64,000 nt of DNA from the NCBI RefSeq assembly GCF_963576615.1, contig NC_088708.1, positions 42,925,115 through 42,989,114 of the forward strand, given 5' to 3'. The stretch comes from Watersipora subatra. Its lineage: Eukaryota. The stretch's first letter is position 1. Each line of letters begins with the position of its first letter. The notes under the pieces were generated by a model. The model did no database searches. It was not told the origin of the DNA and was given only the letters and a program-made list of their open reading frames with translations. This document shows, piece after piece, positions 1-64,000 of the stretch. The position numbers were made by a program, and so were the translations under genes.

Positions 1-227
1 GAAACAACAATGTTTGGAACCACTGCCCACTTTGCCATGTGCCCCTGCCAGGATGGTCTAACATGCACAAGCGACAAGACAGTACAGAATCACCCAATTT
101 TTGGATCCATTGAGACCCACACCAATACCATGTGCAGCCAACCTGAGCTTTAATGATAGAAAATGAATATGCCTGTTTGATATTTGCCATTTCAACAATA
201 AATGGCTGATGTGAGACGTTACATTTG

Positions 228-472
228 TCTTACACCGATTCTGATTGCTAGCTGAAAAAAAGAGTAAGAACAATTGCCTTATGTCAATTCTGATTGGTTG
301 GTAGCTGAAAAAAGAATAAGAGCAATTGCCTTACGTCAATTCTGATTGGTTGGTAGCTATAAAAAGAATAAGAGCAATTGCCTTACGTCAATTCTGATTG
401 GTTGGTAGTTATAAAAAGAATAAGAGCAATTGCCTTACGTCAATGCTGATTGGTTGGTAGCTAAAAAGAATA
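228..472. promoter_or_regulatory. tandem array (about 4 units of 57-59 bp), each carrying the Y-box/inverted CCAAT motif CTGATTGGTTGG
   Basis: The unit ..aagaataagagcaattgccttacgtcaattctgattggttggtagct.. is repeated four times. CTGATTGG(Y)(Y) is the canonical NF-Y site. Confidence 0.4.
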
Positions 473-1070
473 TGAACAAGGAACGTTCTCGGTCAAAAAG
501 TGTCAGATGTAAATGGTAACAAGAAACATTTTCAAATAAGGTCCTTGCCTGCTGCCAATAGAGAAATATAACATTTGGGTTGAAACTCTCATGCATGTTT
601 AATAGCTTTTTAGTCACTAAATCTACTTTTTTGCCAGCATCCTTTGTTCACTAAATGATTCCAGCTCAATACTTTACTGTAGGGATGTCATGTGAGCTGA
701 TATCCATCAGATGATTTTTGGCATGGACTTGTTTCCCAAGAATCTGTCAAACACATGTTTGTGTTCAGTGAAACCTTTTTGATAGCTCTCAGAGTCAGGC
801 TTCATAATACCTTGGGTAATGCCTAAACACATTAATCCTCCTTCTATATCCTTGGTCGTACCTCTAAGCAGTTCGAGGTCATCTGCCTTGCCTTAGTTCA
901 GAATTAGTTTACCACGCTTCTGAATGTCAAAGGTCATTTGAATGTCATTGCTAAAAACCCTAGTAAGATGAATATTGAGCCTATATCCCTTTCCTTGTTC
1001 ATACACAGCTTCATGTTATCCATGAAGACAGGATGATTGATGTTAGTACCACTCTTTGAACCTGCACAAA

Positions 1071-1138
1071 CCTTAGGTGGTCTCATACCCACCGTAGGTG
1101 GTCTCATACCCACCATAGGTGGTCTCAGGTAAAATGCT
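1071..1138. repeat. 21-22-bp tandem repeat x3 (ccNtaggtggtctcataccca)
   Basis: The direct repeats are visible in the sequence. Confidence 0.85.
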
Positions 1139-2532
1139 CATAGGATTGATACATAGGTAAGTGGAAGAGCACAACATTGTGGTACTTGTTGTCGAGCCTT
1201 ATCCACCAATCAGTACTGATATTATGGATAGCTTTTTGCCAGATGTTTTTTCCAGAGCCTAGCTGTGCTAGGTTTTTGAATCTGCTGATATCTCTGTGCA
1301 AAACTCTATTTCTATTCTTAACCCTGAATTATCGAAAAGGAGTTGATGCTTGCAGATGTCAGTTGAACTTCCGGCTGATCTGGGAGAGTAACAGGTGTAT
1401 TGTATTATCAGTGCACTAGTCTTATACAGGATGCTGGTCCTGATGGATTGATGTTGTCTAGCGACTGTTTAGGAGTGGCACTGCTTAGAACCGTTAGTGA
1501 AAACCGGCTATTCTGGTATTAAGCTCAACAAAGGTTGTCTCCTTAGGCATGGATCCCATGATGGCACTGTGCCATATTTTGACTGCAGAGGATTATGATT
1601 TTTTGTATCTTTAGTTCTAACAGCAGTTGCCTTCTCACTTCTTCAGTGAGGAGGCAATTTTAGTCAATGGTTTCGCTTTCAAGACTGTTAATAACATCCT
1701 GTTGTTATTCCACCGAAGATTTTTTATAAAACCTGAAAAAATGAAAATGCTGCGATAATATTGCATTGTTCATAGCAATAAGTCCTAGTAGATAGTCAGC
1801 TAAATTACTACAATAAGATTTCACATTTTTCATTGACATACGTTACAGCATATGCGCAAGCATCCTGAATGCTTGTATATTGTTTCATGAGATTACTCTC
1901 GATTAAAGTAAAGTTGTCTGTCCCACACAGTGTCCAGAACATAATAAGATCCTTTGTTTAGACACTGTTTAGTGATTGAACACTTTTCACTTTTCTCCTT
2001 CACTCCGCACTTCTGTAGCAGGGCTTTTGAGTTTACTACTAAGCTAGCTTTCGAAAAACAAGCTTCTGATTGATTTGTAGCTTTCAGTTTTAACAAAACA
2101 GAAAGCTAAAAAATGAAATTACATTAACAGATCAAGTGTGGTACAATACCTATAACAAAATAAAATTATTTTTCATCGAGAAACAAATATGATAGCACTA
2201 GATGAATGCCCGGCGTTGCACAGGTGATAAAAAAGTTTTTGGACAGAAAATTTATTTTTAATTAACATAATTATTCAACATCAATATTTACCATTCTAAC
2301 TTTTAAATCAAGGTGTTTGTTTATTTCTGTGGACTGTGCTATTTATGTTTGCTGTGTTTATTTCTGTGTAATTCATACCATACAGATCTATACTGATTGC
2401 AATAGTCTTGTTGGCTATATGAGTTGAGGCATTTTTTCACTTATGGGCATGCATTTTTCTTCTGATATGGCTTTGCGCATAAAGCTAACTGCAGTGTTTA
2501 ACGCCAAGCCATGAAAGATTGGCATGTATGTT

Positions 2533-2645
2533 AAGTATGTGCCAAATTTATTCCATGGTGTAGCAATTTGGACAGTGTAGTGTATTGGATAAATAAATGT
2601 CTGCAAAACTGGAGGTTGTGAGTTCAAATCCAGATCACAGCGGAT
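2533..2645 (+). repeat. tRNA-derived SINE-like fragment (box-B-like GAGTTCAAATCC)
   Basis: It shows tRNA T-arm-like and box-A-like motifs and a tttttcac region similar to the other two copies. No complete cloverleaf is present. Confidence 0.3.
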
Positions 2646-5600
2646 TTTTCACTTTTAACACTTTATTGATATAGCTGGACAGACAGAAGTACTAACAAAT
2701 GTACAGACTGACAAACATTAAGATTTATAAATATAGAAAGAAGATAGATTGCGGTCGAACTATAATCTTACTTACTTTGCTCCTAGCAGTTTTACATTTG
2801 GTCTTTTACTCAAGTGATTAAAACTACAAAGTTTACTAGCTAAATTCTTGAGCATCATTTATTACAGATATCATTGGGTGTTCAATTTATTTCAATACTA
2901 TGGTGCAATTTTATGAACCAATCAGATGAGACTTTAATTCAAAGTCTCATTTGATTGAACTAAAGTCCCATCATTTAATGCAACCATTAGTGATTATTAG
3001 GATAATATAATTAGCATATATACAGGGTTGTGACGCATTAGTACTGCTTACTGCACATTAAAAATTAGTTGTTCTGTGTGTGTATACTGTGCAGTAGCAA
3101 AAGCACAAAATGCATTTATATTGCAAAGCTGTTACATGCTTGGTGCCGCTAATGGCACTGCTAATGCAACTACATAGATATCCAAACAAAGATTTACTAC
3201 AGCTGTAATGCTTTTACATCTGGGCATCGGTGAGTACTTATCTACGTGCAGTTAGAATTTATTTGTAATGGTGACCACCCTGAATATACATATGTACCTA
3301 CTGAATATAACATCAGAGTACTCCTACATACATGTACATGTAGGCTGTAGAGGTTGGATTGAATTTCCCAATATTTGATGAAATATTTGACGTTTACATT
3401 TGAGATCTAACGAATTATCAGTTGTTTGTTTTGTGTGAATAGTATGACTGTTTGGTATATATGCATATACTGATATATCGTGAATCTAAAATGAAATTAA
3501 ATGAAGACTAAATAAGAAAAGGGGCAACAACAAATTTGGTAGCAAGTGAGAGTAGCATAGAAAATTTATAAAAACTCGCAATAATATGTAGCAGATAAAT
3601 GATAATAACAAATTATGATTTGATATAACTGAGTATGTAACAGGTTTAAGCAGCAAATCGCTTACCATACTTGAATAAGACAGCTGGAAACCCAGCATCA
3701 ACTATATGAATGATAACAAAATAAAAAGGCTAATGATATTAAAGAAAAAACATTATCTTGTTACATCTTCTCAGAAAATGCATTAAGGATTGTCCTGGCT
3801 GTGTTATAACATGATAAATATTCTTGGTCCTGATTCATGATGACCTTAGTTTACTTTAGTAATACTAAAGGCGAATATGATAAGTGTAAAACACAAGTTA
3901 CCAGCTTGTGGACGAGATAAATGCCTCAGATGGTCCAAGATATAAAGAAATGGTGCTGCCAACTGCTAATGAATCATACTTCTGATTATGAATCAATGAA
4001 ATATTATTGCAAAACACATAAAATGGGGACAAGGTTTGGTGAAATCACAACCCTGTAGTAAAATTGCCTTGTTTGCTGTGTCTTGAGGACAGCTCATCGC
4101 CTGGGACCGTGAGTAAACTTGTGTTGATATGTGTATAGTAAAATAAATTGCTGAATCTAACAGAGGTACATAGTACATACTGCGGATGCAAAATAGTAAA
4201 CAGTACAGTAGGAGTTTGAAGTTGCGTTACTACACATTAACTGGAGCAATTTTTCACGTTTTTAACAGATTACGTTTAGGTTGCGCGACAGCTGTTTCGA
4301 TGGGCTTTTGGCGCCAATTATTAATACTTTTTGGAGCTGTTGCCGTGTTGTCGTGAAGCTTCCGGTTTATACTTTGAACTAGTTTCTAAGGTATCAATTT
4401 AATATAACAGAATCTGAAAATCAGAATTTTAAACAAATTAGTTGGTTTTGTGTGTTTGTTTTATAAGTTTGGGTGTAATAAGTAGATTTCTCACCTTGAT
4501 GGTGATGACTACAACCGTGAGAATGAGTACCACCTCGTCAGTATTCTTTTTAGCTAAAAGCTTATATAGCAATCAGCACACAGTACCCGTACATCAGCAT
4601 TATTTTTTTGAAGAAGGCGATGATAGGGCTTATTTATTTGCGTTTATATTATCTAAAAAACCCTAACTATTAATTTCTCACTGCGACTGTTAAACATCAC
4701 TGAAACCGTTGCACGTAGACCAATGCAAACCCTTAATGGAGGCAAGTTTGTGCTATGGTACTGCGACGTAGCAGCCCTATCGGTAAGAAAATTCTAAATC
4801 GTTGATGTTGTTTTGCCTTATTGAAAAAAATGGGAGTTCATATAACTCACCGGTACTGCGTGCGTGCAGCCTTTCGCAATGCGCGTAATACCTTTGGTGT
4901 AACTGGTTGAAAAATAAAGTAAAAATTTAGAAGTTCTACTTGAATTGAAATTTTTTGCAATCGCGAGACAATGGCAAAAACCTATGTAAAACAACAAGCT
5001 GAACATCTAAGTGTAACACTTCAATCAGCCCTAAAATTTTTTACTCACATAAGCAGAAGAGTTAAATAAGCATAGAAGGTTCCTAGATACACCAAAGCCC
5101 CACCAAAGGTTCTTTATATATATTGTTTTTTTCTTTAATTAGGTGATAGCCAGTCAGCATGCAGACTAATCTGTTATGTATTAGGAATTTGGCAGAAGAT
5201 CAATTTAAAGTCAGACGCCTCCTTGTCACCACCAGTAATCGTTTCGAAAATTGAATTCAAGCTAGTTGTTTACAGTTTGGGTGCTCTACACCTTTGTCTA
5301 TATTAATTTAAGCAGATTTGCCTTTTAATATGCAAATTCAGTTGAGAGTTCAGACAACTGGTTTAGTTTTGGTTGTTTTGGTTTGAATTCAGAATTCAAT
5401 TGTTTTGGTTGAGTTCAGAGCTCAACCAAAACAATCAGGTGATAAGATTTAATAAAAACCTAAAGCAAAATTTTCCAAAAGTTCCGTTTTCCAGCTATTT
5501 AAGAAAAAGAAGAGCTAGTGATTCATATAATATGATTTATATCTAATGGGAAATGGTGTGATGTTCTCTTTTAGTCCTGTAGTAAGCTCATCGATAGAGC

Positions 5601-7205
5601 GAGTGATAGACAACTTCGGCGACTACACGAGAACACTGACTTCCATATCCACATCAACAAAATTATTTCACAAGTTCTATTTATTAAGAACCAATAGATA
5701 TCTTAGGCTTTTAAATAGCATATTTCGGACTCAATAACAAATTTTTTTTACTAAAACTGAAGGCTTACAGCTGAAATCAAAACAATAAAAACAAATATAA
5801 ATGTGAGGCACTCCCTTTCTGCCAACAAGCCTTTCTATACTTATAGTATTTGAGGTAACGAGCTGTCGACTTATACCTGGTTTATTGGCTACCATAGTGA
5901 ACTGCTGCTAAACCAGCCCTCCAATTCAGTTTAAGCTGAATAACCTTAATCTATTAATTTTTTTGGCTTGACAACATTTATTACTAAATAAATATTAGAA
6001 TTATAAAACTAATTAACTTTGATGTTATTTAGTTTATGAATATCAGTCAAATGCAGATTAACCAAGTATAATAAGATATTTTAATGTGCAAATTTGAAAG
6101 TTTACCTCAAACACTGTTTTTTATGGGGCACAACTTGTCCCAATCAACAGGCTACTCTTCTTGTCATCTGTCTATTGTCTCATTGTGCCAGCTGTCGCAA
6201 GAGCAAGTGTATTTATCTTTCTAATACCCTACCTGGCTGTCACCATTCTTAACTTATCCTCATACAGTTTCTGATAGTGTCAGCCTTTCTACCCTACTGT
6301 TTTTCGTCTTATAAACCAATTATGATATCTGTTAGCTATGGAAGATCAACAAGCACGAGCTTTTTGAGTTGCAGTTTTGCTAGAAATTATAACAATATTT
6401 ATAAATACTGGTATTAGTTATTTGCTAGCAGGGATTACCTTTATTTTATTACACTAATGGTCGTATACTCGGCTTTTGTATATAACGTACAGAGTGAGCA
6501 TATTCTTGAGTGAAAGTGATACATATTTCTCTGGTCATTGGTCACATCTAATGCAGGGTATATGATGTAGAGAAAGCATTAAAAGCTCTTTAACCATAGT
6601 TAGTTAGTGTCTAAAATACACTACATTTATCCTTTTATTAGCTGGCCTCGTGGAAGATGGCCTCATGGCTTCTTCTGGCGCCTTGTTGGATTTTTTATCT
6701 AGCCATTGTTGTTAGCCAATTTTTCAAATATCCTGCTTCTACTTTGTTAAAAATAAGATGTTCTGTTGTTATCAAAAAAGACCATCTTTGTATTACAGAT
6801 GTGATTCTTTAATTCAACAAGGTCAACAGTGTACCTTTTAAAATTGTAGGACTAACAATCCAATTTTATATACTCATTCGCATAAACACGCCTTAAGACT
6901 TAAACAAGCCTGCGAGGGGATATAACACGACTATGCCATTACTAACATTTACATGCAGGATAATAAACCAAATTATTGCATGTAGCATGGAATCCGCTTC
7001 ATACTTATACAAAGATCTTCTGTATAATAAATAAATTGAATCGGGCTTAGATAGGGAACAAAATCTAAGAACCTGTAATGCACTTCGACAAAGACTCATA
7101 GCTAGTGAGACAATTATAGCATCTAATGATTTCACAGTTTGAATTCATTCCTTACAGCCTTTCTTTTATTCCATCTCAGGTAACCGTAATCGCTATTCAG
7201 TAAAC

Positions 7206-7297
7206 ATGGCCTCCGAAGAGGAGGCTATTTCTACCTTTGTGAACAATCGGAACCAAAAGCTACGAAGATGGTGTTTACCTGAGGCTACATCCCCGAA
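7206..7297 (+). CDS. MGLL: monoglyceride lipase-like alpha/beta hydrolase, coding exon 1 (ATG at 7206; ..NRNQKLRRWCLPEATSPK; donor GTAGGT)
   Basis: The translation resembles the MGLL N-terminus (..DGQYLFCRYWKPTGTPK). Exon length and phase are consistent with exon 2. Confidence 0.6.
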
Positions 7298-8829
7298 GTA
7301 GGTCATTGGATTAAGCTATGGTTGAAGTGGTCATCATAAGCGCTATGTTACAATGTTCTAGTTTAGCAATCAATTGCTCTGTTCTCAATTTTCATTGACG
7401 TAGGTGTTTGTGAATAAGTTAAATGACACCCAGAGTTTTTGCATCTTTAAACTCTCTACATTTGACTGCCTCCATCACTTGTTGTAACGTTTGATGTTAC
7501 TCGGTTGTCACGAAATGATGCAACATAAACTAAATATTCTCTGGTGGAGTATGTTTTCTTGTGCAGGTCTTTGTATTCACAGGCCAATTCATACAAGTTA
7601 TCAATAATTTGTAATAGAATGTTGAAACTAGCTCCTAAATCGCTAATTTGCTTTCTTCTGCAGATATTTGAATGTTTCATTATAACTAACAACTTTCTTC
7701 TCACTCACGGTCAGAAAACATTTTCGGAAAACCGTTTGCGGTGCCTCAAGTATTTTGTTTAATTACTAGAGAGACAAATTATTAGAGTTACATGTAATAT
7801 CGGTCTTTCCTGTTCTGTACATATTTCAATGAGCAATGACTCACTTGTAGTAGTAACTCTACCCACTGGCCCAGTTTGTTCTAATTTCGCATAGTTACGC
7901 ATTCTTGTAATTGCTTATCACTCAAAAGCTTACCACGCATTTAAATTATTTTGCAAAACTCAGTTCTGATTTTTCAAGTTTATTTACCTTGAGCATTTAG
8001 TATACTGTATTCAAATTGCATGCAGTTGATTATCTGAAATGTTTTTTCTTAACCAGTTATTTTTGTGGTATTACTCTTGCTGAGCGTGTACGTAATGACT
8101 GTTACACTCATTAATTTCTTTAAAATTCATGTATGTTAGTCTTCGATATATACTACTTTTTTCAGCATATTAATCTTATTGTTAAATAATGAAAAGTAAT
8201 AAATTTATCTGTACTACCAGTTTTATTTGTGAATAAATGTAAAAACAGGTACTCTGGTTTAGTCACCCCATAAGATGTGAGGTTTAGCCGTGTGATATGA
8301 TGACCCTGCGACATCTTTTGGATGTAACATCATTTCTGATTGCTGAAATGCATACCAACAGCGATATAGATAGCCTCTCTAACGATAAATCAGAAGGGAG
8401 CGTTATAACTAGCTCCAATCTTTCTTCTACTATTAGCCTTGCTATAAGCACTCTTGCTTCCTTCCAGAAGACATTAATCGATAAAAACCATTTTACTGCA
8501 GTTAGCTGACACTCCTTGTCAGTAGATGTGACACGTCTCTTCCAATATCTACCTTTTCCTTGGAGCCTTGAACACGTCAGCAGACAGTTGTTGGATCTAC
8601 TGTACATTAGGCGCTCAATAAATAGGCTAGTCAATGTTGATTGCACTTATTGTAGACGTAAATACATTAAAGATCCCAGGCTTCATTTATGCAGTATGTC
8701 TTCGCCCCGTATATTTATTATCTGCATAGCGGCACCTAGAGTAATATGACTGTATCAATAACACTAGTTCTGACATAGAGCTGCTAATATTTGTAGCCAT
8801 ATTTGTTGTAAGTTTTAATATATTTGCAG

Positions 8830-8939
8830 AGCGTTATGTGTATTCGTGCATGGCGTAGGTGACCATATCTTGGCCTACAAGCCTGTGGCACAGGTGCTGT
8901 GGGAAAAACACAACATAGCCAGTTGTGGCTTTGACCAAG
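8830..8939 (+). CDS. MGLL: MGLL-like exon 2 (ALCVFVHGVGDHILAYKPVAQVLWEKHNIASCGFDQ)
   Basis: Acceptor tttgcag and donor GTAATT are present. The sequence matches MGLL ALIFVSHGAGEHS..FAHDH, and the frame was checked by exon length. Confidence 0.7.
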
Positions 8940-9774
8940 GTAATTTAACCAGTCAAGTTTAATTGGTGCTAACCTGGGCATGACAGCATCTTTGTTGACA
9001 TTGACATACAGTCGAGTTGTATAACTTCCTTTGAATGTGGTTCCAATTACTGTTGTTTCAAGACATGCCTTCCAGCTAGTCATATTTTATGGTTTTTAAC
9101 ATTTCTAGCAGTTTTTTAATGGTTTCAGTCGTTTATAAAAATTTCTCATCATCTGCACCTAGAGTAATATAGCTGTGTCACGTGTCAGAAAAGACTAATT
9201 GTATTTCCTGATATGGATTACTCACAAAACTAAATTACGTTGGTGTTAAGAAAGGTTTCCACCAGTTCATTGTTACTTGTACTTGAGCATATAATATATT
9301 ATATTGCTTTCTCATCAATATATACGCAAAATGATTATACTTAATACGTTTGTTTTCTAGTATTTTATGAGCCAAAGTACATCTAATGCTGGACTCATCA
9401 ATATTTTTCAGTGTAAATATAAAGATTAAAAATACTGCACTTATTTTGTGTCATGGTTTTAAAAGTCTCGAAATTACTGCGTATAAATATGACAACAGGA
9501 CATCACATACTTGATAGCTTTACGCGTATGGCTTTTTTAGAAACATGCTTACTACAGCTGTCTTACGTCCTGTAATTGTTAGTTATTCTGGCCTAAACAA
9601 CTGGGCATGTACCTATGTGACCTAGATATCACATACGCCTTTTATGGGCTATATATGACACTTAATGTGCCTGAAAGTACTATCTGACTGCATGTTACTA
9701 GTTTTTATATGTGTATGTGACCAGTGGATATTACAGTGATTGTAACCTCATATATGACTGTGTGTTATACCTAG

Positions 9775-9911
9775 TGGGACACGGGAAAAGCGAAGGGGCC
9801 AGGGTAGACATCATGGATTTCCAGCACTATGTCGATGACCTCATTCAGTATATCCACATGGTCAAGTCTGAGAACCCTCACATCACCATATTTGCAGTCG
9901 GTCACTCTATG
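9775..9911 (+). CDS. MGLL: MGLL-like exon 3 (GHGKSEGARVDIMDFQHYVDDLIQYIHMVKSENPHITIFAVGHSM; lipase GHSxG nucleophile motif)
   Basis: The sequence matches MGLL [48 protein letters not shown]. It is flanked by ..ctag| and |gtgtgt, and this exon contains the ORF-track ORF 9711..9923. Confidence 0.8.
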
Positions 9912-10273
9912 GTGTGTTTATAACAGATTGTTTCTAAAGATGAATGGAGTTTATTTATATTTGCATATCGATGACTTTCTCTATACCGGTATCTACGTCA
10001 TCTGCATGTGTAATGTATGCGTGTTGTATATTCATACATATATCTGTATATGTGCATGTGATTGTTTGTTGTATACCTGTATATCCTGATATGTTATATC
10101 GCTTTGTTACTGTATACCTGTATATTAATACATGTAAATCGGGTTTTGTTACGATTATAGAGGTATTTGAACCTTCCTACATTTATTTAGCCGAGTTATA
10201 CTGTATATCCCTATATTCATACATGTACTGTATGAAGGTTGGGCTAATTTCTACCCTTTCAACTGTATGATAG

Positions 10274-10384
10274 GGAGGACTCGTGCTAGGACATGCTCTC
10301 TTACGTGAGGCTGATTTGGTGGATGGAGCTGTCATGTATGCTGCTGCTATACACGCTAATCCTGAGGTCTTTACACCTTTTAAG
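10274..10384 (+). CDS. MGLL: MGLL-like exon 4 (GGLVLGHALLREADLVDGAVMYAAAIHANPEVFTPFK)
   Basis: The sequence matches MGLL [37 protein letters not shown]. The exon is 111 nt, phase 0, with donor GTACAG. Confidence 0.75.
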
Positions 10385-10690
10385 GTACAGTCTTTGTTCT
10401 TCTCCGATATTCCTTAGACGTCAGTGTTCACATTTACCACCATACAACCCTCTGATCATAATTGCTTATTGCAACTGTTGTTTTTGGTTGCTCTTGATAT
10501 GCCTTTGGCAAACGCGCTGTCACTTTCGTACACTCAGTATTTCACTCGCTTTCTTTCAGTGACAGTTCTATTCCGTTTTAGCTGATTCACTTTTTCAACT
10601 ACCCTTTCAGCATAATACCAGCTCGGTCTACAAATTAATTACTTTCTTTGATGTTCTAGTTTCTACCGACGTGTCATCTAATCTTTGCAG

Positions 10691-10780
10691 GTGACAATGG
10701 CTAAGATGCTCAGTTACGTATTTCCATCATTTCCTGTCGGAGGTATCGGAGATGAAGCATTAACTCGAAACAAAGAGGAG
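10691..10780 (+). CDS. MGLL: MGLL-like exon 5 (VTMAKMLSYVFPSFPVGGIGDEALTRNKEE)
   Basis: The sequence matches MGLL [31 protein letters not shown]. Acceptor tttgcag and donor GTTAGC are present. Confidence 0.75.
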
Positions 10781-11266
10781 GTTAGCGAATTGAGTAACTC
10801 GTCAGTTCATTTCATCTGTTTGTTTGTTTCATTGTACACAAGTAGGGAATGTGTTGCAGGAGAGTCAGCTAAACTACTGGGCATATGCAGGTACTGCTAT
10901 GAACACAGGCTATGTTGCTCTGCTTGTCTCTTGTCACATTAAGTTGATGGCAGCAGCGATTAGCCTGTGTTTCCACTTTGATGCGACATCTGATTGCATT
11001 TGGTCATTGCACTAAAGTGTTATACAATATTTTATGCTTCTTCCAGTGATTGCTCTGCCCTGATTAGTCTCTCTGTAGGTCACTCTTTGTTTTTAACTCG
11101 TTTGGTTAATATCTTCTCCTAGGTATATGGAGCTAGTCATCTTGCAATTCTTCTGTCTCCTTTGAATCTAGTCACCGCTTGATTACACCGATAGTCACTA
11201 GGTTACCGCAGCGTGCTCACTATTCTGTTCTTTGCTGTTGCTCATTACATGTGTTCTACTCCATAG

Positions 11267-11319
11267 CTGGAGCGATTGCGAACCGACCCGCTGAGGCGAC
11301 AGGGCAAGCTTAAGGCTAG
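11267..11319 (+). CDS. MGLL: MGLL-like exon 6 (LERLRTDPLRRQGKLKA)
   Basis: The sequence matches MGLL ..IYNSDPLICRAGLKV. Acceptor ccatag and donor GTAAGA are present, and the phase is consistent with exons 5 and 7. Confidence 0.6.
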
Positions 11320-11637
11320 GTAAGAAACATTGGTTTGGTGAAAGCTAAAGGTTTTCAAAAAGTTTTTCAGATAGTGTGTAGACGGCTGTGCCAAGGACTT
11401 CAACAAATTCAGTTTCAGTTCATGTTTGTTTTATTTCTATGTTGTACCTCAGATTGTAGTAACTATGTTTGTTTAATATTTTGTATTATAGCTTGTGTGT
11501 CCTTGGCCTTAGCGCTGTATTAAAGTCTGCTGGAGAGCTTAGGAATTGAGACAAAGTAAAAAGTTTTGTTGACATTAGCCAGGGCATAAAAGAGTATTTA
11601 GACTTGAAGTCTATTAGCTTCCATGTATCTTATACAG

Positions 11638-11800
11638 GTGGGGACACCATACTATTAATGCTCTGGTAGATTTCAATTCAAAGATGTCACAAATAACAGT
11701 TCCTGTGTATATTGCACACGGTGGTGAGGATTTAGTCTGCCATATCGATGGTTCCACCAAGTTTCGTGACACCATTTCTTCAACGGATAAGACTTACAAG
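11638..11800 (+). CDS. MGLL: MGLL-like exon 7 (WGHHTINALVDFNSKMSQITVPVYIAHGGEDLVCHIDGSTKFRDTISSTDKTYK)
   Basis: The sequence matches MGLL ..[45 protein letters not shown]. It is flanked by tatacag| and |gtagat. Confidence 0.75.
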
Positions 11801-11911
11801 GTAGATCTCTCTTCTAGTTGCAAATGTTTTAATCAGATGCCTTGTTATACATATTTTATTGAAACTGAGGCATATCTATGAGCAGCTATTATGTATTGGT
11901 TCGGGCTACAG

Positions 11912-12022
11912 GTGTATGACAAGGGCTATCACAGGCTTCATTCAGAGCCAGACGGGCTTGGGGAGGAATTTATTGAAGACATGGCTCAGTGGATGTGTAG
12001 CCATATCAAGTCTGGCCAGTAG
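11912..12022 (+). CDS. MGLL: MGLL-like terminal coding exon (VYDKGYHRLHSEPDGLGEEFIEDMAQWMCSHIKSGQ*; stop TAG 12020-12022)
   Basis: The sequence matches MGLL [31 protein letters not shown]. The assembled CDS is 867 nt (289 aa), close to the 303-aa vertebrate MGLL. Confidence 0.75.
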   Translation: MYDKGYHRLHSEPDGLGEEFIEDMAQWMCSHIKSGQ

Positions 12023-12321
12023 CCTTCTTCAAATGTCTCTAAAATTCACTTCTCATGAGGTGCCATTCATTAGTTAATATAATTATTGGTGTTCAATGCA
12101 AATTTATTATCTATGGTATATAAATTACACTATAACTAGCATTCCTATTATTTATTGTATCATCAAACTATTATAAAGACTTTTCTTCATCAATTGTCTG
12201 CTGATGTTCTTTTATTCATCTACTTTATGTTAGATATTTTGAAATATCAGTATGTTTTTAGTGCTGAGCAAACACTGTTGCATTTATGAGGTTTATAAGG
12301 TTGTCAGCTTCTTTATAAAGA

Positions 12322-12327
12322 AATAAA
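12322..12327 (+). terminator. putative polyadenylation signal AATAAA for the MGLL-like gene
   Basis: An AATAAA lies about 300 nt after the stop codon. Confidence 0.3.
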
Positions 12328-12384
12328 TGGCATTGACCTGATTACTAGAATTCTAAGGCAATAAATTGCATTCTTTCCTATAAT

Positions 12385-12535
12385 ACGAGTCATATCCGCC
12401 CGTCAGTTCGAGGGCCACTGGTGGAAGTTGAAAAAAGATTACATCATATGAGATTCGAACTTGTGACATTCAATTTCCCAGCCTAGCATGCTACTACCTT
12501 TACCAATAAACCACCCACCAGCATTGGTGAATAAT
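12385..12535 (-). repeat. tRNA-derived SINE-like fragment (on the minus strand: ..GTCACAAGTTCGAATCTCAT.. then TTTTTTCAACTTCCACC)
   Basis: It has the box-B motif GTTCGAATC and lacks a tRNA acceptor stem. Confidence 0.3.
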
Positions 12536-13101
12536 TGTATGTATATTTATTACACCTAACAATCTCGCACACTAGGGTACGAGTAGTTCATAACGTCAAA
12601 TAGAAGTTACTAGCTTTTTGTTATGCTGCCGATTTTCGGCCTGTGATTTTCAGCTCTGAATAATATAGCATGTGAGATAAAGAAGGAAACAATGGGATTC
12701 CATTTGTCGGTAGGGCTAGAAGTCTTCACAAATTCGACAACTGGGACAGGCGTAGAGCATGCTGTAGAGTGTGTCACATAATCCCAACACAACTGGTAAC
12801 TCTAAGTGATAAATGCCATAATGTAACAACTATACAGCTCTAGTCTAAGCTTGGCACTGTTTGCAAAATGTCAATACATCGAGTGTCTGCTAAAAGTTCA
12901 CACTTGTAAACACTGAGGAGCTTTCCAGGGTTTATTCATACAGTTGACCAACCAACGAGCCACACATTTGATCAACTCTAGTGGAGAAAAATCGCTGTAT
13001 CACGCAAAGGCTCTTTATTGCACTAAGAAACTTTCAGCTTTTTTGATCAACATCATTAAGTTCATTGTTTGGTTCCTTGTTTTAAATAATGGTTTTATGC
13101 A

Positions 13102-13107
13102 TTTATT
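13102..13107 (-). terminator. putative polyA signal (AATAAA on the - strand) for the unknown gene
   Basis: A plus-strand tttatt lies about 100 nt downstream of the stop codon. Confidence 0.3.
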
Positions 13108-13209
13108 TTACTGTATGCAATATCCCAAAAAGTGCAAGAAAGTGTTTTATGTAATACACAAAACGCATCAAACGCAGCAGGCGGCAAGCGTCTAGGTTGG
13201 TTTTGGCAG

Positions 13210-13448
13210 TCAGAGCATGTTTAGATGTGTGAAACGTCCGGAGTCTGTTGGCTGGTAGGTTTGCGAAGTGGTAAAATGGGAAGAGTGACTGGAAGGAACG
13301 AACTGATTTACTTCTGCGTCAAGAAGCTGCTCACTATCACCATCAGATGGATATTGCTCGGCATCAGGTTCCCCACTTAGGTAGCGTTTATGAAGCTGTA
13401 TTAACCGTTGCCGATAAGCAAGCTCTTGCTGGTTTCTCGCCATGGCTT
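13210..13448 (-). CDS. unknown-function gene, terminal exon (QAMARNQQELAYRQRLIQLHKRYLSGEPDAEQYPSDGDSEQLLDAEVNQFVPSSHSSHFTTSQTYQPTDSGRFTHLNML*)
   Basis: This is ORF-track ORF 13210..13563 with acceptor ttgtccag. The assembled protein is about 270 aa with an acidic Ser/Asp-rich tail. Confidence 0.5.
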
Positions 13449-13594
13449 CTGGACAAAAAGGTAGAAATAACTGTAAACTAAGTGAGCCCTTTGTGAGCTT
13501 AGGATGATAAAGATGATAGGTTGATAGAAGTACAAACGTAAAAGCACCTAATGTATGCCACAAACTGCTGTTACAAATACAGATTGTTACTTAC

Positions 13595-13705
13595 GTGTAA
13601 ATATCTGTCTTCGACGCAAAGCATCCTCAAAAGAAATATTTCTTTCATTCAGGGTCTTCAAAACAGATGACGCGGTAAACATCTTTAAATGGCGTAAAAC
13701 TTCTT
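13595..13705 (-). CDS. unknown-function gene, exon 3 (EEVLRHLKMFTASSVLKTLNERNISFEDALRRRQIFT)
   Basis: Acceptor ttgcag and donor GTAAGT are present and the phase is consistent. Confidence 0.5.
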
Positions 13706-13809
13706 CTGCAACATAACTAATAGCAATTTTTATAATGTAAACAGATGATATTAACTAAAAATCTACTTTGTAACTAGCTGGCCATAGCTAGCTGCTTACG
13801 CGCAATTAC

Positions 13810-14037
13810 CTTGAGTTTCAACTTCTGGATATTCATCCATATCACAATCTGGCAGTACCGTTTCCAGCTCCCTGCATTCCATATACCTATAGCGCTTTCG
13901 CACTTGTTTGTCAGGTTTAGGGGGATAATGCACTACAAGGTACAGTATACAAGCATTTAAGCCGCCCAGGATCCTATGCTCACGCAGTACACTAATCCAA
14001 TTGCGCTCTTTGTAGCAGCCAGCAGTGTTGCATAGTC
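13810..14037 (-). CDS. unknown-function gene, exon 2 (GLCNTAGCYKERNWISVLREHRILGGLNACILYLVVHYPPKPDKQVRKRYRYMECRELETVLPDCDMDEYPEVETQ)
   Basis: A 228-nt open frame runs between acceptor cttag| and donor |gtaatt, and its phase is consistent with exons 1 and 3. Confidence 0.5.
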
Positions 14038-14154
14038 CTAAGTGGTATGGGTTTTTACATGCAGGTTACAAAAAGACAAGAAAATATATAGGTTGGCGCA
14101 ATAAATGATCATGGCAAATCAAAGTATTAATGCAAAATCAAAATTGATCCTTAC

Positions 14155-14323
14155 CTACTCTCTGAGCAACCTCTGGAGAATCAACTATAAGAGGTCCACG
14201 CAGACGGTCTCCAGTTGAGTCTGCGTAATTATCCTCAGGCATTGGGGAAGCTTTAACCGTTTTGCCACCACCAGCAAGAAACATTTGATGAGTATCGTCA
14301 TATGCACTACCTATCATCGCCAT
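14155..14323 (-). CDS. unknown-function gene, coding exon 1 (MAMIGSAYDDTHQMFLAGGGKTVKASPMPEDNYADSTGDRLRGPLIVDSPEVAQRV)
   Basis: This is ORF-track ORF 14138..14323 with donor TAG|GTAAGG. Only that donor puts exon 2 in an open frame. Confidence 0.5.
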
Positions 14324-14832
14324 ATTCGCTTGCGTAATGAATTAACGCAGAAATGGCATGTCTTCAAATATTGTTAGCGCAAGGTAATAACATAAAGTAT
14401 TAAGAAGACTCTCACCCAACAGACAGCCTAGCTAATTCTACACATCTAATGCATTATGGACTAAGCAAAAATTGATCACAGTCGTATTTCAAATTGATTT
14501 TTCCGCGGTGAGAAGATCCAGGCTAATTGAAAACTGTGCCTTGAGCGTGTTTTCAAAAATCTATTTTATAATAGCATCAACAGGTATGGCTGCTCCAACT
14601 GTTAGAGGTAAAGACACTAATCCATTTACAATTTTAGGAATGAAAGTATTACATGTTTTCATCCGTGAGGTGTTACAAATGTGTTACTGTTTCTTATGAT
14701 ACAATAAGACTATAGAGCAGTCTTATTGTAATGCAGTCACAAAGTTTTGTAGAATGCAGAGGTGGTGATGAGATACAAGAGATAACCAAACATGGATTGA
14801 ATTATCAACTCGAGGAAAAGTATATAAAAGTA

Positions 14833-14838
14833 TTTATT
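14833..14838 (-). terminator. putative polyA signal AATAAA for RBM39
   Basis: A plus-strand tttatt lies about 107 nt downstream of the stop codon, followed by a perfect 11-bp-stem hairpin at 14701-14729. Confidence 0.35.
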
Positions 14839-14944
14839 TATAATGATATAATGATGTACAGATACAATGTATGATAAACGGAGATGCCAACACTACTAGT
14901 GGCAATACATCTCCAACTATATGATACATGATGAGTTAAAATAG

Positions 14945-15057
14945 CTACATGAGGCCAGCACGCGAGCTTGGCATCAGCAGCTGGGTAGACTTTGCCGCAT
15001 CTGGAAAGAGTTGATGGTAATTGGGTAAGGGAACGTAGGCGGCTGTAATCATTTTCC
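14945..15057 (-). CDS. RBM39: RBM39 terminal coding exon (KMITAAYVPLPNYHQLFPDAAKSTQLLMPSSRAGLM*; stop TAG 14945-14947)
   Basis: The sequence matches RBM39 GKMITAAYVPLPTYHNLFPDSMTATQLLVPSRR*. Acceptor ttgcag is present. Confidence 0.85.
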
Positions 15058-15190
15058 CTGCAACAAAATTTGTTATATATAAAAAGTACCACAGCAAATA
15101 ACATATAAGGCTATTAAAAACATTAAGAATTAAAGAAATCTAACAAATGATGATACGCAAACAGAAGGATAACATCTCTTGGAAACAAAC

Positions 15191-15375
15191 CTGCAAACCA
15201 ACGACCATGGAGGGCATTTACGGAAGCCACTGCACTAGCTATGCTGGGGCATTTGACATAGACATTTCCTTGAGCCGAGCTTTTGTCAACATATATGTGC
15301 AGAACACCGCCGTGCTTATTACACTCCTCTATAACGTCATCCCTTATTTCAACATCAAAGCTTTGATTCGCTTCC
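15191..15375 (-). CDS. RBM39: RBM39 exon 9 (EANQSFDVEIRDDVIEECNKHGGVLHIYVDKSSAQGNVYVKCPSIASAVASVNALHGRWFAG; UHM/RRM3)
   Basis: The sequence is near-identical to RBM39 DTEIKDDVIEECNKHGGVIHIYVDKNSAQGNVYVKCPSIAAAIAAVNALHGRWFAG. This is ORF-track ORF 15123..15395. Confidence 0.9.
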
Positions 15376-16461
15376 CTGCAACAAAGGAGTTTCAAAGTTC
15401 AGTCATTGCTCGGTTATACATTGCACTGAGAATCAAGTTTTGACACAAACACTGTGACACAAAAAGAAAATATGAAAGTATGAAATAAAAAAGACATTTC
15501 AAGGTGTGCCACCAAATATTAATTACTTTATACAGTTTTGACTTCTTCACATTTGGACTTATGCCAAAACCAACTATGGGTTTGCCCTCTGTTCGATGAA
15601 CTGTTGAAATGCTGAGTATGCAACAAGGTAAGTGTATACAGCGAGAAATAATAAAATAGCAATTTTCATAGTTATGGCGCGGGTGAAAATAGGAGGCTAT
15701 GCATGGACTGTTTTGGTAATAGTTGAAAGTTTGATAAAACAAAAGAAATTCAACTGCTAATCAAGTTATAACAATAGTAATATTGCTAGCATTAATAGAC
15801 AGCGGGCAGACAACAATCATAAATTTCTTAGCAAGAGAAAGCTGGAGAATGAATTGGAATGATAACCCACCCATAACTATATTAGACCAGGAGAAAACAG
15901 CGCAGCAATAATGTGCTGGCCAGGTATTCAATTTTGGGTGAGTTGGTAAAATGGTAAGCTACAGAACTGTAATGACATGACTTTGTCATTGACTTGTGTT
16001 CCTGATTGTGGGCAGGTGTGCGAAATAATTATAATGCTTCACATAAAAAGTAACCTCATTTAATGTGAAGTTGTCTGTTCCTAACCACATTCGCAACATT
16101 CACACTTTACCAATGTCATGGCTCCTTTAACTACCAACCCTGGTCATAAATGGAATGTTATTAAACATACAGTACTGAGATTGCTTGTGCCTAATATGAA
16201 ACATAATTGTACTTTTGTAGTGTACTATTGCAGAATTGTACTAATATGCTAAATCCTTCTTTGTGCTTCGTAACATTTGCCTGTGTGAATATTACTAAAA
16301 CATGGTGTACATCATTTATGTCAGTCGTGTGAATGTTTCAATATATCAAGAAAAATTGTCCAATACTAACTGTCCAACACTACACGCAGAACTGTTTTCT
16401 TTTCATTTTAATCGACCTAAAAAGAAATTAATTGCCACTAACCAAACTTATCAACTCATTG

Positions 16462-17872
16462 TGTACCATGGGGGGTCCTACCACACAAAGTTGTCTTCAG
16501 AATAGTCACTTAAAATCACTGTCGTCACTTTTAAAATCACTGTCACCTTTTTCAAGCTGGTAACCAAAACGACCTCTTTTTTCACATTCGTTATTTTAAT
16601 ACAAATATCCATTCTGGTGGCACTGGATTGCGTTAAAACCCTGAAACTTGCTCAGTTTGAACTTCTGCTAACCAAAAGCATGGCTCAACCAGCGACCTTC
16701 ACAAACTTATTAGTAATGTTTGGGAGCGTTGCTGATTACTCCGCGAAGAGTGACAGCCGTCTCAGGCTTTTAGGGCTACATTTCTTGTACTGAAAATAGA
16801 CCGAGATTGTCTTTAATAATCACTGTCAGTCATAGACTTGGAAACGGATTTGCTGTCAATGTCGTGGCATTTCATTGCTGTTTACTTTAATTATTTGGCA
16901 GTCTATAAATGCTGGACCAGATGCTTCAAACCAAAACTAGTTAAGTTTCGGTTGAACGTGTTGATTTATGGACAAATAATAAGTTAGTAAAGGTACGGCT
17001 ACACGTAACAAATTTTTCGTTGGTTCTAACCGAAATCACGAAATGATTGAAACACACAGAATTATTCTGCGCTGCTAGAATCGTGCTAGCGAGCACGATT
17101 TCAGCAGCTTTTGCAATTAGTATAGTCCAAGAGACGTATAATGACACACAATAAAAGTATAAGTGCAATTCAACATAGCACACACGATGCAACTGCTTAG
17201 ATTGCGTTATTGTATGTATTTATTGTTTGGACGCTATAGCTACAAATTGTTTATTTTTTAATTGTATTTCCTTTTTAGCAGCAAAAGTTTTGTGGTAGAA
17301 AAGGTTGCCATCTTTAGCGCAATCAAATCGGTTGCATCGTATTTACTATGGTGAATTTCCGTAATATATTTCTTGCGTGTCGCATTATGTTCTCGGACTA
17401 CATAAATTTTAAAATTATTTTGCTAAAGTCGTGCTCGCTCACCAAGAATAGCGCAACTTAAACAGTTACATCGTGTGTTCTATGTTGAATTGCTTTCATA
17501 CTTTTATTGTGTGTCACGATACATGTCTTGGACTATACTAATTGCTAAAGCTGCTAGAATTGTGCTCGCTAATAATTTGTTTACAGTAATCTGTTGAAAG
17601 CGTTTCGTCGACGAACTCGGTGGACATGCATAGCTCAAATATTTCTGTGAATTTCGACCGATTAATTCTGCGTTTTTCATGATTTGGGCCAGAACTCAGA
17701 ACCAACGAAAAATTTGTTACGTGTCGTCATGCTTTTAGTAATCCTACTTACACAATCATCGTCACCTCGTCACCTACATTGATAAACGGTCGTCTCGTCT
17801 GTCACTTTTTAAATATTCCTGTCGTCAGATCATCAGAATCGTCACAAAACATGGGAGGACCCCCACCATGAG
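16462..17872. mobile_element. about 1.4-kb non-coding element with nested inverted repeats (outer IRs 16466-16483 / 17852-17870, inner near-perfect IRs 16995-17190 / 17470-17725), a putative non-autonomous DNA transposon or foldback element
   Basis: acacgtaacaaatttttcgttggttct at 16999 matches the reverse complement of aacgaaaaatttgttacgtgt at 17700. The 90-bp block at 17105-17190 matches the reverse complement of 17470-17560. Confidence 0.4.
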
Positions 17873-18563
17873 CTACCCGGTGCGGCTTAAATAGTAGGGG
17901 TCTTTGTACATTTCCGATTAATGAGATAGACATTATTAATTAATCTATCGTATCAAAAGAATCATTTAGTTGCGCTGAGCTTCACGTTGAGCTAAGGTTT
18001 ACTTTCCAAAAACTATCTTTTATCGCAATTTCTTTTCGCAATCACCAGCCGCATTATAGCTATGGAGGTTTCACAAACTGTAAATCAATGTACTTCTGAT
18101 GATTAGCTATTGAACAATAGTACTAGTATTTTATTGTTAGCAGTAATAATGATGTCATAAGCTATAGCAGTAGTGATAGCTTGTCTGACTCCGAACTTGC
18201 TCGACTTGTTACTCACAGCAGTAACGGAAGGGGCCAAACAAGTGTCAGAGCTCAATCAGCAACCCATCGGTAGCTTTTTCATTGCATCAACTCATGTGAA
18301 AATTTTAGGCTGAATAATTTGGTATCAAAAGCTTTTTCATAGACCGAATGGTTTAAAAGTTATGACAACTTACACTGCATAAGCCATTGTGAGGTATTGG
18401 GTTTTACCGAATAGTGTTAATTACACGCCAGTAAAGAAAATGAATATTATTGAGAAACAGTTAATAGTCTGAAAATCACTGGGAGAACAGGTTGTGAACT
18501 ACCATAATCCTTTCAATTATCTTAGTAAAAATAAGAGCAGTAGCTGCTACACAAACTACTCAC

Positions 18564-18756
18564 GAGTTGGGGTCAAACATGTTGCTGAGCATGAAACACT
18601 GTGTAGCAATGGGAGGCTGCGACTGATTGAGCGCAGGGATCTGTGTAGACATCTGCAGATCAAGTGCATTCTGAGCAGCGGCTGGCAAGTTGAAACCAGT
18701 TCCTTCAGCTAGTTTTGCCATCAACGCTATCCTTCCCGTAGCGCCAAGGTCATAGC
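18564..18756 (-). CDS. RBM39: RBM39 exon 8 (GYDLGATGRIALMAKLAEGTGFNLPAAAQ..IATQCFMLSNMFDPNS)
   Basis: The sequence matches RBM39 GIDLGTTGRLQLMARLAEGTGLQIP..LATQCFQLSNMFNPQ. This is ORF-track ORF 18560..18889. Confidence 0.85.
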
Positions 18757-18862
18757 CTATAATTGACAAACAGTCGTTTTGGTTCACAAAAAGGAAAGGC
18801 GAATACTGATTCAAAAGAGAGAGAGAACAGGGGATGAGAAATGGAAACAAGTTAGCACTCAC

Positions 18863-19013
18863 CGTGTCTCTCCAGCTCCTCATTGTCATAACGGTCCTGC
18901 GTCACTAAACCCTCTTGTTTTTCTGTCACGTGTCCAACCTTCATCGGTCGACCAGCCAACTCAAAACCATTTAGCTGATTCATCGCCTTCACAGCATCAT
19001 CAGCATTTTTAAA
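18863..19013 (-). CDS. RBM39: RBM39 exon 7 (FKNADDAVKAMNQLNGFELAGRPMKVGHVTEKQEGLVTQDRYDNEELERH)
   Basis: The sequence matches RBM39 SDSECAKKALEQLNGFELAGRPMKVGHVTE. Acceptor tttacag and donor GTGAGT are present. Confidence 0.85.
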
Positions 19014-19117
19014 CTGTAAAAGCCAATTATTACCATGTACATATTATGCATGCTTATAGTAAATATAGCTCTGAATAGATATGGAATAAGCCATAGATAT
19101 ATAATAGCACAACTCAC

Positions 19118-19183
19118 CGTGACAAAACCAAAACCTTTGGACTTTTGTGTTTCAGGATCCAGGACAAGGTTTATGTGCTCAAT
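19118..19183 (-). CDS. RBM39: RBM39 exon 6 (IEHINLVLDPETQKSKGFGFVT)
   Basis: The sequence matches RBM39 IESIQLMMDSETGRSKGYGFITF. Acceptor tttgcag and donor GTGAGT are present. Confidence 0.8.
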
Positions 19184-19309
19184 CTGCAAAAAATGATTAT
19201 ATTGTACCCGCAATGACTGACAAAGAATAATGTCATCAGCACTATGTCATTCAACAAAGTTGAGACATGCAGAGCGAATAGCTCAGGTATAGAATGCAGT
19301 AATAAGTAC

Positions 19310-19606
19310 CCTGCCAAATGGCTCAAAGATTCCGCGTAGCATGTCATCTGTAATGTTGAAGTGGAGGGAACCAACATAAAGCCTCATCGGTCCGGTGTTC
19401 TGACCACGGAGAAGGTTCATGGTTGCCTGTCCGGCAGCACGATTCTTTTCTGCTTGAGACTGCTGCACTAAAATGGGCACTCCAAGTAATTTCTGACCAT
19501 TGAGTCCCATAGCCAGTGATACCGAGGCTACATCTACAAACTCAACATAAGCTATTCCCTTGGACCTCCGAGTTTTGTTGTCTGTAATTAGCTTGACATC
19601 TTTAAC
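19310..19606 (-). CDS. RBM39: RBM39 exon 5 (VKDVKLITDNKTRRSKGIAYVEFVDV..GPMRLYVGSLHFNITDDMLRGIFEPFGR; RRM1 end and RRM2 start)
   Basis: The ORF-track ORF 19283..19615 here matches RBM39 VRDVRMISDRNSRRSKGIAYVEF..GPMRLYVGSLHFNITEDMLRGIFEPFGR very closely. Confidence 0.9.
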
Positions 19607-20785
19607 CTGTAACAAAAGCGGGGTAAAGATTAATGATGAATTTTATGAATCTTACTTTACCTAATGTAATTTTGTGATAACGAAGGCTGGTGTAGAAAAG
19701 TCAATGATCATGTTTGTAATATTAGCTATTTGCACAAAATGACTTGTGGATGTGAGAGTGGCATCGCAACCAATCATATGATAGCGCCTGATGCTTATGC
19801 AGCAAATACCTATTATAGCCAAACCTTTAGAAGCGATCATCACAAAAGTCAAATTCTCAAACATACAACATAGAATCTGAGCGCATGTTTGACTCAGTGC
19901 ATGAAGTAATTACCAACGGATGTTACGAGTTTTTTTTAGAAAATTGCAGTTCTGTAAATTAACTGGCTAGTAAAAACTAAATGTATCGAAATAACAACAA
20001 TACTAAGCAGTTTCTATTCACCTATTCACCTTGTATATATTAGATTAAGTTAGGTCACATGTCTCTATCATCACCGTCTTACAACCTACTCCTCACCACT
20101 CTTACACTTTGTTCAAGTGTTTCTAGTACAATGTAATAACAAAAATCTCTTTTTATTGCTCATTACTTTATTAATTTAGTTGTTGCATTCAATTTGATTT
20201 TCACTTTTCGGTATTTTGCACAATCAATTTATTTTAATGCTACAATAACTTGCAGCATTAAGCTTTAGGTTTTTAGGCTGTGAAAAGAATTACAGCATAT
20301 TCTTATATAAGAATATTTGGGTTAATATGGAATTAAAAACTAACATACAAAGCAGATTTCGGACAAAAAATCTTTACATGCAGAGGTTTGAGTGTATGAA
20401 GTTTCTTCAGAGCTAACAATCGAACTTTGATGGGATTAGTGGCTTCAAATATATGTGTTATCTCCACATGAGGTTAAAGTCTAAACAAAATAAATGATAA
20501 ATTAATTCTTCATGTTAGTGTAAATATATCTTATTGTCCCTTTTAGGAGCTGACAACATGGACAAGGGAATATAAGAGCTTGATCACACATCCTTGGGCC
20601 TTGTCTACAGGTTTTTAGTTTTGCAAAAGAAACCCATAAACTTGTCATATTTCGTATAAAAAGAGAGACCTTGACACAGCCAATCAAGTGATATGAGGCA
20701 AGTGTGCGCGAGTGAGGCAAAATGACCAAGATCGATAAAGCAAACACCCTGTAAAAAACAGAAGGAAAACATTATCAAGACACAC

Positions 20786-20906
20786 CTTGCCAACAGAAGA
20801 GAAGAATTCTTCAAGGTCACGACTGCGAATTCGCGCAGCTAGTTGCATACAGAAGACAGTTCGGGCATCTCTTTCTTCGGGCGTCAACGGTGGGGACCTC
20901 TCCTTT
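20786..20906 (-). CDS. RBM39: RBM39 exon 4 (KERSPPLTPEERDARTVFCMQLAARIRSRDLEEFFSSVGK; RRM1 start)
   Basis: The sequence matches RBM39 LTPEERDARTVFCMQLAARIRPRDLEEFFSTVGK. Acceptor tattacag and donor GTGTGT are present. Confidence 0.85.
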
Positions 20907-21021
20907 CTGTAATACAGTCATAAGTTATATAATATATATAAAGAAACAAAAGATGGAGAGCTGGAGCAGAAAAGAACATGCAATAATTTGCAGAATCTGT
21001 ATATAAATTACTGACACCAAC

Positions 21022-21195
21022 TTTCTGCTAGGAGGAGACTGCCCTCGTCGCAAAGGTGACTTTCTTTTGCTCTCTCGCTCTCGAGACCGACTTCGCCTTT
21101 TCCTCTCTCGAGATCTACTGCGCTTTCTGTCACGATCGCGTCTATCTCTACTCCGAGACCGCCTCCTATCTCGATCCCTCCGATCTCTGTCATCT
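21022..21195 (-). CDS. RBM39: RBM39 exon 3 (RS-rich domain RDDRDRRDRDRRRSRSRDRRDRDRKRSRSRERKRRSRSRERESKRKSPLRRGQSPPSRK)
   Basis: This lies in ORF-track ORF 20925..21215 with acceptor atttgtag and donor GTTGGT. Its 174 nt are phase-consistent. Confidence 0.75.
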
Positions 21196-21569
21196 CTACA
21201 AATCAAAATAAGCATTTGGCAATGACAATGAAACTATTCAAACCAGTACTAAATGGCCTATAATGGATTGTAGATATCTTAAAATAAGGTATAATGGACT
21301 GCAGGTATTTCAAATACAATTTTTTTAGTAATTTTATTTTAAAAAATTGGGCAATTAAACATACATACATGTATCTATCAGAAAAAGAACGCGGACTAAA
21401 CTTTGCCACAATAAGTTATCTTCCTTGTTACTAGTAGTGCTTGTTGCTATGTATATGGATTGCGGGCGATAGCCAGGAATGGTGTGCGTGTAGCAGGTAT
21501 CAGACATTCACATTATGAATCGAGTGTTAAAAGATGAACTGACACAAGGTTTCAGTAAATTTTACTAGA

Positions 21570-21962
21570 AAGTATCGGGATTTCTTTATCATTTGATATT
21601 GTTTTTGATGTTTGAAGTGTTCTGACTGCCAGGATGTTTCTAGATTGAAATCGCCAAAACTTGATCGATGTTAAAGCGGTCAGATTCGTGCGAAAGTGTG
21701 ACTATCTACTTGCACTTCGGCAAAGAGATCGACAGAATAAAGATACTTACCGCTGCGACTTGAACGCAATAGCCAACATCGATAATGAGAGAGACAGGCA
21801 GTCATGAAACTAGTGACACCATTTCGGCACATATTTCTCTTCCGAGTGTTTCAAATACGATCAAGTTTTGTCGATTTAGTCTTAAAACATCCTGGCAGTC
21901 AGATCATCCCAAAGTCGGAAATGGTAGAAAAATACCGATACTTTTGATAAAATATACACACT
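21570..21962. mobile_element. MITE-like element with about 100-bp terminal inverted repeats in an RBM39 intron
   Basis: The block 21573-21668 (..aaagtatcgggatttc..ctgactgccaggatgtttctag..ccaaaacttgatcg) is the reverse complement of 21860-21960. Confidence 0.45.
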
Positions 21963-22128
21963 AATATTTAGTGCGAGTTCATCGTTAAGACTGGAAACCA
22001 GACCTGGTGTCTAACTGTGATAGCATATTATGACAGCTTACTGGTTGTACACTTTTTTAAAAGATGCTGAATTAAAAGAACGGATGCTGTATTTTTTGTT
22101 TCTTTTTACAAAATTAGTGAAAACTCAC

Positions 22129-22202
22129 CTTCTGTTCGAACCTCTGTCACGGCTTCTACTGCGCCGACGCCTGTCACTTTTGTGGTTTGAGTCTTTGTTC
22201 TC
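22129..22202 (-). CDS. RBM39: RBM39 exon 2 (ENKDSNHKSDRRRRSRSRDRGSNR; RS domain)
   Basis: Acceptor gcttgcag and donor GTGAGT are present, the exon is 74 nt, and the phase is consistent. Confidence 0.7.
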
Positions 22203-23456
22203 CTGCAAGCATAAATAACAACCTGTCGAATTAGTTAAGTTGGTGCAAAACAAGATATTGACGCTGGTCACGTTTTGCTGCAATTCTTGAGATTATTACA
22301 TTCTAATGTTTACTTACTCGGAAAGTTGGAAGACTGTGAAGAAACCTACAACAGAGCAACACTACAGACCGCATCTCACTAAACTAATACGTTATTTTAT
22401 TCATCTCATTTCTATTGGAGCACAAGTCTCTTGGTAAGCATGTACCCTACTCCTTGTTGCATTTGTCACTAGAATTGTAATGGATCCAGCAACGAGCAGT
22501 CTTATTCTACCTACTATTTTTCTTACACAGTGACCAACGTCAACAAGAAAATAGCAAAAACAAAAGATTGGTGTTGAAGAGAAAGCACGATGCTCCGTTG
22601 CACAGTGTATCACCTTGTGTCAACCCCGACTGACAGATGGGTATATGGAAATTCCAACAGATCATCCATCCTGACAAACAAATGAGCCAAGAGTCAGATG
22701 TAAGCTGGAAATTAATCGAGTATGTTATTCACCAGTGGGTCTTACTGCTAGATTAATGCATAAGTGACTGAGGATGGCAGAGAAAACTCCAATAATGAGC
22801 TAGGATTAGGAACGAGTAAAACAAACTTCTATTAAGCTCCCAGCTAATTGGCGCAGATTGGCTAGGTGATATTGTGATGGGTGATATATACACTGTAGGT
22901 GATATTCATTGAAGATAATTATATTAGGTAAAATTTCAATATTACGAAATGCTTATATAATAACAAACGCATTTCATGCTAGTAACATTGCAATGCCTAT
23001 CAATTATTTCAAGGTAAATCTTAAGCCAGTTTCTACATATTACTGAGTATGACGATATCGATTCGCATGTGATGAAGAGCAAACTTACGAGTAAGAAACT
23101 GTTGGAAACCTATTTGACAAAAGCAAACAAACCCTGCCAGTCTACCTTTCATTTTGGTTCAGTATCTCTGATAGAATCAAGACGGTACTGATTCTTTATT
23201 CTGAAGCTATGCTGAAAAGCCTGGGTGTGGCAACAAGAGATCTAGAGAGAGAAAAAGTTTAATCTGTTACAGGGAGCATAATGAATAGTAGAATGGGCTG
23301 CACATACACTAGCCGATTACAAAAACTACATAGAACGACAATAACAATGTCACACTCAAGTGCCTTATCCATATGCTTTGTTAATTCATAAATGTACAAG
23401 TAGTAAAATCATGCAGATATGGACCGAAGACATGCTGAAGTATTAAATAAAATTAC

Positions 23457-23510
23457 CTTTTCCCTATATGGCGCTTCAAGCATCGCTTCAACATCTAGGT
23501 CATCAGCCAT
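23457..23510 (-). CDS. RBM39: RBM39 (CAPER/HCC1) orthologue, first coding exon (MADDLDVEAMLEAPYREK)
   Basis: The N-terminus is almost identical to RBM39 MADDIDIEAMLEAPYKK. The ATG is at 23510 on the - strand and the donor is GTAATT. Confidence 0.85.
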
Positions 23511-24111
23511 AATTGTGGTATATTTAACAGTACTGACTTTGCCACGCTGTAAATAAAAAATCTTAAGCTTTAAATAGATGTTTATGTACCCATGATTTAT
23601 AAAAATCCGTTTGACCAACATTTATTGAAAAGAATATGCACATCAAAACAAGACATTGCCAACGATAAATTAACTAAAGTACAATTAAGCTGAAGTGAGT
23701 CGACTAATGATATCTTCATTATAGTTTACTGATGAAAATACTCTCCTACCAAACCTCCTTTGTCAGCGTATTGTGTATTCAAGTCTACTGCGCCTGGCTA
23801 TGATGTGTTGATAGTGTGATGATAGTGTTGATAACAGTCACGTCCACTTAATACCAGTCATTCTCCTAATGTCACATCAACGAACACAAAAGTGATGCAT
23901 CGATTCACAAATGAATGAAAGTTAAACAGCTGGCGCACCCTTAAAGTCTGTTTGCATAACTTTTGGTACCAAAAGACTTGCAAAGACCACATTGAGCAAA
24001 AGCTAAACTCTTCTTAACCATTAAAAAAATCTTCTCGGTACTACTCAATAATTCTGCTTTGGTGAACTAGTAAATGACAAAAAAGAAAGACTAGTCCCAT
24101 ATCATACGACG

Positions 24112-24126
24112 ATATATATATATATA
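24112..24126. repeat. (TA)7 microsatellite
   Basis: Simple repeat. Confidence 0.9.
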
Positions 24127-25907
24127 CATGTACTAGTTTACAAAACAAGATAAATTTAGTAAGACATTTCCAAAAGTTCTTTGAAGTTGGTTTGGATATT
24201 TAAGTTGTTTGCTTGAACATTTATCAAGTTACATACAGCCTTGTTATTTTTGATCTGATTATCAACATGTGAATACATCTTCAGCAGATGGTAAAACTTA
24301 TGTTGATGAATTTTGGATTGTGATGAACACGTTTAGGATATTATTACACTGGGGTTAGCGAAATTCAGAATTGTATAAGCATGAGAGAAAATTGGAATAG
24401 GTCTACAATGATATTTTAGGAATTACAAAAAATGTTTTCAAATCATTCCTAACTGGATGAAATCACTGACCTATTCCTTTGCATACTATTCAATTTTGTA
24501 ACTAGGTATGTTGGAATCAGGCCTGCCAACCCAAGAGTGGGGCAATGCTTGAAATTTGGTTTTGGGGCAATTGATGTATCAATGATAGTATATATAAAAT
24601 TGTGGAAATTGGAGCAAAAATCTCACCCATTTTTATTTTTTCTTTGGTGTAACTGCGTGAGTATCACGCCCAATGCGTGGGAGTTGGCAGGACTGGTTGG
24701 AATATATAAATTTAATCATCACATTCTGGTTAGAATCATGACTCTTAATGACACACAAACAAATGTTTAGTAAAATAATTATCACAGAGGCTATCGTATG
24801 GTGAGAATAATCAACATTTGAAGAGATTTGAATCAGCATTCTACCCATAATGTATGAACGAACTATGAACGTTTACAAGTTGAACCAACTCGGATTATAG
24901 CAAAATAGTTTTTAAGCACTGCTAAAATTAATTCGTATGTCTAGCCATGACTGGTCATTAAAAACATTTAAGGTCATGTTTTCTGTCCGCTCTGATCCAC
25001 AAGGTTGGTTATTAAGCATAATTATGAGCAGAGATAACCGTTCTACTGTGGCGAAGACAACGATATTGTTTGCAAGCGTAACAGACATCAGAATTAATAT
25101 AGACTTTTATTAGAGGATCTCCTTGAAGTTAAAAACTAAAATGAACTTACAACAAAATTGAATAAATATATCTGTGCAAGTTGGCCACTACGTTAGCGCA
25201 ATCGGTTAATAAATAGCAAAATTCGTTCGACTTAAAATGGCGTAAATTTTAATCGCGATACGCATGCGCATCAAAATACGCCTGTAATTCCTCTAGCGAC
25301 GTGAGAAGTTAAGAGAGGGGACAACCCAATAATGCATATACCTATGCTAACAAAGGCGTTAGATATACGTACCTGTACGGTTTACGTACATGTACTGGCC
25401 TACTGGTAAATCATGTCTCGAATTGCTAAATAAAGCACATTAGATAATTTGATTGCAAATGTCCTATTCTTCAACGCATATGCTTATATTGTAAATGCTA
25501 TTACTTCAGTTATGCAAGTAATCATCGTTCAAAAAACATAATTTTGCTTTGTTAGTATCAAAACACGTTTCAAGTTATCTTTTTCATTGTAGTGAATTTG
25601 GGTGGCCTTTATTATTGATGAGAGTATTCACCTATCTTACAGTGTGAAATCTAGTTTACATTTAACTTGTGCTAAAGCCAGAAATACATACTTATGTAAA
25701 CACTGCACATAAGTACAAGGATTTCCTGTGGCAGGTCCACAGACAACTCTCAGCACCAAAATCCATAACAGATACACGTTTTTAAATTGATACGATAAAG
25801 AAAGTTTTGTAAACTGAGTAATGTTCCTGTGAGACAAACAAACAGTTTCCTCCTATTTGAACACTTAGTAATAATAACAATGAGTCACCCAATTCAAAGA
25901 GTGTGTA

Positions 25908-26405
25908 TATTGGTGTCAGATTGGTAGGTGTCAGAATGTATAGGTGCCAGATTGTCTAAGTGTCAGAGTGTGTAGGTGTCAGAGTGTATAGGTGTTGGAT
26001 TGTGTAGGTGTCAGAGTGTTTAGGTGTCAGAGTGTCTAGATGTCAGTGTGTAGGCGTCAGAGTGTTTAGGTGTCAGAGTGTTTAGGTGTCAGAGTGTTTA
26101 GATGTCAGAGTGTATAAGTGTCAGAGTGTGTAGGTGTCAGAGTGTCTAGATGTCAGTGTGTAGGCGTCAGAGTGTTTAGGTGTCAGAGTGTTTAGGTGTC
26201 AGAGTGTTTAGATGTCCGAGTGTATAAGTGTCAGAGTGTGTAGGCGTCAGAGTGTTTAGGTGTCAGAGTGTTTAGGTGTCAGAGTGTCTAGATGTCAGTG
26301 TGTAGGCGTCAGAGTGTTTAGGTGTCAGAGTGTTTAGGTGTCAGAGTGTTTAGATGTCAGAGTGTATAAGTGTCAGAGTGTATAGGTGTCAACGTGTGTA
26401 GGTGA
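25908..26405. repeat. minisatellite: 16-bp unit (aggtgtcagagtgttt) x about 31, with a 123-bp higher-order repeat x3
   Basis: The 123-bp block recurs at about 26020, 26143 and 26266. Confidence 0.9.
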
Positions 26406-26482
26406 TTGCTGTTTATCTCAGTAGATAAACAAATTAAATAAAAAGAGATGTCGTTGGCCCATTTTTCTATTCACCAATAGTT

Positions 26483-26795
26483 TAACTATTTAGGTCAACT
26501 ATACATGTAAATACTACCAAAGATAAAATGCTAACATAGCTACATTCAAAACAAGAACAAATATTTGCATAATTGAATGGTTTCACTTTATATTCACGGA
26601 TCTAACTGAGAAGCGACAAATCAGTTTTGTTGCTATAACAACAGCTCACAAAATAGCTTCTTCAAGTCCTTTTAGAAAGGCTTTTAGAACTTGATTCTAT
26701 AACTTTACATAAGTGTGTAGTTCTCACACAGTGCACATCTTTTAATAGAATTATTTGAAAGCTAATTCTAGAATAAGACGTTTATAATGGTTTCT
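26483..26795. repeat. flank A, left arm of a 300-bp inverted duplication (about 95% identical to the reverse complement of 30366-30660)
   Basis: Direct comparison shows that the reverse complement of 30400-30660 matches 26483-26745 nearly base for base. Confidence 0.8.
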
Positions 26796-26827
26796 ATATA
26801 TATATATATACATGTATATATATATAT

Positions 26828-26877
<50 letters not shown>
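26795..26877. repeat. (TA)n microsatellite with CATG interruptions
   Basis: This simple repeat lies at the copy-1 3' junction. Confidence 0.95.
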
Positions 26878-26878
<1 letters not shown>

Positions 26879-28334
26879 AAAATTGTTTCCTCACCCTGGT
26901 CAACCCGTATGGGTGGTAATTTCTGCTCTAACTCGGGTCTCCTACCAGAGACCTGGGAGTTTGAGCACACGCCTCAAGGTCTTAGTTGTTCCCAGTAGCG
27001 CACTTTTCTGCAACTCACCTGAGTTGATTGCTGTTGGTATTTGGGCAAGCCACATTTTATGCGCCGGTGTTATTGCGCCTAGTGCCCCAATAATTACTAG
27101 GATTACAGTTGTTCTTACATCCCAGCATTTTTCAATCTCTTCTCCAAGAGGGAGATATTTCTCTACCTTTTCCTTTTCTTTGCTGTCTATATTGTAGTCA
27201 TTGGGTACTGCTATATCTATTATAGTAGCCCTCTTGTGCTCCTTGTCCACCACCACTATATCTGGTTGGTTTGCTAGGACATGCTTGTCAGTCCGGCTGT
27301 AGAAGTCCCAGAGGATCTTAGCGTGGTCATTTTCATTAACCTTACCAGGAGCTTCCCATCTGTGTTGTGGTTTACTAAGGCCATACTCATCACATAGACT
27401 TCTATACACAACACTTGCGACATGATTATGCCGCTCAGTGTATGCGTTTCCTGCTAGCTGCTTGCATCCACTGATGATGTGTTGGATGGTCTCAGGTGCA
27501 TCTTTGCACAGTCTGCATCTAGGATTGTCTCTGGTGTGATAGATTTTTGTTTGGAGTTGCGTTGTTGGGAGCACTTGCTCCTGGGCTGACATGATTAGCG
27601 ACTCTGTATTGGCCGTTAGGTTTCCTTTGTTCAGCCACATATATGTCTGGTGAAGATCACCAACCTTAGATATTTGTTGGTGGTAAGCACCATGAAGAGG
27701 TTTCATGTGCTAGTCAGTTTCCTCATCATCGCTGCGAAAATCCATTGTCAGAGCAGCTGATTGAAATTCAGCTAGCAACCTATCTGAAGTGGCCATGGAA
27801 GCTGCATAGGTGTTGATGCTTTGTTCTTCTTTTTTCACTGTCTGCTGCACACTTTTGAGTCTCCTACCGCCATATTTCCTATCGAGTTACAATCTAGTAG
27901 TATCAGATTTTGGGCAGAGTGCTCCATGCATGGTCAGCAGTTTACGAGTTGCTATATATGTTTCCTTGATGGATTCCTCAGTCCACTTTATTATGCCTGC
28001 TGGATATCTTATTACTGGCAGTGCGTAAGTATTTATTGCCATGACTTGGTTTTTGGAATTATGCTGGCTCCGTAGGACCTGCCGAAGGCGTTTCTTGTAT
28101 TCGGTAATGGCCTTGTGACATACCTCGGCTTCGTGGTTGATGTTGCTTTGCATAATCCCCAAGTACCTGTACCCTTCTTTTATATCTTTGATGTTACCAT
28201 TTGGCATTCTTAGGCCATCTGTGAGCATAGCATGGTCTTTCTTAAGAATTAGCTTTCCACATTTCTCAATACCAAAGGTCATTCTGATGTCCTTGCTGTA
28301 TACCTGAAAGAGTTCTTCATACGCTGCACTCTGC

Positions 28335-28336
<2 letters not shown>
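26878..28336 (-). mobile_element. RLE-type (R2-superfamily) non-LTR retrotransposon, copy 1, 5'-truncated within the RT domain (about 1.45 kb)
   Basis: The 3' end (RC) ..TTACCACCCATACGGGTTGACCAGGGTGAGGAAACAATTTTT abuts the (TA)n tract at 26795-26877, and the 5' end abuts the (TA)n tract at 28337-28382. It contains ORFs 26942..27706 (CCHC plus RLE) and 27887..28336 (RT thumb). Confidence 0.85.
26942..27706 (-). CDS. C-terminal ORF fragment of the retrotransposon ORF: CCHC zinc knuckle (CRLCKDAPETIQHIISGC) plus PD-(D/E)xK restriction-like endonuclease domain (QPDIVVVDKEHKRATIIDIAVPNDY..EKEKVEKY)
   Basis: This 254-aa ORF from the track shows the domain order and motifs typical of R2/R4/NeSL-type elements. 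Confidence 0.8.
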   Translation of the reverse strand: MKPLHGAYHQQISKVGDLHQTYMWLNKGNLTANTESLIMSAQEQVLPTTQLQTKIYHTRDNPRCRLCKDAPETIQHIISGCKQLAGNAYTERHNHVASVVYRSLCDEYGLSKPQHRWEAPGKVNENDHAKILWDFYSRTDKHVLANQPDIVVVDKEHKRATIIDIAVPNDYNIDSKEKEKVEKYLPLGEEIEKCWDVRTTVILVIIGALGAITPAHKMWLAQIPTAINSGELQKSALLGTTKTLRRVLKLPGLW

Positions 28337-28368
<32 letters not shown>

Positions 28369-28382
28369 AGACATATATATAT
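28337..28382. repeat. (TA)n microsatellite between copy 1 (5' end) and copy 2 (3' end)
   Basis: Simple repeat. Confidence 0.95.
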
Positions 28383-28794
28383 AAAAAATTGTTTCCTCAC
28401 CCCGGATACCCCGTATGGGTGGTAAATTCTGCTCCAACTCGGGTCTCCTACCAGAGACCTGGGAGTTTGAGCACTCACCTCAAGATCTTAGCTGTTCCCA
28501 ATAGCGCACTTTTCTGCAACTCACCTGAGTTGATTGTTGTTGGTATTTGGGCAAGCCACATTTTATGCGCCGGTGTTATTGCGCCCAGTGCCCCGTGCCC
28601 CAATGGCTACTGGGATTACAGTTGTTCTTACATTCCAGCATTTTTCAATCTCTTCTCCAAGAGGGAGATATTTCTCTACCTTTTCTTTTTCTTTGCTGGC
28701 TATATTGTAGTCATTGGGTACTGCTATATCTATTATAGTAGCCCTCTTGTTCTCCTTGTCTATCACCACTATATCTGGTTGGTTTGCTAGGACA
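28383..28794 (-). mobile_element. RLE-type non-LTR retrotransposon copy 2: 3'-terminal 410-bp fragment (severely 5'-truncated)
   Basis: It shares the same 3' terminus (..GAGGAAACAATTTTTT then TA repeats) and is homologous to the 3' 410 bp of copies 1 and 4. It is flanked on both sides by (TA)n. Confidence 0.8.
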
Positions 28795-28849
28795 TATATA
28801 TATATATATATATATACAGTGCCGTATATATGTATATATGTATATATAC
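28795..28849. repeat. (TA)n microsatellite between the 5' ends of copy 2 and copy 3, with the 9-mer CAGTGCCGT duplicated by slippage
   Basis: This is a simple repeat. It sits at a 5'-to-5' junction and therefore cannot be an element 3' tail. Confidence 0.9.
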
Positions 28850-30337
28850 AGTGCCGTCAGAACCACCTCTTAACCATAAACCACCTCATAAACCACCTCT
28901 TCTACATGGATGACATCAAGCTGTACGCTAACAAAGAAAGGGAGATTGATTCGCTAATACACCTCACTCAGGTATACAGCAAAAACATCAGAATGACCTT
29001 CGGTATTGAGTAATGTGGAAGGCTCATTCCTAAGAAAAACCATTCTATGCTCACAGATGGCCTAAAAATGCCAAATGGTAACATCAAAGATATAGAAGAA
29101 GAGTACAAGTACTTGGGGATTATGCAAAGCAACGTCAACCACAAAGCCGAGGTGCGCCACAAAGCCATTACCGAATACAAGAAACGCCTTCGGCAGGTCC
29201 TACGGAGCCAGCTCAATTCCAAAAACCAAGTCATGGCAATAAATACCTACATACTGCCAGTAATAAGATATTCAGCAGGCATAATAAAGTGAACTGAGGA
29301 AGCCATCAAGGAAACAGATATAGCGACTCGTAAACTGCTGACCATGCATGGAACACTCCACCCAAAATCTGATACTATTAGATTGTATCTCGATAGGAAT
29401 GATGGTGGTAGGGGACTCAAAAGTGTACAGCAGATAGAGAAAGAAGAAGAGGAAAAATGAAGCATCAAAGCCTATGCAGCCTCCATGGCCACTTCAGATA
29501 AGTTGCTAGCTGAACTTCAATCGGCTGCTTTGACAATGGAGCTTCGCAGTGATGATGAGGAAACTGACTGGCACATGAAACCTCTTCATGGTGCTTACCA
29601 CCGACAAATATCTAAGGTTGGCGATCTTCACCAGACATATGTGTGGCTGAACAAAGGAAACCTAACGGCCAATACAGAGCTGCCAGTTGCTAATCATGGC
29701 AGCCCAGGAGCAAGTGCTCCCAACAAGGCAACTTCAAACAAAATTCTATCACACTAGAGACAATCCTAGATGCAGACTGTGCAAAGATGCACCTGAAACC
29801 ATCCAACACATCATCAGTGGATGCAAACAGCTAGCAGGAAATGCATACACTGAGCGGCATAATCATGTCGCAGGTGTTGTGTATATAAGTCTATAGTATG
29901 AGTATGGCCTTAATAAACCACAACACTGGTGAGAAGCTTCTGGTAAGGTCAATGAAAATGACCGCGCTAAGATCCTCTGGGACTTCTACATTCGGACTGA
30001 CAAGCAGTACCCAATGACTACAATATAAACAGCAAAGAAAAACAAAAAGGTAGAGAAATATCTCCCTCTTGGAGAAGAGATTGAAAAATGCTTGGATGTA
30101 AGGACAACTGTAATCCCAGTAGTCATTGGGGCACTGGGCGCAATAACACCGGCACATAAAACGAGGCTTGCTCAAATACCGACAGCTATCAATTCAGGCA
30201 AGTTGCAGAAAAGTGTGCTATTGGGAACAGCTAATATCTTGAGACGAGTGCTCAAACTCCCAGGTCTCTGGTAGGAGATTCGAGTTAGAGCAGAAATTAC
30301 CACCCATACGGGTTAACCGGGATGAGGAAACAATTTT
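28849..30337 (+). mobile_element. RLE-type non-LTR retrotransposon copy 3, 5'-truncated at the RT YMDD motif, in orientation opposite to copies 1 and 2
   Basis: The + strand ORF fragments 28714..29013 (HLFYMDDIKLYANKEREIDSLIHLTQVYSKNIRMTFGIE), 29047..29292, 29687..29896 (CCHC) and 30092..30274 belong to it. The 3' end ..GAGGAAACAATTTTA is followed by the (TA)n tract at 30337-30365. Confidence 0.85.
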
Positions 30338-30365
30338 ATATATATATACACATGTATATATATAG

Positions 30366-30660
30366 AAATATTCTAGAATTAGCCCTCAAAGTAATTTTAT
30401 TAAAAGATATGCACTGTGTGAGAACTAAACACTTATGTAAAGTTATAGAATCAAGTTCTAAAAGCTTTTCTAAAAGCACTTGAAGAAGCTATTTTGTGAG
30501 CTGTTGTTATAGCAACAAAACTTATTTGTCATTTCTTAGTTAGATCCATGAATATAAAGTGAAACCATTCAATTATGCAAATATTTGTTCTTGTTTTGAA
30601 TGTAGCTATGTTAGCATTTTATCTTTGGTAGTATTTACATGTATAGTTGACCTAAATAGT
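30366..30660. repeat. flank A', the inverted copy of 26483-26795 (right arm of the palindrome)
   Basis: See flank A. Copies 1 and 3 of the retrotransposon lie just inside the two arms in opposite orientation. Confidence 0.8.
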
Positions 30661-30664
30661 TTCT

Positions 30665-30743
30665 GATATATATGATATATATATTTATAATATAAATGAT
30701 ATATATATTATATATATATACTTATGATGTATATATACTTATG

Positions 30744-30803
<60 letters not shown>
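30665..30803. repeat. TA-rich compound microsatellite at the copy-4 3' junction
   Basis: Simple repeat. Confidence 0.9.
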
Positions 30804-30804
<1 letters not shown>

Positions 30805-31045
30805 ATTTGTTTCCTCGCCCTGGTTAACCCGTATGAGTGGTAACTTCTGCTCTAACTCGGGTCTCCTACCAGAGACCTGGGAGTTTGAGCACTCACCTCA
30901 AGATCTTAGCTGTTTCCAGTAGTGCACTTTTCTGCAACTCACCTGAGTCGATTACTGTTGGTATTTGGGCAAGCCACATTTTATGCGCCGGGGTTATTGC
31001 GCCCAGTGCCCCAATGACTACCGGGATTACAGTTGTTTTTACATC

Positions 31046-31630
31046 TCAGCATTTTTCGATCTCTTCTCCAAGAGGGAGATATTTCTCTACCTTTTCTTTT
31101 TCTTTGCTGTCTATATTGTAGTCATTGGGTACTGCTATATCTATTATAGTAGCCCTCTTGTGCTCCTTGTCCACCACCACTATATCTGGTTGGTTTGCTA
31201 GGACATGCTTGTCAGTCCGGCTGTAGAAGTCCCAGAGGATCTTAGCGTGGTCATTTTCATTAACCTTACCAGGAGCTTCCCATCTGTGTTGTGGTTTACT
31301 AAGGCCATACTCATCACATAGACTTCTATACACAACACTTGCGACATGATTATGCCGCTCAGTGTATGCGTTTCCTGCTAGCTGCTTGCATCCACTGATG
31401 ATGTGTTGGATGGTCTCAGGTGCATCTTTGCACAGTCTGCATCTAGGATTGTCTCTAGTGTGATAGATTTTTGTTTGGAGTTGCGTTGTTGGGAGCACTT
31501 GCTCCTGGGCTGACATGATTAGCGACTCTGTATTGGCCGTTAGGTTTCCTTTGTTCAGCCATATATATGTCTGGTGAAGATCACCAACCTTAGATATTTG
31601 TTGGTGGTAAGCACCATGAAGAGGTTTCAT
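31046..31630 (-). CDS. C-terminal CCHC plus RLE endonuclease ORF of copy 4
   Basis: This 194-aa ORF is 99% identical to the copy-1 ORF, with a single difference (I versus M in TYIWL/TYMWL). Confidence 0.8.
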   Translation of the reverse strand: MKPLHGAYHQQISKVGDLHQTYIWLNKGNLTANTESLIMSAQEQVLPTTQLQTKIYHTRDNPRCRLCKDAPETIQHIISGCKQLAGNAYTERHNHVASVVYRSLCDEYGLSKPQHRWEAPGKVNENDHAKILWDFYSRTDKHVLANQPDIVVVDKEHKRATIIDIAVPNDYNIDSKEKEKVEKYLPLGEEIEKC

Positions 31631-32024
31631 GTGCTAGTCAGTTTCCTCATCATCACTGCGAAAATCCATTGTCAGAGCAGCTGATTGAAATTCAGCTAGC
31701 AACCTATCTGAAGTGGCCATGGAAGCTGCATAGGTGTTGATGCTTTGTTCTTCCTTTTTCACTGTCTGCTGCACACTTTTGAGTCTCCTACCGCCATATT
31801 TCCTATTGAGTTACAATCTAGTAGTGTCAGATTTTGGGCAGAGTGCTCCATGCATGGTCAGCAGTTTACGAGTTGCTACATATATCTGTTTCTTTGATGG
31901 CTTCCTCAGTCCACTTTATTATGCCTGCTGGATATCTTATTACTGGCAGTGCGTAGGTATTTATTGCCATGACTTGGTTCTTGGCATTGAGCTGGCTCCG
32001 TAGGACCTGCTGAAGGCGTTTCTT

Positions 32025-32711
32025 TTATTCAGCAATGGCTTTGTGACGTACCTCGGCTTCGTGGTTGATGTTGCTTTGCATAATCCCCAAGTACTTGTAC
32101 TCTTCTTCTATATCTTTGATAGTACCATTTGGCATTCTTAGGCCATCTGTGAGCATAGAATGGTTTTTCTTAAGAATTAGCCTTCCACATTTCTCAATAC
32201 CGAAGGTCATTCCGATGTCCTTGCTGTATACCTGAGTGAGGTGTATTAGCAAATCAATGTCCCTTTCTTTGTTAGCATACAGCTTGATGTCATCCATGTA
32301 GAAGAGGTGGTTTATCTTGGTGCCACTCTTAAACTGGTACCCATAGTGAGTCTTCTCCAGCATATTGCTTAGAGGGTTTAGGCATATGCAGAAGAGCAGC
32401 GGTGATAAGGAGTCACCTTGATAGATGCCTCGCTTAATTTTTACACTTGCCAGCTTTTTGCCATTAGCTTCCAGTTCCGTCTTCCATTTGGTCATCGACA
32501 TCTTGATGAATGCCACAAGAGCAGGGTGAACATTGTACATACTGAGGCACTCAAGTATCCAACTATGGGGAATTGAGTCATAGGCTTTTTTGTAGTCGAT
32601 CCAAGCCTTGGCAAGATTGGTATGCCTTCCTGCTGTCTTGACAGACCGTGCGATCCACCAGTAACTGATGTTTGGCTCCTCGGGTGTTGCGCCCAATTCC
32701 TTTCTGAGCAC
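32025..32711 (-). CDS. reverse transcriptase domain ORF of copy 4 (motifs AWIDYKKAYDSIPH, RGIYQGDSLSPLLFCICL, LFYMDDIKLYA, YLGI)
   Basis: This 228-aa ORF carries the canonical non-LTR RT motifs A, B' and C (YxDD). Its upstream part is frameshifted into ORF 32492..32902. Confidence 0.85.
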   Translation of the reverse strand: MLRKELGATPEEPNISYWWIARSVKTAGRHTNLAKAWIDYKKAYDSIPHSWILECLSMYNVHPALVAFIKMSMTKWKTELEANGKKLASVKIKRGIYQGDSLSPLLFCICLNPLSNMLEKTHYGYQFKSGTKINHLFYMDDIKLYANKERDIDLLIHLTQVYSKDIGMTFGIEKCGRLILKKNHSMLTDGLRMPNGTIKDIEEEYKYLGIMQSNINHEAEVRHKAIAE

Positions 32712-33181
32712 TGGTCATATAGTGACTCATGTGCTCTTCCAGTTTGTCTGCAACTATTCCTGAGAGCAGTTTTCATGTGGTGGGCAAGCACGTTATTGGT
32801 CAATAGTTCTTCGGAATCAGCCCTTGCTTTGGATCTTTTTTCAGAAGTACAGTTCATCCTTTGGTCAGCCATGCCGGATGGTTGCCTTCTTCTATTAGGC
32901 ATTCCATCTACTTAGCCATTTTAGTGTGAAGTGATGTCAATTTCTTCAACTAGAAGGCTTGAATCATTTCATGGCCAGGTGCTGCCCAGTTCTTCATATG
33001 CTGCACTCTGCACTTGATGTCCACTTCGCTGATGGTGAGTCCTTGCTGAGCCACAGTGTGTTGGTGGCTCTCTATAAGCCTCTTCAGCCAGTTTGCAGTG
33101 GTGTTATGAGTAGTCTCTTTCTCCCAGATGTCCTTCCAGAACTTTGAGGTGCTGGATCGGGGAAGATCTGACATTGGCCTC

Positions 33182-33237
33182 TGCCATATATATATATACC
33201 TATGGTATATATATATACCTATAGGTATATATATCTA
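33182..33237. mobile_element. 56-bp TA-rich palindromic insertion with a 7-bp direct repeat (TGGCCTC) inside the copy-4 ORF
   Basis: TGGCCTC is duplicated at 33175-33181 and 33238-33244. Removing the insert and one repeat copy restores the reading frame ..KGELRRP|MSDLPRSSTSKFWKDIW. Confidence 0.5.
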
Positions 33238-33995
33238 TGGCCTCCGCAGTTCACCTTTGAACTGAGAATACACTTTAGATGGATTATTGATGAACAGTTT
33301 GTTCATTCGCTTGTTATCCCGCTTTTTGGTGTACCGCTTCAGTCGTGCCGAGAGTGCTACTAGCTGTTGTTTGGCAGATTCTAGAGCTTCTATTGTGGCT
33401 TCTCTTTTTGGACGATTCAAACTGTAGTTAGATCTTTCACTAAGCCTACTAACTTTCTTGCGCAAGTCCTTGATCTTATTTTGTAGCCTCAGCTGCCAAG
33501 ATGGAATGGCTTGAAGCCTTGTTGACAGTGGCTTAATACCCATCTCCTCCAAGACGACGGTTGCCGTACTGTAGATTAAGGCATTAGTCTCACTGATCGA
33601 TTTAGTTGAGATCGACTCCAGTGCCAAGTTACTGTCTTCTAACAGCTTCTTGGGTATGGTCTTGCTTACTCTCCATAGTGGTACCCTGCTTCCATAATCA
33701 TTAGCAGCTGGCATCTTGTTGATGATATTTTCCACAAGCTCCTTCACCCTTGGGTCAAGGCCAAAGTGCATGTCGTCTTCAACTTGTGAGTCAACACAAG
33801 ACCGTGTATGTGTGACGGTGTGTGTTGATATGCACTCCTCGTTGGTCGAGATTACTTGGGTGAACTGTTCCCTAATTTCATCTACCTCAAGTTCTGATAT
33901 GAGGTGCCGCTTGATTATGTTACTTCTCTGAGCTACAAGTTGCTTAGCGGTTAGTGGCAATTCAGGGCGGATGCTTATCCACAGTTATCTGTAGA

Positions 33996-34081
33996 TACAT
34001 ATAACCGCAATTATATGTATCTGTTTAGTTATACATATATATATATGTATATATATATATATTTAGATATATATATATATA
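33996..34081. repeat. TA-rich microsatellite at the copy-4 5' side
   Basis: Simple repeat. Confidence 0.9.
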
Positions 34082-34201
34082 AAATATTTATAAGTGGAAC
34101 TTCACTCTATAAGTTAAACATTTTATTACTAATAGTTTCATGTGGTACAATCAGTATCACACTCTTCAGATAAAATGTCTAAAATGAATTTCATCCTCCA
34201 G

Positions 34202-34203
<2 letters not shown>

Positions 34204-34233
<30 letters not shown>
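34204..34233. repeat. (TA)15 microsatellite
   Basis: Simple repeat. Confidence 0.95.
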
Positions 34234-34236
<3 letters not shown>

Positions 34237-37200
34237 TTACATTTTGCGCCCTCACAAGCGAGCTACTGTTTCTGTTACTGAATACATGAAGAACAGATAT
34301 TCAAGCTGTCTGAAAATTAGATAGTCAATAGCAGGTTTATAGTTACACATATTTATAAAATAACTAAATTAAGTTTTTTAAATAATTATTTAACAAAGTA
34401 TGTAATTTGAGTTCCACTTTGTGCTCATCAACTATCTCTATAGTTAAATAAGGCTAGATTGAAAAACCTTTCTACTGCAGTTTTTATTTGCAATAAGAAA
34501 AACCTTTCTGTGTGCTGTCTATAATAGGTCATTGAGTAAGTTATGCCAATGATATTGACATATGCCATTTGACAATATTCTTACTATACGTACATAGAAA
34601 TATAGCGATATATTAATCTTGTTTTCTGACACAGTCATATATCACTTAAAGAGCTTTCACTTTAATGCTGTGACAAGACAAATGTAGAATGAAAGACTCT
34701 CTCAGGCCTTCGGCCAACTCAACTCAATTCTCAACAGCCTCTGGTCCAATAGGATTGCTAGCTCTAGATTTCATTCCACGAATTAACGTATCAAGGTTAC
34801 GTGGACATTGCTCCTCTCAAAAATGCCTAATAAAATGAAATGTCAGCAGAAATTTATTTTAGCGAATTTATCATTGTTCATAATAGCTGACCACTTTTTG
34901 TTGATTCGTATATCAGGTGATCATTCTATTGATGATTGCTGCCTCATTTGTTTTCTTCCACTCTCCATGACATATGCAGTCTTTCAGTAGAAGAATTAAT
35001 AAGATATCCTGCACTAAAAACATTCAAATGCATTGTATAAAGTAGAGCCACAGACGATCAGATTCAACGAATCAAGTATATTCATTAGGTAGAGAAAGTT
35101 TTAATGATATCAAGTCTGTTATCTTCATGAAATGCAAATGAAATAGAAGAAATATGATACTGACCTATTTTTCTATTCACCAGCGTGTGAGTGTTGATTG
35201 GACAGAGTTGTTGACAGTGAGTGTTGATTGGACAGAGCACAATATTAATATCTGTTTCGTTTAATATTAATACGTGACTGTTTTTGCTTCAAATAACTTA
35301 CCAGTTGATGATAAACATTCTAACAGAAACAACTAACAAACAAACTGTAACTATTTTTAAAAGTTGGGTGATTTTAATTTCTCTACGCATAACTTAAAAA
35401 GGTACACGCAATATCTTTTGAAAATTTCCTAAAAATATCTTCTGTGGCAAGGGATATGCAATAAGCATTCATTTAGTTCTATGCGCATCTGAAAACATAG
35501 AGTTATTCTCTATGTGATTGGTTGCTCTATTGGTGACCCACAAATGAATGCAATACTGGTTGCTTGTGTATTTGGTATAAACAAGCACATTTCAGTGCGC
35601 CCGAAGAACAACAACACAATCCTACCAACTAACCATCATTCTTACCAAGAGTAACTGGAAAATTTACCAAAAAATTAATTTTGTTGCGAGTTATCTTATA
35701 ACATACTAGATGCACAAGACAATATCAAGTGATTATCAAACATTTCTTACACATCCTGGCAGTGTAGCACTCGCTCTGAACAGAATTAGAATTTTAAATG
35801 GGCAGCGAAATGTGGCTCAAGCGAGTCTTGACAAATGTTGGTTTCAAACACAGGGGCATGAAATCTGATATCTGTGGAGAGACGCTCACCCCACCGAATA
35901 TTTCCAATTTATCTTTTTGCACAAAATTGCTGTATCTCATAACAGTAATCACTGATAATCTGTTTCCATCTTATACCTCATTGATCTCTAGAAGTACTAC
36001 TTGATAGATACATTCATCCTATGCTAAAGGCAAAAAGCTAATACATGTATGTCTATGGCTCATTTACTAGTTTTAATAATAGAGTTAACAAGCTGGTTAG
36101 CTTGTTTGTCTACGCGCTTAGTTACTCAATGACCTGTTGAGTATTTACAAATGTTGAACAAAAAGTTAGGAGAACGCAACTGGATGCATCTGTTCAGTGC
36201 TTCAAGACTTCTTAATCGAATGCTTCTATATGCCTCCAAGAGCCAAGATAAGAAGTACTTGCCAGTAAAGGCTGTGTACACACTTTTCTGAATGTACAGC
36301 CGGCAAAGCAAATTAGTTTCAAACTACGCTTCAACAGAATACTGCTATAGTATCCACAACATGCTGGGATACTTTGGAGGAAGCCAACTGGCCTGCAGAG
36401 GCACTAGTTGGCCGAAAGAACTAAGCCGGCTGCAACACATCCAGCCAGCTGGACAAAGTCTAGTCAGCCTGAAAAAGGCGGACAGAGCAAGCACAGTATA
36501 AAAGGCCCTTGCACCTCTGCTCAAGGAGACAGTAGGAAAGCTAGATCAGTGACAGAGGAACACAGACAATCATCAGTGCTCTTTAATGCCACCATTACCC
36601 TTTATTATAGCGCAAGGTTTTTTGACATAAAATATGTATAATCAATCCTGACAAGCAGTGGTGTTCTTGGTATGGCTAAATGAAGGGTAGCCTGAAATTC
36701 TTGACGATATATTTTCTTAGAGAAGTATATTTTATTGTTGGTACATCATGCACAATTTAAAATTATCTCCTATTTCCATATAAACTAGATAGCCGACCGA
36801 GCATCTATATTACACCCTGTATCCAACTCCACAAAAAGCCGAATGTCGGGCTACTGCCTGCTCATAATACTACAACACTGAGCACTGCTAGTGGAGAACT
36901 ATCTTATGAACTATCATATTATGATAACTCTATTATGAGGAAGCCATCTTGATTGCGAGCTATCTGCTTGAAGAGAATTGACTAGAGATGATAAAATAAC
37001 AATTGAGGTTAAACTACACCTGGCCAAGCGAACTTATTTGTATTTTGGTAATTTGTAACCAATTTAAAAAACCATTGCTGTCAACAATTTAAAAAACCAT
37101 TGTTGTCAAGCCATTACTTGGTGCCAATAACAAATATTAATTTTCATCATTGTTACAGCCCAACAGACTGTTTCAATACTTTTGATTAAGGATTCTTTGA

Positions 37201-37820
37201 TTAACTCATCAATTCAATGGCAGTCAGAAATCTAATCATTATTTTATATTGCATAGGCTCATCAAGGATAATTGCGGATGTGGTGTTGGTACATAGTATA
37301 TAAACCAACCAAAGCTGTATGTAAAATGGCTTATTAACCAGTTGACATAAATATACATAAAATAGAGTCTACATAACATCTAGTGCAAAACAAAGTAATA
37401 ATAATAATCATCTCATCATGGCGACCTAACTACAAATAATAATAATAATATTAACTTGTGCAAAAGACTATGAAGCGCAAGCCATTAATGTGAGGATAAG
37501 TCGAAGGGGCTGCAGGACATCAAGTGAGATACGCCATGTTGTGTTACAAGCACCATAAGTTCAATCCCTCTCTTCCTTTGCTAATGTCAGTTATTATGAA
37601 GAGTGCAGAATATAACAACTAAGTGTTATTAGCAAACGCTAAATGAATGCATAGAAAATGATATGAGAAAATTTCTCAAAGATGCGCATCAAATGGCTAA
37701 AAAAGGTCGGTGGATGATCTTGTAATTTCGATAAGAATTCCACGTTTAAATACATAAAAAATAGCCACCAGCGACAATAAACTAAAACAGATTCATCGTA
37801 ATTGCGTTAAACGAAAACTC

Positions 37821-38100
37821 CTATGATAAGGCTGGCATGACAATCAAAACGATAGTCCCTTTCGAGCTTTTTAGTAGTGAGACGGCTTCTTCATGAGTAG
37901 CCCCTTCCAGCGACTCGCCGTTAACTGAAACAATCCTGTCGCCTCTTTTTAGACGACCATCAGTTGCAGCTGCACCCTTTTCAAACACAGTTTTTATGTA
38001 GATAGGCAGGTTGCCGTGGGGGCTACCAAAACCACCCACAATGGAGAATCCAAGACCCTCTGTACCCTTGAGCAGTACAACTTCCTTTAGCTCAGCTTGG
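37821..38100 (-). CDS. MPDZ: MPDZ-family terminal exon: last PDZ ([91 protein letters not shown])
   Basis: The sequence is near-identical to MUPP1 PDZ13 ([73 protein letters not shown]). The stop codon is at 37821-37823. Confidence 0.9.
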
Positions 38101-38208
38101 CTACAAAACCACACAATATGCTGAAAAGAGTGATGACACATCCAACAGGAAATACTATACAACGGGTTGCAAACATATGTAATAAAATAGCTTATAGTAA
38201 AGAGAACC

Positions 38209-38312
38209 AGGAGTAACATTGAGGAGTAACATTGAGGAGTAACATTGAGGAGTAACATTGAGGAGTAACATTGAGGAGTAACATTGAGGAGTAACATTGA
38301 GGAGTAACATTG
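38209..38312. repeat. 15-bp tandem repeat x7 (gaggagtaacattga)
   Basis: The direct repeats are visible. They explain the spurious MLLLNVTPQCYSS ORFs. Confidence 0.95.
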
Positions 38313-38314
38313 TC

Positions 38315-38552
38315 GGACGGGTATAACTGGAGTATCTCAGAACCTGCACGCAACCTCAGAACCTCTATGTATGCATGCATACATGCATGTATGCATGCAT
38401 ACATGCATGTATGCATGCATACATGCATGTATGCATGCATGTATGCATGCATACATGCATGTATGCATGCATGCATACATGCATGTATGCATGCATACAT
38501 AGAGGTTCTGAGGTTGCATGCAGGTTCTGAGATATTCCAGTTATACCCGTCC
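38315..38552. mobile_element. foldback/MITE-like element: 55-bp perfect TIRs (GGACGGGTATAACTGGAGTATCTCAGAACCTGCACGCAACCTCAGAACCTCTATG) flanking a (CATGCATACATG)n core, with a 9-bp TSD AACATTGTC
   Basis: The TIRs and the TSD (38306-38314 and 38553-38561) were read directly from the sequence. Confidence 0.55.
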
Positions 38553-38597
38553 AACATTGTCACATCTTGATTAAAGGGATGCAAGAAGTGTAAATAC

Positions 38598-38767
38598 CTG
38601 TGAGCTACGCTTTCCTCACCACTCTCCTCAGCACTTGTATCTTCTTCAGAGGCTGGTGCCACCTCCATGTTAACTGAACCTTTGGATTGTTTGAGAAGTG
38701 CTACCGCCTCCTTATGCGTCATATGTTCTGTTCCTTCCCCATTAATGGACAGTATCTTTTCTCCGAC
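38598..38767 (-). CDS. MPDZ: MPDZ-family exon (VGEKILSINGEGTEHMTHKEAVALLKQSKGSVNMEVAPASEEDTSAEESGEESVAH)
   Basis: This is the PDZ second half plus an acidic linker, with acceptor ttgttag and donor GTATTT. Confidence 0.75.
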
Positions 38768-38872
38768 CTAACAAAGCAAATAAGCTTGTACTTCCTTCAT
38801 AAAGGCGGAACCTTAAACGCAAGCCTACAATAAATATGCACGAGTGACAAATAAGAAAAACTGAACACTCAC

Positions 38873-39027
38873 AGTGACTTTAGAGGCAGCCTGGCCCTGG
38901 GCATATGCAATGATAACTGGCTGATCACCTATCGGAGAACCAAGACCTCCTGCTATGCTGATGCCTAATGCTCCATTTCTGTCCTTTTCTAGGGTAACTC
39001 TTCGTCTGCCGAAATTCATACTTGGTC
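38873..39027 (-). CDS. MPDZ: MPDZ-family exon (PSMNFGRRRVTLEKDRNGALGISIAGGLGSPIGDQPVIIAYAQGQAASKVT; penultimate PDZ first half)
   Basis: The sequence matches MUPP1 PDZ12 ..GISIAGGVGSPLGDVPIFIAMM. This is ORF-track ORF 38825..39019. Confidence 0.8.
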
Positions 39028-39947
39028 CTGTGATACAAACGACAATTTAAATAGAGCTGTCTGAGTAGTGGTGACCTGAAGACGGCTTTTACATAGCCTT
39101 GAAAATGTTCAGAGAATAAAGAGAATAATCAAGGAGGTCTAATTTTGCTACTAAAAGGAATATTCTATACAATATATTATTGTAGAGCACGAAATATTAA
39201 TTACAAACCAGACAACATTTAAATCTGAATGAGTGTTAGAACTTGTAACCAATGTATGAATTTAACTTTAAAACAATTACAAACAGCAGAAACACTATTC
39301 TAACAGTATTCCATGAACAAAATCATGAGAGTAAAAGTAATTACTATTTCATGATTGGACAGTATCGTTTTTGGACAGTAAACAAACACATTTTAAAAAT
39401 AAACTTTCTATAATCTGCTTAAGAAAACAGTCCTGGTCTTATTAACAGTAGCAATTAATATACCAGTTGAGACTTCTTATTTTGGCTTCCGTCATTATTA
39501 TAAACCATAAAATTTATTTTTAATTTTATAACAAATGAAGTAGCTTATTTTGCTTGCAATACACCGATGAAACAAAACACTGACAACAACATTGCAACTG
39601 TGCTTCAACAACCTCTAGAAAACTAAAATAAATATTCCAAACAACAATCATTTTCATGTATAAAAAATGATGAAAAATATATTCAACAAGAGAAACGTAT
39701 CTAAATGTAACACATGCATTCTTTCCAACAGACAGGAAGCTATGTTGAGGAACTTCTTATAAGTGTTTTACAACAATACAATATGGCTTTAAACATTGAG
39801 CATAGACGTTGTATCCATTACTTATTTTACACAAATGATGCGCAATAATCAATAGAGCAACTTATGAGAGAATCTCATAAAATGCTACAAATACACTGAT
39901 CAGACAACTCCTTAAAGGAATTACACAAGTTGTTATTGATACGATAC

Positions 39948-40050
39948 CTGCATGTCTGGTCTCCCATTCACTTTCACTCCCCCTTCTCGAACTAGACTGA
40001 GATCCTAACTTGAGTCTCCCAATGGTCATCTCCACACGACCACTTACATT
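39948..40050 (-). CDS. MPDZ: MPDZ-family linker exon (NVSGRVEMTIGRLKLGSQSSSRRGSESEWETRHA)
   Basis: Acceptor tttacag and donor GTATCG are present. The phase carries correctly into exon 38873-39027. Confidence 0.4.
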
Positions 40051-42161
40051 CTGTAAAGATAAGTATTAATAACTACTTGAATGAGATTGTAATGACAAAT
40101 TAGAATAAAAATGGTCTGAATTTTATTTCAAAGACTTCTTAAGACGACAAGTTTCAATCTTTTCAAAGTTCTGAAGACATTAATTGAATGCGTGTTTTTT
40201 CTCAGGCAATTTGAATTGCTACTGCACTACAAGCTGCTCGTATAAGTAAAGTAGATTTTGTGATAAAAATGCTGCACCACTTTAAAATTTCCTCTCATAT
40301 TTGTCATGAAGAACAATTTTATATGATAATTTCTTAAATAATTATATTCTATTAATGTCGGCCAGTGTCAAAGATACTAAACATAAAACTATTTTGCCTT
40401 TTACAAATACCTCAAAATTAACTGAGTTTAACAGCCATCATTTATATAAACAGTTATATATAAATTTATGTAAACAATTTTATATATATTTATATAAAAT
40501 TAATCCCGAGTGATTGGCATTTTATATAGATGAAGCGTGTAGCAAACGAAAGATATATAGATTTAGCAAACAATATATTTCTACAGTAATAATCAAATGG
40601 AGATATGCTACAATTGAAATACTAAGCCAGCCAATCAAACTTGAGGAAGTTTAAACATCTACTTTGAAAGATTTTGTGGAATTTGTTGCATCTGAAAAGG
40701 TGTTGACTCTGAATTAATTCGATGGTTTAGGTCTAAGAGCCAAACTATCTCTCACAGTTTTACACATTTCTATAGCAAACATTCTTATGAATTAACTGGT
40801 CTGGGTAGCTAAGCGTTGTTTCCAACCCCGATGAGACAACTCCATTTCTATACACGCTAAGATCTGTAGGTGAAAAAATATTCCCATGTAGAAAAACATT
40901 TATCAAACACCTACCTGAGTTTGTTTGATGAATCTGTTCAAAACTGAAATGTTATATTACTGATAATGGCAGAGATACAACAATTTTTGTGACAACTTTT
41001 TCACAAAAATACTTTATTCGCCTTTTTGTATTGTTATTGAAGGTTGCCGCTATTTACAGTATAGCTACAAGCTACAAGGCTACTATGATGACCGATTTGA
41101 AAATATATTTTTGTCATGCCACATGTTTAATGCATAAATGATATGTAGATTAAACAGCTATCCACAATCGATGCTACAAAATTGCGCGCATTGGCAAGTA
41201 AATTGACCAATGAGAATTGGTGTCGGTTTAGTCAAGGCCACGACATCTTTGATGAATTTCCCATAAATTATTGAAGAGTCTTCAGCATATTACTGATCTG
41301 TTATGGATAATGAACAAATTGTGATGCCGGCTATAGCATTTGTGCAGCTGATTACGCAAAAAACTAATTACATGTTAACGATAAAAATTAGCCAACTAGA
41401 AAAAAACAATTTACATTCATGAGATGAATTAAACAACTGTAGAAACTTAGGTTTTCAATAGACTTAATCTGATAAAGAATTAATCCTTGAAATTTTTCGA
41501 GAGTAGTCCCCAGTAACACCAGCAGCCTTTAAGTAAAAATAACTTTGTCCATATCTAAAATGTTGTTTGTCTAAAACTCATTAGTCGTTTCTTGAAGGTA
41601 AATCTCAAATACAATTAGCATATGCTGAAAATGAATTGAAAGGATTTGGGATTATGCTCAATGCGAAATCAAATCGACCAGCCAATCTCAACTTTTCAAT
41701 CCCAATAAATTTCTTCTCTATCATCATATACTAACGTGTTCATTTCAACGTGACGCAATTTACAGCTATCGGCGGTATATTGGCGATGCGAACAATGCAT
41801 TTTGTCGATATGTGGAGCCGTGACTTTGGCATATAAAGAAATATACAAACATACAATGGGAACTTCGATGGCTAGAACATAATTGATGCAAATTTGAAGC
41901 AAAAAACAATATTGAAAACTGGACAATGTTGTTTTTGAAACACGTATCGACAGATGACTTTTGTCGGCGTTGCGATTGACTGAGAGAATGACAATTCCCC
42001 AGCTAACAGAAACGCATTGTCCAAAGTGTTGAAGCCCAGCTGGTAGTGTTAAGTGAATTGGATTGGCTCTGACATGTTTGAACAACTACCCTGGCAATAT
42101 TATTAGCTGCCAAAACAGCATAAGTGTATCAAAGTCAAAGAAACCAGTCTCAAGTGTCTAC

Positions 42162-42278
42162 CTTGAGAATATTGACTGCCTCCTCCTGGGTCACTTGTCT
42201 CATGTTGTGCTCATTAACGCTCAAGATTTGATCGCCTTGTCCTAAATGGCCATCTTTTTCAGCGATTCCTCCAGGAAC
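42162..42278 (-). CDS. MPDZ: MPDZ-family exon (VPGGIAEKDGHLGQGDQILSVNEHNMRQVTQEEAVNILK)
   Basis: The sequence matches MUPP1 [38 protein letters not shown]. This is ORF-track ORF 42150..42359. Confidence 0.8.
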
Positions 42279-43415
42279 CTGTTGGAGATACACGAGATAC
42301 AATAAGACATCCGCAAACAAGTATTCTGCAAAAAAATTCAAAGGCGTCTTTTGCAACACATACCGTAAACCCTCTAATGAACGTCACCTCTATTTGACCC
42401 ACCCTGAGAGAAGGGTTGAAAAATAGAGCGCCAATGTCTAATTGAACACCACTTTCATTTGACTGCCACTTGGACCTTATTTTATTTTTACGAGCCCATA
42501 ATATCAACTGATCAGAAGAAAAGTGTCCACAATATCATATTAATAATGAATCCTTCACATCAACGAAATAATAACAATTAATTTTTTTAAGTTTTATTTT
42601 TCATTCAAACTTTGAAAGCAACACAATGGAAATAATTAATCACTGTCTCAGGTTAATAACAGTTTTTGTTTAATGGAGTCTTGATACTTCAAAGTGCATG
42701 TATATAAAAAACAGTTTAAATTTTTGATGGTAGATGAATGACTAGTTTTAGGGTGAAGGTTGCGTTTAGCAAGCAGAACTTTACCACATTGCATTGGTGC
42801 TAAATGCAGCGCGTAAAAGTACTGCACTGCGAAAAAAATTATTTGAATGCTAATATCCACTAGTTCAGCATTGCAGAAGAAGAGTTGAGGTCAGAAGACA
42901 TTGTTGAAGGTATTGGACAGCCAGAAGAAGCTTGCGCCATCGAAAGCCACAATCAGAATGCTGCTATCCGAGCAAACATTTTTGTTTTAAAAACGTTAAT
43001 ACTTCTGCATGTATTATAAGTGTGGTTCGTTTATATCACGTGTCATAATACTTATACATAGCTACTTTTAACCTTGACCATAGAACAAGTATTACAAACT
43101 ATTTCATCTGTTCAATAAACTAGGCGGTGCTAATTTAAAAGAAAATTTCCAAAGCCACAAATTAAATGTTATATAAAGGCTCTATAAATAATAAGCAAAA
43201 ATAACTCATTTTATTAAAGGATCTATAAAGAAACTACATCCGCAACAAACAAGGTTATAAAACGAGATTTATCTGCTCTTGCAAACTTATCAGACTGGCA
43301 CTAACTTATCATTAATTGGCTATAAAAAAATAAAGATACGTGAATTAGACTGAAGAGACACACAAAAGAGATAGCAAGAAAAAGACAAACACAGTGAAGA
43401 GGTCCAAAAACTCAC

Positions 43416-43592
43416 CACATCAGAGACAAATACACCGACATCATTCCTCTTGCCAACAATGCTAAGACCAAGACCTTTGTTAGAAGGTTTATGAAGGACA
43501 ACAGAGAAGGTGTCTATCAGGTCTTCCTCCTTGTACTGTTCCTCATCTCTGAAGACTAGCATTGAGACTTTTACAGGGGTCTGTCTCAGGTA
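43416..43592 (-). CDS. MPDZ: MPDZ-family exon ([60 protein letters not shown])
   Basis: The sequence matches MUPP1 [60 protein letters not shown] closely. This is ORF-track ORF 43320..43562. Confidence 0.85.
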
Positions 43593-43721
43593 CTGTATGA
43601 CACAAGAGAGCAGCCGTGTTAAACAAGATCGATTGCTAAGTGGAACTGGTAGTCAACATATATGTAAATGACTGGCTATATGACCAGTAATGCAGAGGGA
43701 CAGCGAGGTGTGACTTATCAC

Positions 43722-43853
43722 CTGAATAGCCTCATCATGTGTCGCATTTCTTAGATCATTTCCACTAACTTCTAAAATTTGATCTCCGGCGAGAAGTCGT
43801 CCATCCCTGGCGGCTGCTCCCTCGGCATACACCTCATGTATTATAATAGCACC
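43722..43853 (-). CDS. MPDZ: MPDZ-family exon ([44 protein letters not shown])
   Basis: This is ORF-track ORF 43653..43874. It matches the MUPP1 PDZ8 region (..[13 protein letters not shown]). Confidence 0.75.
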
Positions 43854-44396
43854 CTGAAATATATGGTCAGCCATAAGCCAAGAACAGTCGTGTGATCATG
43901 TGCTGCCTTTTCCAAGTTCCTTTCATTCACCTACAGCGGATGGACTAGGTCTCTATGGTGCACCAATAACACTATCGACACATGACACGTCTAACAAAGC
44001 CTTTCCAGTAAATAGTCAAAATCTGTTTGTCTAGAGCAGAATATCTGTATTGTCTAATGGGTGACCATATTATATATGTGTATATTGGCGAACCTGCTCA
44101 AATGAGTGTAAGAATATAAACAATTTTGGACAACAATGACAGCGTGATCATGTGCTGCCTTTTCCAAATTCATTCTATTCACCTGCAGCTCATGGACTAG
44201 GTCTCTTTGGTGAACCAATAACACTACTAACACATGACAGGTTCCACAAAGTCTTTCCGACAAGTAGTCAAAATCTAGTCGATCCCTTCAGGCTAATTTC
44301 AATTGACAGTTACTAAGTAATTTGTTTTGTTTTTGAATCACTGATCAGTCTAGCTGATCACGGTTGTTTGAACCATTAAACTAGGCGATAACTCAC

Positions 44397-44684
44397 AAGA
44401 AGCGTGTCAGAACCTCCCACGATGCTTAGCCCGAGGCCTGTCTGGCCTTTGTCTATGAGTATCTCTATTTCTTCACCAGCTACAATTGGTCTCGTCAGTG
44501 CCAGTTCATCCTCGCCGTCGCTGCTCTCACTGCTACTGCTCGGTGCTGATGTCCCGCGGAGGCTCGCATTAATCAGCTGCCCACCTTCCTGATAGTCATG
44601 CAGTTCAGAGCTGTCAGGAGAACCTGGATGCTGTGAGACTACAAGAGTTACCGACCCTGTTTGGGCTCGCAATAGGTCGATCAC
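44397..44684 (-). CDS. MPDZ: MPDZ-family exon (PDZ end VIDLLRAQTGSVTLVV, Ser-rich linker, then next PDZ start [25 protein letters not shown])
   Basis: This is ORF-track ORF 44376..44684, 288 nt, phase 0, with acceptor tttgtag and donor GTGAGT. Confidence 0.7.
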
Positions 44685-44766
44685 CTACAAAGAAACGAAT
44701 AGCCAGCCATTATTACAGTTGACACGATTTCACATCAGCAGGAAAAATTGGAGTAAGTAATGGCAT

Positions 44767-44838
44767 CATATCTTACTTTGTTGTAAGTAGTCCCGACAAC
44801 AGACACATTGTTAACTGCCAGCAACCGGTCTCCGACAC
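44767..44838 (-). CDS. MPDZ: MPDZ-family exon (SKLSVGDRLLAVNNVSVVGTTYNK; PDZ second half)
   Basis: This 72-nt exon lies between acceptor tttgtag and donor GTAAGA. Confidence 0.6.
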
Positions 44839-44954
44839 TCAGCTTGCTCTACAAATAATGTAGTGCCATTAGAATATAAAATTCTTTATATACCAGCTAA
44901 ATGACGTTGTTAATGCAAAGATATCTTTAGAGAACAGACAGAGCAACAACTCAC

Positions 44955-45204
44955 TGAAGCTGCCAGTCCACCGGGTATGAGCGTCTTAATAAAGATGCCG
45001 GCATCTCCGGTTATGCTACCATCCATTATCGCAAATCCTAGACCTTTGGAACCCTTATCAAGTGTAACCTCTAGCAGATTGTCAAACTCCCTGAAGTCCA
45101 GTCCGTTTCCGAAGCGTGAATAGTTAGTCTGTGATTTGTCAATCGCTGCCTTCAGCTCTTTGTAATTGGGAGAGCGGCCTAGCCTGTCGTCTAAGTCGCT
45201 GTGT
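44955..45204 (-). CDS. MPDZ: MPDZ-family exon (linker plus PDZ first half ..EVTLDKGSKGLGFAIMDGSITGDAGIFIKTLIPGGLAAS)
   Basis: The exon is 250 nt and phase-consistent, with acceptor ttctag and donor GTGAGT. Confidence 0.65.
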
Positions 45205-45417
45205 CTAGAATTAGAGACAGAATTGTGGCTATTAAATACTAGCGTGAAATATAGCTACACTATCCCTATCGGTATATCATGTTAGCCATGATAACCCAAC
45301 TATGTGGAACAGCAACTAGAAACTAATTTGCCAAGTTCCCAACAGACTGACATAGGCTCAGTTGTATCCACCAAGCGGTGGGGGTGAGACTAAGACATAA
45401 GGCTATGATTCACTCAC

Positions 45418-45703
45418 CTTACTAGGACTATTTTAATGTGATTTGTGTTGATGGAAGCGAGAATATTGCTGGCGTTTGTCGGTGGCTGCTTGTGCAGTAT
45501 TTCTCCATTTACCTCCAGCAGTTGGTCACCGATCCTAATTCGGCCGTCTTGAGCAACCACCCCTTCATTATTAATGTCTGATACGTATAAGTTTGAATCA
45601 TCGCCTATTAGATCCATTCCTAACTTTTCTCCTCTTGTTGTCCTTTTAAATTCTACGATATGTAATTCTCCAGCCAGCGAGCGGTATTTCCTTCGCAATT
45701 TCT
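45418..45703 (-). CDS. MPDZ: MPDZ-family PDZ exon (KLRRKYRSLAGELHIVEFKRTTRGEKLGMDLIGDDSNLYVSDINNEGVVAQDGRIRIGDQLLEVNGEILHKQPPTNASNILASINTNHIKIVLV)
   Basis: This is ORF-track ORF 45414..45722, a complete PDZ fold with acceptor ctttcag and donor GTGAGT. Confidence 0.7.
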
Positions 45704-45878
45704 CTGAAAGCAAGTGCACCAAAACCTCAAACTAAACGCAAAGAAGAAAACTGTCAGAGGCAATCAATCACACCAGACTTTACAAAGCAACAGGAAACAT
45801 GAAATGCAGGAACATGTTCACATCGAGTGGAGACGAAACAGAGGTAAAATGAGTTGAGACAAATGAAGCTGAGTTGGA

Positions 45879-46275
45879 GGTGACATGGTGATGAGATGTC
45901 AAGGCAGAAGTGACATGGTGATGAGATGTCAAGGCAGAGGTGACATGGTGATGAGCTGTCAAGGCAGAGGTGACATGGTGATGAGCTGTCAAGGCAGAGG
46001 AGACATGGTGATGAGATGTCCAGGCAGAGGTGAAATGGTGATGAGATGTCAAGGCAGAGGTGACATGGTGATGAGATGTCAAGGCAGAAGTGACATGGTG
46101 ATGAGATGTCAAGGCAGAGGTGACATGGTGATGAAATGTCAAGGCAGAGGTGACATGGTGATGAGATGTCAAGGCAGAAGTGACATGGTGATGAGATGTC
46201 AAGGCAGAGGTGATATGGTGATGAGATGTCAAGGCAGAAGCGACATGGTGATGAGATGTCAAGGCATAAGTGAGA
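45879..46275. repeat. 30-bp tandem repeat x13 (gtgacatggtgatgagatgtcaaggcagag), intronic to MPDZ
   Basis: The direct repeats are visible. All six frames are open here, so the ORF-track ORFs across it are artefacts. Confidence 0.95.
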
Positions 46276-46342
46276 TAAAAACGACAGTGAAGTAAAGCTA
46301 ACTTGAAGAAGTTCAATAGAAACAAGGTCAATCTAGACTCAC

Positions 46343-46516
46343 TCCAAGTATAGCCAAACTCATCCTCTGATTCGCTATCACTCGATAGACTCGCTGCTGT
46401 AGTTGAAGCATTGTAGCTGTTGGTGGTTGTTTTGCTCAACTCTGATATTTGTCGTGGGTGAGGCTCTGCACCACTTCGCCCTGGACCGCTGAGCCTAGGA
46501 CTACTCGCGAGACTGC
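46343..46516 (-). CDS. MPDZ: MPDZ-family Ser-rich linker exon (SLASSPRLSGPGRSGAEPHPRQISELSKTTTNSYNASTTAASLSSDSESEDEFGYTW)
   Basis: Acceptor tttactag and donor GTGAGT are present. The carry-out nucleotide completes an AAG codon with the next exon. The phase mismatch with exon 52299 implies missing exon(s) in 46.5-52.3 kb. Confidence 0.5.
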
Positions 46517-46880
46517 CTAGTAAACAAAAGTGGCTATATTTATCAGTTAAGGTAAACAGAACTAGTAATTCCAGAAATGCACCCACTCAGTTTTTTTATA
46601 TGTCATATAGAATGGAGATAGTGATAAGTGCATAAATAAGTTGATCTAACGTAACATTTTATAAGAAAAAAAGTGCTAATGACTTTTTTATGACGCTTGT
46701 ATTTAGCTGTAGGAGAACACTTCAACTTGTTTCAAAGCAAAACAATGTTGACATTAAATTCAAAATAAAGTAGCAGTGCAAAGAATTAGCGTATAACAGG
46801 GAACATGGGTGGGGCTGCTGAACCGCCTTCTTTTCCTCGCTATGCTTTTGAAGCTTCATCAAGCATAAAAATGTACTATA

Positions 46881-47321
46881 GGCTGGTTCACACTATATCG
46901 CCGTATCTTGGCGTTGATGCCACAATACTTCAGCGATCGTCGATGATAACCATGTTCACACTATCACAACCCCATCCGTGTTTGCATCAGTGACATAGTG
47001 TTCTCATTTTTCTTTTTAATTTTTCGCAAAAAAAACTCTTTGTTTTCACGTGCTGGAATCAAATACTAGCCCTGCAGCGACTATCATAAACAGAAATAAA
47101 TGAAACAGGCTATCGGCGACCGCGAATTACCATCGCCGAAATGGTTCACATTTGAAAGGCCGTCATCGATGCTTGGTGAAATATTGGGAAAGTTTGACAG
47201 CTGCAAACCTTCCTGACGTGTCCGCACTGCTTCGTCGATGCCATTGGTTTACGGTTCACATAATTGACGATGAGCGCCAAAAGGAAGACGCTGACCTACG
47301 GCGATATAGTGTAAACCAGGC
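46881..47321. mobile_element. MITE-like element with 25-bp TIRs (GGCTGGTTCACACTATATCGCCGTA / reverse complement GCCTGGTTTACACTATATCGCCGTA) in an MPDZ intron
   Basis: The TIRs were read directly. Subterminal ggttcaca motifs are also present. Confidence 0.45.
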
Positions 47322-50021
47322 TTAAGAATATGGTTAATTTCAAGCAGCCAAGATGGCATACAGTGATCTCTCGGTCTTTGCTGCCCTAGCGCAATGTGAA
47401 TTCTATCACGCATGACATGGAAGAAGAGTCACCAAGGGTCCAAACATATTAAAAAGTGAACTATTAACCTACAACAAGTATCTTTGGTTCGCAACTAGAT
47501 TTCCGAAAGAAACCTTGTTTAAAGATGTGATTGTGTCAAAAAAGTCGATCAGATGAAATTAAGACCAATAAAAGACTAAAACATCAGCTATAATTTGATG
47601 TCGTTTTTGTCTTTGTAGAATAACCCTGTCCAGAGATAGAAGCGTTTGAATGGGGCCAACATTTAAAACGCTCAGATTCGAGCGGGTGCTTCATTCGTGA
47701 CGTAACGAGTGATACATGTAAAACGAGTCCACGAGCGATAAATATAGAGTCTCTTCTTTAGCCAATTACCAACACGAAATTTTTATATAGGTCGTAATAA
47801 ATGTTATCGCTAGTAAAACACGTTGTCTGTGATCTCGAAGTTAGGGTTTTACCCAATTACTAGAGCGCACATAAACATCGATATTTACTGACTTAATTGA
47901 CATTGTTAATTTACTGAATTACTGCATCGACACATTTTATTGACGAACAACAGAATTATAGCAATGCTTCCAGCTCCTGCGAAGGTGACTTTAGTTTTCT
48001 GAGCTTCGGGTAGGTAAAGTTTGGGGCAGACAGCGTATGGTTCGAGCTGACAGGCGTCAGCAGCGTTATATTGCAGAGGAAGATAGGAGAATGGAGGTAA
48101 ATTTATCTTTAGCCTTGAGTCTCCTACATATATATACTGTTGTGTTTACATTGAGATTATATTTCCCTGTTTGAGACTATAATGTAACTTTCTGTGCACA
48201 CGTGCGTTATACGTATGCGCAGTGAGTTCTTGCTACAAAATACACGATGTCGCTTCTTAATTAATCTATAGCGTCTAGCAATATAATGGCTTAAATTGAT
48301 GAACAAGAATTAAATATACTAAAGGTAATAATTTAAGTACTTGTGAATACATTTACTAATTAATAAAATTATAACCTTTTGCTGTCACCAATCATCGTTT
48401 CATAACTTTTTTATCGTTTCACAGAGCTATAATATTTGCTTCAAATTTTCTTTGGCAGTTTTAGCTGGTAAATTAGATTCATGATTAGAATTTATGTTCA
48501 CTTCTCACTTATAGAAAGTGAGGAAAATCGATTGATTAATGCTCATCTTTAGCTCCCAGAAACAAAGCTTCGAATTGTTGGCTTGGCACACTTATGTTTT
48601 TGTTAAACAATTATTCATTTTAAAATTAGCGTCGCAATCTAACTCCCAATTTGAAAGCTTTTAGTAGATACGCATTAAAACGACATATCTACGAATAACA
48701 TATATATGTAAGAAATGTATTTCTTACATTTATATGATTGATTACAGGATGTTTATTTGGTGCCACCAGCCAAGCAGCTGTGAATCTGGAAACTGCCATA
48801 AATGGGAAAGAGGGACATGAATGTGTGCTGCACAAACCATGATATGTTTTGTTTGAGTTTGCTGCAGTAGATTAATTTGTCCTATTATATGAGCTAAAAC
48901 TATGTGAGTGGCCACGACTTATATGGATATTTTTGATAAAAGCTTTATGCCAAGATGAAAATTATTTGGCTTGTAAAAATTATATAAAATAATATTGTTG
49001 ACGATAATGCAAAACATGATTTGCAGAATATATTGAATACATCAAATACAATATACAGAATACAATAGATGAATTTATGAAATGTGATCAGAGCTGCATT
49101 GACAGGTACTTTTGCATAGCTCGACTCAATTCCAAAGGACCAAATAATAAGAGCTCAAAAAATTTTAAGCTCCACATTACCAAACAAGTACGTCTACGCC
49201 GCAAACTGCCAACCAGGTGCAAAACTGGCTTTATTAACTCTTTGCCAGAATCGGTGGATTGATTGATTTCAATAAAATTGATGTCTTGCATTCACTATTT
49301 TATTCAACTCATAAAACCATTTGTTTAGTACTTAAATCAACCAATCAAATGTGACCAGTAATTTTTTTCTACAAATTGATACTAATAATGATTAGATAAC
49401 GTTGACTATACATGATTTTTTCAGGGATGCAGTTGGTTTCGCCATATATTCGAACATGTTTTTTTCAAAGATGCGACTTGATCATTTTATCTAATAACTA
49501 GTTTTCGGTGTTGATAGCAACTAAGAACTTAGCTGATACAGAGGCTGTGATGAAATATGTTAACTCAACGATCTAGTTACTGTAGACCGGCAGAATCGTA
49601 GTCGGTACTCAGATGTTTACACAGCATTTAGAGGAAACTAATATGACAAATTTTCAATTATCCTTATTTGAGGCGTTTGAGACATTAATAATAATGTATC
49701 TGTAGCTGAATTAAAAATTTTATTCTAGCCAAGATGAGCAAATAAAAAATGAAATATATGCCAATAGAGCAGCGTAGTACTAGACTTTTCTCGCAATAGC
49801 TGATGTGAATACGAGAGATAGAGACAGGTTGTATCACTAGTTACATCATTTTGAGCCAGTCTTTTTTTCTGAGCGTTTTTACCATGATCAATTGTTCTCA
49901 ATTTTAATCTTCAAATATCTTGACAATGAGATCGCCTAACAAAGCAATCAACATTTCAACTGATAGACAAAAAAATACTCTCTTGTAAAATCAACCAAAA
50001 CTTGACGCAATCACATCTTTA

Positions 50022-50127
50022 ACTAGCTTGTAGTCTATTCCAGGCTTTTACTAGCTTGTAGTCTAGTCCAGGCTATTACTAGCTTGTAGTCTAGTCCAGG
50101 CCTTTACTAGCTTGTAGTCTAGTCCAG
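50022..50127. repeat. 27-bp tandem repeat x4 (ttactagcttgtagtctagtccaggc)
   Basis: The direct repeats are visible. Confidence 0.9.
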
Positions 50128-50780
50128 ACAATGTCAATGAAAGTTATGCGCACAAGGCGTCAACCACAAGATTGACTTACAGCATTTTTCTTACAGTTAA
50201 AAAAATGAACAAGCAGGCCAGTCTGACAAATGTTGTTTCAGATAAAGCAAGAGGATGAATTAAGGATTTTAAGAATAGCCTACGTTTAGTTTTACACCAG
50301 CTGCCTCACTGCATATATGTTACGCCTGATTAAATGGATGTGAGACGCAAGACTGACAGTACTTGTGCTTTTCACTTCCCACCGATCAGTGTTGGTCCTT
50401 GTTAACTGTGATAAGTGAGAGATCACCGTACATGCTGCGGACAAGGCCACCCGTTTGCCGTTAGGCAATACTTTAAAAACCCAACTGTTTAGATATTACT
50501 AGCAGTAAGCATGGCATTACCTGAGATTCCTTTCTTTTCAATTAGATAGTCTGAAGCACATTCGGAAATTTTTGCGCAAATTGCTACACTACCTTCAGGC
50601 CAACAAATGTTCTTAACAATTGTTCAAGTGTGTTCATGAGTTTCTAATCAGGTGGGTGTTTAAGGGGCTGGTTTTCAGGAGCCAGATGGAGCTTTGAGAC
50701 CAAATATTTTTGCCGACCTGGCGAAAGGCACGAGCATATGTGTGGGAAGTTGGGACTAAATGGGCCAAATATGTGGACAC

Positions 50781-51090
50781 GCATAGTGTTAACACAGACT
50801 AACAGACAGACACGCATAGTGTTAACACAGACTAACAGACACACACAAACACGCATAGTGTTAACACAGACTAACAGACACACACAAACACGCATAGTGT
50901 TAACACAGACTAACAGACACACACATAAACATGCATAGTGTTAACACAGACTAACAGACAGACACACGTAGTGTTAACACAGACTAACAGACATGCATAG
51001 TGTTAACACAGACTAACAGACACACATAGTGTTAACACAGACTAACAGACACACATAGTGTTAACACAGACTAACAGACACACACAATCA
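50781..51090. repeat. about 40-bp variable tandem repeat x8 (gtgttaacacagactaacagacacacacaaacacgcatagt)
   Basis: The direct repeats are visible. Confidence 0.9.
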
Positions 51091-52002
51091 TAAAGAGGCA
51101 TTTGTTAATAGTGTTAACACACAAGAGCTCATGTTTTACATAAACTCTGTAAAATCACCCACCAGTGTCTGAGTCCTCCAAAGAATCTTCGACTAAACTC
51201 TGTACGACAAACTCCACAGGATTACTAGCATTTTTGATGACATCGACAGCGTGGTCATGTGCTGCCCTTTCCAAATTTACTCCATTCACCTACAGCACAT
51301 GGACTATGCCTGTATAATAGTGCACCAATGACACTATTGACACATGGCGAGCTTGACAAAGCCTTTCCAACAAATATTCGATATCTGTTTGTTTAAAGAG
51401 AAATACGTAGCTGTAATGTCAAATGGGTAACCATATTATGGTAAGCGTACATTACCAGACCCGCTCAAATGAACATAAGGATATAAATTATTCTGACTCA
51501 TCAGTTGCCATGAATCATATGGCAACTCAAAGCCTATGGTTAGACAGTCTACATCTACTTAACCAAGTGCTGGAAGGATAGGAAAACAATTTAGCGTGTA
51601 ACAAGTAAATTATGCAACCGTGCATTTAAGAACACATCATTATATTTGACGATAATAATTTATACTAATTTATACGGCGTTTCATTTGCTGTTAGTGATA
51701 CCAAACTGTGGCTTCTGCACTGGTAAGTCTGGTAACAGACAAAGGCTGCATAAACATGGCTAAGAATGGCGGTGACATCTCTGTCATCAGTTGGTCAGCA
51801 CCGAGGCAGCTAGTTGCATTAAATGAATGCTAAAGGTTCAGTTGTCAACCAATTGCTAAACAGTAAAATACCCAAGAATTGTTAATTCATATTTCATTAA
51901 TGACCACCCTGCTTCCATTAGTATAACTAGCACCCTGGCAGTCTAGTGTGCACAATTAAATAAGTATATGCAGAATTATTCAAAAATGCTCCAAGGTGAT
52001 TG

Positions 52003-52090
52003 TGTGGCACAGAAGGTTGCGCGCCTGGCAAGCCAAATGTAGAAGTTCGATTCCCGTGCGATGCAATATTTTCCACCAACATCCAACTGA
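52003..52090 (+). repeat. tRNA-derived SINE-like fragment (TGGCACAGAAGGTTGCGCGCCTG .. GAAGTTCGATTCCCGTGCG, then TTTTCCACCAAC)
   Basis: It has box A/B-like promoter motifs that resemble tRNA D- and T-arms, within an MPDZ intron. Confidence 0.4.
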
Positions 52091-52298
52091 GGCTTCAGAT
52101 GGACAAACATGGCTCTTATTATGGTAAAGATTTGTGGCCACTGAAATGGCATGATTGGACAATTCTGATCAAAAAATAAGCACCTTGTTCTACTTCTACC
52201 TCATATAAATGACCAAGAAAATGGTGTCTACCCACTGCAACTCTCCATCCTTCAACTCACACACTCGTTCATGTGGCGGCTTTATATCAAAACAGTAC

Positions 52299-52426
52299 CT
52301 GCAGAATTCTGTCCCCAGTCTTGAGCACACCACTCCTGCCAGCAGGGCTTTCAGGGAGGACATTCTTGATAAATATTCCAGCAATAGCCTTCTCGGGTGA
52401 TAGTTGAAACATGTCCATTCGACCCC
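52299..52426 (-). CDS. MPDZ: MPDZ-family exon (GRMDMFQLSPEKAIAGIFIKNVLPESPAGRSGVLKTGDRILQ; PDZ middle)
   Basis: Acceptor tgtttag and donor GTACTG are present. The exon completes the GISIVG|G motif begun in the previous exon. The exon carrying the rest of this PDZ was not found. Confidence 0.55.
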
Positions 52427-54004
52427 CTAAACATCATTAGAATACTGCTAGCACTAAATCCTAGCGCAAGGCAAAATTTTACACCTCGGTACCATCACAT
52501 CGATGAGGAAATGTTTTCAAACGAGTCCACTGATCAAATACACACATATTCTTACAAAATCTCCAGCAACATATGTGAATCAAAGAAGCCATAGCATTTG
52601 TTAACCACAGATAAAACACTTCCTACATACTAGCAGAGTCTACAACGACTACACAGTTTTATTGGACAATTCAGAAATGTGTGAAACTCACTTCCTGAGA
52701 AACTGCAAAGACAAATAGACTAAAAGAATTCAAAGAGTTATGAGACATGTTCAGTAGCAATCGTGAATGGAAAAAGCGAGTGTTACAACAACAGAAGCTG
52801 TAAATGAAAACGCTAAACTCAAGCTGTAATGCAAAGATATTATGAAAGCATCTAGATTAGGCAGTGGATGAGCGTCTCCCTAGCGATGACTTACCTCCGC
52901 CACCTAATCAATAATCAGTCAGAGTCAGTCTGCATTTAGCATTTATACGCATTTATGTGTAGTGAGACTTGATAGAGATTAGCATCCACTGAGAAAGCAA
53001 AAGCTAAAAAATCGGTTTGCGGCTAACAACTATGAATTAGCTGGTTCGCTCGAGAAGGAAACAAACTATTAGACAATTTCCAAAACTTAAGTTTGCAAAC
53101 GGCTCCAACCCTCTCAGCTCGTGTCTCTTGTAGCATTTAACACAATAATAGGATTGGAAGCTATTAATACATAAAAGCAGCAATGACGATTGGAACCAAC
53201 AAATTAACAAAAGAAACCAATGAACCAGAAAAGTAATTTCTTCACCTGTAGATCACTCGAAATCTACAAGTCGTTTTATTTTTTATTAGAAGAACTCAAT
53301 TTTAAGACGACATTAATTAGCCGTGAATATGTTAGTACAATGCTGACTCGCAATCTTGATCGAGGTGTGCCTTAATTCTTAGTATCTATCGGTGAACTGA
53401 CAACTCCCAAGGGCACTTCTAATCTATAGTAATTGTACTTGTGCTTATATGAGCCAAAGGTTATAACAGAAGAAAAATAACTAAAGTGGGGAACAAGGTT
53501 TTTGCTGGGCTAATGATTAGGAAAAAAGAACGCAACGCATTGTCGACACTATCAACCTTTTTGGTGCAGGCATATTCAAGAGAAATGCTGATGGATAGAG
53601 TTGTGGGTGAGGCTTGTCAAAGGGTTTTCAATGCTATAGAAGTTATTGTTCTATATTAAAAGGCAGCTTTTACATCAATTTTAAGAAGCAACAAATTTCA
53701 ATTAGCAGAGAATAATTTGAACTTGGAAAGATACACTTTACAAAATTTTAACTTTTCATAAAATCTAACTAAAACTAGTAAAGATTTTAATGTGAAAAAT
53801 TAAATTACATATAAGACAACAATTTTAAACAATGGGGTGAATGTGTTGTTTAAATTTTAACAAACTTATATGTAAAACCCAACTTATAAAATGGCTTTTC
53901 AATTAAAGTTGCTTGACTTGCACAACAACATGTTAGTGGGGGATAGCGAGGAACAGAGAATATTGACCACAGGTCGCTGACAGTGACTATTATCAACAGC
54001 CTAC

Positions 54005-54126
54005 CGACAATGCTGATTCCTAGACTCTGGCCTGGAATTCTTTCAAGTTTCACACTGCGAGGGATTCCCCAAGTACCCGGCAGCTGCGCAGCTGCTGGCT
54101 TCTGCGCTTCCACACTCATCGAGGTG
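54005..54126 (-). CDS. MPDZ: MPDZ-family exon (STSMSVEAQKPAAAQLPGTWGIPRSVKLERIPGQSLGISIVG)
   Basis: This is ORF-track ORF 53850..54146 with acceptor ttgttgcag and donor GTAGGC. The phase links to the exons on both sides. Confidence 0.6.
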
Positions 54127-56025
54127 CTGCAACAATTCAAGAGCAACTGCTAACACTATTCAAAATAAAACCATTAAAGACAAATAACAAAAACAGATAC
54201 TTTATCTGAGTGAAAAAGATTGAAGCGAAAACAGGCGTGTGTAACAACATTAATATAAAGTATAAAGAAAGAATTGATGAAAGCTGAAAGATATCTGTAT
54301 TTCAACGAACAAAGAATACAAGTGTCTATTCCGGCTTATGGGTCCTTATAGGTCGACTATTCGTAGCAAATGCAACCATTTTCGAACTTGCTGAAATAAT
54401 TTCACAAGACCTATTGAAAGTGGAACAATAAGATCAAGTTCTGGAGTTGTTTTTTCTATAAAACAACTTAGCATAATCTTTTGAAAAATTTAAATATTTG
54501 CTGCATCAAAACAAACCGGTTGGCACAAAGGCTAAGGGCGCACTCAGGTTGTATACCCGCACACCAACAATCTACAAAAACGTTAATGACACTGGTCGGA
54601 TACAACGGACTATAGAATTTAAAAATAGCTTATTTGTTCACAAATATTTTATTAGCCTCATAAAGAATATGGGAGCGATTGTCATATCAAGCTGCTACTT
54701 GAATAATTTCAGCTAATAGGAAATCCTAGATTGACGTGGATTTATTACTACTGGCGTAGCTACCTCTTTTCCAGTTTCGAACACAGATAGAATATCATCA
54801 GATTTTCTCTTTTTCTTGTGCCAAGTGAGTGTTTATATTATCAATTTCAGCATATGCAGTTTCGGTTTACTCGCAAGCATTCATAAATTCTGTCACATAT
54901 TCTATTACCACCACAAAAAGTTTCTTAAAAATATTAGATTTTTACATGAAATAATTTCAAAATAGACTTGAATAGCCAGCCCCCAATCTCTATTAGTATT
55001 GAAAACTTCTGCATTGAATCACTAATGTTGTTATCACTTTAAACCTGAAAAATCAACTATCTCTACAATAATACCTACATGACAAGTGTTCAGATAGCGT
55101 GAGAACCTACACGATGTAAACATCATAACACGCATAGGTCAACGCATTTCCTTCAATGACAAAAACTGGGATATGAAACGCGTATGAAATCCGAAAGCAT
55201 CCTTAGTCTTAAACATAAGCAACTTTGAAAAATGCATGTCATAGATAAAAACAAAAATTTTAATTTTATCACAAAACAAACAAAAAATATTCCGCGCTTT
55301 TAAAACACCTTCTCTTAGCAATATATGAAAATTAATACTGCTAATAATAAGATATATTGTAACATGCTTAGGAGACACACTTTTATTTAACAGAAAAAAC
55401 AACTCCACTCTATGCATATAGCCTACGGCTGCAACCAAGCATCCGAGTCAAACTAAATGTGACCATACGACTCTGATCTAGGAACACTATATTCACAACA
55501 TGAAACACCTTGGCACAGTCTTACCGATAAAACTTGGGGAAAACCCTGTCAACAATGATTGGAGCAAATAATGAAGTGAAATTTGCAGAAGGAAGACCGT
55601 GCATGCAGGATGAAACTTCTTGATAAACATTGAAGAAAGAGAGAGAGGGGTCTACGAAAAGAGTAAACGACGGTGAGGATGACAAAACACTTTACATCTG
55701 CTTGTCATAGAATGAATCTATTGAGGTAAATACATGTATGTAACAAAGAGAGAGGTAATAAAAACTAGAGGTGTATCTGGATCGACATCAACCAATACTT
55801 TTTTGGTAAACCTAAAACTTTTTACAAATCCACCATTGATCATAGTAATACATTTTTAACCTATCATTCTAACAAACATTGTAAGCTGCAAGTTTCTATC
55901 ATTCAGATAGAAAAGTCAGCATCTAGTGAACTCTCACCCTGTTAAATTAGTTTTAAACGAACAATATGGCCAAGAAAATCAGCTGACTCAACTGAAACCT
56001 CGTTATATTTAAGATGTTAGAAATA

Positions 56026-56210
56026 TATGCTGTAGTTAACATCTACAGTAATAAACATTGCAACCAATCATATATGCTGTAGTTAACATCTACAGTAATA
56101 AACATTGCAACCAATCATATGTGCTGCAGTTAACATCTACAGTAATAAACATTGCAACCAATCATATGTGCTGCAGTTAACATCTACAGTAATAAACATT
56201 ATTGCAATCA
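56026..56210. repeat. 48-bp tandem repeat x3.7 whose unit contains a palindrome (ctgtagttaacatctacag)
   Basis: The direct repeats are visible. Confidence 0.9.
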
Positions 56211-57278
56211 ATTATACACAGGGTAATACTTCCATCTACTAGCATTATTAAATTAAAATATTCAAATATATATTTTTACTTTCCTAAATATAAACAAAAA
56301 TATGTATAGCATATTCATGTTTTGTGGTAAAATTGGTTCATTGCATCACAATGTCAGTATAATTATTAAATATAAACGAGACCATGCAATGATGTTTGAG
56401 CAATTTTGTTGTTTGCTGTTGTAAGCAACCAACGAATCCTAGTTCTAGATGGGTTGTGCAGACAATCCCTTTCCTACCCAAACAGCACAACCGCACCGAT
56501 CTACAAGACTGCCATAAATGTCAAGATATCGGCATATAACCGCTAACACATAAGGGAGATGAAACGCCGTGCACGAAAAAGAGGCTAGCACCCACCTCGG
56601 AGAGAGCATTCTCGATGGCTGACTGCTGGGAGATTTCGAAAAGCTTTGTTCACTATCCGCCTGTTGCACCAGTTTTGCTGTCTCCTTGTGAATTGTTGCA
56701 TCAGCGCCAGGAATATATTGTAGACTGGAATAACCAAATCACAATAAATATAAAACTCTAAGCTCCATAATAACTAAACATAGCGGAGTAACACAGCTTA
56801 GAGATTGTATTGCTAAAGCCAAAATGGAGCTGTTCGGAGACACCCTCCCACAATTCAGTGGAGTCATGGCGTAATGCAGGTAATACATACTACTGATCCC
56901 TGAGCAGCTGCGATGTTAATTGAGATATTCAATTCAACAGGCCGCTGGACTTATGTGATAAACACAATCTTGTTACAACTCCCAGAAGCCGTCTGCTGCA
57001 ATCTTTGAGCGACGAGGTAATGCTTTAATAACGTGACAGTGGTCAGCCTACCAAGCTGAGTAAACGATAATTCACAAGCTGCACGCGGCTGCACACGGCC
57101 TTTTCATACGAACCTTTAGACATCTCTTATGGTGTTAGTAAAACATGATGAATAGTCCACCAACCAAAACCACAGTTAACTGCAATAGTATACGCAATAT
57201 CCTGCTTTCTTTTGCTGTTATTTAAAAAAATTTATTGTTGAAAACATCAGTTTGATGGTGGACTAAAGGAAAGCTTAC

Positions 57279-57477
57279 CTGATAGTTGACTGAAGGGCAG
57301 CACGCCGAAGAATGGCCTTGACCTGTGCACTGGAAACATGTCTAAGGCTTTCATTGCTGATAGACACGAGGTAGTCACCAACATGCAGCCTATTATCATT
57401 ATCGATGCAGCCATTAGGCGTGATGGCTGTCACAATGCAGCCATTCACTCCCTGGTCAACTGACTTCACTTCGAGGC
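57279..57477 (-). CDS. MPDZ: MPDZ-family exon (LEVKSVDQGVNGCIVTAITPNGCIDNDNRLHVGDYLVSISNESLRHVSSAQVKAILRRAALQSTI; PDZ core)
   Basis: This is ORF-track ORF 57275..57589 with acceptor ctgcag and donor GTAAGC. It resembles MUPP1 PDZ1 (..[30 protein letters not shown]..). Confidence 0.65.
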
Positions 57478-59204
57478 CTGCAGAAGGAGAAGTTCCGGAA
57501 AGGAGTTTAGTATAAAGATGGAAATGATTAGTAATGTCGATTATACGTACAATCAATAGCCACAATATTGTTTTGATGTCCCTACTCATTCTGTATCATC
57601 CTTTAGCATCAATCATGAAACATTAAGGTAACCATGCCTTACCAGCAATAAATCCTAGGAAATTACAATAAACAGAAAATATGGCAAAAGACCCAAAACC
57701 ATAGCCCAAATCGATTTATTAGCAGTGTATAGCATAATTTTAGGCACCGCCATTAATCTGGTCCAAGGCGGCCATCCATAACCGTTAGCCAAATCAGTCA
57801 GAATGAAGTTCCTAATTTACAAAATCATTTTGCATATGTATAACGATTGTATAATACCGATTGTATAATACCGTTATCACTTTACAGTGAAGCCTTAGAG
57901 CAGTGTTAGCAGCAGCAGTAGACAACGGTCAGTAAACATAGTTGACCAGCCTCGTGGAAGGAAGAGCACATATAACTCTATGAACAATCTGGCGGCCAAC
58001 CTGACCAAGATTACCTACCCAAAACCTCGTAATGCTCTTCATCAGATGACTCGTCTGCAGGTAAGAAACGGTTACTAGAGATGAGATGTTGGAAGTACGA
58101 GATACATTCTTTATCATTATAAATATCACTTAGCATATTTATTACACTGTTAAAAAGTGGGTCAATTTCTGGCATCGATGAGTGTAGCATGCGCTTCTGG
58201 TGGAATCAAGACTAGGACGCTATATGCGTCATTTTTAAGCTATTGACTAATTCTGTTAGCGTGTGCACACCTTGTATTAAAATGACAAGGTATCTGCAAC
58301 TAAAAATAAAAGCTGACCATAAAAACAGCCTTGAATGAGTAAGTTAATTAGACAATAAGGTAAGGGTGTGTATAGCATCTTGGAAAAACCATTATAGCAT
58401 CTTGGAAAAACCATTGGCAAGCATGATAGACACGTATAGTTGTTACAGCTTCGGCACAACATCTCCTAGATGAACATCGATGCCTTAAAACATTCACTAA
58501 GTTTCCATAATGTAACGGTAGCTGGGTGCGGCAGCGCCGAAGCACTACGCTGGGCCGACAAGCAGATCACGTTTCCATAGGGTGCTACAGGAAAGGGATG
58601 GTTGTGAGATGCCTTATGTCAAGGTTAGAACATCTCAACTAAAATTCTGCCTCTGAAGTAACAGGAAAGCAAGACCTATGAGTATGCACAAGTGCAATGC
58701 TGTTGGTCACTAAGGCTGCTTCTATGAAACATAGATGGAACGTTGCACGAGCGTTTCGCTAGCAAGCGGCTGCCACTGAATCACGACAGAATGAGAGCGA
58801 CACGAATGTTTCCATGATGGATTTGCAGTAGAATGTGTCGCTACACTATGCCTGTATGGAAACTTGGAAAATCGACCTCTGTCGCCATAGTTTGACATAG
58901 GCAATACATTGAAGTTTTCTACTTGACCATCATATGGCATTAACATCTAGCGTGAGCATGTGTAGTTTCCGCCATTTCACAAAGAAAGCCTGAGAAGGCA
59001 CTTTAATAGCTTGGTCATGAATAGTGAAGTCAGTACAAAGTTATAGATGTTCACGATGAGGAGTGGATCTATGATGTCATTTGCAAGATGCTCATTTCCT
59101 AACAGCTGATACGTTAGCAGTTTCCTTACGATGCAATATCAATACTAACCACACTACTCTGGAAACAATGGCTACAGGAACACTAAAACAAGAAATAGCC
59201 TTAC

Positions 59205-59343
59205 CCAAAGATGAGCCTCCTTTGTGAAGTTTTATTGTTCTCTCCAATGCAGAGGGCAGTGCTGGGATATCCGACCCGAAACGCCTCACCATAGGAGATC
59301 TTGAAGGAGACATCTCGGGTGAGCTGAGAACCCTGTCGCTGAC
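59205..59343 (-). CDS. MPDZ: MPDZ/PATJ-family multi-PDZ protein, exon (..SPSRSPMVRRFGSDIPALPSALERTIKLHKGGSSLG; PDZ first strand)
   Basis: This is ORF-track ORF 59092..59313 with acceptor catcgcag and donor GTAAGG. The phase links to exon 57279-57477 and together they form one complete PDZ domain. Confidence 0.6.
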
Positions 59344-62300
59344 CTGCGATGCCTAAAGTGAAACCAAAACTATAGAACATATTGTGATGGACAAGGGAAT
59401 GACAGCGTTAATTTCTATAGTAAGGCCAATCAATATTCGACCTATAAATTTAGTGTGATCCAATGTTGACTTGCTACATCAATATAATATTCTATCTATC
59501 TGATGCGATATCACACCGATCTATGTATTACCGAGGTTTACTTCACATGATCACACAATCAAGCAAGCAAATCTGGCATGTGACAAATAATAAATTGGGT
59601 GGCAGACTAGCTATGATAGCAAGGGGCATGATTTTTGTATGAGTGGCAGCCCTACAACCACAGAATGGATTGATTAATCCTAGAGTACCTTCAATATCAC
59701 TGCGAAATTAAAGACAGGTACTAACTACAGGTTCAACAGCACACATGTATGTGGAACACCAACCGGTAGAAATGCAGCTAATAGAAATGGAGTTAGAAAG
59801 CAAGAAAAAACCCAACAAATAGTCGAGTATACACAAACAGAGCACCGAGTGTCACTTTAGACATAAAAACGAGGCAAATATTGAAAATAGCAACATAGAT
59901 TGACACATTGGCATGTGCTTCCTTTTAGCCTTTTAGTCAGGTGAGGCTCACTTCAACAAGCGTTCAAGAACTTTCCATGTCTTCACGCAGTTGTTATACA
60001 TATATAGGATGATCTATCACAGTTGGCTTCTATTTACAGGTGCAAGAAAAGTAGAAAGGACGCCCACTGTCCATGTACGAACACCATAGCCACCTAGAGC
60101 ATTAGCGGAAGGAATGTAAAAAGGCTAGCATTAAATTCATAAGCAATTGCTGAAGGAAGAAATGACAGACCTCCCGCCGATGTTTTCTGTCCTGTACATA
60201 AAATAAAAAAATACGTAAGAATTGATAGAACGTAGGACCAAACCATGTATGATACAAAAAGTAAAACTTGATGAATATTTTAAATGAAAGACAAATCCAG
60301 AGCACACATCACAGTTGATCACTTTTATTTTAGAAATGTGAGTAAATGTAGGCCGACTATAAAATACAGGTTGTTTGTAGGTGTGTGGGTTGTGTGCACA
60401 TAAATTCAAAAAGGCGTTGTTCAAAGCAGTGTCTTTCCACCTTAAGGAAGGCCACTAACATTAAGCCATAACGGGTCATCGAGTATTTTTGACATTATAG
60501 GATGTTAATCATGTGTAAAACACAACCTAAAAAATTTCTTGTATAACATAAATGCATTTTCAATTAGGCTACAATCTTTCAAATATTGGATAATATTGGC
60601 TGACAAATTTATTTCCGAAGATTTAGTTACTTTCAACTTTTTTAAAACCCTGAATTATAACTCGTTCTCCATCTACAGCAAGGTATACCGCTGGTAGAAA
60701 ATGCAAATCAATTATACCAGAACTAAATATTGAAAATAATATTGCATAAAAGCTTACCTTAGGATCCTTTTTCGTTTCCTACAAAAAAATGTACAAACAT
60801 CAGCTAGAATGTCACTACGCTGCCCTGTGATCTGCTATTGCCAAAGACTACAGACGTGACAAACCTACCCCACCACCAACATCACACAAAGCAAGGGTCG
60901 AGTGGTGGAGCTCTTCAAACATCAATAATGCACATTTAGTGACTCTCGACAATCTTTTATGATACTCGTGTGGCAGCCAATCAATGCGCTGTCGTGCTTA
61001 CTAATCAGACAAACAGCTAAATCACTGACTCTAGAGATGAAGTGAGACACAAGTGAGGCACAAATTGATCTAGCTAATAGGAATACCATTAGTGAAGTAA
61101 AACCGTTATTGAAAGCTGTTACAATCAGGTAGAATTCGTAATACCATAATGTATTCGTAATACCATAACTGTCAGGTGAATGTCAAACGGTGTGACACAC
61201 ACTCAGGCAAAACTAAACGTTGGAAAGTACAAAATGTGTTAAAACTTTTAGAACAAGTATCCGGCCTTGAAATATATTTGAAAACCATCAATAAATGCTT
61301 TTATTCATGTACAATGTACATATATTTTTAAAATGCTCGTGAATAAGGAAGAGAGACTAAATTCATGAGTTAATTTAGTATTTGAAGACATTGTAATTGG
61401 AACAAGCCTTGCAAACTATATCATGTAAATATACTTAATATATGCACTTGAATTTACATGTGTTATTTATCTTTTATCTACATGTATATACATTTACACA
61501 TGCATCTACATACATATATACTTAGAGATTTATGTATATTAATCTCTAAGTTTGTCTGTATGTATGTCTGTCTGTGTGTGTGTGTGCACTTCGGCAAGTC
61601 CAGCTATAGCTATTAAAATCTTGGATTAAAATTTTGCAATCTGCTGAATGTGAACTCACGAAGATCGCAACCGCAGGTTGAGAATCCAATTGCCTATCCA
61701 CAAGTCTACGATGGCTCTTACGATAGCTATTACGATTCACAGCTTCTACTATATACTGTATAGACCCTGTTCTCGATAGCACCCGCTAAATGACGTATTA
61801 GGTGAAACTTTATGATTTCTATTAACTCTATTAAACACGATGCTTTTCCATGTTTTCTAAAACTTCTATTTCCAATTTTTCGTAGGGTTCAAGTGCTAAA
61901 TCGCGGTCAAGGCCAATACTTTTCACGCGAATGATTGTATTATCTCGAGTAGGAATAGCCTCTACATTCTCTCCATCCGGTCATACAAAAACAGTATGAT
62001 ATCTCATTTTTACATTTTATCGGTATCGAAAGGTACCAGTATCGTCGTATTCAAAGTTTTGATGGACAGCTTCTGGTGGACCGGTACCCTTTTTTATACA
62101 CACACACTTTTATGCGAGAATTGTTATTAATAATTCAACATATTCAGGAATTTTATTTCGTTTTCTCAGTTCGTATTACATGTAATTGTATCATTACCAA
62201 ATCATCTTTTATTGTATTCGTAGCAAAACAGTCTTAATTCAGCTATTACTTGCTAATTATTTCACATTTACATTTAAACACTTTTACAGTTGTTTCATTT

Positions 62301-63147
62301 TGTTAATTAATTCATTTGACCCGCACAAAAAGTTTTCTCATGATATGAAGTTTGAAAGTTGCAGTTGTTTGACAAAGTTTGAAGATCTTAACGTTTGTTT
62401 TATTTTTTCTCTTATTTTATTTAAACTGCACAAACCACTTTTCTCGTGATATGAAGTTTGAAAGTTAGAGTGGTAATTGTTGTTAAATGTTAAAAAAAAA
62501 CAAATCTTCTGTGCAAATACTTTTATTACTTGGACAACGCCGGGTATTCACCTAGTTAGTTCATATACCGTACTTTTCGGACTATTAGCCCGCTACTTTT
62601 TTCCCGATGTTTTGAACCATGCGGCTTATTTAGAGGCTGCGGCTATTCTGTGGTTTTTTATCTTTCACCGCTAGGGCGTATTAACCGGAATCTCTGGTTA
62701 GTGCGCCTCTAGTGGGGAAAGAAAAAACGAAACAATGCCTAACGGTACTGTTCCGCTAGGCACTGGGTTACAAAGCGACGGTTAATACAGAACAGTGCCT
62801 AACGTGTTAAAAAGCACCGTCCTGAGTTCTGCGGCCTATACAAAAGGTGCGGCCTATGTATTGTTTTATTACCTTTTTTTTTTAAACTAAAGCAGATGTG
62901 GCTTATATAGGAGTGAGGTTAATAGTCCGAAAAGTACGGCAAATAAAAAAGCTGTCATGTCAGGTGGAAAACTCTAAGTCAAATTCAACCTTGTTTTTTA
63001 CAAAACTTCAACAGACTAATAATAACATAAATAATAATAATAATTAGCCAAAGCAGTGAAAGCATTAAGCTTGGTCAAGCAACAGCTTACACTGAGATAT
63101 GGCGGACATAACATGGCTAGCAGTTGAGTAACTAAAACAAGTACAAA

Positions 63148-63700
63148 GTGACTGGAGTGGGTGTAGTACCAGCTGTAGTACCAGCTGTAGTATCGGGTGT
63201 AGTACCAGCTGTAGTACCGGGTGTAGTACCAGCAGTAGCACCGGGTGTAGTACCAGCTGTAGTATCAGGTGTAGTACCAGCTGTAGCACCGGGTGTAGTA
63301 CCAGCTGTAGCACCAGGTGTAGTACCAGCTGTAGCACCGGGTGTAGTACCAGCTGTAGTACCACGTGTAGTACCAGCAGTAGCACCGGGTGTAGTACCAG
63401 CTGTAGTATCGGGTGTAGTACCAGCTGTAGTACCGGGTGTAGTACCAGCAGTAGCACCGGGTGTAGTACCAGCTGTAGTACCGGGTGTAGTACCAGCAGT
63501 AGCACCGGGTGTAGTACCAGCTGTAGTATCGGGTGTAGTACCAGCTGTAGCACCGGGTGTAGTACCAGCTGTAGCACCAGGTGTAGTACCAGCTGTAGCA
63601 CCGGGTGTAGTACCAGCTGTAGTACCACGTGTAGTACAGGGTGTAGTACCACGTGTAGTACAGGCTGTAGTACTGGGTGTAATACCGTGTGTAATACAGG
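63148..63700. repeat. 12-bp (24-bp) minisatellite x about 46 (ggtgtagtaccagctgtagtaccg); the minus strand encodes TTPGATAGTTPG
   Basis: The direct repeats are visible. All six frames are open. Confidence 0.95.
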
Positions 63701-63768
63701 CTATAATTGTAGTTACAGTCACAACTATGACTAAAGTAAGTACAACAAGACTGCACATACAGTTTTAA

Positions 63769-63771
<3 letters not shown>

Positions 63772-63809
<38 letters not shown>
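63772..63809. repeat. (TA)19 microsatellite
   Basis: Simple repeat. Confidence 0.95.
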
Positions 63810-63813
<4 letters not shown>

Positions 63814-64000
63814 TTCAGTATCTCATCACAGAGCTCCTTCAGATTAGTGCACCAAAACCTGAGTTGACTTGGTCTTGAGATAGATTAGGCATAAAGGTAC
63901 AGAAGGCATAAAGTTACATAGTCATATCACCAAAGACTGAAAAGTGTGCCATGCTACTAACGGAAACAATGTAAGCGAAGATAGCCTATACTCGACTCAT

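Follow-up and report, generated by a model that had tools for sequence, protein, structure and literature searches.

R4/Dong elements combine a reverse transcriptase (RT) with a REL-endonuclease; their insertion sites are rDNA or microsatellites, (TAA)n being the target of Dong (PMC7998251; PMC3812793). A diverged N-terminal Myb/SANT-like domain is found in this clade (PMC7998251), and Rex6 is a member of the R4 family (PMC6274825). Rex6 and R4/Dong-like elements have been described in teleosts, and R4 itself occupies a 28S rDNA site. Further LINEs that target microsatellites include Togen, which uses (TG)n, microsatellite-specific families of HERO, and the APE-type elements Kibi at (TC)n, Koshi at (TTC)n, Mino at (AC)n, and Waldo at (ACAY)n. 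In each of these, the targeting of a harmless multicopy simple repeat leads to arrays of truncated copies split by repeat remnants, as at the locus described here, and none has a self-complementary target. The R2 elements of rDNA, which provide the closest solved structures, are also alike in using target-primed reverse transcription with a restriction-like endonuclease (RLE) and 3′ UTR recognition, and truncated, dead copies of R2 build up at its specific multicopy target. As R2 inserts into a unique 28S site in one fixed orientation, it produces no inverted pairs, unlike the LINE described below.

The locus lies within a 64-kb stretch of DNA (the window) from Watersipora subatra, a bryozoan. 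Its 4.2-kb palindrome is real, but is mostly the by-product of a TA-targeting retrotransposon inserting in either orientation; the sole true inverted duplication of host DNA is a flank of ~300 bp, present as arms A and A′, whose homology runs on into a TA tract. The exons of RBM39 in the window are found on the minus strand. The first coding exon (MADDLDVEAMLEAPYREK; 23457–23510, minus strand) is 100% identical by tblastn to W. subatra XP_067928872.1, a protein matched by 8/8 of the RBM39 tblastn pieces, with 100% identity in those lying wholly within an exon and with the mismatches in the remaining pieces falling where the alignment overruns an exon end. With the ATG at 23510 on the minus strand, the left arm of the palindrome begins ~3 kb upstream of the start codon, and an earlier note on this DNA was in substance correct to place it upstream of RBM39. 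The published W. subatra assembly, which is the inferred source of the window, represents a 784-Mb genome and was built with hifiasm from PacBio HiFi reads (13.3 Gb in 2.2 M reads, with a mean of ~6 kb; PMC12902671).

Four copies of the LINE are present, each bordered by TA repeats. Copy 1 (26879–28334, minus strand) is preceded by a (TA)n tract with CATG interruptions (26795–26878; TRF period 2, 42 copies) that comprises the target microsatellite and the 3′ junction of the copy. It is 5′-truncated at the equivalent of position 33012 in copy 4 (c4), has a 752-bp internal deletion, and contains a 254-aa ORF that carries CCHC and PD..D/ExK motifs. A further (TA)n tract (28335–28383; TRF) separates the 5′ end of copy 1 from the 3′ end of copy 2 (28384–28795, minus strand), which consists of only the 3′-terminal ~410 bp with a 7-bp insertion, is 92.7% identical to copy 1 over 410 bp, and sits at the geometric centre with its 5′ end directly on (TA)n. 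The tract that follows (28796–28848; TRF rows 28794–28857) belongs to a 32-bp tandem duplication and lies between the heads of copies 2 and 3, which are arranged head to head. Copy 3 (~28849–30337, plus strand), 5′-truncated at c4-equivalent ~32325 and with a 73-bp deletion, is the most decayed copy, and its identity to four more distant outgroup proteins is lower than that of copies 1 and 4. A short (TA)n tract with a CATG interruption and a GAAA junction (30338–30368) forms both the 3′ junction of copy 3 and the inner end of A′. On the other side of A′, a TA-rich tract (30662–30803; TRF 30666–30804, period 2) marks its outer boundary and the 3′ junction of copy 4 (30804 to ~34005, minus strand). 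Six-frame translation of this ~3.2-kb copy yields RT, CCHC, and RLE, interrupted by several frameshifts and stops and by a 50-bp TA-rich insert at 33186–33238. Its 5′ limit is uncertain, lying between 33984, to which tblastn with the related proteins P0014 and P0006 extends, and ~34019, and ~0.3 kb of the 5′ end is absent. The last (TA)n tract (34020–34092; TRF 34030–34092) forms the 5′ junction of copy 4 and adjoins no LINE 3′ end. The TA tracts, the opposite orientations of copies 1 (minus) and 3 (plus), and the short central copy had all been recognized in the earlier note and hold; its list of copies 1–3 stands as far as it goes, but missed copy 4, which is the longest and lies just outside the right arm.

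The retrotransposon is probably an R2-superfamily LINE of the R4/Dong/Rex6-like type, with a HERO-like or NeSL/Togen-like placement as a possible alternative. Its domains are ordered as RT, CCHC knuckle, and PD..D/ExK restriction-like endonuclease. The Pfam profile RVT_1 matches copy 4 with E = 1.2e-25 and 90.8 bits, where the cut-off is 29.6, and a zf-RVT match over the CCHC knuckle, at 21.7 bits, falls below threshold. The best PDB relatives of the LINE are R2 proteins (E = 1e-24), with L1 ORF2p behind them at ~1e-14, and CRLCKDAPETIQHIISGC...HN aligns with the CCHC region of R2 in domain 2 of the PDB match. The nuclease motif NQPDIVVVDKEHK...IDIAVP, picked by eye rather than by a profile, is located in the ORFs downstream of the CCHC knuckle. 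For AP endonuclease, no Exo_endo_phos match was found with Pfam in the stitched 1017-aa copy 4 protein, and the full-length relative P0014 (993 aa) also lacks it, containing RVT_1 alone. The nearest named matches are teleost RT proteins, at 58–60% identity. The LINE thus has the non-LTR RT, the CCHC knuckle with RLE, the lack of AP endonuclease, and the microsatellite insertion that characterize R4/Dong elements, and it is further like R4/Dong/Rex6 in its simple-repeat target, frequent 5′ truncation, short conserved 3′ UTR, and the ORF of ~900–1000 aa in its full-length relatives, the window copies being frameshifted. Relatives carry an N-terminal motif, KW.R.EN..L..C(Y/F)Y.S.P...G(F/Y)M.RM..W, for which hmmscan against Pfam returned no match, and the window copies are all 5′-truncated short of the N-terminal Myb/SANT-like region. 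Assignment to Dong sensu stricto was rejected, as dinucleotide (TA)n rather than (TAA)n is found at every junction. The LINE differs from R4/Dong/Rex6 in this (TA)n target, where Dong uses (TAA)n and R4 its 28S rDNA site, in its bryozoan host, and in having relatives that use (CTA)n and (AATC)n; it differs from Kibi, Koshi, Mino, and Waldo in that these use an AP endonuclease.

The LINE appears to be specific for (TA)n, which in W. subatra is concluded from four copies at one locus, together with relatives elsewhere. All four copies (4/4) end in ...GAGGAAACAATTTT(TA)n, and 4/4 have ...GGGTGAGGAAACAA(T)TTTT followed directly by (TA)n; their truncated 5′ ends likewise abut TA tracts. Two of the 5′-junction tracts are situated away from any 3′ end, namely the tract shared by the heads of copies 2 and 3 and the tract that meets the 5′ end of copy 4. 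The former stands between two LINE 5′ ends and therefore cannot be a 3′ tail, which supports TA as the target. There are 17 perfect (TA) runs of at least 6 units, which together cover only 0.53% of the window; 15 fall within 26.8–34.3 kb. In marine metagenome contigs, relatives border on (TA)n, (CTA)n, or (AATC)n, and a 3′-end architecture common to the LINE and to the relatives L001, L003, and L004 was found: the 5′ junction of L004 (P0006, 60% aa identity) carries (TA)6 and the 3′ junction (TA)14, L001 (P0014) stands between two (CTA)n tracts, and L003 (P0013) is followed by (AATC)n. Since (TA)n reads the same on both strands, the LINE is expected to insert in either orientation, and specificity for (TA)n would be enough alone to account for a TA tract at every junction and for the mixed orientations. 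The TA tracts had been noted earlier, but this specificity was overlooked.

Opposed copies in TA tracts automatically give rise to long inverted repeats, here between copies 1 and 3 and between copies 3 and 4. The whole left arm of the palindrome (26484–28307, 1824 bp) aligns to the reverse complement of 28968–30661 (1694 bp) with 92.9% identity over 1678 aligned columns, 162 gap columns, and 119 substitutions, around a non-palindromic centre of 660 bp. As copy 4 adjoins the right arm on its outer side, a second quasi-palindrome arises from copies 3 and 4 around A′; its arms (~1.45 and 1.51 kb) are 92.2% identical and are separated by a 466-bp spacer. TA-rich palindromic regions are hard to assemble, and a chimeric fold-back read or mis-join can fake an inverted duplication; nothing direct favors such an artefact at this locus, and it is barely credible. 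Fold-back chimeras give essentially identical arms, whereas the arms here differ by the substitutions and gaps given above, and the LINE copies differ in truncation points and have private indels. HiFi reads with a mean of ~6 kb, if the published assembly is indeed the source, are also long enough to span the structure (PMC12902671).

Differences among the four LINE copies show that they are separate insertions. The 5′ truncation point differs among all four. Copy 1 shares 96% identity with copy 4 (over 1432 bp) and ~92% with copy 3 (a divergence of 8.2%), and across 1351 columns, 87 sites set copy 3 apart from copies 1 and 4, with 24 sites private to copy 1 and 28 to copy 4. The 73-bp deletion of copy 3 and its indels of +7 and +6 bp are found in none of copies 1, 2, and 4, and it is without two in-frame stops common to copies 1 and 4. 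In the region present in all four copies, only 2 sites pair copy 1 with copy 4 to the exclusion of copies 2 and 3, whereas copy 3 alone differs at 19.

These comparisons bear directly on the possibility that flank, TA tract, and LINE were duplicated as a whole unit in inverted orientation, such that copies 1 and 3 would be mirror copies, with copy 2 and the differences arising later. A single BLAST alignment does span the flank, the TA tract, and the LINE 3′ end (26484–27212 against 30661–30003), the divergence of the inner flank between A and A′ (6.7%) is similar to that of copies 1 and 3, and a clock model with copy 4 derived from the lineage of copy 1 fits the site counts numerically. Such a duplication is nonetheless very improbable, given that the 5′ ends of copies 1 and 3 differ, each on a TA tract as in separate truncated insertions, and that copy 1 sides with copy 4 against copy 3 at the 87 sites, in all of the indel states given above, and in the two stops. 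Copy 4 is 1.7 kb longer and retains the 752 bp missing in copy 1, and thus cannot be a retrocopy of it; rescuing the duplication would require gene conversion of the entire copy 1 by copy 4, and the four-copy region offers only the 2 sites for such a grouping against the 19 private to copy 3. The different 5′ ends, the private indels of copy 3, and the closeness of copy 1 to copy 4 leave the inverted duplication of an insertion locus, the leading proposal of the earlier note, unsupported.

Flank arm A (26484–26795, plus strand) is non-coding, has a G+C content of 29.8%, and terminates at the junction TTTC(TA)n, and its inverted copy A′ (30369–30661, minus strand) is bounded on both sides by TA tracts. 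Positions 26484–26775 match 30661–30369 with 95.56% identity over 293 columns (BLAST, E = 8e-134), bearing out the inverted flank repeat of ~95% reported previously, and an inverted-repeat search returned 273 nt with 96% complementarity and 3632 nt separating the arms. Beyond a 15-bp indel, the homology picks up again at the common TTTC(TA)n junction, and a CATG interruption inside the TA tract is common to the A and A′ sides. Divergence between the arms is uneven, as the outer 113 bp are identical and 12/12 substitutions fall within the inner 179 bp; nine of these 12 are G/C in A and A/T in A′.

Flank A could instead be a dispersed repeat with a terminal (TA)n, for instance a microsatellite-associated element, or A and A′ the arms of a foldback or MITE-like element, with the LINE using its TA, although this is unlikely. 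The two arms share the exact outermost base (AACTATTTAGG) and the same TTTC(TA)n junction, in the manner of element termini, and the position of A′, embedded in TA repeats on both sides, resembles an insertion. No third copy of the flank was found in the 64-kb window, even with a word-7 search, which says little about a 784-Mb genome (PMC12902671). A-(TA)n-A′ has the long inverted arms of a foldback or MITE-like element, with copies checked within the window, but no outer direct repeat or target-site duplication was found at its outer boundaries (left ...AATAGTTT, right TCTGATAT...). Flank A contains no ORF of at least 70 codons, and an Rfam search of it gave no match and no tRNA-like or other signal. 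A version in which the flank is a partner SINE needs similarity to the LINE 3′ end, none of which was found in flank A. For two independent members to have landed less than 4 kb apart, TA end towards TA end, would take a coincidence if they were not a single foldback unit, and the common CATG interruption points to one origin.

The LINE machinery itself might have built A′, either by an orphan 3′ transduction or by RT template switching at the self-complementary (TA)n. In the transduction route, transcription of a minus-strand copy beside A would read through the TA into A, and reverse transcription of this transcript into another part of the TA tract would give a heavily 5′-truncated product. 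For both copies 1 and 3, the flank does follow downstream of the 3′ end of the LINE, oriented alike each time, in the order element, (TA)n, and reverse complement of A, and A′ has TA repeats on both sides, as does every LINE copy here. The excess of G/C in A would fit a greater amount of change in A′ since the duplication under a GC-to-AT mutational bias, but this 9:2 asymmetry is weak (p ~0.07). Copy 3, which lies beside A′, is not derived from copy 1 or 2, and so orphan transduction is the only version left. At the A boundary, no signal for polyadenylation or termination is evident, and no precedent was found in the literature searched; a LINE-made A′ is judged improbable.

The locus is probably best explained as a microsatellite landing pad, into which a (TA)n-specific RLE LINE inserted repeatedly and thereby split an older A-(TA)n-A′. 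We infer both the order of events and the origin of A-(TA)n-A′. The earlier state, as most likely reconstructed, would have been a short AT-rich palindrome, A-(TA)n-A′. The LINE would have entered the local TA tracts at least four separate times, each insertion proceeding by target-primed reverse transcription and being 5′-truncated at its own point, with the same TA tract accepting the LINE in both orientations (here one plus copy and three minus). Copies 1, 2, and 3 would later have split A-(TA)n-A′ at its TA centre, while copy 4 would have gone into the TA tract on its outer side. The alternative offered by the earlier note, insertions into two members of an older inverted-repeat family, came close to this reading. 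For the origin of A-(TA)n-A′, repair of a break in the self-complementary TA tract by fold-back or template switching is favored, because both ends of A′ would then adjoin TA repeats, as they do here. The branch of copy 3 (up to 6.4%) exceeds the divergence of the flank per arm, which is 2.2% overall and 3.4% for the inner part, and an inverted repeat that came first fits this long branch only if copy 3 owes part of its divergence to a master that had already diverged. A further assumption is required for the 113 bp of identical sequence on the outer side of the arms, namely gene conversion between the arms or chance (P ~0.01).

PATRRs are palindromic AT-rich repeats of human chromosomes 11, 17, and 22. 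The reconstructed, LINE-free A-(TA)n-A′ would resemble them as an AT-rich palindrome, ~0.7 kb long and with an AT-repeat centre, and this hypothetical reconstruction is predicted to fold as one 719-nt hairpin at −321 kcal/mol (z = −51). The present structure is unlike PATRRs, with its flank arms 3.6 kb apart and ~93% arm identity, and a PATRR-like, near-perfect palindrome was rejected on the 92.9% identity of the arms, the 162 gap columns, and the 660-bp spacer. This spacer and the ~7% arm divergence argue against a strong cruciform potential now, as predicted from sequence, in what the earlier note had called a fragile, hairpin-prone structure, and the more hairpin-prone parts would be the (TA)n tracts themselves.

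The LINE is a further member of a known microsatellite-targeting kind, and its activity at this locus is ordinary transposon biology. Among such targets, a (TA)n-type target alone takes both orientations in one tract, with palindromes as a by-product. If the LINE machinery had indeed built A′, TA-specific RLE LINEs would be makers of palindromes out of host sequence and, as such, potential sources of AT-rich palindromic fragile sites.

The structure is real and its explanation largely ordinary: a cluster of (TA)n-specific LINE copies, of the type that encodes a restriction-like endonuclease (RLE), surrounds a small inverted flank duplication. The earlier note had described a 4.2-kb palindrome with inverted flank repeats, and this repeat was confirmed far above chance, as 26484-26775 matches the reverse complement of 30369-30661 with 95.56% identity over 293 columns (BLAST, E = 8e-134). 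Inside the two flank arms, A (26484-26795, plus) and A' (30369-30661, minus), the TA tracts and retrotransposon copies are also as the note described, with copies 1 (26879-28334) and 2 (28384-28795) on the minus strand and copy 3 (~28849-30337) on the plus strand. The whole arms, 26484-28307 and the reverse complement of 28968-30661, are 92.9% identical with 162 gap columns, and are separated by a non-palindromic centre of 660 bp. The note overlooked copy 4 (30804-~34005, minus), the longest of the four and much longer than the others, which lies directly outside the right arm with a TA tract between. As a consequence, copies 3 and 4 form a second quasi-palindrome around A' (92.2% identity, 466-bp spacer), so the cluster, which extends over 26.5-34.1 kb, contains two inverted arrangements that overlap, one of them being the 4.2-kb palindrome.

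The stitched translation of copy 4 is ~1000 aa long and contains a reverse transcriptase domain (Pfam RVT_1, E = 1.2e-25), a CCHC knuckle with a sub-threshold zf-RVT match and, downstream of the knuckle, the sequence NQPDIVVVDKEHK...IDIAVP, which was read as a PD..(D/E)xK nuclease motif. Among solved structures, it matches R2 retrotransposon proteins best (E = 1e-24; the CCHC region aligns as a second domain) and L1 ORF2p less well (E ~1e-14). As an AP-endonuclease domain is absent from this protein, the combination identifies the element as an RLE LINE. Among named proteins, the most similar are uncharacterised ones from Watersipora subatra (69-77% identity) and reverse transcriptase proteins of the teleosts Oreochromis, Xiphophorus and Oryzias (58-60%). 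[quoted passage not shown] The LINE is putatively R4/Dong-like, an informed placement that would make it a bryozoan relative of Dong, R4 and Rex6 with TA repeats as its target. The ORF of copy 4 contains, between ...GELRRP and QRPMSDLP, a TA-rich insert of ~50 bp (33186-33238) that is internally palindromic, at a site that copies 1-3 end short of.

All four copies terminate at the 3' end in ...CCACCCATACGGGTT.ACC.GGGTGAGGAAACAA(T)TTTT, directly followed by TA repeats. The window has 17 perfect (TA) runs of at least six units, which together occupy only 0.53% of its length; 15 of them lie in the cluster. The TA tracts are not simply 3' tails made by the LINE, since two of them adjoin 5' ends with no 3' end nearby, one separating the heads of copies 2 and 3 (28796-28848) and the other at the head of copy 4 (34020-34092), and relatives of the element have their repeat on both sides. 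The sequence (TA)n is its own reverse complement and thus presents the same site on either strand to a TA-specific endonuclease and reverse transcriptase, so that insertions in opposed orientations are to be expected; such insertions are, by definition, long inverted repeats.

The relatives, found on marine metagenome contigs, behave likewise. They share 56-60% amino acid identity and a common 3'-end layout while differing in flanking microsatellite: L001, which encodes the full-length 993-aa protein P0014, has (CTA)n on both sides (5700-5860 and 9090-9125), L003 (P0013) has (AATC)n after its 3' end (4135-4210), and L004 (P0006, 60% amino acid identity) has (TA)6 at its 5' end (66-78) and (TA)14 at its 3' end (3460-3490). 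It follows that the lineage targets microsatellites and that the target repeat has changed in evolution. Pfam searches of the N-terminal regions of the relatives gave no Myb/SANT match, and an exact 22-mer of the LINE 3' end had no match in the metagenome scan. Two 3'-terminal hairpins recur at 26879-26960 in the window, at the equivalent positions of copies 2-4, and in L001 (9015-9091), L003 (4021-4102), L004 (3381-3459) and a fourth contig, L005 (3505-3584). The first, GGNCTCT-GGTAG-AGAGN'CC, holds the stop codon in its loop, and its N:N' pair covaries, being T:A in the window, A:T in L003 and L005, and G:C in L001. The distal hairpin, CACCC...GGGTG (CACCGCC/GGCGGTG in L003), immediately precedes the T-run. 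From the 3' UTRs aligned with MAFFT, RNAalifold recovered only the short stop-codon helix, the distal hairpin being missed because indels broke the register; of seven sequences folded singly, most formed the stop-codon hairpin and six the distal one. The two hairpins are a likely recognition signal for the reverse transcriptase.

The first reading offered by the earlier note, inverted duplication of a single insertion locus, did not hold. The four copies have four different 5' end points, which on the coordinates of copy 4 fall at 33012 for copy 1 (which also has a 752-bp internal deletion), 31206 for copy 2, ~32325 for copy 3, and ~33990 for copy 4 itself, ~0.3 kb short of the 5' ends of L004 and L001. 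Across 1351 shared columns, copy 1 has 24 private sites and copy 4 has 28, while copy 3 differs from both at 87. Only copy 3 carries the 73-bp deletion and the indels of +7 and +6 bp, and it lacks two in-frame stop codons common to copies 1 and 4. Together, these sites, indels and stops make copy 4 the closest relative of copy 1, rather than its mirror partner, copy 3. A whole-unit inverted duplication is ruled out unless copy 4 gene-converted all of copy 1. The grounds for this rejection are structural. A clock could not have told duplication from insertion, as the divergence of the inner flank (6.7%) is close to that between copies 1 and 3 (8.2%). Four more distant outgroup proteins (P0001, P0002, P0005, and P0007) resemble copy 3 less than they do copies 1 and 4, which makes it the most decayed copy; CpG decay was rejected as the cause of its older look, with just 7-9 of the 87 differences being CpG-type. 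Being longer, copy 4 cannot have been retrotransposed from copy 1, and their shared nonsense mutations would imply that the source was already defective or that copy 4 was itself the source of copy 1. Two small duplications were observed at copy 3: a 32-bp tandem duplication at its 5' junction (28794-28857), comprising TA repeats and its first 9 nt, and a 12-bp duplication, CATAAACCACCT, in 2.1 copies just within it (28875-28899).

The duplicated host DNA at the cluster is confined to A and A'. In pairwise alignment their outer homology edge is abrupt, at AACTATTTAGG, while on the inner side a 15-bp indel is followed by resumed homology through a common TTTC(TA)n junction, and a CATG interruption within the TA tract is shared by both sides and lies inside the homology. 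The best reading is that an A-(TA)n-A' inverted repeat existed before the LINE insertions; copies 1-3 would later have broken up its central TA tract, with copy 4 inserting into the TA tract on the outer side of A'. Such a LINE-free repeat, reconstructed hypothetically, is predicted to fold into a single 719-nt hairpin (-321 kcal/mol, z = -51). We favour the inference that it arose by fold-back or template-switch repair of a break in the self-complementary TA tract. A broken TA end would fold back on its own repeats and copy A in reverse, and the new end would then be joined to leftover TA repeats, which would place TA on both sides of A'; TA repeats are found on both sides of A' and on the inner side alone of A. 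Alternatively, A and A' could belong to a foldback or MITE-like element or a dispersed family; no target-site duplication was found at their outer boundaries. Creation of the inverted flank by the element's own machinery, as in an orphan 3' transduction, is a further alternative that is judged very improbable. Flank A was also considered as a 5' UTR of the LINE or a partner SINE and rejected, as it resembles neither the 5' end of copy 4 nor the relatives nor the 3' end of the LINE. An exact 24-mer of flank A had no match in the metagenome scan, and an Rfam search of 25.5-34.5 kb found nothing in the flank, its only matches being those of TA tracts to TA-rich miRNA families, far below threshold and dismissed as chance.

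Differences between the arms are unevenly distributed. The outer 113 bp (26484-26596 and 30549-30661) are 100% identical, whereas the inner 179 bp hold all 12 substitutions and both indels (6.7% divergence); the chance of any clean run like this is 0.013. Nine of the 12 differences have G/C in A and A/T in A'. The clean outer segment and the skew suggest either gene conversion between the arms or mutation that affected them unequally. A 7-bp mini-palindrome, AATAGTT-T-AACTATT, lies exactly at the outer boundary of A (26476-26490), and its 8-mer AATAGTTT also marks the outer edge of A' (30655-30662); this may reflect template switching or stalling at the site, or be coincidental. Eighty bp to the left of flank A is a 16-bp minisatellite (GGTGTCAGAGTGTTTA, ~31 copies, 110-bp higher-order period) at 25877-26404.

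A fold-back chimera arising in assembly would also yield an inverted structure. The published W. subatra assembly is HiFi-based (PMC12902671), and with 119 substitutions and 162 gap columns between them, and distinct truncation points, the arms are unlike the product of such a chimera. All eight tblastn pieces of the RBM39-like protein XP_067928872.1 align to the minus strand of the window between 23510 and 14948, with 100% identity for pieces wholly within an exon and mismatches in the others where the alignment overruns an exon end. As the RBM39 start codon is at 23510, the cluster starts ~3 kb upstream of it, which bears out the position reported earlier; no functional consequence for RBM39 is indicated. 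Inverted repeats with a spacer of several hundred bp and ~7% divergence are greatly reduced in cruciform or hairpin formation, and any unstable parts of the locus are more likely the TA tracts themselves. Copies 1 (26879-28334) and 4 (30804-32235) are direct repeats 3.9 kb apart with 96% identity, and could mediate deletion of the intervening DNA. On the other side of the cluster, a string of PDZ-domain-like exons (...GLGFSIVGG..., ...GLGLSIVG...) on the minus strand at 37824-59352 indicates a large multi-PDZ gene, by eye of the MPDZ/PATJ type, whose 3' end at ~37.8 kb faces the cluster. This region contains a perfect 13-bp x 8 tandem repeat (38209-38312), adjoined by a self-complementary (ATGC/ATGT)n array (38304-38563, 92% self-inverted).

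For long inverted repeats around (TA)n in the W. subatra genome, a special duplication mechanism is unnecessary; a LINE with a self-complementary target routinely makes inverted repeats, and the finding is mainly one of caution and annotation. If the small flank palindrome around the TA tract were confirmed as a local fold-back product, it could be a modest case of rearrangement driven by TA repeats, located 3 kb upstream of a conserved gene. Elements of the R2 superfamily currently attract attention for programmable insertion. The bryozoan genome holds a (TA)n-specific RLE-type LINE with close relatives on (CTA)n and (AATC)n, sister lineages that differ in their microsatellite, and the element and its relatives are thus useful for studying target change in R2-superfamily elements.
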